From an uncultured Methanosarcinales archaeon (GTDB lineage Archaea > Nanobdellota > Nanobdellia > Woesearchaeales > JAGWAF01): a stretch of DNA of 32,000 nt. Below the pieces are notes generated by a model. The model was given only the letters and a program-made list of their open reading frames with translations. It searched no databases and was not told the DNA's origin. Positions within the stretch are counted from its first letter, which is position 1. Each line of letters starts with the position of its first letter. The translations under genes and the position numbers were made by a program. Location of the stretch: positions 11,966 through 43,965 of the forward strand of contig CAYPXA010000008.1 of NCBI GenBank assembly GCA_964414985.1. Direction: 5' to 3'. This document shows, in pieces, positions 1 through 32,000 of the stretch.

Positions 1-1
1 T

Positions 2-3000
2 GCTGTATCTTACACAGCTTCTGTGCTTTATGACATGAGCCCTCCGCAGATACTTTCTCACAATCTCGAACAGCTAAGCCCGACTTATATTCCAACTGTT
101 ACTGTAATCGGAAATGTGAGCGAGCGCTCAATAATAACTGCATTTGTCAATGGCAAGGCTGTAGCAACTGAAGAGACAGATTCCAACGGCTATTTTTCAT
201 TCAACATAGACCTTTCAAGAGGCAATCCTGCAACAGACGCCCAAAAGGCTTCAATCTCTGCATCAGTTCCAGTTTTATCCCTTGTTGATTCAGCAATTCA
301 GGGCCAGATTACAGAAGGCACATTTTCACAGATAGGAGCTGCAACACCTCTTTGGATAAACACTGTTAAGCTTGTTGCAACAGACGAGGCAGGAAGCTCA
401 AGCCAGCCTGTGGAAGAAGAAATATATTACACGCAGTGCGGCTATGGAAGCTGGTACAGGGTTGAAATAGGCGGCCAGCCGGCAAGCATTTACGGGTCAG
501 GAGGGCTTACTCCATCTGCCCTTAACCCTCGGCTTATGCTTGAAGGCCAGGAAATAATCTCATTCCCGATTAATCTTTCATACCAGGGTGCTGGAAAAGA
601 CCAGATGATGGGCATGCCTTCAGTAAAAATTTATGGGCTTTCACAAGACCAGCAGAAAAAGTACACTCCTGATATTGAATGGGTTTCTTCACCTTCAGTA
701 ATCTGCGACCCTAAAACACAGAAAACCTGCCTTGTGCAGATGACAGTAAGGGCTGATGTCGGCCTGGAGAACTGGACAAACTACATGAAGGAAGAAAACA
801 TCAGCAACAACCATCTTGGAGAGTGCAAGGTTCCAGGGTTCGGCTGCATCAAAATTCCGCTGATGCTTGAGGTTAACTTCAAGGAAGTAACCAATGTCCA
901 GGGGCCATACCAGCAGCAGTACTACCCTGGCCAGCCAACAGTTGATTCAAAAACCCAGAAGCAGTGCTGGGAGCTTGAAATCATGATTGACAAGAGGATT
1001 GACCCCTCAATACTTCCGGGAGGGCTTTTACGCGGAGCTTCAGACGCAATCAATTCAACAATAAACGTGATTGATGCAATTCTCAAGCCGCTTAGCTATA
1101 TCAAAGCAACAATTGCAGGGTTTTGCGCGCTTTCATGGGCTGCAAGCTTTGTGGTTTACCTTTTTGAGGCATACTACTGCAGCGGCTCAAGCGGAGACAG
1201 CGCAGCTGCCAAGGCAACACAAGTTGCAGGGGCAATAGCTAATGCTGCTTCAGAAGGCTCTTTTGACAGGAACATTGCAGAAATAGGGGTCTGCGCAGCA
1301 GAATACCCTGATGATGACAAGAATAAAGAAAAGAGGTCAAACTGCTTAAGCTGCGAAGATGCAATTGCTGCGAAAAGGACTCTTGAATGGACAATGAAGC
1401 ACACCTGCGACAAGCTGTTCTGCCCAAGCGCGCCAACATTCCAGAAGTACATAAAGGACAGCGCAGGAAAAGCTGAAAAAGTGACTGGCCCTCTGACTAA
1501 AAAAGAATATTATATGGGGAACAGCTGCGCATGCGATCCAGCAAATCCCGATGAATGCAAACCTGTCAAGAATGCAGAAACAGGATATGAATCTATCAAA
1601 AAATTCTATGAGATGTACAAGCAGGACAGCTCAAAAGAGTATGCTGACAGCGATGATGGGTCTGAAAAATGCACAGGCCCTCACACAGCAAAAGCAAAAT
1701 GCTGCGGCTATGAATATATGAATGAGTGGGGCAGTGCGTGCGGATTCCCCTATTCAGGCGAGCTGCTTTTCAACGAGATAAAGGAATCATTGTGCCTTGC
1801 AGGCCAAAATACAAATCAGCCTGCAACTCTGCAGGGATTCAACTTTGACGGCGGCGGCTCTGCAACAGAAACAGTTGAATGCAACAAGCTGATTAATTCA
1901 GTTGCAGGATTCTGCGAGGCTGAAGGAAAGCCAAATCTTGAGCCGTTTTCAACAGGAATGAGGGCTCAATCAGGAACTGCTATAAATAATATAGAGCTTG
2001 ACAAGGATGATAAGAACCTTTACATCTGCCTTTTCCCGCCTGGAGGCACTTCAGACAGGTATAAGGTTCAGGCGTGCGTGCCTACAACCCGTTCAAAGGT
2101 TTCAGGAAATGCCAACCAGTCATCATTCATACCTTTGCAGAAAGAGTTTGGATTTTACCCAGTATCATCAGATTTGGGAGGGCTTTTTGCGCCTAAGAAA
2201 TCAGAGGAAGAAAAGACTAACAAAGCCACTTTTTGCAATAATCTAATGAAGTATGCGCAGGGCGCAACATACTCAAAAGACAAATGCGAATCTGTGTATA
2301 ACACAATAAAGAACAGGATTGGGGACACTACAAAAGAGTACATAGTAGACCCAACGTCAAGCATGCTTAGGTCATTGCAGTGCGTCTGCATTTCAGGGAT
2401 TGAGGCGTATCTATCGCTTTACAAAAGGGTACTGCAGGCGCTCATGAACTGCTTTGTCACAATTGAAAAGACAGGCGACGGAAGCCCCGGAGTATGCGAA
2501 GCAATGGTTTCAGTCTATGTATGCGACATGCTGTTTGACTTAATCAAGTGCTTTACAGAAAAGTACAACACAGGACTTACAGGCAGGGCGAGCTTTGAGG
2601 AGCAGTCAACAAACTTTTTTTCAGCAATAACAGGCGCAGGCTCGCAGGTGTCATCATCAATCAGCGGAAGGTATGGCAGCTCTGCAATGTGGCAGTCAAT
2701 CTTTGTCGAGAACAAGCTGATGCACGCAGTGTGCGTGTTTGCATTTACAGGAACATGGGACTTAAGCCTTGAAACTTTGCTTGAGTCAGAAACCTCAATG
2801 CCGGTGGTGAAGCCAGTAGTTTCATTCCCAGTCTGCGAAAGAAGATTTAAGTCATTTAATCCCACAACAACGCCTTCAGGGCTTACAACATGGAACTACC
2901 ATCTTGCGCTTGCTATAATCCCTGGCTCAGACATAAGGTATACTGTAAAGCTTGTCTGCAGCGACGGCTATGATGGTTCTTGCTCGCAGTCAGAAGGATT

Positions 3001-4870
3001 TGAGCAGGGAAGGTGCGACTGCAGGTCAGGCGCAAAGGAAATGGTTGTATCAAGCCCAGACCTTAAAGGAACTCTTTCAAGGACTGAAGACCTAAACACA
3101 GAAGTATTCTTCCAGGTTGAATCCAAGGAATACAGGTTCAACAAGGCAATCCTGGAATATGAATGGACTGACAACAGCGGACAGCCAAAAAAAGAGTCAA
3201 TTACATGCGATATTGAGCAGGTCGGCGGAAATGCTCCTGCATTCTGCTCGTTTTCAATAGCGCACGGCGCTTACAGGTGCGGGCTTGGATTTGACACTGA
3301 AAACTGGGTTAGGATAAATGATGCAAAGCCAAACTATCCTGTCAACCAGCCTGCATTCAAGCTGAATGACAAGCTTAGCTTTGTTGTGGATTTGCAGCAG
3401 GCAATTCCTTCAAATCCAGACTGCGCAACAAAGAGCTGTGAATACACAAAATTCCTGGCATACACAATCAAAGACGACACTGGCGCTGTAAGGTACAACA
3501 ACCCTGAAGCAAAGCCATTGAATACTCTCGGCCAGTCATTAGTTACAGACTGGCCTGCATCGCTCACAGTAGTGCAGGACTTTTTCACTGCGCAGGGCCA
3601 GCAGGCAGCTGAAGCAACAGCTTGCGAGTCAGGAACACCTGCACCAGGCTTCGGCCAGATTGCAGACTGCATGCCAGGAGGATGCCCAAGCGTCTGCCAG
3701 ACAAACTTCAAGATTGGGCTTTTAGGAGCTTCAAGTACAAATCAGGACATGGTGCTTGCTATGGATCAGGAAGGAAACTTTGCATTGTTCAAGTATCAGG
3801 CAGGAATGAAGACTACGCAGACTGCACCTGCAAACCAAAGAGCAGCAACGATAGCTGACACTTACTATTACAACCAGGCAGCAAAACTCAATTCAGGAAA
3901 CATTAACAACATTCCAACTAGAACAATAACTTATGACAACCTTAACATCCAGGTAATAGGCGCTCCGTCAAGGTATGTTGAAATGGTAATCCATTACACT
4001 GCAGGCCAGACGCAGGCTGCAAAAGGCTCAAACAGGTGCTCATTGTTCAACACAACAGAGAAGGCAATGGCCAGGCCTTGGACTATAAACTACAAGATAT
4101 ATGAGGCCAGGCAGATTGGAGCAAGGTATGAAATGTCAACACAGCAGTCCTCTTATTCCGGAGTGCCTGTTGAAGTTACAGTTCCATTCTATGTTGTCTG
4201 CTCTGACAAGGTGACTGTTTCAGGAGTTGATGTTTCAAGAAAATGCAATCAAAGAAGCACATCAAATCTTAGTCAGGCTTGCTGGTGCTCTGCAGATTCA
4301 ATAGCAAAATCCCAGACAGACTCGCAGACACCTTTTGACTGCGAAAAAGGAAAGTTCTGCGTTGACGGAACCTGCGGTACACTGCCTGCGTGCGTAATGG
4401 ACGGCAAAACTGTTATAACTCAAGATTGCATTTGCTCGATTAAGGACAAAGCTGAAACCAAATGCACAAAAAATCAGGTTTGCACTGCTGATGGAAAGTG
4501 CGGTCTGCCCAACTGTGAGATTGTATTCGGCCAAGGAGCAAAAATACAATATAAATGCATGTGTGGGTCTGACGAATGTGATGCTGGAAACACCTGCGAA
4601 ATGAATATAAACGTTAAAACTGTTTGGTGCGTTCCCTACACCGAATTAGAAAAAAGTGTAACATTACCCACATTAGATACAAACCCCCCAAGTGATTCAT
4701 GGGTTTTAGGATGTGTGGGTGAAGAATGTTCAGATAGATATTCAGACGGAGATGTTCATTGTCATTTAGGTTGCAGTAAAGACTCTTATTGCGCAAGGGA
4801 TGGATCGTGCCATGACCTCGAAACAGGAGTGGTTAGGTGCACATTAGAGTCATCTTGCGTGAGGGATTAA
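2..4870 (+). CDS. giant cysteine-rich secreted/surface protein, 5'-truncated by the window edge (>1,616 aa)
   Basis: The frame is open from nt 2, so the tracked GTG at 23 is not a real start (AVSYTAS... continues off the left edge). A single 4.85-kb ORF ends with TAA at 4868-4870. The visible N-terminus has an Ig-like beta-sandwich signature (PTVTVIGNV...VNGKAVATEETDSNGYFSFNIDLS). There is one internal hydrophobic helix (IKATIAGFCALSWAASFVVYLF, ~nt 1100-1165). Cys content is very high throughout. The C-terminal ~180 aa carries at least 4 copies of a C-x4-6-C-x2-3-DG-x-C module (CEKGKFCVDGTCG, CTKNQVCTADGKCG, CDAGNTCEM, CSKDSYCARDGSCH). No enzymatic motif was recognised. Confidence 0.8.
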   Translation, partial: AVSYTASVLYDMSPPQILSHNLEQLSPTYIPTVTVIGNVSERSIITAFVNGKAVATEETDSNGYFSFNIDLSRGNPATDAQKASISASVPVLSLVDSAIQGQITEGTFSQIGAATPLWINTVKLVATDEAGSSSQPVEEEIYYTQCGYGSWYRVEIGGQPASIYGSGGLTPSALNPRLMLEGQEIISFPINLSYQGAGKDQMMGMPSVKIYGLSQDQQKKYTPDIEWVSSPSVICDPKTQKTCLVQMTVRADVGLENWTNYMKEENISNNHLGECKVPGFGCIKIPLMLEVNFKEVTNVQGPYQQQYYPGQPTVDSKTQKQCWELEIMIDKRIDPSILPGGLLRGASDAINSTINVIDAILKPLSYIKATIAGFCALSWAASFVVYLFEAYYCSGSSGDSAAAKATQVAGAIANAASEGSFDRNIAEIGVCAAEYPDDDKNKEKRSNCLSCEDAIAAKRTLEWTMKHTCDKLFCPSAPTFQKYIKDSAGKAEKVTGPLTKKEYYMGNSCACDPANPDECKPVKNAETGYESIKKFYEMYKQDSSKEYADSDDGSEKCTGPHTAKAKCCGYEYMNEWGSACGFPYSGELLFNEIKESLCLAGQNTNQPATLQGFNFDGGGSATETVECNKLINSVAGFCEAEGKPNLEPFSTGMRAQSGTAINNIELDKDDKNLYICLFPPGGTSDRYKVQACVPTTRSKVSGNANQSSFIPLQKEFGFYPVSSDLGGLFAPKKSEEEKTNKATFCNNLMKYAQGATYSKDKCESVYNTIKNRIGDTTKEYIVDPTSSMLRSLQCVCISGIEAYLSLYKRVLQALMNCFVTIEKTGDGSPGVCEAMVSVYVCDMLFDLIKCFTEKYNTGLTGRASFEEQSTNFFSAITGAGSQVSSSISGRYGSSAMWQSIFVENKLMHAVCVFAFTGTWDLSLETLLESETSMPVVKPVVSFPVCERRFKSFNPTTTPSGLTTWNYHLALAIIPGSDIRYTVKLVCSDGYDGSCSQSEGFEQGRCDCRSGAKEMVVSSPDLKGTLSRTEDLNTEVFFQVESKEYRFNKAILEYEWTDNSGQPKKESITCDIEQVGGNAPAFCSFSIAHGAYRCGLGFDTENWVRINDAKPNYPVNQPAFKLNDKLSFVVDLQQAIPSNPDCATKSCEYTKFLAYTIKDDTGAVRYNNPEAKPLNTLGQSLVTDWPASLTVVQDFFTAQGQQAAEATACESGTPAPGFGQIADCMPGGCPSVCQTNFKIGLLGASSTNQDMVLAMDQEGNFALFKYQAGMKTTQTAPANQRAATIADTYYYNQAAKLNSGNINNIPTRTITYDNLNIQVIGAPSRYVEMVIHYTAGQTQAAKGSNRCSLFNTTEKAMARPWTINYKIYEARQIGARYEMSTQQSSYSGVPVEVTVPFYVVCSDKVTVSGVDVSRKCNQRSTSNLSQACWCSADSIAKSQTDSQTPFDCEKGKFCVDGTCGTLPACVMDGKTVITQDCICSIKDKAETKCTKNQVCTADGKCGLPNCEIVFGQGAKIQYKCMCGSDECDAGNTCEMNINVKTVWCVPYTELEKSVTLPTLDTNPPSDSWVLGCVGEECSDRYSDGDVHCHLGCSKDSYCARDGSCHDLETGVVRCTLESSCVRD

Positions 4871-4884
4871 TATTTTAACACAAA

Positions 4885-5712
4885 ATGAACCGCCTCAAAT
4901 CCTTAATTAAAAAGTCGCTCCAAGACCTAAAGTCAGGCTTCAAGAGCAAGAAGCTTTTCCAGGCGTATTTCTCTGACTTTGTTTTCTTCGCAGCTTTCAT
5001 ATCAGTGTATTACTACTTTTTCACAAAAGTCATGGTGCACATTGAGGCAGTTGTCAGCCTTGCGCAGACTTCAACAGAAGGCATAATGGAAGCAACCACA
5101 GACGAGCAGATTTCATTTCTTGTCGCAAGGAATGCAGAGTTTGCAGCGCATTACACTGAAATCCTAAATTACATCCTTATGTTTTTCACAGTGATGGCTG
5201 CATTGTGGGTTTTGCTCCAGGGGCTGTCCTGGCTTCTGACATTCAGGGCGCTGTCAAAGAAGCCCTCGCTTAAGGACTTCTATTCAAAATTCGCACTGCT
5301 TTCAGCGCTCTGGGCATTGGCATTTGCGCTTATAGTAATACTGTCCATGAAGGCGTCCTACACTACAACAATGGGCGCAATACCCCTTATAGGAAGCACT
5401 GCATCAAGCATAATCACAGCTGCATTTTTCATGCTGCTTTTCTGCGCAGCATACACTTCATATGCATTAATTCCCCATCACACAATAAAGCAGATACTGC
5501 CTGCAGTGTTCAGGAAAATATCAAAGCAATGGAAGATTTTCATTCCATCTTACATCCTGCTTTCACTGCTATTTGCAGCAGAATACCTTTTATTCCTTAA
5601 GTCAATGAGGTTTGGATACGGCCCTGCTTTTGCCTTGCTTCTAATCTTGATATTTCCTACAATAATCTTCTCAAGAATTTATGCAGTAATGCTTTCAGAA
5701 ATAAAGGAATAA
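4885..5712 (+). CDS. polytopic membrane protein (~6 TM), unknown family; likely co-transcribed with the giant protein
   Basis: ATG lies 14 nt after the giant ORF stop on the same strand. Hydrophobic helices include FVFFAAFISVYYYFF, ILMFFTVMAALWVLLQGLSWLL, FALLSALWALAFALIVIL, IITAAFFMLLFCAAY, IPSYILLSLLFAAEYLLFL and FALLLILIFPTIIF. Confidence 0.75.
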   Translation: MNRLKSLIKKSLQDLKSGFKSKKLFQAYFSDFVFFAAFISVYYYFFTKVMVHIEAVVSLAQTSTEGIMEATTDEQISFLVARNAEFAAHYTEILNYILMFFTVMAALWVLLQGLSWLLTFRALSKKPSLKDFYSKFALLSALWALAFALIVILSMKASYTTTMGAIPLIGSTASSIITAAFFMLLFCAAYTSYALIPHHTIKQILPAVFRKISKQWKIFIPSYILLSLLFAAEYLLFLKSMRFGYGPAFALLLILIFPTIIFSRIYAVMLSEIKE

Positions 5713-5713
5713 A

Positions 5714-6478
5714 TCAGGCTGCTTTCTTTGCCTTGACTTTGCCCTGCTGAATAATCTTATCGTAGTCATTCTTTGCATAATGAAGGTAGATGCTGCCAAT
5801 GCTTGCTGTTGAAGCCAGCTTTATCGGGCTTACTTCATAGCCAGTAATGCCCTTTTCTTTCAGGGTCTTATTCGCATCATCCGCAATCTTCTTGAATGCA
5901 GCCTCCCTCAAATCATACCTGTCTTCAGGTATAAGCATGTCTGAAAAATTGTTAAGCTCATTAACCCTTCTGACTGTTGAAACAGCCTCTATTATCTTTG
6001 CTGTTGCTGCAAAGCCCTTTCCTTTCTTTATGTCGCTCTTTATCTGCCCAATGATATCCTGCCTTGTGCTTTGTTCAAATGACTTCAGATAAAACATTAA
6101 GTGTTGGTAATTTTCTTCTTTATAGCCTTCTACGCCTGCCTGCATTGCAGGCATCATTGTGTTTGCAAAGTTTCTTAGCCAGTCTGTTGTTGCCTTGTCA
6201 TCAAGGTCGCCCTTGTTTTTGGAATGCTCATCATGCAGCTTTCCATAAAGCCCCTGCATTGCGCCTGCCTTCTTTCCAAACTCGAGCTCTGAAGAAATCT
6301 TGTTGTATTCAGAATCAATAACACCGGATTCAGTATGGCCCCTAAGCGCTGCCTGAGTGTGCTTTATCCTGTCAGCATCCTTCATCTGATGGACCTCGCC
6401 AGCGATAGTCTCAAGGTCTTTCCTGCTGATTGATGAATAGCTGCTCAATTCTCTGGGCTTTTTCTTTTCGCTTGCCAT
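5714..6478 (-). CDS. hypothetical protein (charged, helical, Lys-rich C-terminus)
   Basis: Long ORF with no competing sense ORF. The tracked start at 6487 is TTG; the first ATG (MASEKKKP) is at 6478. No family motif was recognised. Confidence 0.6.
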   Translation of the reverse strand: MASEKKKPRELSSYSSISRKDLETIAGEVHQMKDADRIKHTQAALRGHTESGVIDSEYNKISSELEFGKKAGAMQGLYGKLHDEHSKNKGDLDDKATTDWLRNFANTMMPAMQAGVEGYKEENYQHLMFYLKSFEQSTRQDIIGQIKSDIKKGKGFAATAKIIEAVSTVRRVNELNNFSDMLIPEDRYDLREAAFKKIADDANKTLKEKGITGYEVSPIKLASTASIGSIYLHYAKNDYDKIIQQGKVKAKKAA

Positions 6479-6618
6479 AATAATCAAATTGAATTTGCCT
6501 AATTTAAATGTTTCTATTTGAATAAACTAATAGCTTTCCTGCATATACTCTACAACTATGCTGACTATCTTTTTGACAATTTTATTGCAATTCAAAAACA
6601 TAGAAATATGATAAAAAT

Positions 6619-7269
6619 TCACGTTTGGCAGATTCCCAAAGCCTTCATTTTCCTGTGCAGGGTTTCATACCTTAGGCCTATGCTCCTTGCAGCCTTGGAC
6701 GCATTCATGCCGTTCTCCTGCATTGCCTTTGAAATAAACCTTTTTTCAAACTCTTCTTCAGCCTCTTTGAGGGTTAGCGGCTCCTGGGGCAGCTCCCGGA
6801 TAATGTCCTTTGAGATTTCCGCAACTCCGCCGTACATCTTTTTCATCTTCTTCGGGCTGATTATTGCCCTGTACTCTCCCAATGTTCCCTCAATTATATC
6901 CCTTACCCTGTCTTCTTGCACATAAGCCCTGCCAATCAGATTATCCCTTATGGATTCAGCGTCAATCTTCATTGAGGAAACCAGCCTGTGGATTGACCTC
7001 CTGTCGATTCCTGCAGAGTCTGCAGCCTTTGAAATGTTGCCCATGCTTGCCTGAATCAGCCTGGAAAGGTACTGCTTCCTGAACTTCTGCTTTGCCTTCC
7101 TAAATCCAAGAGAAGTGTCAATTTCCATGTCAAGAAGAGGGTTTGCAAGCCTGTCGGAAAGGTCATTCTCCATCTCGACAATCCTTGCGCCTATGAACTT
7201 CTGCATTGCGCTGTCTATAATAGGCTTGACTCTTGCCTTAACCACTTTTTCAAGGTCTTCGCGCGCCAT
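6619..7269 (-). CDS. DNA-binding protein with two Fis-type helix-turn-helix motifs
   Basis: Two copies of the Fis/NtrC C-terminal HTH pattern are present: KQYLSRLIQASMGNISKAADSAGIDRRSIHRLVSSMKI and KRFISKAMQENGMNASKAARSIGLRYETLHRKMKALGI. I prefer the start at ATG 7269 (MAREDLEK). The tracked ATG at 7302 sits directly on a TTTATAAA box (7292-7299) about 26 nt upstream of 7269, which would fit a leaderless transcript. Confidence 0.7.
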   Translation of the reverse strand: MAREDLEKVVKARVKPIIDSAMQKFIGARIVEMENDLSDRLANPLLDMEIDTSLGFRKAKQKFRKQYLSRLIQASMGNISKAADSAGIDRRSIHRLVSSMKIDAESIRDNLIGRAYVQEDRVRDIIEGTLGEYRAIISPKKMKKMYGGVAEISKDIIRELPQEPLTLKEAEEEFEKRFISKAMQENGMNASKAARSIGLRYETLHRKMKALGICQT

Positions 7270-7358
7270 GGCTTTCAAATAGCGCTTGGAGTTTATAAAC
7301 ATTATGACTTTTTTGTCCCACTTGCTTTTTAAGCCCAGAATCCCTATAAGCTCCAGTG

Positions 7359-7372
7359 TGACATTTTTGTCA
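7359..7372. promoter_or_regulatory. perfect inverted repeat TGACA-N4-TGTCA, putative operator in the divergent promoter region
   Basis: tgacattttt gtca reads identically on both strands. It lies just downstream of a TATA-like CCCTATAAG (7342-7350) and 6-20 nt upstream of the two candidate ATGs (7378, 7393). Confidence 0.4.
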
Positions 7373-7377
7373 TATCA

Positions 7378-7623
7378 ATGGAGGAAAACAAAATGGCAAA
7401 AAAACAGGAAGAGCAAAAAAAAGAGGGAAAGTCAAACGATTACCAGATTGGGTTCCATAGGGGAGCGCTTGAAACACTGATAAGAGAAAGGTCTGAAATG
7501 GCAAGGATTGTTTCAGTCGTAGAGCAGCTCATGCAGATGCATATCAAAGCAATGAAAGAGCTCGGAGTTGACCTTGCAGAGCAGGCAAAGGCAGCAAAAC
7601 CGCTGGAGTCAAAGCTGAAGTAA
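7378..7623 (+). CDS. small Lys/Glu-rich coiled-coil protein (76-81 aa), first gene of a 3-gene operon
   Basis: ORF MEENKMAKKQEEQKKEG... An alternative start at ATG 7393 is preceded by GGAGG (7380-7384). The stop TAA (7621-7623) is 1 nt before the next ATG. No family was recognised. Confidence 0.55.
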   Translation: MEENKMAKKQEEQKKEGKSNDYQIGFHRGALETLIRERSEMARIVSVVEQLMQMHIKAMKELGVDLAEQAKAAKPLESKLK

Positions 7624-7624
7624 G

Positions 7625-8449
7625 ATGTGCGGATACTGCAGCCAGGGCTATCAGGCAGGAGGAAATGCGAGGTATTCTTCATACAGCTCCTGCTCTGGAA
7701 GCTATTCAAGCCTTGAGTCTGCAGTAAAGGATTATGAGCCTGTTCAAATGCATTTTGTGTCAGAGCAGCATTCAGATAATGAGATGATTTGGCATCATGC
7801 ACAGCATGCACCTGTATATTCAGGAAGCAGGGGCTATTCAGGGCTTTACCTGCAGAAGCCAAGTGAATCATACAATTTCATGCCAGCGCATTTCCTTGCA
7901 GGAATAAAGACTGATGCTGTAAGCTCAAAGGATGAAGAGCAGAAAGGCATTGTAATGTCTATGGCAAGGGATGCATTCAAGGCTGCAACAGGAAAGGAAT
8001 TTCCAAATGACATCATTGTAAGGATTTGCACTGAATCAGAGCTGAAGAACGCCCACAGGGGCGAATGGAATCCTGGAATAACAGGTTTTAGCATCAACAG
8101 GAGGGGATTCGGGCAGAGCGAGGTTTTCGCAAAGGAAGATGAGCTTGCCCCATTGATGCTTACAATCGGCCACGAGATAGGCCACGTAATGACTCTGCCA
8201 ATGCCAAATCCTGTTGACGAGGAGGCAAAGGCATTTGCGTTTTCGCTTGCATGGATGGATGCGATAATTGCAGGCAACATAGGGGATATTTCGCATGCAA
8301 TAAAGCCAAGGCCTGCAGCAAACGGGCTGCACAATGTTGCATTCAGGCTTGTTTCTGAAAGCATGGCTCTTGGCAAAGAGGCAATTGAAGCATATTATGA
8401 AATAGTTTCAGGCAGCATCTCAATTGAGAAGACTATGCTTGATTTTTAG
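7625..8449 (+). CDS. putative zinc metallopeptidase, ImmA/IrrE-like (HEXXH), with low-complexity S/Y/G-rich N-terminus
   Basis: HEXXH motif TIGHEIGHVM is followed about 15 aa later by VDEEAKAFAFSLAWM. This resembles the E-x-x-A-x-x-FA segment of the COG2856/M78 family. The N-terminal ~100 aa is low complexity (CGYCSQGYQAGGNARYSSYSSCSGSYSS). The 1-nt gap from the upstream stop suggests translational coupling. Confidence 0.6.
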   Translation: MCGYCSQGYQAGGNARYSSYSSCSGSYSSLESAVKDYEPVQMHFVSEQHSDNEMIWHHAQHAPVYSGSRGYSGLYLQKPSESYNFMPAHFLAGIKTDAVSSKDEEQKGIVMSMARDAFKAATGKEFPNDIIVRICTESELKNAHRGEWNPGITGFSINRRGFGQSEVFAKEDELAPLMLTIGHEIGHVMTLPMPNPVDEEAKAFAFSLAWMDAIIAGNIGDISHAIKPRPAANGLHNVAFRLVSESMALGKEAIEAYYEIVSGSISIEKTMLDF

Positions 8450-8462
8450 AAGGAGGAAAAAA

Positions 8463-10352
8463 ATGGCAAAGAAAAAATCAGAAAAAAGTCAAAATCAAAA
8501 GGCAGCAAAGACTGCTTCAAAGCAGGAGCCTGCAAAGGAGTGCCCTGCACCGCAGCAAGGCATTATGCCCGGCATGCCGCCCAATCTTTCAAAGGAGGCG
8601 CAGGAAAAGCTCAAGGCAATCAAGGAAAAGCTTGACAAGTTCTCAAAGGAAGTCGTGAAAAAGTTTGAAAAATACATTATGGGAGTTGCGCTTCTGCCCC
8701 CTCCAAAGCCTGAAGAAGGAAAAAAGGAGGACAAGGAAAGCATCCATGTCCTTGTGCTTGTCGATGACAGCGACAGCCAGAAGATGACAAAGGCAGAGCT
8801 GAAGGAAAAGCTCTCATCCATAATTGAGAACATTGCAAAGGAGACAGACAAGTGCATGGTCACACAGACTGTAATACTTTCAGAGGTCTGGCAGAGCTGC
8901 TACGACGGCAAGCCTGACGCGCTCAAGGCAGTGGCATTTGCTGCGCCTGTCTATGACACAGGAATGCTTTCAGCAATAAAGATTGCAGAGCTCCACAAAA
9001 GCATGGTTCTGAAAAAGTTCGAGAAGTACATTGTAAGCTATGTGCTTGCAGGCTCGCTTGTCCAGGGAAGGGCAACACCCACTTCAGACATTGACGTCTG
9101 GATTGTTGTTGACGACACTGATGTCAAGAAGATGACCAGGGCAGAGCTCAAGGACAAGCTTAGGGCAATAATAATCGGAATGGGCATAGAAGCAGGAGAG
9201 ATGACTGGAATAAAGAACAAGCTGAATATCCAGGTCTATATCCTTACTGACTTCTGGGACAGCCTTAAGGAGGCAAACCCCATAATCTTCACCCTTTTGA
9301 GGGACGGAGTTCCGTTCTATGACAGGGGAGTGTTCATGCCATGGAAGCTGCTGCTGAAGATGGGCAAGATAAAGCCGTCAGCAGAGGCGATTGACATGTT
9401 CATGAGTTCAGGAGAGGGAATGCTGAAGAGGGTCCACTACAAGCTCAAGGACATAGGAATGGAAGACATGTTTTATGCGCTTCTGACTCCATCGCAGGCA
9501 GCGCTCATGCTTTTCGGGGTTGCTCCTCCAACGCCAAGGGAGACGCCAGAGCTGCTTAGGGACCTTTTTGTGAAGAAGGAAAAGATTCTTGAGGAAAAAT
9601 ATGTCCAGACTCTTGAAAGAGTCATAAAGCTAAGGAAGGACATCGAGCACGGCACAAAAGAGGAGGTTACAGGCGCTGAAATTGACGAGATACTCAAGGC
9701 AGCTGAAGCCTACCTTGAAAGGATAAAGAAGCTGTTTGAGCAGATTGAGGAATCCAAGCAGGAGGAGTCAATAGTCCATATTTATGAGACAATAACCACC
9801 ATAATAAGGGATGCCCTTGTAATGGAAGGAATTTCAAAGGTGCCTGAATCAGAGCTTGAAAAGCATTTCAGGGAGGAGCTTGTCTCAAAAGGAAGGATTC
9901 CTGCAAAGTTCCAGAGGGTGCTTCAGGACCTTGTCAAGGCAAAGAAGGACTATGATGCTGGAAAGCTCACAAAGTCTGAAATTGAGAATGTCAAGAAGGA
10001 GTCTTCAGCATTCATAAGGACTATTGTTGAGTACATGCAGAGGAAGAGAGGCAGGGAAATCGAGAAGACAAGGATGAGGATAAAGCACGGAGAAAAGTAC
10101 GGAGAGGTAATACTGCTCGGAACCCAGGCATTCATAATTGAGGATGTTGATGCAGAGCAGAAGTCTGTGCAGAAGGCAAAGCTGAACCCTGACGGAAGCC
10201 TCGGGCCTCTTGAGAAGTCTTCAGCAGAGGAGATGGAAGACTGCATTTCAAAGATAAGCGTGCCTGAAAGGGTTTTCATAAAGCAGCCTATTTTTGACGA
10301 CCTTAGAAAGCTGTTTGGAAAAGATGTTGAAGTCCAGGTAAACCTGCTCTAG
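8463..10352 (+). CDS. duplicated nucleotidyltransferase (Pol-beta superfamily) + HEPN-like domains protein
   Basis: ATG 8463 (MAKKKSEK) is preceded by AAGGAGG. An intact minimal-NTase motif is present: LAGSLVQGRATPTSDIDVWIVVDDTD. An upstream paralogous but degenerate copy reads KKFEKYIMGVALLPPP...IHVLVLVDDSD..KMTKAELKEKL, against KKFEKYIVSYVLAGS...VWIVVDDTD..KMTRAELKDKL in the intact copy. The helical C-terminal half contains an R-x4-H HEPN-like motif (LRKDIEHG). A second HEPN-like repeat lacks the R/H residues (KAKKDYDAG). Confidence 0.7.
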   Translation: MAKKKSEKSQNQKAAKTASKQEPAKECPAPQQGIMPGMPPNLSKEAQEKLKAIKEKLDKFSKEVVKKFEKYIMGVALLPPPKPEEGKKEDKESIHVLVLVDDSDSQKMTKAELKEKLSSIIENIAKETDKCMVTQTVILSEVWQSCYDGKPDALKAVAFAAPVYDTGMLSAIKIAELHKSMVLKKFEKYIVSYVLAGSLVQGRATPTSDIDVWIVVDDTDVKKMTRAELKDKLRAIIIGMGIEAGEMTGIKNKLNIQVYILTDFWDSLKEANPIIFTLLRDGVPFYDRGVFMPWKLLLKMGKIKPSAEAIDMFMSSGEGMLKRVHYKLKDIGMEDMFYALLTPSQAALMLFGVAPPTPRETPELLRDLFVKKEKILEEKYVQTLERVIKLRKDIEHGTKEEVTGAEIDEILKAAEAYLERIKKLFEQIEESKQEESIVHIYETITTIIRDALVMEGISKVPESELEKHFREELVSKGRIPAKFQRVLQDLVKAKKDYDAGKLTKSEIENVKKESSAFIRTIVEYMQRKRGREIEKTRMRIKHGEKYGEVILLGTQAFIIEDVDAEQKSVQKAKLNPDGSLGPLEKSSAEEMEDCISKISVPERVFIKQPIFDDLRKLFGKDVEVQVNLL

Positions 10353-10362
10353 GCAATCCTTG

Positions 10363-10389
10363 ATTTTTTCTTTTTTTGATTTTGTTTTT
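10363..10389 (+). terminator. oligo-T tract terminator region after the NTase-HEPN gene
   Basis: Successive T-runs (T6, T7, T4, T5) begin 11 nt after the stop codon. This is the typical form of an archaeal intrinsic termination signal. Confidence 0.5.
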
Positions 10390-10478
10390 CCTGCATTGCT
10401 TTTTTCTGCATAGAATTATATTCTTGATTTGCAATAAGCTTATATAGGATTCCAGCATTCTGCAGCATAGCAAAAGAG

Positions 10479-11030
10479 GTGGTAAACGTGGAAACAGGAT
10501 ACAAAGTCTGCGACGCAATGACAAAAAAGCCGGTAACTATTTCTCCTGGCAGCTCTATGCAGGAATGCGCAAGGCTGATGGCTGAAAGCCATGTCGGAGC
10601 GCTTGTTGTCCAGTCAGGCTCAAGCCTTGCAGGGCTTATCACAGAGCAGGACATTGTAAGGAAATCTGTAATACTCAATGATGCGCCTCATTCAAGAAAG
10701 GTTTCTGATGTCATGGAAAACAGGGTGCACACAATTTCGCCTGAAAAGGACATATTTGAAGCGCTGATTATGATGAAGGACCTAAACATTAGGCACCTTC
10801 CTGTAATGAACGGCAGCGAAATGGTCGGGCTTCTTACTCTCAAAGACATACTTAAGATACAGCCTCTTCTCTTTGACCTTCTTGTGGAAAAGTTCGAGAT
10901 TAGGGAGCAGGAGCGCAAGCCCATCAACAACCCTGAAGAATCAGGGGGAATATGCAGGGTCTGCGGAGAGTACTCTGAAAGCCTTGCAGTGCATGACGGA
11001 GTTCTTTCCTGCATTGACTGCAGGCAGTAG
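10479..11030 (+). CDS. CBS-domain pair protein with C-terminal zinc ribbon
   Basis: Two CBS repeats are present (VCDAMTKKPVTISPGSSMQECARLMAESHVGALVV...GLITEQDIVRK; VSDVMENRVHTISPEKDIFEALIMMKDLNIRHLPVM...GLLTLKDILK). The C-terminal ribbon is CRVCGEYS...LSCIDC. The start is ambiguous: GTG 10479, GTG 10488 (GAGGTG 6 nt upstream) or ATG 10518. A TATA-like CTTATATAGG lies at 10437-10446. Confidence 0.8.
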   Translation: MVNVETGYKVCDAMTKKPVTISPGSSMQECARLMAESHVGALVVQSGSSLAGLITEQDIVRKSVILNDAPHSRKVSDVMENRVHTISPEKDIFEALIMMKDLNIRHLPVMNGSEMVGLLTLKDILKIQPLLFDLLVEKFEIREQERKPINNPEESGGICRVCGEYSESLAVHDGVLSCIDCRQ

Positions 11031-11035
11031 CCAAA

Positions 11036-11356
11036 ATGGCAAAAAAGCTCAAGTTTTCAGGAGAGCTGATTGAAAGCATACTCAGCGGAAAGAAAACTTT
11101 CACCTGGCGCATCAACGACGACAAAGGCCTTTCTGAAGGAGATTTGCTGTCGCTATGCGACCTGCAGGGAATTCAGTTTGCAGAAGCAAGGATTGTTTCT
11201 GTAAATGAGCTGAAATTCAGCGAGCTTTCTGACGAAGAAAAAAAGCAGCACGGATTCAGTTCTGATGAAGAGATGTATGCTGCATTCTCAAAATACTACA
11301 GCGTGGAAGTAGGCCCTGAAACAATGCTCAAAATAGTTGAGTTCAAGGTTCTTTAG
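11036..11356 (+). CDS. ASCH (PUA-like) domain protein
   Basis: ASCH pattern: FSGELIESILSGKKTFTWRINDDKGLSEGDLLSL...AEARIVSV. The start is 5 nt after the CBS gene stop. Confidence 0.65.
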   Translation: MAKKLKFSGELIESILSGKKTFTWRINDDKGLSEGDLLSLCDLQGIQFAEARIVSVNELKFSELSDEEKKQHGFSSDEEMYAAFSKYYSVEVGPETMLKIVEFKVL

Positions 11357-11369
11357 AATTAAAATGGCC

Positions 11370-11403
11370 CAGGCAGAAGAAGCCCGGAGGCCTCTTCCGC
11401 CTG
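11370..11403 (+). other. strong 15-bp hairpin (two A.C mismatches, CGGA loop) immediately 3' of the ASCH gene, followed by a second 5-bp hairpin (11405-11420)
   Basis: CAGGCAGAAGAAGCC-cgga-GGCCTCTTCCGCCTG, then CTATC-accaaa-GATAG. No T-run follows either hairpin. Confidence 0.45.
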
Positions 11404-11529
11404 TCTATCACCAAAGATAGGGATGCAAAGCGCGTATATAAAGTTTTGCCATGGTTTTTCGTCGGACAAAGTGATGAATCTTAAAAAACATAAAATTTAA
11501 GAATGCCAAGAGACAATTAATGCGTTAAA

Positions 11530-11808
11530 ATGGATAATTCAAGGGTTCATATAATAGTGCACGGAAGAGTGCAGGGAGTTTTCTTCAGGGCAGACACCCT
11601 TGAAATTGCCGAAAACCTTAGCATTTCAGGCTGGGCCAGGAACAATCCAGACGGAAGCCTTGAAATTATGGCAGAAGGAAAAAGGGATGACCTTCGGGAG
11701 CTGATAAGGTGGTGCAAGAAAGGGCCGTCTGTTGCAAGAGTCGAGAAGGTTGAAACCTCGTGGGAGCATCCCACAGGCGAATTCAGGGGATTTGAGATAA
11801 GGATGTAG
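11530..11808 (+). CDS. acyP: acylphosphatase
   Basis: Canonical signature VHGRVQGVFFR, plus GWARNNPDGSLEIMAEG and a length of ~92 aa. Confidence 0.9.
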   Translation: MDNSRVHIIVHGRVQGVFFRADTLEIAENLSISGWARNNPDGSLEIMAEGKRDDLRELIRWCKKGPSVARVEKVETSWEHPTGEFRGFEIRM

Positions 11809-11809
11809 A

Positions 11810-12187
11810 ATGGCAAAGCCCATTTTTGTTGTCCACGAGCACCACGCATCGCATCTTCATTGGGACTTAAGGCTGGAGATGGACGGAGTGCTCAAGTCAT
11901 GGGCTGTTCCAAAAGAGCCTTCTTCTGAAGAGGGAGTCAAGAGGCTTGCAGTGCAGGTTGAAGACCACCCTCTGGGATATGCATCGTTTGAAGGAGAGAT
12001 AGCTGAAGGATATGGAAAAGGCACAGTAAAGATATGGGACTCTGGAACATACAATCTTGTCAGCAGGAAGCAAAGCAAGATTATTGCAGACTTCTCTGGA
12101 AAAAAGCTGAATGGAGAATACGTGCTTCTTAAATTTGACAAGGCCGGCGAGAAAAACTGGCTGTTCTTCAGGAAAAAGCAGGAATAA
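11810..12187 (+). CDS. stand-alone DNA ligase D 3'-phosphoesterase (LigD-PE) domain protein
   Basis: FVVHEHHASHLHWDLRLEMDGVLKSWAVPKEPS...KRLAVQVEDHPLGYASFEGEI..GYGKGTVKIWDSGTY...GKKLNGEYVLL matches the LigD PE domain signature. That signature includes the His-rich metal site, SWAVPKGP and VEDHPL. The gap from the acyP stop is 1 nt. Confidence 0.85.
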   Translation: MAKPIFVVHEHHASHLHWDLRLEMDGVLKSWAVPKEPSSEEGVKRLAVQVEDHPLGYASFEGEIAEGYGKGTVKIWDSGTYNLVSRKQSKIIADFSGKKLNGEYVLLKFDKAGEKNWLFFRKKQE

Positions 12188-12237
12188 CAAAAATGTTTAT
12201 AAACCCGCTGGCTATCTTATTTTCAGGTCAGGCAAAT

Positions 12238-12408
12238 GCGAGGGTTATTGCTAAGATGCTCTTGGCATTCCTCAGTGCAGAGCCTGGTCAAATGCGCAGG
12301 ACTTAAGTAGGGCACTCATGGTTGTACCCTGAGAAATCCTGTCTCTTAGTGAGTCCGAGGGTTCGAAATGTGCATATGCTTATGCATGCGAAATTCCCTC
12401 CCCTCGCA
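12238..12408 (+). tRNA. tRNA-Leu(UAA) with three putative BHB introns (8/9, 37/38, 59/60)
   Basis: Exons: 12238-12245, 12276-12307, 12336-12367, 12395-12408. Introns: 12246-12275 (30 nt), 12308-12335 (28 nt), 12368-12394 (27 nt). The spliced 86-mer is GCGAGGGUUGCAGAGCCUGGUCAAAUGCGCAGGACUUAAGAUCCUGUCUCUUAGUGAGUCCGAGGGUUCGAAUCCCUCCCCUCGCA. It has a 7-bp acceptor, U8, and D arm GCAG-AGCCUGGUCAA-AUGC. The anticodon arm is CAGGA-CUUAAGA-UCCUG, with a 15-nt variable arm. The T arm is GAGGG-UUCGAAU-CCCUC, with A73. TTTATAAA lies at 12196-12203 upstream and a T7 run lies immediately downstream. No CCA is encoded. Confidence 0.8.
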
Positions 12409-12430
12409 TTTTTTTATTTTTCGATTTTTT
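12409..12430 (+). terminator. oligo-T terminator after tRNA-Leu
   Basis: A T7 run starts at the nucleotide after the discriminator base, followed by T5 and T6 runs. Confidence 0.6.
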
Positions 12431-12503
12431 CGATTGATGTGAAATCTGAAGCATTAAACTTGACCTTTTTTTAAAATCGAATTTGCTGCAGAATTTTTAA
12501 GAA

Positions 12504-12920
12504 CTATTTTTTGGTCAGAACTCCAAAGTATTTTTCAGTCATCTTTTCAATCTGCCCAGCCATATTTTCTATCTCAACACTGCCTTCCTGGCTGGCTTGG
12601 CTCTGCTTATTCTTCATTTGCCCAATAAGGTATTGGGGGCTTGCGCCCTTCATATAATAAGCGTCAATCACGCAGTTTTTATTGCCCAGTTTTGCAAGGT
12701 ATCCTCTCAGGCTTTCACAGTAATATTCCAGAACAATCTTTGCTTTTTCAGGAGGCAGAAATACCTCAAGATTGTTCCTAAGCCATATCCCTCCGATTTG
12801 GACTGCAATATAATTAACCGGTTTTCCGTGCTTAAACATCTGCGCATAGTTTAGAGTAAGAGTTTTGGCATTCTTTGCCTGCTTTTTCATCTGCTGCGCT
12901 TCAATTACATCTTCAAGCAT
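12504..12920 (-). CDS. hypothetical protein (138-144 aa)
   Basis: The ORF ends with TAG (12504-12506). The tracked start at 12938 is TTG; the first ATG (MLEDVIEAQQ) is at 12920. No family was recognised. Confidence 0.55.
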   Translation of the reverse strand: MLEDVIEAQQMKKQAKNAKTLTLNYAQMFKHGKPVNYIAVQIGGIWLRNNLEVFLPPEKAKIVLEYYCESLRGYLAKLGNKNCVIDAYYMKGASPQYLIGQMKNKQSQASQEGSVEIENMAGQIEKMTEKYFGVLTKK

Positions 12921-12995
12921 TTTATCCAGGTTAATCAAGCACCCTAATAAAGCTTAGGTAAGATTTAAAAACAAGGCTGTTTTTCCATAAAATGT

Positions 12996-13067
12996 GCCTC
13001 TGTAGCTCAGTGGCAGAGCGCTACCTTGGTAAGGTAGAGGTCGAGGGTTCAACTCCCTCCAGAGGCT
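12996..13067 (+). tRNA. tRNA-Thr(GGU)
   Basis: Acceptor GCCUCUG/CAGAGGC. D arm GCUC-AGUGGCA-GAGC. Anticodon arm CUACC-UUGGUAA-GGUAG. Variable region AGGUC. T arm GAGGG-UUCAACU-CCCUC. Discriminator U73; 72 nt. ATTTAAAAA box about 30 nt upstream and a T-run downstream. Confidence 0.93.
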
Positions 13068-13130
13068 TTTTGAAGGAGATTGCAGGAGACTGCATTAGCT
13101 TTTTAATAGCCCTCCAATTCTAAACCGCTC

Positions 13131-14267
13131 ATGAGTGGAGACATGCACAATGTCCAGCAGATGCTGGAAGATTTGATTGACGGAAAGAAGACAGTTGGAG
13201 CTTCCCTTAACCCTCTCAAAGGGCTCGATTTTCCTGAAGGCAGGCCTGCAGCAGGCGGAATAATCAGCAGGTGGTCAGGCCATATGTCTCATGTAACTCG
13301 AAATAGGGCAAAAAAAGTAAGGGACATTGTAATCAAGGAAAGGCTCAAGGGAATCCAGCCTTACAATAAGTTCTGCAGCCATATCGAGCCGCTTATAAAT
13401 TTTAACTTCAGCGACAAAAGCATAGGATTCCTGCCTTACAGGTACTATGAGCTTTTCCTCTGCACAAAGGGGATGATTGATGATATTATCATAGAGGAAG
13501 CTAAAGGGGAAAGGCTTGTTCCCAGGCAGGTTAACAATATAAGAAAAATAATTGATGAAATAAGCGAGATGCATTCTGAAAGGATGCGCTTCCTGGCATG
13601 CCCTCCCCACCTCTGCTATGAGCCGGATGATTTCAAGAATTTCTCGCTTGAAAGCGCGCTAAGCCCATCAAGCTACTTTCCAAACTGGAAGTATTTTGGC
13701 CAGATAACCTCCAAAAATTTGAGGTTTAAGTCTGAAGAATTAGGGCATCATGCAGCAGTGCATTACAACCTTGAAAAAATCAAGGGAGTGTTCTGCGTTT
13801 CAGTCAAGTACATGGCATTCAGCAGCAAAAAATACAACTGCAGGGACAAGCTTGACATTGTATATGTGCTTTCCGAGGAGCCAAAAAAAGGAGGCATATA
13901 TTCTGCACCCAAAGGAGACATCTCGCATTTTGAGATTAACCTGCCGATTGCACACATTGCCCATGGAAGGCTTGAAAAAGGATTGAGCCTTGAAGCAGAT
14001 GCAACATACAAGGAGAAAGAAGAGCTTCATTCGACAGGCTATGAATTCAAGAAAGACTACCTTACAGGCGAAGAAAGGTATTTCAGGATATTCTTCAACA
14101 GGCATGCAAAAAAGGAGCCTGCAAAGCTTTCAGAGCGGGCAATGAACTACAAGGAAGCGCTTAATGACTTTGCGCTTGTCGGAGGCCATTTTTTTGAGAA
14201 GGCTGTGAATTTTGCAATTGCCAATTTTGACAAGCTTAAAGGAATTTACATACTAAAGCTAAGCTAA
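13131..14267 (+). CDS. hypothetical protein (378 aa), no recognised domain
   Basis: Long ORF. The TATA-like CTTTTTAATAG (13098-13108) lies about 25-30 nt upstream of the ATG, consistent with a leaderless mRNA. No catalytic or binding motif was recognised. Confidence 0.65.
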   Translation: MSGDMHNVQQMLEDLIDGKKTVGASLNPLKGLDFPEGRPAAGGIISRWSGHMSHVTRNRAKKVRDIVIKERLKGIQPYNKFCSHIEPLINFNFSDKSIGFLPYRYYELFLCTKGMIDDIIIEEAKGERLVPRQVNNIRKIIDEISEMHSERMRFLACPPHLCYEPDDFKNFSLESALSPSSYFPNWKYFGQITSKNLRFKSEELGHHAAVHYNLEKIKGVFCVSVKYMAFSSKKYNCRDKLDIVYVLSEEPKKGGIYSAPKGDISHFEINLPIAHIAHGRLEKGLSLEADATYKEKEELHSTGYEFKKDYLTGEERYFRIFFNRHAKKEPAKLSERAMNYKEALNDFALVGGHFFEKAVNFAIANFDKLKGIYILKLS

Positions 14268-14475
14268 GAACAATTCTAAATCTGAAAAAGCCTAAATCTG
14301 ATTCTAAAACCCGCAGACAAAATCATTTGTTTCAGGCAAAAACAATTCTTTGATAGGGCTCAAACCGCCAGGGGGATTTTGCAAAAAAATATTTTGAATT
14401 AATCTGCCAGCCCAAATTCAGGCATGCTGCCATTTTGCGAAATGTTTAAATACACCCCAAGATGATTAAATTCCT

Positions 14476-15789
14476 ATGATAAAGAAGAATTCAATCCAGG
14501 AATTAATGGACCAGTGCAGCAGCAAAGGCGAGTTCAAGGCTGATGTTTATGGGTGGGTCTGGAGGGAAAGGGGCTCTTCAAAAGTCAAGTTCATAATCCT
14601 TAGGGACAGCACCAATATAATACAGTGCGTCATAGAAAAGGCAAAGCTGGGTGATGAGAAATTCGGCATTGCAGACAAGATGCAGGTTGAGACTGCAGTC
14701 AAGGTTTCAGGAACAATAAAGAAGGATGATAGGGCGCCTTCAGGATATGAGGTAAACGCTGATGAATTTGAGGTTATCGGAGAGTCGCATGACTTCCCGA
14801 TTTCCAAGGATTTCAGCACAGAATTCCTGCTTGACAAAAGGCATTTGTGGCTTAGGAGCAGGAAGATGATTTCAATCCTTAAGATAAGGAGCACTGTATT
14901 CGGAGCAATTGACGAGTACTTCAAGGGAGAGGGATTTTATGAGTACCATTCCCCAATATTCCAGTCAGTCCAGTGCGAAGGAGGCTCCACGCTTTTCAGC
15001 GTGCCTTATTTCGGCAAGAAGGGAGTTTTCCTTGCCCAGACCTGGCAGCTTTATGCAGAGCCTGCAATATTCGCGCTTGAAAAGATTTACACAATCGCTC
15101 CGTCTTTCAGGGCTGAAAAGTCAAAGACCTCAAGGCATTTGACAGAGTACTGGCACGCAGAGATGGAAGTTGCATGGTCATCATTTGACGACATTCAGAA
15201 TTACGGCGAAGGGCTTTTGAAGCACATTGTAAAGAGAGTCCTTGAAAAGAACACTGCAGACCTCAAGATTTTGGAGAGGGACTCAAAAAAGCTTGAGCCA
15301 TGCGTGAAAAAGCCATTCCCAAGGATAACATACACTGAAGCGCTAAAGCTCCTCAAGGAGAAATGCTCAATGGAAGTTGAGTGGGGCAAGGACTTGAGGA
15401 CAATAGAGGAAGACAAGCTTTCCGCGCTTTTTGACACTCCAATAATCGTAACGCATTACCCAAAAAAAGTCAAGGCATTCTACATGAAGCAGGATTCAAA
15501 AAACCCTGATGTAGTCCTTGGATGCGACTTCATTGCGCCGGAAGGTTACGGGGAGATAATCGGCGGCTCTGAAAGGGAGTCAGACCTCAAGGAAATTGAG
15601 AAAAGGCTCAAGGAAGAAGGCGAAAAGCTGGATAGCTACTCATTCTACCTTGACACAAGAAGGTACGGCAGCGTTCCCCACGGCGGATTCGGGCTGGGAG
15701 TTGAAAGGGTTGTTTCATGGGTTTGCGGGCTTGACAACATAAAGGATGCAATACCCTTCCCAAGGACAATGCTGAGGTACACTCCGTAA
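14476..15789 (+). CDS. asnS: asparaginyl-tRNA synthetase (class IIb, archaeal type)
   Basis: Class II motif 2 region FRAEKSKTSRHLTEYWHAEMEVAW (the E-[FY]-W pattern of AsnRS). GEIIGGSERE is GGSxRE, not the GGxRIH of AspRS. Also YLDTRRYGSVPHGGFGLGVERVV and a C-terminal IPFPRTMLRYTP. The N-terminus has an OB-fold anticodon-binding region. GTTTAAATAC box at 14444-14453, about 25 nt upstream of the ATG. Confidence 0.85.
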   Translation: MIKKNSIQELMDQCSSKGEFKADVYGWVWRERGSSKVKFIILRDSTNIIQCVIEKAKLGDEKFGIADKMQVETAVKVSGTIKKDDRAPSGYEVNADEFEVIGESHDFPISKDFSTEFLLDKRHLWLRSRKMISILKIRSTVFGAIDEYFKGEGFYEYHSPIFQSVQCEGGSTLFSVPYFGKKGVFLAQTWQLYAEPAIFALEKIYTIAPSFRAEKSKTSRHLTEYWHAEMEVAWSSFDDIQNYGEGLLKHIVKRVLEKNTADLKILERDSKKLEPCVKKPFPRITYTEALKLLKEKCSMEVEWGKDLRTIEEDKLSALFDTPIIVTHYPKKVKAFYMKQDSKNPDVVLGCDFIAPEGYGEIIGGSERESDLKEIEKRLKEEGEKLDSYSFYLDTRRYGSVPHGGFGLGVERVVSWVCGLDNIKDAIPFPRTMLRYTP

Positions 15790-15790
15790 G

Positions 15791-16108
15791 ATGGATTCAG
15801 GCAGCAAAAAGGGGCTGAGCCCTGCAGTGCGCAAGGCTGTTGCATCTGTTATGATGATTGTGCTTGCAGCAATGTTCTTCAAATTTGCTTTTGACGCTTT
15901 CTCGGATGTAGCGGGATATGCAGGCCCTTCAGGCGCAGGAATTTATGAGTACATGCTTAATGGAGAAAGCTGTTCAGGCAGCAGCTCTGCGTCAGAATGC
16001 TGCAAAAGCATCTGCGTGGAATGGTGCGGATGGAAGGGAATGGGGCTGAAGAAGTCTGAAGCAGTTCTTTCATCAGACGCTGGATGCAGCTGCTCATGCA
16101 GGCAGTGA
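15791..16108 (+). CDS. small Cys-rich protein with type IV pilin-like (class III) signal peptide
   Basis: The N-terminus MDSGSKKG/LSPAVRKAVASVMMIVLAAMFF fits the archaeal prepilin-peptidase motif: [KR]-G, cleavage, then a hydrophobic helix. The C-terminal half has 9 Cys (CSGSSSASECCKSICVEWCGW...GCSCSC). The ATG is 1 nt after the asnS stop. Confidence 0.55.
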   Translation: MDSGSKKGLSPAVRKAVASVMMIVLAAMFFKFAFDAFSDVAGYAGPSGAGIYEYMLNGESCSGSSSASECCKSICVEWCGWKGMGLKKSEAVLSSDAGCSCSCRQ

Positions 16109-16220
16109 AGCAATAATCAAGAATTAATTAGAAACAATAAAGAATCTGGCCGGATGCAAACAAGTTCTTTTGCCAATTTGAAGCGGTAACAAGCAAGTCA
16201 AAGCCTTGCGATGATTTAAA

Positions 16221-16293
16221 TGGGCCCGGCCAGATTCGAACTGGCGTCCTTCTGCACGTCAAGCAGACGTCATAGCCACTAGACTACGAGCCC
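16221..16293 (-). tRNA. tRNA-Val(GAC)
   Basis: Minus-strand sequence read as follows. Acceptor GGGCUCG/CGGGCCC (U5.G68). D arm GUCU-AGUGGCUA-UGAC. Anticodon arm UCUGC-UUGACGU-GCAGA. Variable region AGGAC. T arm GCCAG-UUCGAAU-CUGGC. Discriminator A73; 73 nt. Confidence 0.92.
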
Positions 16294-16317
16294 GTATTGT
16301 TTTGGATTTTTTGCACC

Positions 16318-16333
16318 TTTAAAAAGATTTCTA
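16318..16333 (-). promoter_or_regulatory. BRE/TATA promoter of tRNA-Val (minus-strand TAGAAATCTTTTTAAA)
   Basis: The TATA 3' edge lies 25 nt upstream of the tRNA 5' end. The 16-mer is identical to the one upstream of ileS (29236-29251). Confidence 0.6.
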
Positions 16334-16343
16334 ATGATTAGGC

Positions 16344-16468
16344 CATTGCCGCGCTCCGTGCCACTAATTGCACAGCTTCTGGTCAGGAGTCACCTTTCAA
16401 TCAATGTCCAAAACAAGTACTGCGCTTGGCGGCAATGCTGTTAATGCTAAGGACTCTGTTAGTTGCTG
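16344..16468 (+). repeat. intergenic repeat element, copy A (94-nt core 16344-16437 plus weaker ~30-nt extension)
   Basis: The core is 80/94 identical to the reverse complement of 29328-29421. It has 9-nt terminal inverted repeats, CATTGCCGC...GCGGCAATG. The extension shares TTAAT and AGTTGCTG blocks with copy B. A partial reiteration of the terminus (TGCGCTAGGCGGCAATTGCC) occurs at 16466-16485. Confidence 0.8.
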
Positions 16469-16560
16469 CGCTAGGCGGCAATTGCCCATATCATTTTGCC
16501 TGCTTTTAAATCAAAAAGTTTAAATACAGCACTTCTGTAAATAATTCAGGGAAAAAGAAC

Positions 16561-17649
16561 ATGCTAAACTCAAAGGAATGCTCCAAATACCTGTTTATGG
16601 CAGCTTTTGCAGCAATTCTCTATGTGTCATACCTTCTTGCAAAGCCTTTTTTTTCTGCAATCATTGCAAGCGCAATAATGGCTTACATGTTTTATCCTCT
16701 TTATGAAAGGCTTAACAAAAAGCTGAAATATTCAACAGTTTCAGCAATACTTGCTTCAATCCTCATAATTGTGATACTGGCAACTCCATTGTTTTTCCTA
16801 ATGAATTCGATAACAACTGAATCGCAGGTTGTCTATCTTAGGACAAGGCAGCTTTTCATAACAGGAGATGTATTCCTGATAGGCTGCGACCCTGAAGCTA
16901 CAGGCAAGGTCTGCGAATTTTCCAACTATGTCAGCAGCTTCCTTGAAAAGCCTGAAGTAAGGTACCATATTGAAGAGGGCATAAAGCAGGTTACAAGCTC
17001 TGCATCTTCAAAGGCATCAGCAATAATATTTTCAATACCTACAATACTGCTCAATGTTTTCATAACGCTTTTCATGACATTCTATTTTTTCAAGGACGGC
17101 AAAAAGATTATCGAGAAGGTAAAGTCGCTTATGCCCCTTACATTCAGCCAGCAGAAGCAGATGTTCCACCAGCTTAATGAAACAACTTATGCAATCATTT
17201 ACGGCACTCTGCTTATCGCTGCTGTGCAGGGCGCAGTTGCAGCGCTTGGATTTTTCATATTCGGAGTTTCATCTCCAATAACATGGGGAATTGTCACTGC
17301 AATATTTGCGCTCGTGCCATTTGTCGGAACAGCATTTGTCTGGCTTCCAATTTCCTTGCTGATGATTGTCCAGGGATTTGTAACAAGCTCAGACTCAGCA
17401 ATATTGAGGGGCTTTGGCCTTCTGATTTTCAGCGCTGTTGTTGTTGCATCAATGGACAACCTGCTGAAGCCTTTTGTGATAGGCAAGAAGGCGAAGATTC
17501 ATCCTGTTCTTGTTCTTATCGGAGTGCTTGGCGGAATAGCCTTGTTTGGATTTATAGGTTTCATTGCAGGCCCTCTTGTCCTGGCTCTGCTTAATTCATT
17601 CCTGAACATATATGAGCAGGAGAAGAACCACTGTTCTGCAGAAAAATGA
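16561..17649 (+). CDS. AI-2E family (UPF0118/PerM-like) transporter
   Basis: Polytopic membrane protein of ~8 TM and 362 aa. It has the family-typical C-terminal Gly-rich helix VLIGVLGGIALFGFIGFIAGPLVLALL. GTTTAAATAC box at 16518-16527. Confidence 0.7.
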   Translation: MLNSKECSKYLFMAAFAAILYVSYLLAKPFFSAIIASAIMAYMFYPLYERLNKKLKYSTVSAILASILIIVILATPLFFLMNSITTESQVVYLRTRQLFITGDVFLIGCDPEATGKVCEFSNYVSSFLEKPEVRYHIEEGIKQVTSSASSKASAIIFSIPTILLNVFITLFMTFYFFKDGKKIIEKVKSLMPLTFSQQKQMFHQLNETTYAIIYGTLLIAAVQGAVAALGFFIFGVSSPITWGIVTAIFALVPFVGTAFVWLPISLLMIVQGFVTSSDSAILRGFGLLIFSAVVVASMDNLLKPFVIGKKAKIHPVLVLIGVLGGIALFGFIGFIAGPLVLALLNSFLNIYEQEKNHCSAEK

Positions 17650-19142
17650 TAATCCTCAAAGTAAAAGACATGGACATTAAGACAGGAGGCCATTTGGTGG
17701 CCTACCTGAACATGGCTGATGCTGCCAAATTCGACTTCCACACTTCTGACAGGGTTAAAGTGCTTCTTGGAAAAAGAATGGAGACTGCGCTTCTGGACAT
17801 AGCAGAGTCATCAAAAGCTGTGCCTCACGGGCATATAGGCCTCTGCGAGGAAGTGCTTGACTCAATAAATGCAAAAGAAGGCGATGCTGTCCAGGTCATA
17901 CTTGCAGGAAAGCCGCTTTCAATAGAATACATCAAGAAAAAGCTTGACGGCTTCCAGCTCTCAAAGGCAGAAATAGACCAGATTGTGTGGGATATTGTGC
18001 ACCACAAGCTTACAAATATTGAGATGACCTATTTTGTTGCAGCAGCCTACAACAGGAGAATGACAATTAAGGAAACTGCATTCCTGACAAATGCAATGGC
18101 TGCGCAGGGCGACAGGCTGCAGCTCAAAAGATATCCAATAATGGACAAGCACTGTGTTGGAGGTGTTGCAGGAAACAGGACAACTCCTATTGTTGTGCCG
18201 ATTGTTGCAGCAGCAGGCCTCACAATACCCAAGACAAGCAGCAGGTCAATAACCTCTCCTTCAGGAACTGCAGACACTGTAGAAGTGCTTGCAGATGTTT
18301 CTCTTTCGCTCAAAAAGATGGAAAAGGTTGTGATGAAGACAAACGGCTGCCTTGCATGGGGCGGAGCGCTCAACCTTGCTCCTGCAGACGACCTTATAAT
18401 ACAGGTTGAAAAGCCGCTTATGATAGACGCAAAATCACAGCTTCTTGCATCAGTCATGGCAAAAAAGGCAAGCGTTTCTGCAACCCACGTTCTTGTTGAC
18501 ATTCCGCACGGAAAAGGAAGCAAGATAGAGAATTCATCAAAGGCAAGGCTCCTCAAGAATGATTTTGAGCGGATTGCGCACGAGCTTAAGATGAAGGCAA
18601 AGGTCATACTTACTGACGGAACACAGCCAATCGGCAACGGAATAGGGCCTGCGCTCGAGGCAAAGGACATACTTTATGTGCTAAAGAATGATGAAAGGGC
18701 TCCCCAGGACCTGAGGAAAAAGTCGCTCTTTATGGCTGGAATAATGCTTGAGATGGGCGGAAAGGCAAAGCCTGGAAAAGGGCTTGCAATGGCTCAGGAG
18801 ATTCTTGATTCAGGCAGGGCATACAGGAAGCTTGTTGAGATAATAAATGCACAGGGAAGAAGGCAGATAGACCCTGATAAGATTCAAACAGGAAAATTCA
18901 TCTATGAGTATAATGCCCCCTCTTCAGGAAAAATCATTTCAATTTCAAATTCTGCAATATCCAAAATAGCAAGGATTGCAGGAGCTCCCCTTGACCAGGG
19001 CGCAGGAATATACCTGCATCATCACTGCGGAAGTTCAGTGAAAAAAGGCGAGCTGCTGTTTACAGTCTACTCCCAAAACAAGGAAGAGCTGGACTTTGCA
19101 GTTGCAGAGTGCAAAAAGAATTCTGGAATAGTAATCAAGTGA
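17646..19142 (+). CDS. deoA: AMP phosphorylase (archaeal thymidine-phosphorylase-family enzyme with N-terminal extension)
   Basis: An ~80-aa N-terminal extension precedes the glycosyltransferase-family-3 core. Motifs: DKHCVGGVAGNRTTPIVVPIVAAAGLTIPKTSSRSITSPSGTADTVEVLA and GGALNLAPADD. At 498 aa it is typical of archaeal AMPpase rather than bacterial DeoA (~440 aa). The start overlaps the upstream stop (ATGA). Confidence 0.8.
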   Translation: MIILKVKDMDIKTGGHLVAYLNMADAAKFDFHTSDRVKVLLGKRMETALLDIAESSKAVPHGHIGLCEEVLDSINAKEGDAVQVILAGKPLSIEYIKKKLDGFQLSKAEIDQIVWDIVHHKLTNIEMTYFVAAAYNRRMTIKETAFLTNAMAAQGDRLQLKRYPIMDKHCVGGVAGNRTTPIVVPIVAAAGLTIPKTSSRSITSPSGTADTVEVLADVSLSLKKMEKVVMKTNGCLAWGGALNLAPADDLIIQVEKPLMIDAKSQLLASVMAKKASVSATHVLVDIPHGKGSKIENSSKARLLKNDFERIAHELKMKAKVILTDGTQPIGNGIGPALEAKDILYVLKNDERAPQDLRKKSLFMAGIMLEMGGKAKPGKGLAMAQEILDSGRAYRKLVEIINAQGRRQIDPDKIQTGKFIYEYNAPSSGKIISISNSAISKIARIAGAPLDQGAGIYLHHHCGSSVKKGELLFTVYSQNKEELDFAVAECKKNSGIVIK

Positions 19143-19255
19143 GTTTTGCAAACCTTTATAAATATGTTAAGCTTATTCTCCCTGAAAAGAAAAGGAAACA
19201 CACAACGCGCTTGGAAATGAATCCGAGGCCAGTTTCTTAAATCAGAGGTAATAAA

Positions 19256-20788
19256 ATGGAAAATAGGAAAAATAGATTCAATGATAGAGACATCAGTCTC
19301 AAAAATGCAAAGAGGGAAAGCAGGGTATCAGCCCTCAAGCCAGGCGACTATTTCGCAGGCACAGTGAAGATACTAAGGAGGGTTCAGCCAGGCCCTGTAA
19401 TTCTTATAGTAAGCGACGGCTCATCAAGCATTGAGGCAGTCTCAAAGGAATGCAGGTTTATGCAGGATGAAGTTGTCGAGCTTGAAGGATTTGTCGAGGA
19501 AAGGGCTGGAAAGCTCCAGATTGAGATTAAGGGAATTGCAAAGTCAGAAAAGGATTTTGATTCAATAATCGAGGCAAGCAGCGAGCCGCCGAAAAGAAAG
19601 CCCTCTTTTGATTCTGAAAGGCTCAATGCGCTTGAGCCCCACTTCAGGAGGATAGCAAAGAGGATAAGGAAGGCTGTGCTAAGCGGAATTCCAATCCTGA
19701 TAAGGCACCACGCAGATGCAGACGGCATAATGTCAGGCATTGCAGTGGAGCAGGCCTGCGGAATGCTTATGGATGAAGCAAGGATTGAGAAGGCATACAG
19801 CCTGTTCAGGAGCCCGAGCAAGGCGCCTTTCTACGAATTTTCAGACGTCCTTAGGGATATCGGATTCACAAAAAGGTTTCTTGAGACCCACGGCCAGAAA
19901 AGGCCGCTGATTATTGTGCTGGACAACGGCTCAACTCCTGAAGACTCGCTTTCAATGAGGACTCTGAAGTCTTTGGGATTTCAGGTTATTGTCATAGACC
20001 ACCACAACCCTGTTGTGATGAGCGGAGGCAAGACTTCAGTCTGCCCCTATCTTTTGGACCACCTGAATCCGTACATGCACGGGTTTGACGGCAGCATAAC
20101 AGCAGGAATGCTTGCATACGAAACTGCAAGGCTTATCCATTCAGGCTTTGAAAACAGGCTTCTTCCGGCAATTTCAGCAATAGGAGACAGGTCGTCAATA
20201 CCTGAAGCTGGAAAGTACATCAGCCAGTCTGGAAAGAGCGCTGATGAGATAAGGGAAATGGTGATTGCAACAGACTTTTTGGCATACAATCTTAGGTTTG
20301 ATTCAGGCGAAGGCACTTATGAGGAGCTTTTCTCAAATCCAGGATTTGTCAAAATACTTAATGAGGAAGTTACAAAAGGAGTTGAAACCCAGCTGCAGAG
20401 CACTCTGCCCTATCTTAGGACACAGGAGGTCAACGGAGTTATTTTCTCGCACATTGACATTGAGAAATACACGCTTAGGTTCAAATACCCCACTCCAGGA
20501 AAAGTTGTAGGAATGATTCATGACGAGGTTGCTGCAGGAAAGGAAAGCTTCCCTGTAATAACTATAGGCTATCTTTCAGACATGATTATAATAAGGGCGA
20601 CAAAGCCTGTGCTTCCTGTTGCAAGAATCATTGAAAAGCTGAGGAAGGACATGCCTGAAGCAAATGTCGACGGAGGGGGCCATGAATGCGCAGGAACAAT
20701 AAAGTTTGTTTCAGCACACCTTGACCTGATAATTGAAAGCATAAAGCAGCAGATAAGAAGCCTTGAGTGGGACAGGCAGGAAGCTTAA
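19256..20788 (+). CDS. RecJ-like DHH/DHHA1 phosphoesterase with N-terminal OB-fold
   Basis: DHH motifs HHADADGIMSG, VLDNG and VIVIDHHNP. DHHA1 motif VDGGGHECAG. The N-terminal ~100 aa is OB-like (GDYFAGTVKILRRVQPGPVILIVSDGSS...VELEGFVEERAGKLQIEI). AGAGGT lies 7 nt upstream of the ATG. Confidence 0.75.
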   Translation: MENRKNRFNDRDISLKNAKRESRVSALKPGDYFAGTVKILRRVQPGPVILIVSDGSSSIEAVSKECRFMQDEVVELEGFVEERAGKLQIEIKGIAKSEKDFDSIIEASSEPPKRKPSFDSERLNALEPHFRRIAKRIRKAVLSGIPILIRHHADADGIMSGIAVEQACGMLMDEARIEKAYSLFRSPSKAPFYEFSDVLRDIGFTKRFLETHGQKRPLIIVLDNGSTPEDSLSMRTLKSLGFQVIVIDHHNPVVMSGGKTSVCPYLLDHLNPYMHGFDGSITAGMLAYETARLIHSGFENRLLPAISAIGDRSSIPEAGKYISQSGKSADEIREMVIATDFLAYNLRFDSGEGTYEELFSNPGFVKILNEEVTKGVETQLQSTLPYLRTQEVNGVIFSHIDIEKYTLRFKYPTPGKVVGMIHDEVAAGKESFPVITIGYLSDMIIIRATKPVLPVARIIEKLRKDMPEANVDGGGHECAGTIKFVSAHLDLIIESIKQQIRSLEWDRQEA

Positions 20789-20794
20789 TTGGGA

Positions 20795-21244
20795 TTATTG
20801 CAGGACTTTTGGATTTTTTCCTGCAGCCTTGTCCAGAAATGCCCTTATGAAGATTCCTGTGGACTTGTTAAGGCCAAGCCTAAGCGCATCCTCTGGCTTA
20901 ACCCATTTGTATTCTGTAAGCTCGTCGTTAAGGATTACATCGCTGTTTTTGGCTTTTGCAGAAAAGTCCATGAAAATCATGTGCCTTTTGTCGTGGTACT
21001 CTTCAGAGAAAATGCTTTCCTGGATGTCGACAAGCTCAATTGAATCAATGTCAAGATTGGTTTCTTCCTTTGCTTCCCTTGCAGCGCAGGCTTCGAGAGT
21101 TTCGCCCCAGTCAAGATGCCCTCCTGGAATAATCCATTTGTCGCCCCACTTAGGGCACTTTGCAATGAACATCTCTCCTTGAGGGTTGAGGATTAGCACT
21201 CCAACAACAACATGGGGGATTTCAGGTCTTGCTGCATGAGTCAT
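20795..21244 (-). CDS. Nudix hydrolase
   Basis: Nudix box GGHLDWGETLEACAAREAKEETNL (G-x5-E-x7-REUxEExGU). The 3' end is convergent with the RecJ-like gene, with 6 nt between stops. Confidence 0.9.
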   Translation of the reverse strand: MTHAARPEIPHVVVGVLILNPQGEMFIAKCPKWGDKWIIPGGHLDWGETLEACAAREAKEETNLDIDSIELVDIQESIFSEEYHDKRHMIFMDFSAKAKNSDVILNDELTEYKWVKPEDALRLGLNKSTGIFIRAFLDKAAGKNPKVLQ

Positions 21245-21248
21245 ATGA

Positions 21249-21332
21249 CGCCACCACCCGGATTTGAACCGGGAGATCCTTGCGGAAACTGGCTCTCAAG
21301 GCCAGCGCAGTACCAGGTTGTGCCATGGTGGC
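21249..21332 (-). tRNA. tRNA-Ser(UGA)
   Basis: Minus-strand sequence read as follows. Acceptor GCCACCA/UGGUGGC. 3-bp D stem GCA(C)-AACCUGGUA-(C)UGC. Anticodon arm CUGGC-CUUGAGA-GCCAG. 15-nt variable arm with UCC-GCAA-GGA. T arm CCCGG-UUCAAAU-CCGGG. Discriminator G73; 84 nt. Confidence 0.9.
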
Positions 21333-21591
21333 AATTCACTAAATTTAAGTTTGCATCCCTTTGTGCAATGCACTTCAAAGTGGTGGAGGATGCTTTATAA
21401 AGTTTTTTGTTTGCCAAAACAGAAACGCTTTTAAAATTTTCTATACCGTTCAGAGACAACCTTTTATGACGATAAACATAGAAACATTTATATATTAGAA
21501 CCTCATTTCCTTTTTAAGTTTATATGTGCTTGCTACTATATTTTATATTAGCACAATCGTAATCGTTTGGGGGACAAAAAGGTGGTTTAGA

Positions 21592-22512
21592 ATGACTTTT
21601 GTAAAAAAATGCCCGGAATGCGGAAGCATAAACCTATTTCTGAACAGGGACAAGGGAGAGGTTATATGCAAGGACTGCGGTCTTGTAGTTGAGGACAAGA
21701 TGGTCGAGTTCGGCCAGGAATGGCGTGAATTTGAGTCTGATGACGGCGCAAAGATGAGAAGGACAGGCGCGCCAATGACCTACACCCAGTACGACCAGGG
21801 GTTGGGCACTGAAGTCGGCCAGAGGGCAGACCTCATGAGGCTTGAGGGCAAGGAAAGAAACAAGTTTTTCAGGCTTAGAAAATGGCAGTACAGGATTTCA
21901 ACTGCAATTGAAAGAAACCTGAAGCTTGCTCTTGCAGAGCTGAAGAGGGTATCATCATTTTTGAAGCTTCCAAAATCAGTAGAAGAGGAAGCAGCTAGAA
22001 TCTACACCCTTGCAGTCCAGAGGGGGCTTGTAAGGGGCAGGAGCATGGAATCTGTTGTTGCAGGCGCATTGTATGCAGCATGCAGAAGGCATGAAGTCCC
22101 AAGGACTCTTGACGAGCTTTCTGAAGCTTCAGGCATCGAGAAAAAGGAGATTGGAAGGACCTACAGGTTTGTCACAAGGGAGCTGGGCATTTCAATACTG
22201 CCAAGCAACCCTGCAGACTACATTGCAAGGTTTGCAAGCTCGCTGAAGCTTTCAGCAGAAACCCAGAGCAAGGCTGTTGAGATTCTTGAAAAGGCGCAGA
22301 AGGTTGAGCTCACATCAGGAAGGGGCCCCACAGGAATTGCAGCAGCAGCGCTTTATGTTTCAGCTCTTATCCACGGCGAGAAAAGGACCCAGAGGGAAGT
22401 TGCAGATGTTGCCGGAGTTACTGAAGTCACAATCAGGAACAGGTACAAGGAGCTTCTCGAAGAGCTTAATCTCGACAAGGATGTGAAGAAGACTAAGAAA
22501 AAGAGAAAGTAG
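21592..22512 (+). CDS. tfb: transcription initiation factor B (TFB/TFIIB)
   Basis: N-terminal zinc ribbon CPECGS...VICKDCG, a B-reader/linker, and two cyclin-fold repeats (RIYTLAVQRGLVRGRSMESVVAGALYAACRRHEVPRTLDEL; ILEKAQKVELTSGRGPTGIAAAALYVSALIHGEKRTQREVADVAGVTEVTIRNRYKEL). Start taken at ATG 21592 with GGTGG 7 nt upstream; the tracked GTG at 21526 adds a non-homologous hydrophobic extension. Lys-rich tail KKTKKKRK. Confidence 0.93.
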   Translation: MTFVKKCPECGSINLFLNRDKGEVICKDCGLVVEDKMVEFGQEWREFESDDGAKMRRTGAPMTYTQYDQGLGTEVGQRADLMRLEGKERNKFFRLRKWQYRISTAIERNLKLALAELKRVSSFLKLPKSVEEEAARIYTLAVQRGLVRGRSMESVVAGALYAACRRHEVPRTLDELSEASGIEKKEIGRTYRFVTRELGISILPSNPADYIARFASSLKLSAETQSKAVEILEKAQKVELTSGRGPTGIAAAALYVSALIHGEKRTQREVADVAGVTEVTIRNRYKELLEELNLDKDVKKTKKKRK

Positions 22513-22804
22513 CTTTTTCAAAATCTTTTATTTTTGCATTTTTTGAGCCTGCATTTTCAAATTTTATTCCTTCTTTTTTCAGCATTCTTATCTTCTCTTT
22601 TTCGCCTCTTGCAAAACCGCCTGCTTCTCCGCACGATTTTACAACCCTGTGGCATGGCACGCTTTTGTAGGGATTCTTGTTGAGTGCATTGCCTACAGCC
22701 CTGCAGGCTTTTGTGCCCATTGCTTCTGCAATCATCCTGTAGGTTGTTACTTTTCCTTTTGGCACTTTTTTTGCAAGAATGTAAACTTGTTCGCAGAAAT
22801 TCAT
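22493..22804 (-). CDS. ogt: single-domain methylated-DNA--protein-cysteine methyltransferase (MGMT C-terminal domain only)
   Basis: Active-site motif VPCHRVV is preceded by the HTH region (TTYRMIAEAMGTKACRAVGNALNKNP). At 103 aa it lacks the usual N-terminal domain. The ATGA overlap with the upstream gene stop indicates an operon. Confidence 0.85.
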   Translation of the reverse strand: MNFCEQVYILAKKVPKGKVTTYRMIAEAMGTKACRAVGNALNKNPYKSVPCHRVVKSCGEAGGFARGEKEKIRMLKKEGIKFENAGSKNAKIKDFEKATFSFS

Positions 22805-24003
22805 TTTAGATTTCCTGAAATTGCGCTTATTATTTCCTTAACACCTATTTTTCCCTGCCTGTAATCCCTGCCAAGGGCTATTGCGCGCTCGCAGCTTATT
22901 GAGATTCCCTTCTTTTTCAGGACATGAGTCATTTTGCCTGATGCAATGTACTGGAGAAACTGCGTGACATTCTTTGGCTTTTCTGACCTATGGGCCCTCT
23001 CAAAATCGATAAGGACAGGCTTCTGATTTCTGCCATCCATTATTATGTGCTTGAAAGGCCTGTGCATTTCTTCCTTGTCAATGCCAAGCTCATCCATTTT
23101 CCTGCACTGGATGAATACATCAGCCAGCGCATTGACAACTTCTTTTTTTGGAGACTTTTCCGCGAATTCAGGAAGCATTATTCCGTCAACAAACCTGTAT
23201 GCCAGAAAGTCCTTTCCTGAAAATTCAAGGGATGGGCCTACACCTAATCTGTTAAGCTCCTTAATCCACTTTGCCTCGTTTGCGATATGGCCTTCAGCCC
23301 TGCTCTTTGCAAGCTTTGCCTTTGCAGCAATCTTTATTCCTTTCCATGTTCCTGTAAAGATTATGCCCCTGTGGCCGTGCGAGAAATACTTCAGTCCTTT
23401 GACACCCATCTTTTTCAGCTTTTCAGCAGCAGGGTTTTTGCTTATCCTGTAAACTATAAGGTCTTCAAAGAAAATGTGCTTTTTTGAGACTGCCTCAAAG
23501 TCCAGCATCATCCTGTAAAGCGCATCCTCAACCTTTTTTGGGCTTGTCAGTGAGCTGATTAAAAGCAGGATAATGCCTTTTTCTGAAAGGAAGGCAGGCG
23601 CTTTCTTCAGGAACTTTTCAAAAATCTCATATCCTTTTTTTCCGCCGTAAAGCGCAGCGTCTTTAATGCCCTCGTCTTGAGGAAGGTAAGGAGCATTGAA
23701 TATTATTGTGTCAAACTCCTGCTTTGCTATTTTTGAGAAAAGATTGCTCTGGACGCATGTTATTTTTCTGCCGAGATTTGCGCTTTTGGCCTGCTTTCTG
23801 CAGAATTCAACAGCATCCTTCTGGATGTCTGCTGCAACAGCTGATTTCACATTTTTCTTTTTTGCAGCTGCAATTGCCTGTATTCCAGAGCCTGAGCCCA
23901 TGTCAAGCACTTTTCCTTTTGCAAGCATTTTTACCTGCTCTTCAAGAAGAAAAGAGTCCTCTTCAGGTTCATAAACTGCCATATCAGAAAATTCTGCCTT
24001 CAA
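22801..24003 (-). CDS. fusion protein: HemK/Mtq2-like SAM methyltransferase + atypical small kinase-like domain
   Basis: N-terminal half: VYEPEEDSFLLEEQV, motif I VLDMGSGSGIQAIAAA, and motif IV FDTIIFNAPYLP (NAPY in place of NPPY). C-terminal half: GHRGIIFTGTWKGIKIAAKAK, a glycine-loop/Lys-like region. It also has EEMHRPFKHIIMDG...VLIDFERAH...KNVTQF, which resembles the small archaeal predicted Ser/Thr kinase family (COG2112-like). Confidence 0.7.
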   Translation of the reverse strand: MKAEFSDMAVYEPEEDSFLLEEQVKMLAKGKVLDMGSGSGIQAIAAAKKKNVKSAVAADIQKDAVEFCRKQAKSANLGRKITCVQSNLFSKIAKQEFDTIIFNAPYLPQDEGIKDAALYGGKKGYEIFEKFLKKAPAFLSEKGIILLLISSLTSPKKVEDALYRMMLDFEAVSKKHIFFEDLIVYRISKNPAAEKLKKMGVKGLKYFSHGHRGIIFTGTWKGIKIAAKAKLAKSRAEGHIANEAKWIKELNRLGVGPSLEFSGKDFLAYRFVDGIMLPEFAEKSPKKEVVNALADVFIQCRKMDELGIDKEEMHRPFKHIIMDGRNQKPVLIDFERAHRSEKPKNVTQFLQYIASGKMTHVLKKKGISISCERAIALGRDYRQGKIGVKEIISAISGNLK

Positions 24004-24322
24004 GATTTTTAAGGCTTCCTGTTTTTGGGAAATCCTTTGACTTCTGGAGGAGGCTTATTGTTTCAGGATTATCTCCAAGCTGGTCTACCTCCTCGCCGGT
24101 AAGATGGTAAATAAGAGGCTGCTCGCCCTGGTAGGCAAAAATATAGCAGAATTCGCCCTGGCAGTCCTGAACAACAGGCACAACAGCATTCAATCGTTCA
24201 GAGAGCAGTTCCATCTGCACTTCAAGCTCAAGCAAAGAGTCAGAAATTCCAAAATAATTAGGGCCAAGCCTTTCAATTATGTCAGAAGTCCTTGGACCGC
24301 CAATCCTCCCAATGTAGCTCAT
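23984..24322 (-). CDS. hypothetical protein (112 aa)
   Basis: The ORF fills the gap between two same-strand genes. TATA-like GTTATTTAAGC lies about 26-35 nt upstream of the ATG. Its 3' end overlaps the next gene's start by 20 nt. No family was recognised. Confidence 0.45.
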   Translation of the reverse strand: MSYIGRIGGPRTSDIIERLGPNYFGISDSLLELEVQMELLSERLNAVVPVVQDCQGEFCYIFAYQGEQPLIYHLTGEEVDQLGDNPETISLLQKSKDFPKTGSLKNLEGRIF

Positions 24323-24380
24323 TGCAGAACATGTAAGTATTGTGATGCTTAAATAACTTTCTTAAGTTTGCCGGGCATTC

Positions 24381-24866
24381 CTAACTTTGCTTTGCATGTC
24401 CGCCTTCGTGCCTTATTCCCTGCTGGACAGCGTCGAAATACTCCTTTACCCTTGCCACAATTGTCTTAAGGTAGAACTCCTGGATTTTCTCCTCGAATAT
24501 GTCTGCCAGAGATGCATTCTCTGCAATCCTGTAGCTGTTTGCAACCTTTTCTGCAAGAAATATGTCCCTAAGCCTTTTCAGCTGCCTTCTTATGTTTGAA
24601 GGAGCAATGCCTGCCATTGGCAGCTTTGCCTTTTTCCTTGCATCAATAACCTTCTTCTCAACCTCTTCAGAAGTCAGCTCTTTGCCTGACAAAAGCAGTG
24701 CGTTAAGCACGTCTACAACAACATCCCTGCTGTCTCCTGGCTGAAGAAGCCCTATGCTTAGGCATAGCTTCTTGACAAGCTCCCTGCCGCCCAGCTCGTA
24801 GGGCTTTTCGTATTTCCTTAGAGTTATTTCAGCGAGCGGAATCTCCTTTGCTACTGTCTTTGCCAT
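24381..24866 (-). CDS. putative winged-helix DNA-binding protein (conserved archaeal type; function uncertain)
   Basis: MAKTVAKEIPLAEITLRKYEKP...LCLSIGLLQPGDSRDVVVDVLNALL...SNIRRQLKRLRDIFLAEK. Helical HTH-like segments are present. The functional call is by general resemblance only. Confidence 0.5.
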   Translation of the reverse strand: MAKTVAKEIPLAEITLRKYEKPYELGGRELVKKLCLSIGLLQPGDSRDVVVDVLNALLLSGKELTSEEVEKKVIDARKKAKLPMAGIAPSNIRRQLKRLRDIFLAEKVANSYRIAENASLADIFEEKIQEFYLKTIVARVKEYFDAVQQGIRHEGGHAKQS

Positions 24867-24890
24867 AAAATCCGATTGAAAAATTCAGCA

Positions 24891-24918
24891 GGCTTCAGGG
24901 CTTTGGGCCCTGAAAGCC
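24891..24918. promoter_or_regulatory. 11-bp-stem palindrome/hairpin upstream of the wHTH gene
   Basis: GGCTTCAGGGC-tttgg-GCCCTGAA(A)GCC lies 25-52 nt upstream of ATG 24866. It is downstream of a palindromic TTTATAAA box (24971-24978). Confidence 0.4.
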
Positions 24919-25068
24919 GGAACTGAAAAACCATCCCCCTTGGTCTTTGATTAAAACTTATTGTCAAAAACCACTTTATAAACTTTTTGATAATAGGTGC
25001 GGAGATTAGTATACCAGTATTTTATTTGCATGATTTTACCAGAGAAAAAAGCAGGAAATCTAAAAAAA

Positions 25069-25992
25069 TCAAAGCTTGGCAAGCTTTACCATGCAAAGCT
25101 CAGGGCTGTATTTTTCCATGTCAATAGGCTCATTATCGCCGTAAGTAAACCTTAGCGGCTTGCATTCCACTTCTTCCCTGCATGAAGCATATGCACTCCC
25201 TTTTTTTTCAAACCCAGGAACCTTGCTTAATGGATGGCCGAACATGCTTATATTGCTGTCGATAAAACTGTCTTTGTCTTCAACCTCTGAAGGTATTTTT
25301 ACCCTTATCCCGAGGATAAGCTCTCCGCCTTTTCTTAAAATCTGGCTGCCTGCGCTTATTACAGCATGGCCGCATCTGTAAGCAAACTCAAATTGATCAT
25401 AGCCTGCTGCAAATTCATAGAGATTATGCTGAAATCCGCCAGGATGAATGTATGTTATCTTGTCAGCCTTCCTTCCAGCGAGCGCCTGCTTAAGCACTTC
25501 AAGGCTTTCTATGTTGTCAACAATCAGGTTTGCTGAATTATCCTGCATTTTGAAGTTTTTGTGAGCCTTAGGTAATTTTTTCCATCCTGTATCTCCCTGC
25601 ATAAGCTCATAATTAAGGCAGGCATTGACATCTATGATTTTTGACAGCTTCTCTGCAGCAGCCTTAAGAACTTCATCATTCATGTCAACTCCAATTACTG
25701 TAAGATGTGCAGACTTGACAGCCTCTTCAATAAGGTTTCCGCAGCCTGATCCAAGGTCAACCCATAAATCTCCTTCTTTGAAGCTGCAGAATTCTGAAAG
25801 CTTTTTGTAGGTGCCTTCTTTTTCAATTATTGCAGACTGGTGAGCCCATTGCTGTGCATAGCTCTTCAGATTGTTTTCTATGTCTGAAAAAAGGTTTGCA
25901 GCCCCCCCTGCATTCTCAACAATAAAAGCCAGAAGCTTATTTTCCAGCGATGGCACAGGAACTATTCCCTGAATTATTTTTTTCTTTGGCAT
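25069..25992 (-). CDS. class I SAM-dependent methyltransferase (substrate unknown)
   Basis: Motif I LWVDLGSGCGNLIEEAV, with the post-I acidic residue in VIGVDMNDEVL. CTTTATAAG box about 27-34 nt upstream of the ATG. Confidence 0.55.
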   Translation of the reverse strand: MPKKKIIQGIVPVPSLENKLLAFIVENAGGAANLFSDIENNLKSYAQQWAHQSAIIEKEGTYKKLSEFCSFKEGDLWVDLGSGCGNLIEEAVKSAHLTVIGVDMNDEVLKAAAEKLSKIIDVNACLNYELMQGDTGWKKLPKAHKNFKMQDNSANLIVDNIESLEVLKQALAGRKADKITYIHPGGFQHNLYEFAAGYDQFEFAYRCGHAVISAGSQILRKGGELILGIRVKIPSEVEDKDSFIDSNISMFGHPLSKVPGFEKKGSAYASCREEVECKPLRFTYGDNEPIDMEKYSPELCMVKLAKL

Positions 25993-26049
25993 GCAAAAAA
26001 GAAATTAGAGGATTCTTATAAAGCTTGCAGGTTGTACAAGAGCATAAGC

Positions 26050-29000
26050 CTATTGCATCTTGTCAAAGAATATCTCAAACTCTGCGCCCTTTATCTTCTC
26101 CTTCGACTGGGTTGAGTGCTTCTTTGCAGGATTCTGGGATGAGATTTTTATCTTCTCTGCGCCGCACTTCTCTGCAATCGGGGCTTCCCACTTCTTGAGC
26201 ATTTCAGCCATTTCCTCTGATGCCTTTACGAAAAGCGCAATCCTGTCAGGCTTCTGAAGGCCTGCATCCTTTCTTAAAGACTGGACTCTCCTCATGACTT
26301 CCCTTGCATAGCCCTCTGCCTCAAGCTCGTCATTCCTTTCAGGGTTTATGTATGCAAGCCCTCCCTTGAATTCAGCCTCAAGATAAGGCTGGGGCACTTC
26401 CCTTGTGATTATTAAATTGCTTCTTGAAAGCTCTGCATTCTTTCCGTCAATCTTGACTTCAAACTTGCCCTTTTCCTCGATTGCCTTGAGCACCTTCTCT
26501 CCGCTTTCTGTTGCAAGCTTTGCAATTATCTTTGGAGTGTCCTTGCCGAATGCAGGGCCGAGAGTCTTGAAATCCGCCTTGACATTTGCCTTTACTCCCT
26601 TCAGCGCTTCCTGAACTTTGAGGTCTTTGACATTTGTCTGGCTCATTATCAGCTCTTTCATTGCTTCTGCAGCCTTTCTCACAGATTCATTCTTTGATAC
26701 AATGACTGCCTCCTTGAGAGGCCACCTTACTCCAAGCTGGGCTTTTTCCCTTGCTGCAAGCACTGCCTGAACAACACTGCCCATTACTTCAACATTCTCC
26801 TCAACCTGCCTGTCAATCATATTTTTGTCAGCCTTTGGCCAGTCCATCAGGTGTATGCTCTCTTCCTTGAGCCCGAACTCCTTCTTCAAGGTTAAGTACA
26901 TCTTGTCTGAAATAAAAGGCGCAACAACTGCAAGCATCTTCAGTGCAGCAATCATTGCTGAATAGCAGGTGTAAAGGACTGCCTCCTTCTCCTGCTGTGT
27001 TCCAACAGCTGCCTTCTCCCTGATAAGCTGGATGTAAGTCCTTGAAAGGCCGAGCAGAAGCGCCTCTATCTTCAATGGCACTTCATTGAGCCTAAGCTCG
27101 TCAAACATAACAGTAACTTCCTCGATTGCAGAGTTGAGCCTTGAAAGCATGTATTTCTCCTCTATAGAGAAGCCCTTCATGGCATCCTCAAGCTTTATGC
27201 TGGCTGGGTTTTTTCCAACATTGCCTGCCATCTCAATCAGGAAATTGTTCAGGTTCCAATAGACAAACATATTCTTGTGCTTGAGCTTGACATCGTCAAA
27301 GTTGTAGTTCAAGTCAACTGCAGGGTTTGCGCCTCCAATTGAATAATACCTGAATGTGTCTGCTCCGTATTCATTTATGACCTCTTCAGGCAGTATGTAG
27401 TTGCCCAATGATTTTGACATCTTCCTGCCCTGGCTGTCCTGAACGAATCCGTGCATATAGACTGACTTGAATGAAGGCTTGTCAAAAGCAAGCATTGATG
27501 CAACCATCAGAAGATTGAACCATCCCCTTATCTGGTCTTTTCCTTCAAGTATGAACTCTGCAGGGAAAAGCTCCTTGAAAAGCGCTTTTTCCTGAGGATA
27601 GTTAAGGCAGTTCCATGATGTTGTGCCTGCATCAACCCATACGTCAATTATGTCAGGGATTCTCTCCTTTGTTTTTCCGCACTGGCATGGATAAGTTATC
27701 CTGTCAATCCAGGGCTTGTGAAGGTCTTCAGGCCTTTTTCCTGAAAGCTTGAAAAGCTCGTCCTCGCTTCCGATTACATCATACTTTCCGCATGAGCTGC
27801 ATTTCCATACAGGAAGAGGAGTTCCCCAGAATCTCTGCTTTGTTATTGAGTTGTCCCTAAGGTTTTTCAGCCAGGAGTCAAAAGCATTGAATGCTGATTC
27901 AGGCATCCAATTTATCTTTTTGTTCTCTTCTACCATCCTGTCCCTTAGGTCCTCTATCTTGAAGAACCACTGCTTTGTCGTCCTGAACACAACAGGCTGA
28001 TGGCACCTCTGGCAGTGCGCGTACTCGTGCTCAACCTTTGTGGTTTCAATCAGCGAGCCGTTCTTCCTGAAATAATCAATAAACTTTAGGTCATCCTTCT
28101 TTGCAGCAAGCCCTGCAAAAGGCCCCATGTTTTCTGGAAAGACTCCGCTTTCATTGAGAGTGTTGAATGGCGGAATGCCGTTCCTGTGGCCTACTTCATA
28201 ATCCTCTGGGCCGCATCCAGGCGCTGTGTGGACAAGGCCTGAGCCTCCGCTAAGGTCAACATATTCTGTTGAAAGAAGGACTGTAAATGCCTTTGGAGAC
28301 TTCAGCTCAATCTCCTTGTAGAGATGCTTCAGCTCATTGTAAAGAGGATGCTCATACCTAAGGCCTTCCATTTTGTCGCCTGTGAACTCCTCAATGACTT
28401 CCATCCTCTTGTTTGCAACTGCCTGCACAACAACTGCTGCAAGCCCTTTTGCAAGATACCATATCTCATTTTCGACTTTTGCCTTGACGTATTCAATCTC
28501 CGGGTTGACCATCACAGCAAGGTTGAATGGTATTGTCCAGGGTGTTGTTGTCCATATTATCAGGTATTCGTTCTCTTTTCCCTTTACCTTGAACTTCATG
28601 AATATTGAGTCTTCCTCAACAGTCTGGTATTCCAGCTCGTGCTTTGCAGCTGCTGTCTCGCACTTTGCGCACCAGGTCATTGTCCTAAGGCCTTCATACA
28701 GCCTGCCTTTCTCATGTGCTGTCTTGATGAGCCACCATTCAGACTCAATAAAATTCTTTGATATTGACTGGTAGGCGTTTTCAAAGTCCATCCAGACTCC
28801 GAGCCTCTTAAAATCCTCATTCATTACAAGCATGTTGTCAACGCAGAGCTTCTTGCATGCAGAAACAAAGTTTTCAACTCCAAGCTTGAGGATTTCTTCC
28901 TTGCTTTTTATGCCCAGCTTTTTTTCTGTGGCATGCTCTGTTGGAAGGCCGTGCATGTCATAGCCTGCCCTGTCCCAGACATCAAAGCCGGACATCCTTT

Positions 29001-29202
29001 TGTATCTCAAAAACATGTCCTTAAGGGATTTGTTCCAGGCTGTGCCAAGATGGACTTTTCCAGAAGTGTAAGGCGGGCCGTCAAGGAAATAGTATTTTTT
29101 CCTGCCCGTGTTCTTTTCCTTTGCCTTCTTGTAAATATTGTGATTGTTCCAAAATTCCAGCACTTCAGGCTCTATTGCCTTGAAATCGTATTTTTCAGCC
29201 AT
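26050..29202 (-). CDS. ileS: isoleucyl-tRNA synthetase (archaeal/eukaryal type)
   Basis: HIGH region PPYTSGKVHLGTAWNK and KMSKS loop GRKMSKSLGN. CP1 editing insertion present (WTTTPWT). Zn-binding Cys clusters present. 1050 aa. AAGGTGA lies 4-5 nt upstream of the ATG. Confidence 0.95.
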   Translation of the reverse strand: MAEKYDFKAIEPEVLEFWNNHNIYKKAKEKNTGRKKYYFLDGPPYTSGKVHLGTAWNKSLKDMFLRYKRMSGFDVWDRAGYDMHGLPTEHATEKKLGIKSKEEILKLGVENFVSACKKLCVDNMLVMNEDFKRLGVWMDFENAYQSISKNFIESEWWLIKTAHEKGRLYEGLRTMTWCAKCETAAAKHELEYQTVEEDSIFMKFKVKGKENEYLIIWTTTPWTIPFNLAVMVNPEIEYVKAKVENEIWYLAKGLAAVVVQAVANKRMEVIEEFTGDKMEGLRYEHPLYNELKHLYKEIELKSPKAFTVLLSTEYVDLSGGSGLVHTAPGCGPEDYEVGHRNGIPPFNTLNESGVFPENMGPFAGLAAKKDDLKFIDYFRKNGSLIETTKVEHEYAHCQRCHQPVVFRTTKQWFFKIEDLRDRMVEENKKINWMPESAFNAFDSWLKNLRDNSITKQRFWGTPLPVWKCSSCGKYDVIGSEDELFKLSGKRPEDLHKPWIDRITYPCQCGKTKERIPDIIDVWVDAGTTSWNCLNYPQEKALFKELFPAEFILEGKDQIRGWFNLLMVASMLAFDKPSFKSVYMHGFVQDSQGRKMSKSLGNYILPEEVINEYGADTFRYYSIGGANPAVDLNYNFDDVKLKHKNMFVYWNLNNFLIEMAGNVGKNPASIKLEDAMKGFSIEEKYMLSRLNSAIEEVTVMFDELRLNEVPLKIEALLLGLSRTYIQLIREKAAVGTQQEKEAVLYTCYSAMIAALKMLAVVAPFISDKMYLTLKKEFGLKEESIHLMDWPKADKNMIDRQVEENVEVMGSVVQAVLAAREKAQLGVRWPLKEAVIVSKNESVRKAAEAMKELIMSQTNVKDLKVQEALKGVKANVKADFKTLGPAFGKDTPKIIAKLATESGEKVLKAIEEKGKFEVKIDGKNAELSRSNLIITREVPQPYLEAEFKGGLAYINPERNDELEAEGYAREVMRRVQSLRKDAGLQKPDRIALFVKASEEMAEMLKKWEAPIAEKCGAEKIKISSQNPAKKHSTQSKEKIKGAEFEIFFDKMQ

Positions 29203-29235
29203 TTAGTCACCTTATAAGTTTGGGTTATTGCTGTT

Positions 29236-29251
29236 TTTAAAAAGATTTCTA
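29236..29251 (-). promoter_or_regulatory. BRE/TATA promoter of ileS (minus-strand TAGAAATCTTTTTAAA)
   Basis: The 16-mer is identical to the tRNA-Val promoter. The TATA edge lies 34 nt upstream of the ileS ATG. Confidence 0.55.
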
Positions 29252-29294
29252 TCTTTAATATATGAAATGGAGATTTTGCATTAGCAGTCAAAAA

Positions 29295-29421
29295 CAGCAA
29301 CTGAAGCACAATCATCTGAATTAACTGCATTGCCGCCAAGCGCAGTACTCGTTCTGGACATTGTTCAAAAGGTGACTCCTGCAACGAAGCTGTCCAATTG
29401 TCTGCACGGAGCGCGGCAATG
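29295..29421 (-). repeat. intergenic repeat element, copy B (94-nt core 29328-29421, extension to 29295), inverted relative to copy A
   Basis: The reverse complement of 29328-29421 is 80/94 identical to 16344-16437. It has the same terminal inverted repeats. The extension shares the TTAAT and CAGCAACT blocks. Confidence 0.8.
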
Positions 29422-29493
29422 CTTTTGATTGAACTTCGCTTGTCTGCAATGCTGCAAATGCACTACCTTTTTGCGCCATTTCTGTGGGATAGA

Positions 29494-29501
29494 TTTATAT
29501 A
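29494..29501 (+). promoter_or_regulatory. TATA box of polB (TTTATATA), probably a leaderless transcript
   Basis: The box ends 22 nt upstream of ATG 29523, and no SD-like sequence lies in between. Confidence 0.5.
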
Positions 29502-29522
29502 GCACAGCGTGATATAAACCGC

Positions 29523-31958
29523 ATGGTAAAGGTAAGGTTTTACCTGCTGGACATAACCTACAGGGAAGGCGGAGGAAAGCCTGTAATCTGGATGTTCGGC
29601 AGGACATCTGACGGAAAGCAGATTTGCGTTACTGACGACACTTTCAGGCCGTACTTCTATGTTCTTCCTAAAAAGGACATTAAGGAAAAGCTGATGAAGG
29701 TTTATGCAGAGAAGAAGGGCGCAAAGTATGTTGTTACAGGAATAGAGGAAGTAAAGAAAAAGATTCTTGGAAAAGAGGAAAGCATTCTCAAGGTTTATGT
29801 AAGCTTTCCAAAAGGAGTCCCTCTTATAAGGGATGCTGTAAAAGACTGGGCAGATGTCAAGGCGTGCTATGAGTATGACATCAAGTATTCCAGGCGATAC
29901 ATGATTGACAGGGGATTAACTCCGTTCATGCTTGTCGAGGCTGAAGGCGAGCAGTCTTCTGAAAAGGCAAAGGTAGCTGTGATAAAGGCTGAAACAGTCA
30001 GGCAGCACAGCGATGAAACCCTCAAGGACCCTAAAGTGCTTTCTCTAGACATTGAGACTTACAATCCAAAAGGAAAGGAAGTCAATCCTGAAGAAGACCC
30101 AATAATCATGATTGGCCTCTACTCAAAGGGATTCAAAAAAGTCATAACCTGGAAAAAGTTTGAAACATCTGAAGATTACATTGAATTTGTCAAGAGCGAG
30201 GCTGACATGCTTGAAAAGTTCAGGGAGCATGTCGAGAATTTTGCGCCTGACATAATAACAGGATATTATACAGACGGATTTGATTTGCCTTACATAAAGC
30301 AGAGGGCGAGGAAGTACAGGATTGGCATGGACCTCGGGCTTGACTATTCAGAAATAAGCGTTTCAGGAAAAGTGCAGGTTCAGGCTTCGATAACAGGGAT
30401 TGTGCACCTTGACGTATTCAAGCTTGTGCTAAAGACATTCGGCAGGGGCGGAGAGCTTGAGGCGCTTGACTTAAGCACAGTCGCCCAGCACCTAATCGGA
30501 GAAAAGAAGCTTGATGTTGATGTGGGGTCTCTTGCAGAAGTCTGGGACCATCATCCGTCAAAGATTGAGGAGTTCTGCAGGTACAACCTGAATGACGCAA
30601 AGATAACCTATGACTTGTGCATGAAGCTTCTGCCAAATGTAATCGAGCTTGTCAAGATTGTTGGAATTCCTGCATTTGACATAACAAGACTGGGATATTC
30701 ACAGCTTGTCGAGTGGTTCATAATAAGGCAGGCGCATAATTTCAATGAGATTGCGCTTGAAAGGCCGCATTACCACGAAGTCAAGAGAAGGCAGATGCAG
30801 ACATTTTCAGGAGCTTTTGTGTATGAGCCAAAGCCTGGCATTTACAAGAACATTGCAATCTTTGACTTCAGGAGCCTTTATCCCACTATAATTGCATCCC
30901 ACAACATCTCGCCTGAAACACTGTGCTGCGAATGCTGCGTTGAGAAGGAGGTTGCGCCTACTGAAAAGGAGAAGTTCTGGTTCTGCACAAAAAAGAAAGG
31001 ATTCATTCCTACCATAATTGAGGACCTTATCACAAGGAGGATGAGGATTAAGGAGATGATGGCAAAGGAAAAGAAGGACCCAATGCTTGCAGCAAGGGAG
31101 CAGAGCCTGAAGCTTCTTGCAAACTCATTTTACGGCTATCTTGGATTTTTCAATGCAAGGTGGTATTCCCTTGAGAGCGCCAAAAGCGTCACTGCATGGG
31201 GCAGATACCACATAAAGCAGGTCATTGAAAGCGCTGAAAAAGAAGGGTTCAAGGTCATCTACGGAGATACTGATTCTGTCTTCCTTGCGCTCGGCAGCAA
31301 AAAGACTGACGATGCAAAGAAATTTGCAGAAAGGATAAACATGAACCTGCCTGGAGTGATGGAGCTTGAGTTTGACGGCTATTATCCTTCTGGAATATTT
31401 GTTGCAACAAAGGGGACAGAAGCAGGCGCAAAGAAGAAGTATGCGCTTATCGACGAGGAAGGCAGCATCGAGATAAAGGGATTTGAGACTGTAAGGAGAA
31501 ATTGGAGCATAATTGCAAAGGAAGTGCAGAGAGATGTGATTGGCATAGTCCTTAAGGAGAACGACCCTGCAAAGGCTGTTGCCTATGTCCGAAATGTCAT
31601 AGCTGAGCTTAGGGCGCACAAAGTGCCTTTGAAAAAGGTAATCATCAAAACACAGCTTCAGAAGGAAATAGGGGATTATGCTTCTGTCGGCCCGCATGTT
31701 GCAGCTGCAAAGCTAATGCATGAAAAAGGCATTCCTGTCGGGCCTGGCTCAATAATCGAGTTTGTTGTTGCAAAAGGCGAAGGCAGGATAAGGGAAAAGG
31801 TCAAGCTGCCTGGCGAGGCTTCAGAAGCAGACTATGACCCTGACTACTACATCAAAAACCAGATAATTCCTTCAGTTGAGAGGATTTTTGACGCAATGGG
31901 CTTTGATGCAGGCGAGCTTGAAAGCACAGCATCGCAGAAGAAGCTCGGAGATTTCTGA
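29523..31958 (+). CDS. polB: family B DNA polymerase
   Basis: Exo I LSLDIETYN, Exo II YNLNDAKITY, motif A DFRSLYPTIIASHNISPET, motif B KLLANSFYGYLG, motif C VIYGDTDSVF. 811 aa with no intein insertions. Confidence 0.95.
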   Translation: MVKVRFYLLDITYREGGGKPVIWMFGRTSDGKQICVTDDTFRPYFYVLPKKDIKEKLMKVYAEKKGAKYVVTGIEEVKKKILGKEESILKVYVSFPKGVPLIRDAVKDWADVKACYEYDIKYSRRYMIDRGLTPFMLVEAEGEQSSEKAKVAVIKAETVRQHSDETLKDPKVLSLDIETYNPKGKEVNPEEDPIIMIGLYSKGFKKVITWKKFETSEDYIEFVKSEADMLEKFREHVENFAPDIITGYYTDGFDLPYIKQRARKYRIGMDLGLDYSEISVSGKVQVQASITGIVHLDVFKLVLKTFGRGGELEALDLSTVAQHLIGEKKLDVDVGSLAEVWDHHPSKIEEFCRYNLNDAKITYDLCMKLLPNVIELVKIVGIPAFDITRLGYSQLVEWFIIRQAHNFNEIALERPHYHEVKRRQMQTFSGAFVYEPKPGIYKNIAIFDFRSLYPTIIASHNISPETLCCECCVEKEVAPTEKEKFWFCTKKKGFIPTIIEDLITRRMRIKEMMAKEKKDPMLAAREQSLKLLANSFYGYLGFFNARWYSLESAKSVTAWGRYHIKQVIESAEKEGFKVIYGDTDSVFLALGSKKTDDAKKFAERINMNLPGVMELEFDGYYPSGIFVATKGTEAGAKKKYALIDEEGSIEIKGFETVRRNWSIIAKEVQRDVIGIVLKENDPAKAVAYVRNVIAELRAHKVPLKKVIIKTQLQKEIGDYASVGPHVAAAKLMHEKGIPVGPGSIIEFVVAKGEGRIREKVKLPGEASEADYDPDYYIKNQIIPSVERIFDAMGFDAGELESTASQKKLGDF

Positions 31959-32000
31959 ATCTTATTTTTTAAAATATTTAAAATAAACCTAAATCAGGAA

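What the first reader, a model, noticed from the sequence alone, without database searches (positions are those of the whole stretch)
7378..10352. Translationally coupled operon: small coiled-coil protein + ImmA/IrrE-like HEXXH protein + NTase-HEPN protein (candidate defence or toxin-antitoxin-like module)
Three same-strand genes are packed with 1-nt and 13-nt spacers. A strong oligo-T terminator appears only after the third gene. The middle protein combines a disordered S/Y/G-rich N-terminus with an HEIGH metalloprotease core resembling ImmA/IrrE. ImmA/IrrE are sensor proteases that cleave repressors in mobile elements and stress responses. The third protein carries minimal-NTase and HEPN-like (R-x4-H) domains, the pair that forms MNT/HEPN toxin-antitoxin and abortive-infection modules. 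I do not recognise a described system with this combination (small helical protein, ImmA-like protease, fused duplicated NTase-HEPN, and a divergent HTH gene). It is the best candidate in the window for an uncharacterised conflict or regulatory system. The downstream CBS-Zn-ribbon and ASCH genes (10479-11356) may or may not belong to it.
Basis: partly seen in the sequence, partly recalled or inferred. Interest (0 to 1): 0.62.

Follow-up and report, generated by a model that had tools for sequence, protein, structure and literature searches.

The report
Core DPANN NTase-HEPN gene cluster
The three packed genes are real, but they are not a mobile defence or toxin-antitoxin cassette: they are a lineage-specific arrangement of vertically inherited genes of tiny DPANN archaea, built around a nucleotidyltransferase-HEPN protein of unknown function that every genome sampled from the phylum carries.

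Summary
Three same-strand genes have 1-nt and 13-nt spacers, and an oligo-T cluster follows only the third.

- **C (629 aa)** has a dead NTase, a live NTase, a live Rx4H HEPN, a dead HEPN and a β domain. It was found in 301/301 sampled genomes of the phylum, with one full-length copy plus a short paralog. It is about 60-70% identical across families, like an aaRS. It fits the DPANN "MNT fused to HEPN, house-keeping context" family listed by Makarova et al. 2019.
- **A (76 aa, helical)** is in 248/301 genomes. Elsewhere it lies beside RIO1, PUA and DRG genes.
- **B** keeps an invariant HExxH…EE core. It is a compact orphan zincin family in 82/301 genomes, and it is not Peptidase_M78.
- **The divergent tandem Fis-HTH gene** (99/301 genomes) follows B's distribution. 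A TGACA-N4-TGTCA palindrome is enriched upstream of the HTH and C genes.

These genes recur next to each other in shuffled arrangements, so a functional link is likely. A CBS/Zn-ribbon gene is C's commonest neighbour.

My reading is a chromosomal housekeeping module, probably related to RNA or translation, with a local regulator. First readers of this scan had already noted look-alike C proteins in other genomes. The biochemical function remains unknown.

The parts
6619..7302 (-). Tandem Fis-type HTH protein (227 aa), divergent from the operon; probable local transcription regulator
   Evidence: It has two HTH_8 stretches, E 6e-14. It is present in 99/301 genomes, in the same families as B. 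It lies within 3 kb of B in about 14 genomes, directly upstream of C in f22 genomes and upstream of A in others.
7359..7372 (.). Perfect palindrome TGACATTTTTGTCA in the 90-nt divergent promoter region, between a TATA-like CCTATAAG box and A's start; candidate operator of the HTH protein
   Evidence: locate it. The motif (<=1 mismatch) is found upstream of C in 18/76 loci versus 29/1078 background windows. It is found upstream of HTH genes in 10/24 loci versus 64/539 background windows, p = 4e-4, at recurring offsets.
7393..7623 (+). Gene A: 76-aa alpha-helical protein (core QIGFHKGALTTLAKER...VEQLMQMHIKALKDLGVDLE), a near-core gene of the phylum
   Evidence: Homologues are 58-70% identical and support the start at 7393. 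It is present in 248/301 genomes as a single copy. It has no Pfam or PDB relative. Where it is dispersed it lies beside PUA/Tma20-like, DUF371, RIO1 and DRG genes.
7625..8449 (+). Gene B: 274-aa protein with a disordered S/Y/G/C-rich N-terminus (about residues 1-80) and a gluzincin-like HExxH...EE domain (85-274); an orphan metallopeptidase-like family
   Evidence: H183, E184, H187, E199 and E200 are invariant in 42 sequences. AF2 pLDDT is mostly above 90 for residues 85-274. Foldseek gives no significant PDB match, and the weak top hits are mostly gluzincins. It has no Pfam hit of its own and no PDB sequence hit. There are 407 representatives in 1.84e9 proteins. It is present in 82/301 genomes, clade by clade.
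8463..10352 (+). Gene C: 629-aa protein with a basic disordered tail, a degenerate NTase, an active-type NTase, an Rx4H HEPN bundle, a degenerate helical bundle and a C-terminal beta domain; a universal gene of the phylum
   Evidence: It is present in 301/301 genomes and in at least 586 species genomes. Foldseek matches ANT/KNTase enzymes, HalB and the HEPN protein AF0298. The PDB profile search hits a UPF0332 protein. The internal duplications are shown, and the invariant catalytic motifs.
10364..10405 (+). Cluster of four T5-T7 runs; probable archaeal terminator of the A-B-C transcript
10479..11030 (+). CBS-pair plus C-terminal Zn-ribbon protein (183 aa) with its own TATA-like box; the most frequent neighbour of C
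   Evidence: CBS domain, E 8e-27. It lies downstream of C on the same strand in 29 of 80 C-anchored loci and in L003/L004.

Best explanation
This is a chromosomal, vertically inherited housekeeping gene cluster of a Woesearchaeales-type DPANN archaeon. It is not a mobile conflict system.

Shown:
- C is the phylum-wide MNT-HEPN fusion protein, with one full-length copy per genome. It reads as a single-chain pseudo-dimer of the KNTase/ANT type: one dead and one live NTase domain, then one live (Rx4H) and one dead helical bundle.
- A is a near-universal 76-aa helical protein.
- B is a clade-restricted, catalytically intact-looking zincin with a disordered S/Y/G-rich tail.
- The tandem Fis-HTH gene follows B's distribution.
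- All of these, plus a CBS/Zn-ribbon gene and a short NTase-HEPN paralog, recur next to one another in different orders in different families.

Inferred:
- C is an NTP-using enzyme that nucleotidylates and/or cleaves an RNA, or an RNA-associated protein, in translation or ribosome-related housekeeping.
- A is its small partner, and the CBS protein couples it to adenine-nucleotide levels.
- The HTH protein represses its own gene and the A-B-C operon (C alone in other genomes) through the TGACA-N4-TGTCA operator.
- B is a lineage-specific accessory that processes one of the partners (A, C's basic tail or the HTH protein).

In this genome the three genes are translationally coupled as one transcript that ends at the oligo-T cluster.
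For: - Universality and conservation of C: 301/301 genomes; at least 586 species genomes, all Woesearchaeota/Nanoarchaeota; 60-62% identity in genomes where AspRS is 36-71% and TFB 75-87%.
- A is in 248/301 genomes. B is in 82/301, clade by clade, and is single-copy in all but one of them.
- Flanks of C are variable and of housekeeping type. GC content is uniform across the window. There are no PHROG or PADLOC system hits.
- Shuffled but persistent linkage: A-B-C in f1 and f4; A-C without B in G103, G057 and G263; B followed by A in G108, G213 and G294; HTH next to B in about 14 genomes; HTH directly upstream of C in f22; paralog/HTH divergent pairs.
- 69/82 B genomes carry HTH, against 30/219 genomes without B.
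- Operator enrichment.
- Fold of C and its invariant GS/DxD and Rx4H motifs.
- A's dispersed copies lie beside RIO1, PUA/Tma20-like, DUF371 and DRG GTPase genes.
- Literature: DPANN-specific 'MNT fused to HEPN ... typically in house-keeping context' (PMC6393860).
Against: - No biochemical or transcript data exist.
- Co-occurrence counts are not corrected for phylogeny.
- B occurs without HTH in a whole family (f9), and HTH occurs without B in 30 genomes, so no pair is obligate.
- In many genomes A, B and C are fully dispersed (for example G009).
- The operator motif is present in only about a quarter of C promoters and is not found upstream of dispersed A genes (1/20).
- The C model has low pTM (0.47), so the pseudo-dimer packing is not established.
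- The RNA/translation link rests on A's neighbours only.
- The identity of C with NEQ050 is inferred from architecture and map position, not from sequence comparison.
Confidence: 0.7

Rival explanations
1. One reading: a mobile defence, abortive-infection or classical toxin-antitoxin cassette. An ImmA-like sensor protease would control an MNT/HEPN effector.
For: - MNT and HEPN domains with intact motifs.
- Weak PADLOC domain-level hits to candidate systems, PDC-S09.
- Foldseek similarity to the defence NTase HalB and to MNT-HEPN complexes.
- The pairing of an HExxH protein with an HTH gene resembles ImmA/ImmR.
Against: - C is in 301/301 genomes with one full-length copy each, and is conserved like an aaRS.
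- A is in 248/301 genomes.
- B follows clades rather than being sporadic.
- Flanks are of housekeeping type and GC content is uniform.
- There are no integrases or phage genes nearby, and no PHROG hits.
- B has no M78 match above threshold.
Confidence: 0.05
2. A domesticated type VII-like toxin-antitoxin. C would be a self-controlled HEPN RNase whose fused NTase AMPylates it, or a partner, according to ATP supply. That would throttle translation when the symbiont is starved of host nucleotides, with the CBS protein sensing adenine nucleotides.
For: - Fused MNT and HEPN with invariant catalytic residues.
- The MntA antitoxin model gives a weak hit, E 7e-5.
- The structure of an AMPylated HEPN-MNT complex (7ae9) is among the fold matches.
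- The CBS gene is the commonest neighbour.
- Makarova et al. derive the family from TA modules.
Against: - The residues after Rx4H are G-T, not the x-Y AMPylation site of HepT as I recall it.
- The best fold matches are ANT/KNTase enzymes, in which the helical domain serves the NTase site rather than acting as a nuclease.
- The short paralog has lost the Arg of Rx4H.
- No activity data exist.
Confidence: 0.15
3. An ImmA/ImmR-like switch without M78 membership. B would cleave the tandem-HTH repressor in response to a signal and so derepress C and A.
For: - B and HTH share their family distribution: 69/82 B genomes have HTH.
- They lie within 3 kb of each other in about 14 genomes of many families, often as HTH then B on one strand.
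- An operator-like palindrome sits in HTH and C promoters.
- B keeps an intact HExxH...E site.
Against: - Family f9 has B but no HTH.
- 30 genomes have HTH but no B.
- In f4 genomes the A-B-C operon is unlinked from HTH.
- B's commonest neighbour is A rather than HTH.
- The HTH is Fis-type, not XRE-type.
Confidence: 0.2
4. The juxtaposition has no functional meaning. Three unrelated conserved genes would happen to be packed together in this streamlined 1.1-Mb genome.
For: - The genes are dispersed in many genomes, for example G009 and G297.
- DPANN genomes are compact, so short spacers are common.
Against: - Adjacency recurs in several different orders and orientations across families. For genes in genomes of about 1.2 Mb, roughly 0.5% per pair would be expected by chance, against 14/69 observed for HTH-B and at least 22/82 for B-C.
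- The coupling is tight, with a 1-nt spacer and a GGAGG-containing spacer.
Confidence: 0.07

Closest known systems
DPANN-specific conserved family cls.004259 (NEQ050), 'MNT fused to HEPN', in Makarova, Wolf & Koonin 2019 (PMC6393860)
   Same: It is an MNT-HEPN fusion confined to DPANN, unusually conserved, in housekeeping context and of unknown function. A Nanoarchaeum-sized single-contig genome (G058) has its C-like ORF at about 43-44 kb, roughly where gene number 50 would lie.
   Different: The paper gives no architecture beyond MNT+HEPN and names no partners. Here the long form is resolved into five domains with internal duplications. A short paralog is separated from it, and partners (A, B, HTH, CBS) and a candidate operator are described. 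Equivalence with NEQ050 was not shown by sequence.
Type VII toxin-antitoxin HepT/MntA (HEPN RNase neutralised by MNT AMPylation)
   Same: The same two domain families, with intact GS...DxD and Rx4H motifs.
   Different: C is fused into one 629-aa chain with an extra dead copy of each domain and a beta domain. It is universal, has one full-length copy per genome and is not patchy. No Tyr follows Rx4H. C is accompanied by a zincin, a small helical protein and a CBS protein.
KNTase/ANT aminoglycoside nucleotidyltransferases: ANT(4'), AAD(9), AadA
   Same: These give the best structural matches (Foldseek E 1e-4 to 1e-3, prob 1.0). They share the NTase domain followed by a helical bundle that completes the active site across a dimer. 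NCBIfam ANT(9) gives a weak hit.
   Different: The score is far below the family cut-off (33 versus 340 bits). C looks like a single-chain pseudo-dimer. Nothing suggests an antibiotic substrate in a DPANN archaeon.
ImmA/IrrE (Peptidase_M78) with its repressor (ImmR/DdrO)
   Same: An HExxH protein with a downstream Glu ligand is genomically associated with an HTH regulator, and an operator-like palindrome is present.
   Different: There is no M78 profile match above threshold. No ImmA/IrrE structure appears among the fold hits. The Glu lies 12-13 residues after the second His. The HTH is a tandem Fis type, and the pairing is not obligate.
Hailong HalB (defence NTase that makes oligodeoxyadenylate)
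   Same: KNTase-like fold match, E 6e-4.
   Different: There is no HalA-like channel partner. C is universal and sits in housekeeping context.

Membership tests
Peptidase_M78 (ImmA/IrrE) | Match to the PF06114 profile at or above the gathering score | tested here: not met
   The window protein has no hit. Three of 42 family members hit, with best E 0.11.
Peptidase_M78 (ImmA/IrrE) | HExxH plus a downstream Glu as the third zinc ligand | tested here: met
   H183, E184, H187, E199 and E200 are invariant in 42 sequences. This motif is generic to gluzincins, so it is not diagnostic.
Peptidase_M78 (ImmA/IrrE) | Structural similarity to solved ImmA/IrrE domains | tested here: not met
   Foldseek against the PDB gave no match at E <= 0.001. 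The weak top hits are mostly ACE, M3 and thermolysin-type gluzincins, and no IrrE or ImmA appears.
Peptidase_M78 (ImmA/IrrE) | Obligate pairing with an adjacent XRE-type repressor gene | tested here: not met
   The partner is a tandem Fis-type HTH. It is adjacent in about 14 of 69 co-occurring genomes. Family f9 has B without it.
MNT-HEPN (type VII) toxin-antitoxin | MNT with GS...DxD and HEPN with Rx4-6H | tested here: met
   G197, S198, D209, D211, R391 and H396 are invariant. UPF0332/HEPN hits appear.
MNT-HEPN (type VII) toxin-antitoxin | Two separate small genes forming a toxin/antitoxin pair | tested here: not met
   C is a single 629-aa chain with duplicated domains.
MNT-HEPN (type VII) toxin-antitoxin | Patchy, often multi-copy, horizontally mobile distribution | tested here: not met
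   C is in 301/301 genomes, with one full-length copy plus one conserved short paralog each.
MNT-HEPN (type VII) toxin-antitoxin | Toxicity of HEPN relieved by MNT-catalysed AMPylation | not testable with these tools
   This needs expression and mass spectrometry.
DPANN cls.004259 (NEQ050-type MNT-HEPN fusion) | MNT fused to HEPN, conserved across DPANN, in housekeeping context | tested here: met
   The flanks are aaRS, TFB, tRNA, peroxiredoxin, PDH and similar genes.
DPANN cls.004259 (NEQ050-type MNT-HEPN fusion) | Sequence orthology to NEQ050 itself | tested here: inconclusive
   A 0.5-Mb single-contig genome (G058) has a 541-aa C-like ORF at 42,949-44,052 (E 1.5e-43).
KNTase/ANT nucleotidyltransferases | NTase domain plus C-terminal helical bundle fold | tested here: met
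   Foldseek matches 6xz0, 7uy4, 6p01 and 1kny at E 1e-4 to 1e-3, prob 1.0.
KNTase/ANT nucleotidyltransferases | Family-level sequence membership (NCBIfam ANT models) | tested here: not met
   ANT(9) scores 33 bits against a cut-off of 340.
Known anti-phage defence systems (PADLOC) | Hits to the component models of a described system | tested here: not met
   A and B have no hits. C has only weak NTase-domain hits to candidate PDC models.

The most novel reading that the evidence does not exclude
C, A, the CBS/Zn-ribbon protein and (in some families) B and the tandem HTH would form a DPANN-specific, essential nucleotide-dependent RNA-control machine. C would be a single-chain pseudo-dimeric NTase-HEPN enzyme that tags or cuts a translation-related RNA according to the cell's (host-supplied) adenine-nucleotide status. 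A dedicated zincin and a repressor would set its level. This would be a former toxin-antitoxin pair turned into a core regulator of symbiont physiology.
Probability: 0.12. Interest if true: 0.8.

Novelty: new variant of a known kind. Interest (0 to 1): 0.45.

Why it matters
DPANN archaea have very small genomes, yet every genome sampled here keeps a 620-aa enzyme-like protein whose function nobody knows. It is as conserved as a tRNA synthetase. This window gives that protein a testable context:
- a defined five-domain architecture with one live and one dead copy of each catalytic domain;
- a small, almost equally widespread partner (A);
- a frequent CBS partner;
- a lineage-specific orphan metalloprotease (B);
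- a probable regulator with a candidate operator.

If the function is worked out, it would fill one of the few phylum-wide gaps in DPANN biology. It would also show how a toxin-antitoxin pair can be domesticated. As a defence-system lead, however, the finding does not hold.

Tried and rejected
1. **C or its paralog as the CCA-adding enzyme.** Rejected: the genome has a canonical archaeal CCA enzyme (441 aa, PF09249 at 119 bits).
2. **A shared A/B/C regulon through the palindrome.** Only C and HTH promoters are enriched. Dispersed A genes are not (1/20).
3. **Hidden, divergent B relatives next to C in other genomes.** A B-core HMM run with filters off found none in 80 loci. The two other HExxH-like upstream clusters are unrelated to B.
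4. **'KKAA'-ended basic proteins as a regular module member.** Only 4 of 80 loci have one.
5. **Sequence searches of A and B against PDB, Pfam, NCBIfam, PADLOC and PHROGs.** Nothing was significant for the window proteins.
6. **Literature.** Only the 2019 dark-matter paper mentions the family. A search for 'NEQ050' returned only unrelated DOIs. The DPANN protein-family paper (PMC8204110) does not mention it.
8. **Supplement of PMC6393860.** It has no entry for the cluster ids.


Full report
**Observation.** The junctions are TAA-g-ATG between A and B, and TAG-aaGGAGGaaaaaa-ATG between B and C. After C's stop there are four T5-T7 runs within 55 nt. Inside the operon there are only three isolated T5 runs. 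The CBS gene has its own TATA-like TTATATA. Alignment of ten homologues moves A's start to the second ATG at 7393 (76 aa, with GGAGG 8 nt upstream). C starts at ATG 8463 (629 aa).

**Host.** The window encodes TFB, AspRS, tRNAs, an AI-2E transporter and similar genes. Homologues of B and C come from Woesearchaeota/Nanoarchaeota MAGs. The assembly is 1.12 Mb and 97% complete. GC content is flat across the window.

**Protein C.**
- Pfam sees only a weak NTP_transf_2 match at residues 185-231.
- A profile of 26 homologues hits the UPF0332/HEPN protein AF0298 at residues 318-412 and aligns C's R391-K-D-I-E-H396-G with the HEPN motif.
- The AF2 model (pLDDT 74, pTM 0.47) shows two NTase-like alpha/beta domains, two helical bundles and a C-terminal beta domain.
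- Foldseek matches ANT/KNTase enzymes (AAD(9), ANT(4'), AadA; E 1e-4 to 1e-3), Hailong HalB and AF0298 (TM 0.80, rmsd 2.3 Å). MNT-HEPN TA complexes rank lower.
- The two NTase units are 34% identical (E 6e-19). The first has lost GS and DxD (SDIDVWIVVDD versus ESIHVLVLVDD).
- The two bundles are weakly related (E 0.002). RKDIEH has become KKDYDA in the second.
- G197, S198, D209, D211, R391 and H396 are invariant.
- Nearly every sampled genome also shows a second, weaker match. In G000 it is a ~271-aa paralog of residues 182-427. In this genome it lies beside TYW3 and a DOT1-like methyltransferase and lacks the Arg of Rx4H.

**Distribution.** The same sample of 301 high-quality genomes of the phylum was used each time.

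| Gene | Genomes with a match | Notes |
|---|---|---|
| C | 301/301 | Other orders included, at E 1e-43 to 1e-200 |
| A | 248/301 | Single copy |
| B | 82/301 | Only in the window's order; clade-wise: f4 22/24, f12 23/36, f3 5/6, f15 0/12, f16 0/10 |
| Tandem HTH | 99/301 | Same families as B |

In the same five genomes C is 60-62% identical, AspRS 36-71%, TFB 75-87%, B 33-42% and HTH 37-47%. C therefore behaves as a core gene.

**Literature.** Makarova, Wolf & Koonin (2019, PMC6393860) list DPANN-specific conserved dark matter. [quoted passage not shown] They remark on its unusual conservation compared with TA systems. They also list an alpha-helical family, NEQ484. A 0.5-Mb single-contig genome in the sample has its C-like ORF at about 43-44 kb. 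That is consistent with gene number 50, but the identity could not be proven. I found no later characterisation.

**Protein B.**
- The C-terminal 190 residues fold confidently (pLDDT mostly >90). The helix bearing HEIGH is followed by a helix that begins with the invariant D-E-E-A-K-A-F-A-F. This is the gluzincin layout. Residues 1-80 are disordered and rich in S, Y, G and C.
- Foldseek gives no significant PDB match. The weak top hits are mostly gluzincins of the ACE, M3 and thermolysin types.
- There is no PDB sequence relative at E <= 10.
- There is no Pfam hit for the window protein. Among 42 members only sub-threshold M48 (3), M78 (3, best E 0.11) and SprT (2) matches appear.
- An exhaustive profile search of 1.84 billion representatives finds only 407 proteins, 293 of them at E <= 1e-30. 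The family is compact and orphan.
- It is not ImmA/IrrE by any test I could run.

**Linkage.** Three B-anchored look-ups all showed the small/B/C order. Of 80 C-anchored loci, only 4 have A and B upstream, and one more has A alone. Comparing coordinates across the censuses gave these arrangements:
- A-B-C in f1 and most of f4.
- A directly abutting C without B in G103 (the window's own family), G057 and G263.
- B followed by A in G108, G213 and G294.
- C divergent from B in G195.
- All three dispersed on one chromosome in G009.
- HTH within 3 kb of B in about 14 genomes of many families.
- HTH directly upstream of C in f22 genomes and in L069.
- HTH upstream of, or divergent from, A in G075, G010, G163 and G298.
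- HTH often divergent from the short paralog.

69 of 82 B genomes carry HTH, against 30 of 219 genomes without B (not corrected for phylogeny). C's most frequent neighbour is the CBS/Zn-ribbon gene, downstream on the same strand in 29 loci. When dispersed, A lies beside PUA/Tma20-like (10/20), DUF371 (7), RIO1 (4) and DRG GTPase (3) genes. That is a translation and ribosome-biogenesis context.

**Operator.** The perfect palindrome TGACATTTTTGTCA (7359-7372) was noted earlier by the scan. It lies between a TATA-like box and A's start, in the 90-nt divergent region.
- With at most one mismatch, the motif occurs upstream of C in 18/76 loci versus 29/1078 background windows.
- It occurs upstream of HTH genes in 10/24 loci versus 64/539 (p = 4e-4). 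With an A/T spacer the counts are 8/24 versus 27/539. The offsets recur at -49/-50 and -13/-18.
- It is not found upstream of dispersed A genes (1/20).
- Many exact hits inside C are a coding coincidence of the SDIDV codons.

**Mechanism.**
- Shown: the anatomy, distribution, conservation and linkage above.
- Inferred: C is an NTP-using enzyme with one composite active site in a single-chain pseudo-dimer. It works with A and the CBS protein in an RNA or translation-related housekeeping task. The HTH protein autoregulates and controls C (here the whole operon). B is a lineage-specific processing protease for one of the partners.
- Still open: whether the HEPN moiety cuts RNA, or only serves the NTase site as in ANT enzymes.

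**Rejected ideas and limits.** The CCA-enzyme idea was tested and rejected. There are no viral or defence-system signatures.

**Verdict.** The ImmA and defence/TA framing is wrong. The core of the finding is a known but uncharacterised DPANN-wide family. What is new is its partner set, the orphan zincin family and a candidate operator. First readers of this scan had already noted look-alike C proteins in other genomes.

Noticed in passing
G000:C2:112553-113263 (L088:1411-2226): A short (271 aa) paralog of C's live NTase and first helical bundle. A second, weaker C-like match appears in nearly every genome of the phylum sample. Here it lies between a DOT1-like methyltransferase and TYW3, and it has Ser in place of the Arg of Rx4H. 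In other genomes it is often divergent from the tandem-HTH gene.
   Followed up: partly
L084:5918-6457 and 10 other C-anchored loci: A ~165-208-aa protein with no Pfam match (MASNNPVPCGMIQYTGLFDFDTLY...) recurs one or two genes downstream of C on the same strand in 11 of 80 loci. It is absent from this window.
   Followed up: no
window 5714-6487 (-): A 257-aa Lys-rich protein ending in ...KAKKAA. Similar basic proteins ending in KKAA lie just upstream of C in 4 of 80 other loci. It has no known domain.
   Followed up: partly
L112:2221-4053; also L108, L117, L120: A conserved string RIO1 kinase / A / DUF371 / PUA(Tma20-like) in genomes where A is not next to C. This places A in a ribosome-biogenesis and translation neighbourhood.
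   Followed up: partly
L067:1270-2700 (-), L058:1742-2950 (-): Two other families of 400-500-aa proteins, one with an HEFAH motif, occur two or three genes upstream of C in a few loci. They are not related to B by profile search.
   Followed up: partly
G053 contigs C20 and C30: This genome has two A-B pairs on two contigs. That could be strain heterogeneity, a duplication or a binning artefact.
   Followed up: no
table (e.g. G232, G144, G053, G134): About a dozen HTH matches in other genomes are reported with one or two in-frame stop codons. This may be alignment overrun at the gene ends or real disruptions. I did not examine it.
   Followed up: no
window 11036-11356 (+): The ASCH-domain gene after the CBS gene is not a recurrent neighbour of C (0 of 80 loci).
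   Followed up: yes

What the first reader, a model, noticed from the sequence alone, without database searches (positions are those of the whole stretch)
12238..12408. tRNA-Leu(UAA) gene apparently interrupted by three BHB introns, including D-region (8/9) and T-loop (59/60) positions
A 171-nt locus is bounded by perfectly complementary acceptor halves: GCGAGGG (12238-44) and CCCUCGC (12401-07), followed by A73. A TTTATAAA box precedes it and a T7 run follows it. Removing three segments gives an 86-nt class II tRNA with every landmark. These are U8, A14, G18G19, A21, G26, loop CUUAAGA with G37, a 15-nt variable arm, G15:C48, G53:C61, T-loop UUCGAAU and A73.

Each removed segment sits in bulge-helix-bulge geometry:
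- Intron 3: T-stem, 3' bulge AUU (12393-95), 4-bp helix UUCG/CGAA, 5' bulge AAA (12366-68), then an 8-bp intron hairpin.
- Intron 2: anticodon stem, 3' bulge AAA (12334-36), 4-bp helix CUUA/UGAG, a 5' bulge AGU plus one extra A, then intron helix GGGCAC/GUACCC.
- Intron 1: 2-3 bp outer helix, 3' bulge AGU (12274-76), 4-bp helix GAGG/CCUC, 5' bulge GUU (12244-46), then a 7-9 bp intron hairpin.

The same cleavage rule (after the second bulge nucleotide) at all six sites reproduces exact 7-nt anticodon and T loops. That is hard to obtain by chance. Multi-intron tRNAs are known mainly from Thermoproteales. Such a gene is easily missed or mis-called by default tRNA finders, and it implies a broad-specificity splicing endonuclease in this organism.
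Basis: seen in the sequence. Interest (0 to 1): 0.78.

Follow-up and report, generated by a model that had tools for sequence, protein, structure and literature searches.

The report
Three-intron leucine tRNA gene, DPANN archaeon
This 171-base stretch is a real leucine tRNA gene of a tiny uncultured archaeon (Woesearchaeota-like), cut into four pieces by three short protein-spliced introns; standard tRNA finders miss it, but genes of this kind are already known, so it is a solid but fairly ordinary find.

Summary
Removing 12246-75, 12308-35 and 12368-94 gives an 86-nt sequence. ARAGORN calls it tRNA-Leu(UAA), and it folds into a class II cloverleaf. The unspliced locus is invisible to ARAGORN and to Rfam.

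All six splice sites obey one bulge-helix-bulge (BHB) rule. Geometry of this quality occurs at only about 1e-4, 1e-4 and 1e-6 of site pairs in the window.

The strongest evidence is comparative. I recovered 47 complete homologous genes, 42 of them distinct sequences, from Woesearchaeota/Nanoarchaeota genomes and metagenomes. Five of them share exactly this three-intron layout. Exons are 89% identical to the window on average, introns 50-68%. The intron helices are kept by compensatory changes.

Neighbouring genes place the organism among Woesearchaeota-like DPANN archaea. Disrupted tRNA genes, including multi-intron ones, have already been reported for DPANN lineages. The gene is therefore a new member of a known kind, not a surprise.

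Two things go beyond the finding:
- A co-varying helix between the 5' leader and the D-loop extends the short outer helix of the 8/9 intron.
- Relatives carry four, and once five, introns, above the published maximum of three.

Splicing itself, the endonuclease type and the absence of a second tRNA-Leu(UAA) gene could not be tested.

The parts
12196..12203 (+). TATA-box-like promoter element TTTATAAA, 35-42 nt upstream of G1
   Evidence: A/T-rich TATA-like boxes (TTTTTAAA, TTTAAATA, TTTATATA) lie at a similar distance upstream of most homologs. Promoter function is inferred, not tested.
12228..12233 (+). 5' leader hexamer UCAGGC, complementary to the D-loop GCCUGG (12282-87)
   Evidence: Paired in the fold of 12228-12300. 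A perfect 6/6 complement lies 4-10 nt upstream of G1 in 25 of 30 homologs with the 8/9 intron, against 7% of random windows. It co-varies with D-loop position 16: C:G 16, U:A 9, exceptions 3, Fisher p = 2e-5.
12238..12245 (+). Exon 1, tRNA positions 1-8 (GCGAGGGU)
12246..12275 (+). Intron 1 (30 nt), position 8/9. Its 3' part CCUC (12270-73) pairs with acceptor nucleotides G3-G6 to form the 4-bp helix of the BHB. Hairpin 12249-56/12260-67.
   Evidence: The hairpin is 87% paired across 26 homologs, against 39-48% for slid controls, and 6 of 8 pairs show compensatory changes.
12276..12307 (+). Exon 2, positions 9-37 (D-arm, 5' anticodon stem, anticodon UAA at 12304-06)
12308..12335 (+). Intron 2 (28 nt), canonical position 37/38. 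UGAG 12330-33 pairs with C32-A35. The 5' bulge has 4 nt.
   Evidence: ARAGORN -i reports i(39,28) when this intron alone is kept. The H helix is 95.8% paired in 30 homologs, against 31-50% slid. RNAalifold predicts the H helix and the 3-nt 3' bulge.
12336..12367 (+). Exon 3, positions 38-59 (3' anticodon stem, 15-nt variable arm, 5' T-stem, T-loop to A59)
12368..12394 (+). Intron 3 (27 nt), position 59/60 in the T-loop. A perfect hBHBh': T-stem, UUCG/CGAA, bulges AAA and AUU, 8-bp hairpin.
   Evidence: It is the minimum-energy fold, z = -3.9. Only 2 site pairs of this quality exist among 1.98 million in the window. In 19 homologs the H helix is 100% paired with UA/UG and GC/GU/AU variation, and all 8 hairpin pairs show compensatory changes.
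12395..12408 (+). Exon 4, positions 60-73 (U60, 3' T-stem, 3' acceptor strand, discriminator A73). No CCA is encoded.
12409..12415 (+). T7 run, a likely archaeal oligo-T terminator
   Evidence: T-runs follow the gene in most homologs. Inferred.

Best explanation
12238-12408 (+) is the functional gene for tRNA-Leu(UAA) of a Woesearchaeota-like DPANN archaeon. It is split into four collinear exons by three short BHB introns at 8/9, 37/38 and 59/60.

Proposed pathway (inferred from the known archaeal pathway, not tested here):
1. Transcription starts about 10-12 nt upstream, from the TATA box at 12196-12203, and ends in the T-run.
2. While the 3' acceptor strand is still unmade, the 5' part folds into one long irregular hairpin. 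Its parts are the leader UCAGGC paired with the D-loop GCCUGG, U-1/G1/C2 paired with G10/C11/A12, a 3-nt bulge, GAGG/CCUC, a 3-nt bulge, and the intron hairpin. This hairpin presents the BHB of intron 1.
3. The anticodon and T arms present the other two BHBs.
4. The splicing endonuclease EndA cuts after the second nucleotide of each of the six bulges. RtcB-type ligase joins the four exons.
5. Only after intron 1 is removed can GAGG pair with the 3' strand to form the acceptor stem. RNase P, 3' trimming and CCA addition can then finish the 86-nt tRNA.
For: Shown:
- The spliced product is tRNA-Leu(taa) with a class II cloverleaf.
- All six sites follow one BHB rule, at background frequencies of about 1e-4, 1e-4 and 1e-6.
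- The BHBs of introns 1 and 3 are the minimum-energy or centroid folds of their sub-regions.
- RNAalifold, run on five precursors with the same layout, independently recovers the H helices and 3-nt bulges of introns 2 and 3 and the intron 1 hairpin.
- There are 47 complete homologous genes, 42 of them distinct sequences. After BHB-guided splicing, 46 of the 48 genes analysed (window included) are called tRNA-Leu by ARAGORN. Five distinct homologs have the same three positions.
- Exons are 89% identical on average; introns are 50-68% identical.
- The helices show compensatory changes.
- The leader:D-loop helix co-varies.
- Archaeal context: TFB, IleRS, PolB and synteny with Woesearchaeota contigs, including a TFB 90% identical to that of L018.
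- The conformer with all three BHBs is only 4 kcal/mol above the minimum-energy fold.

Inferred: transcription start and stop, order of processing, and the enzymes.
Against: - There are no RNA data, so neither transcription nor the junctions are demonstrated.
- No EndA or RtcB gene lies in the window or in the related DPANN loci held.
- The H helix of intron 2 is not in the minimum-energy fold of this single sequence, and its 5' bulge has 4 nt.
- The BHB of intron 1 competes with the more stable acceptor stem.
- Only 32 kb of the genome is visible, so a second, intron-free tRNA-Leu(UAA) cannot be excluded.
- The H and h helices of intron 1 were fixed by my search pattern, so their invariance in the homologs says nothing.
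Confidence: 0.9

Rival explanations
1. It is a decaying or silent tRNA pseudogene. The insertions are junk that happens to fold, and a different gene supplies tRNA-Leu(UAA).
For: There are no expression data, and only 32 kb of the genome is visible. Intron 2 has a non-ideal 4-nt bulge.
Against: - Exons are under strong constraint: 62 of 86 mature positions are invariant in 32 distinct mature sequences, and mean identity is 89% against 50-68% for introns.
- The BHB helices are kept by compensatory substitutions.
- Promoter-like and terminator-like signals are kept.
- The same gene sits in the same neighbourhood in relatives.
- The only other 'tRNA-Leu(taa)' call in a relative's contig is a mis-called class I tRNA-Val homolog.
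Confidence: 0.05
2. It is a real gene with a different architecture: other splice junctions, or fewer introns plus an unusual mature tRNA (for example a junction at 9/10 instead of 8/9).
For: T12246 and T12276 make 8/9 and 9/10 give the same product in this window, so sequence alone cannot fix the junction.
Against: - The 9/10 register gives no 4-bp helix: AGGG against CUCA starts with A.A. The 8/9 register gives GAGG/CCUC with two 3-nt bulges.
- In homologs position 9 is A. There the BHB rule (cutting CCUCAG|A) reproduces the U8-A9-G10 sequence seen in relatives that lack this intron, such as L015.
Confidence: 0.03
3. It is a chance resemblance in non-coding spacer DNA.
Against: The joint chance of the BHB geometry at three pre-set junctions is about 1e-14. 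Dozens of homologs exist.
Confidence: 0.005

Closest known systems
Three-intron tRNA genes of Thermoproteales (e.g. Pyrobaculum islandicum tRNA-Pro(UGG) with introns at 25/26, 37/38 and 56/57; PMC4090602, PMC4033280)
   Same: One canonical plus two non-canonical BHB introns in a single collinear gene. The exons join to a standard cloverleaf. Position 59/60 is on the published list of non-canonical positions (PMC4090602).
   Different: The lineage is DPANN/Woesearchaeota-like, not Crenarchaeota, and the genome is AT-rich. An intron sits at 8/9, and its BHB borrows the 5' acceptor strand and is propped by a leader:D-loop helix. I did not find 8/9 in the partial position list of PMC4090602, which ends in 'etc.'.
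Cyanidioschyzon merolae nuclear tRNA-Ile(UAU), with hBHBh' introns in the D-stem, at 37/38 and in the T-loop (PMC3728597)
   Same: Nearly the same layout: D region, canonical site and T-loop. There the splicing of all three introns was verified by RT-PCR, and the outer introns are removed before the canonical one.
   Different: It is a eukaryotic nuclear gene with a different endonuclease. No experimental data exist for the window's gene.
Disrupted tRNA genes of DPANN archaea and their alpha4-type EndA with the L3 loop (Kaneta et al. 2018, PMC5829648); ARMAN-1/2 epsilon2 EndA (PMC3488258)
   Same: The same superphylum. The paper predicted tRNA genes in a Woesearchaeota and a Pacearchaeota genome. 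It links L3-bearing EndA to increased tRNA gene disruption and predicts that undetected disrupted tRNA genes remain.
   Different: The text I read does not describe this tRNA-Leu(UAA) family, its intron positions or the leader helix. The EndA of this organism is unknown.
Methanopyrus kandleri tRNA-Glu(UUC), with introns at 20b/21 and 37/38 (PMC5829648)
   Same: A D-region intron combined with the canonical intron.
   Different: It has two introns, the D-loop intron is a relaxed HBh' motif, and the host is a euryarchaeon.

Membership tests
Archaeal multiple-intron tRNA gene (BHB introns removed by EndA) | Collinear exons that join to a canonical cloverleaf with the invariant nucleotides | tested here: met
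   ARAGORN calls the 86-mer tRNA-Leu(taa). The minimum-energy fold is a class II cloverleaf. U8, A14, G18G19, the T-loop UUCGAAU and A73 are read directly from the sequence.
Archaeal multiple-intron tRNA gene (BHB introns removed by EndA) | Both splice sites of every intron lie in bulges separated by a 4-bp helix (hBHBh' or a relaxed form) | tested here: met
   Introns 1 and 3 have strict 3-4-3 geometry. Intron 2 has a 4-bp helix, a 3-nt 3' bulge and a 4-nt 5' bulge, which is a relaxed form.
Archaeal multiple-intron tRNA gene (BHB introns removed by EndA) | The BHB is kept in homologs while the intron sequence drifts | tested here: met
   Compensatory pairs occur in the hairpins of introns 1 and 3. 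The H helices are 96-100% paired. Intron identity is 50-68% against 89% for exons.
Archaeal multiple-intron tRNA gene (BHB introns removed by EndA) | The introns are actually excised and the exons ligated in vivo | not testable with these tools
   No RNA data are available.
Archaeal multiple-intron tRNA gene (BHB introns removed by EndA) | The genome encodes EndA and an RtcB-type ligase | not testable with these tools
   Neither is among the 20 window ORFs scanned against Pfam. tblastn with a recalled M. jannaschii EndA finds nothing significant in the window or in the DPANN loci held. The rest of the genome is not available.
Class II tRNA-Leu, anticodon UAA | Anticodon UAA in a 7-nt loop, a long variable arm, and discriminator A73 (the archaeal Leu identity features, from general knowledge) | tested here: met
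   Loop CUUAAGA, a 15-nt variable region with a 3-bp stem, and A73.
Split or permuted tRNA gene | tRNA pieces are encoded at separate loci or in permuted order | tested here: not met
   All four exons lie in order within 171 nt on one strand.
Group I intron in tRNA-Leu(UAA) (bacterial/plastid type) | A self-splicing intron of a few hundred nucleotides in the anticodon loop, with a group I core | tested here: not met
   The introns are 27-30 nt long. There is no Rfam intron match, even at E up to 10.

The most novel reading that the evidence does not exclude
The locus is one member of a large tRNA-Leu(UAA) gene family of Woesearchaeota/Nanoarchaeota-type DPANN archaea. As far as the searchable literature shows, the family has not been described.
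- BHB introns occupy at least eight positions: 8/9, two D-loop sites, 30/31, 37/38, the variable-arm loop, 51/52 and 59/60.
- Some genes have four introns, and one has five. Reviews and the tRNAscan-SE 2.0 paper give three as the maximum.
- The 8/9 intron is scaffolded by a co-varying 5'-leader:D-loop helix. Leader, exon 1 and intron 1 would then form one processing module that must be resolved before the acceptor stem, and hence the RNase P substrate, can form.
Probability: 0.5. Interest if true: 0.6.

Novelty: new member of a known kind. Interest (0 to 1): 0.42.

Why it matters
- **Annotation.** The gene, and every one of the 28 homologs tested, is missed by ARAGORN. A gene caller even put a 37-aa ORF over it. 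DPANN genomes therefore look as if they lack tRNA-Leu(UAA), which affects completeness and codon-usage inferences. Kaneta et al. 2018 anticipated exactly this gap.
- **Biology.** The family offers a natural series of one to five introns in a single tRNA, which could be used to study the order of BHB splicing and EndA specificity in DPANN.
- **The 8/9 intron.** It is a clear case in which the splicing motif and the mature fold exclude each other, with a leader helix apparently tipping the balance.
- **Limits.** None of this changes the known mechanism of archaeal tRNA splicing.

Tried and rejected
- **Direct detection failed.** ARAGORN, with and without -i and at a relaxed threshold, and Rfam, at gathering score and at E up to 10, find nothing at the unspliced locus. 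The weak Rfam hits there (PyrG leader, STnc480, CRISPR-DR19, E 1-8) are noise.
- **Logan contigs.** Those carrying the neighbouring LigD_N gene are 100% identical to the window and give no comparative signal. The 144-aa neighbour is not on record.
- **First splice mapping.** A plain spliced alignment misplaced the 8/9 junction and merged adjacent introns. I replaced it with a BHB-aware dynamic programme and then a two-pass version. Two homologs with relaxed 37/38 introns (L042, L068) are still mis-parsed.
- **Possible second gene.** A tRNA-Leu(taa) call in relative L069 turned out to be a class I tRNA-Val homolog with an insertion.
- **EndA search.** It found nothing in the window or the DPANN loci.
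- **Other hidden tRNA genes.** A T-loop motif scan of the window found none.
- **Readings rejected.** Group I intron and split or permuted tRNA, on intron size and collinearity.
- **Literature.** Searches for archaeal tRNAs with four or five BHB introns, or for DPANN tRNA intron surveys beyond Kaneta 2018, found nothing. Sugahara 2007 (PMC1852824) is not held.
- **Not possible here.** Scoring the 86-mer with a tRNA covariance model, because the Rfam tool reads only stored sequence.

Full report
**1. The observation**

- GCGAGGG (12238-44) is the exact complement of CCCTCGC (12401-07), and A follows at 12408.
- TTTATAAA lies at 12196-12203.
- Seven T follow the gene at 12409-15.

Joining 12238-45, 12276-12307, 12336-67 and 12395-12408 gives the 86-mer GCGAGGGTTGCAGAGCCTGGTCAAATGCGCAGGACTTAAGATCCTGTCTCTTAGTGAGTCCGAGGGTTCGAATCCCTCCCCTCGCA. 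ARAGORN calls it tRNA-Leu(taa). Its minimum-free-energy fold is a class II cloverleaf: a 7-bp acceptor stem, a 3-bp D-stem, the anticodon stem, a 3-bp variable arm and a 5-bp T-stem.

When only the two non-canonical introns are removed, ARAGORN -i reports tRNA-Leu(taa) with a 28-nt intron at the canonical site. The unspliced locus is found neither by ARAGORN in any mode nor by the Rfam tRNA model, even at E up to 10.

**2. The splice motifs**

Define c5 as the last nucleotide of the 5' exon and c3 as the last nucleotide of the intron. All three introns then fit one rule:
- The 4-bp helix H pairs c5-5..c5-2 with c3-5..c3-2.
- The bulges are c5-1..c5+1 and c3-1..c3+1.
- The outer helix h and the intron helix h' flank the motif.

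*Intron 3 (12368-94, position 59/60)* is a perfect hBHBh'. Its parts are T-stem GAGGG/CCCUC, UUCG/CGAA, bulges AAA and AUU, and an 8-bp hairpin. It is the minimum-energy fold both of the whole precursor and of the sub-region (z = -3.9, no shuffle out of 200 as good).

*Intron 1 (12246-75, position 8/9)* uses GAGG 12240-43 (acceptor positions 3-6) paired with intronic CCUC 12270-73. Its bulges are GUU and AGU, the outer helix is U-1/G1/C2 with G10/C11/A12, and the hairpin is 8 bp. This is the centroid fold of 12234-82. The alternative 9/10 register gives the same product but no helix (AGGG against CUCA).

*Intron 2 (12308-35, position 37/38)* has CUUA/UGAG, a 3' bulge AAA and a 4-nt 5' bulge. 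Its helix GGGCAC/GUACCC has one C.A mismatch. The weak A/U-rich H helix is not in the single-sequence minimum-energy fold.

In the whole window, on both strands, geometry as good as that of introns 1, 2 and 3 occurs at 8.9e-5, 1.1e-4 and 1.0e-6 of all site-and-length pairs. Three such motifs at exactly the junctions that restore 7-nt anticodon and T loops are not chance.

**3. Who carries it**

The window is archaeal. It encodes TFB (21526-22512), a class II Asp/Asn/Lys-type tRNA synthetase, IleRS and a family B DNA polymerase (the last two read from the N-terminal translations).

Translated window genes match contigs that carry homologous tRNA-Leu genes:
- The LigD_N, acylphosphatase and CBS genes immediately upstream recur in L034 (72%, 52% and 64% amino-acid identity).
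- TFB is 90% identical to that of a Candidatus Woesearchaeota MAG (L018).

The organism is therefore a Woesearchaeota-like DPANN archaeon. Three MAGs labelled 'Methanosarcinales' (L012, L014, L020) carry the same kind of gene. L012 also shares a window-like neighbouring gene, so these labels are doubtful.

**4. Comparative evidence**

Two collection scans supplied the homologs.
- *Genome scan:* a pattern spanning the T-loop intron gave 31 stretches. Of these, 14 are archaeal tRNA-Leu genes with a 59/60 intron, in Woesearchaeota, Nanoarchaeota, Odinarchaeota, Promethearchaeota and Nitrososphaerota.
- *Metagenome scan:* a pattern spanning the 8/9 intron gave 41 loci, 34 of them with a complete gene.

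A BHB-aware splice model reduces 46 of the 48 genes analysed (window included) to products that ARAGORN calls tRNA-Leu. All are 86 nt except the four non-DPANN genes, which are 83-87 nt. Five distinct homologs (L020, L035, L036, L053, L061) have exactly the window's three intron positions.

Identity to the window averages 89% for exons. For introns 1, 2 and 3 it averages 68%, 52% and 50%.

On end-anchored alignments:
- The intron 1 hairpin is 87% paired, against 39-48% for slid controls. Six of its eight pairs carry compensatory changes.
- The H helix of intron 3 is 100% paired with UA/UG and GC/GU/AU variation. All eight of its hairpin pairs carry compensatory changes.
- The H helix of intron 2 is 95.8% paired, against 31-50% slid.

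RNAalifold was run without any structure supplied by me on five precursors of the same layout. It predicts the acceptor stem, the intron 1 hairpin, and the H helices with 3-nt 3' bulges of introns 2 and 3.

One caveat applies. The H and h helices of intron 1, and the exon side of intron 3, were fixed by my search patterns, so their invariance carries no weight.

**5.

The outer helix of the 8/9 BHB has only 3 bp. Four nucleotides upstream of G1, however, the leader reads UCAGGC (12228-33), the complement of the D-loop GCCUGG (12282-87). The two pair in the fold of 12228-12300.
- A perfect 6/6 complement lies 4-10 nt upstream of G1 in 25 of 30 distinct homologs with the 8/9 intron. Only 7% of random 30-nt windows reach this, and only 3 of 7 homologs without that intron have it.
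- I then anchored on just the four invariant pairs. D-loop position 16 co-varies with its leader partner: C:G 16, U:A 9, three exceptions, Fisher p = 2e-5, not corrected for phylogeny.

Leader, exon 1, intron 1 and the 5' half of the D-arm thus form one long hairpin that presents the BHB. This fold excludes the acceptor stem. With all three BHBs and the leader helix enforced, the precursor is at -63.4 kcal/mol, against -67.4 for the minimum-energy fold with the acceptor stem. The 3' acceptor strand is transcribed about 160 nt later, so a co-transcriptional window for cutting intron 1 is plausible. That step is inference.

**6. Mechanism**

The mechanism follows the established archaeal pathway and is not tested here. 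EndA cuts in each bulge. An RtcB-type ligase joins the exons. RNase P, 3' trimming and CCA addition complete the tRNA.

- Two of the three motifs are strict BHBs. By general knowledge, archaeal EndA recognises the motif irrespective of its position.
- Only the 4-nt bulge of intron 2 is relaxed. More relaxed 37/38 motifs occur in relatives.
- Kaneta et al. 2018 report alpha4-type EndA with an extra L3 loop in DPANN lineages, associated with increased tRNA gene disruption (PMC5829648).

I could not find EndA in the window or in the DPANN loci held.

**7. Comparison with what is known**
- Multiple-intron tRNAs with up to three BHB introns are well described in Thermoproteales (PMC4033280, PMC4090602, PMC8450103).
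- Position 59/60 is on the published list of non-canonical sites.
- Cyanidioschyzon merolae tRNA-Ile(UAU) has nearly the same layout (D-stem, 37/38, T-loop), verified by RT-PCR (PMC3728597).
- Kaneta et al. predicted tRNA genes in a Woesearchaeota and a Pacearchaeota genome. They state that the missing tRNAs of DPANN genomes point to unidentified disrupted genes.

The window's gene is therefore a new, well-supported member of a known kind.

**8. Beyond the finding**

Among the 43 distinct genes (window included), 3 have one intron, 14 have two, 20 have three, 5 have four and 1 has five. This sample is biased by my search patterns.
- The five-intron gene is L039, on a 259-kb metagenome contig. 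All five of its H helices are perfect 4-bp helices, and its 86-nt product is called tRNA-Leu(taa).
- One four-intron gene is identical in two metagenomes (L046, L055).
- Reviews and the tRNAscan-SE 2.0 paper give three as the maximum. My literature searches found no archaeal case above three. The library is incomplete, so this is not proof of novelty.

**9. What remains open**
- Expression and the actual junctions.
- The EndA type.
- Whether a second tRNA-Leu(UAA) exists elsewhere in the genome. The one candidate in a relative, L069 10619-10715, is a class I tRNA-Val homolog with an insertion that ARAGORN mis-called.

**10. Verdict**

The novelty is modest. The interest lies in annotation and in the family-level features: the leader scaffold and the relatives with more than three introns.

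Noticed in passing
window 12228-12233 with 12282-12287; homologs L020, L035-L073: A co-varying helix between the 5' leader and the D-loop (UCAGGC/GCCUGG) lies 4-10 nt upstream of G1. It is present in 25 of 30 genes with the 8/9 intron and in 3 of 7 without it. D-loop position 16 co-varies with its leader partner.
   Followed up: yes
L039 about 819-1070 (Ga0233437_1000065); L045, L046/L055, L064, L066, L069: Homologous tRNA-Leu(UAA) genes have five introns (L039) or four, each with a 4-bp BHB helix. This exceeds the 'maximum of three introns' stated in PMC4033280 and PMC8450103.
   Followed up: partly
L009, L025 (Odinarchaeota), L033 (Promethearchaeota), L030 (Nitrososphaerota): tRNA-Leu genes of distant archaeal phyla also carry a BHB intron at exactly 59/60 in the T-loop, so this site is shared far beyond DPANN. 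I did not examine whether this reflects common ancestry or repeated insertion.
   Followed up: partly
L030 7194-7688, next to tRNA-Leu at 6830-6926: A homolog of the splicing endonuclease EndA lies directly downstream of the intron-containing tRNA-Leu in a Nitrososphaerota MAG. It was found by tblastn with a recalled M. jannaschii EndA (34% identity, E = 7e-23).
   Followed up: no
L001 1696-1809, equal to window 12193-12306: The public gene calls on the identical Logan contig place a 37-aa ORF over the TATA box and the 5' half of the tRNA gene. This is a likely mis-annotation caused by the missed tRNA.
   Followed up: partly
L069 10619-10715 and 9641-9728: ARAGORN's 97-nt 'tRNA-Leu(taa)' is a class I homolog of the window's tRNA-Val(GAC), with an insertion of about 24 nt. 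The neighbouring tRNA-Thr(GGU) has an 18-nt insertion in the anticodon region. Other tRNAs of this lineage are therefore interrupted too.
   Followed up: partly
L012, L014, L020 (MAGs labelled 'uncultured Methanosarcinales archaeon'): These contigs carry Woesearchaeota-type multi-intron tRNA-Leu genes, and L012 also shares a window-like neighbouring gene. The taxonomic labels look wrong, or the bins are mixed.
   Followed up: no
window 12308-12335; intron 2 of L004, L016, L021, L061, L067, L069: The canonical intron shares a conserved core (GCACU..GGUUGUACC.URAG). In relatives the core contains a second copy of the palindromic anticodon-loop sequence CUUAAG, which could pair with the intron's 3' end instead of the exon. 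This is an alternative fold that competes with the BHB.
   Followed up: no
window 12996-13067; L039 1436-1509; L069 9641-9728; L038 306-379: tRNA-Thr(GGU) lies a few hundred bases (366-623 nt) downstream of tRNA-Leu(UAA) in the window and in L039 and L069, a conserved gene order. L038 also carries both genes, about 2.3 kb apart on the same strand. The window's tRNA-Thr, tRNA-Val and tRNA-Ser genes have no introns.
   Followed up: no
window 12416-12445: A direct repeat TTTTCGATT(TT) occurs twice just after the terminator T-run. The weak Rfam CRISPR-DR19 match there (E = 2.8) is noise.
   Followed up: no
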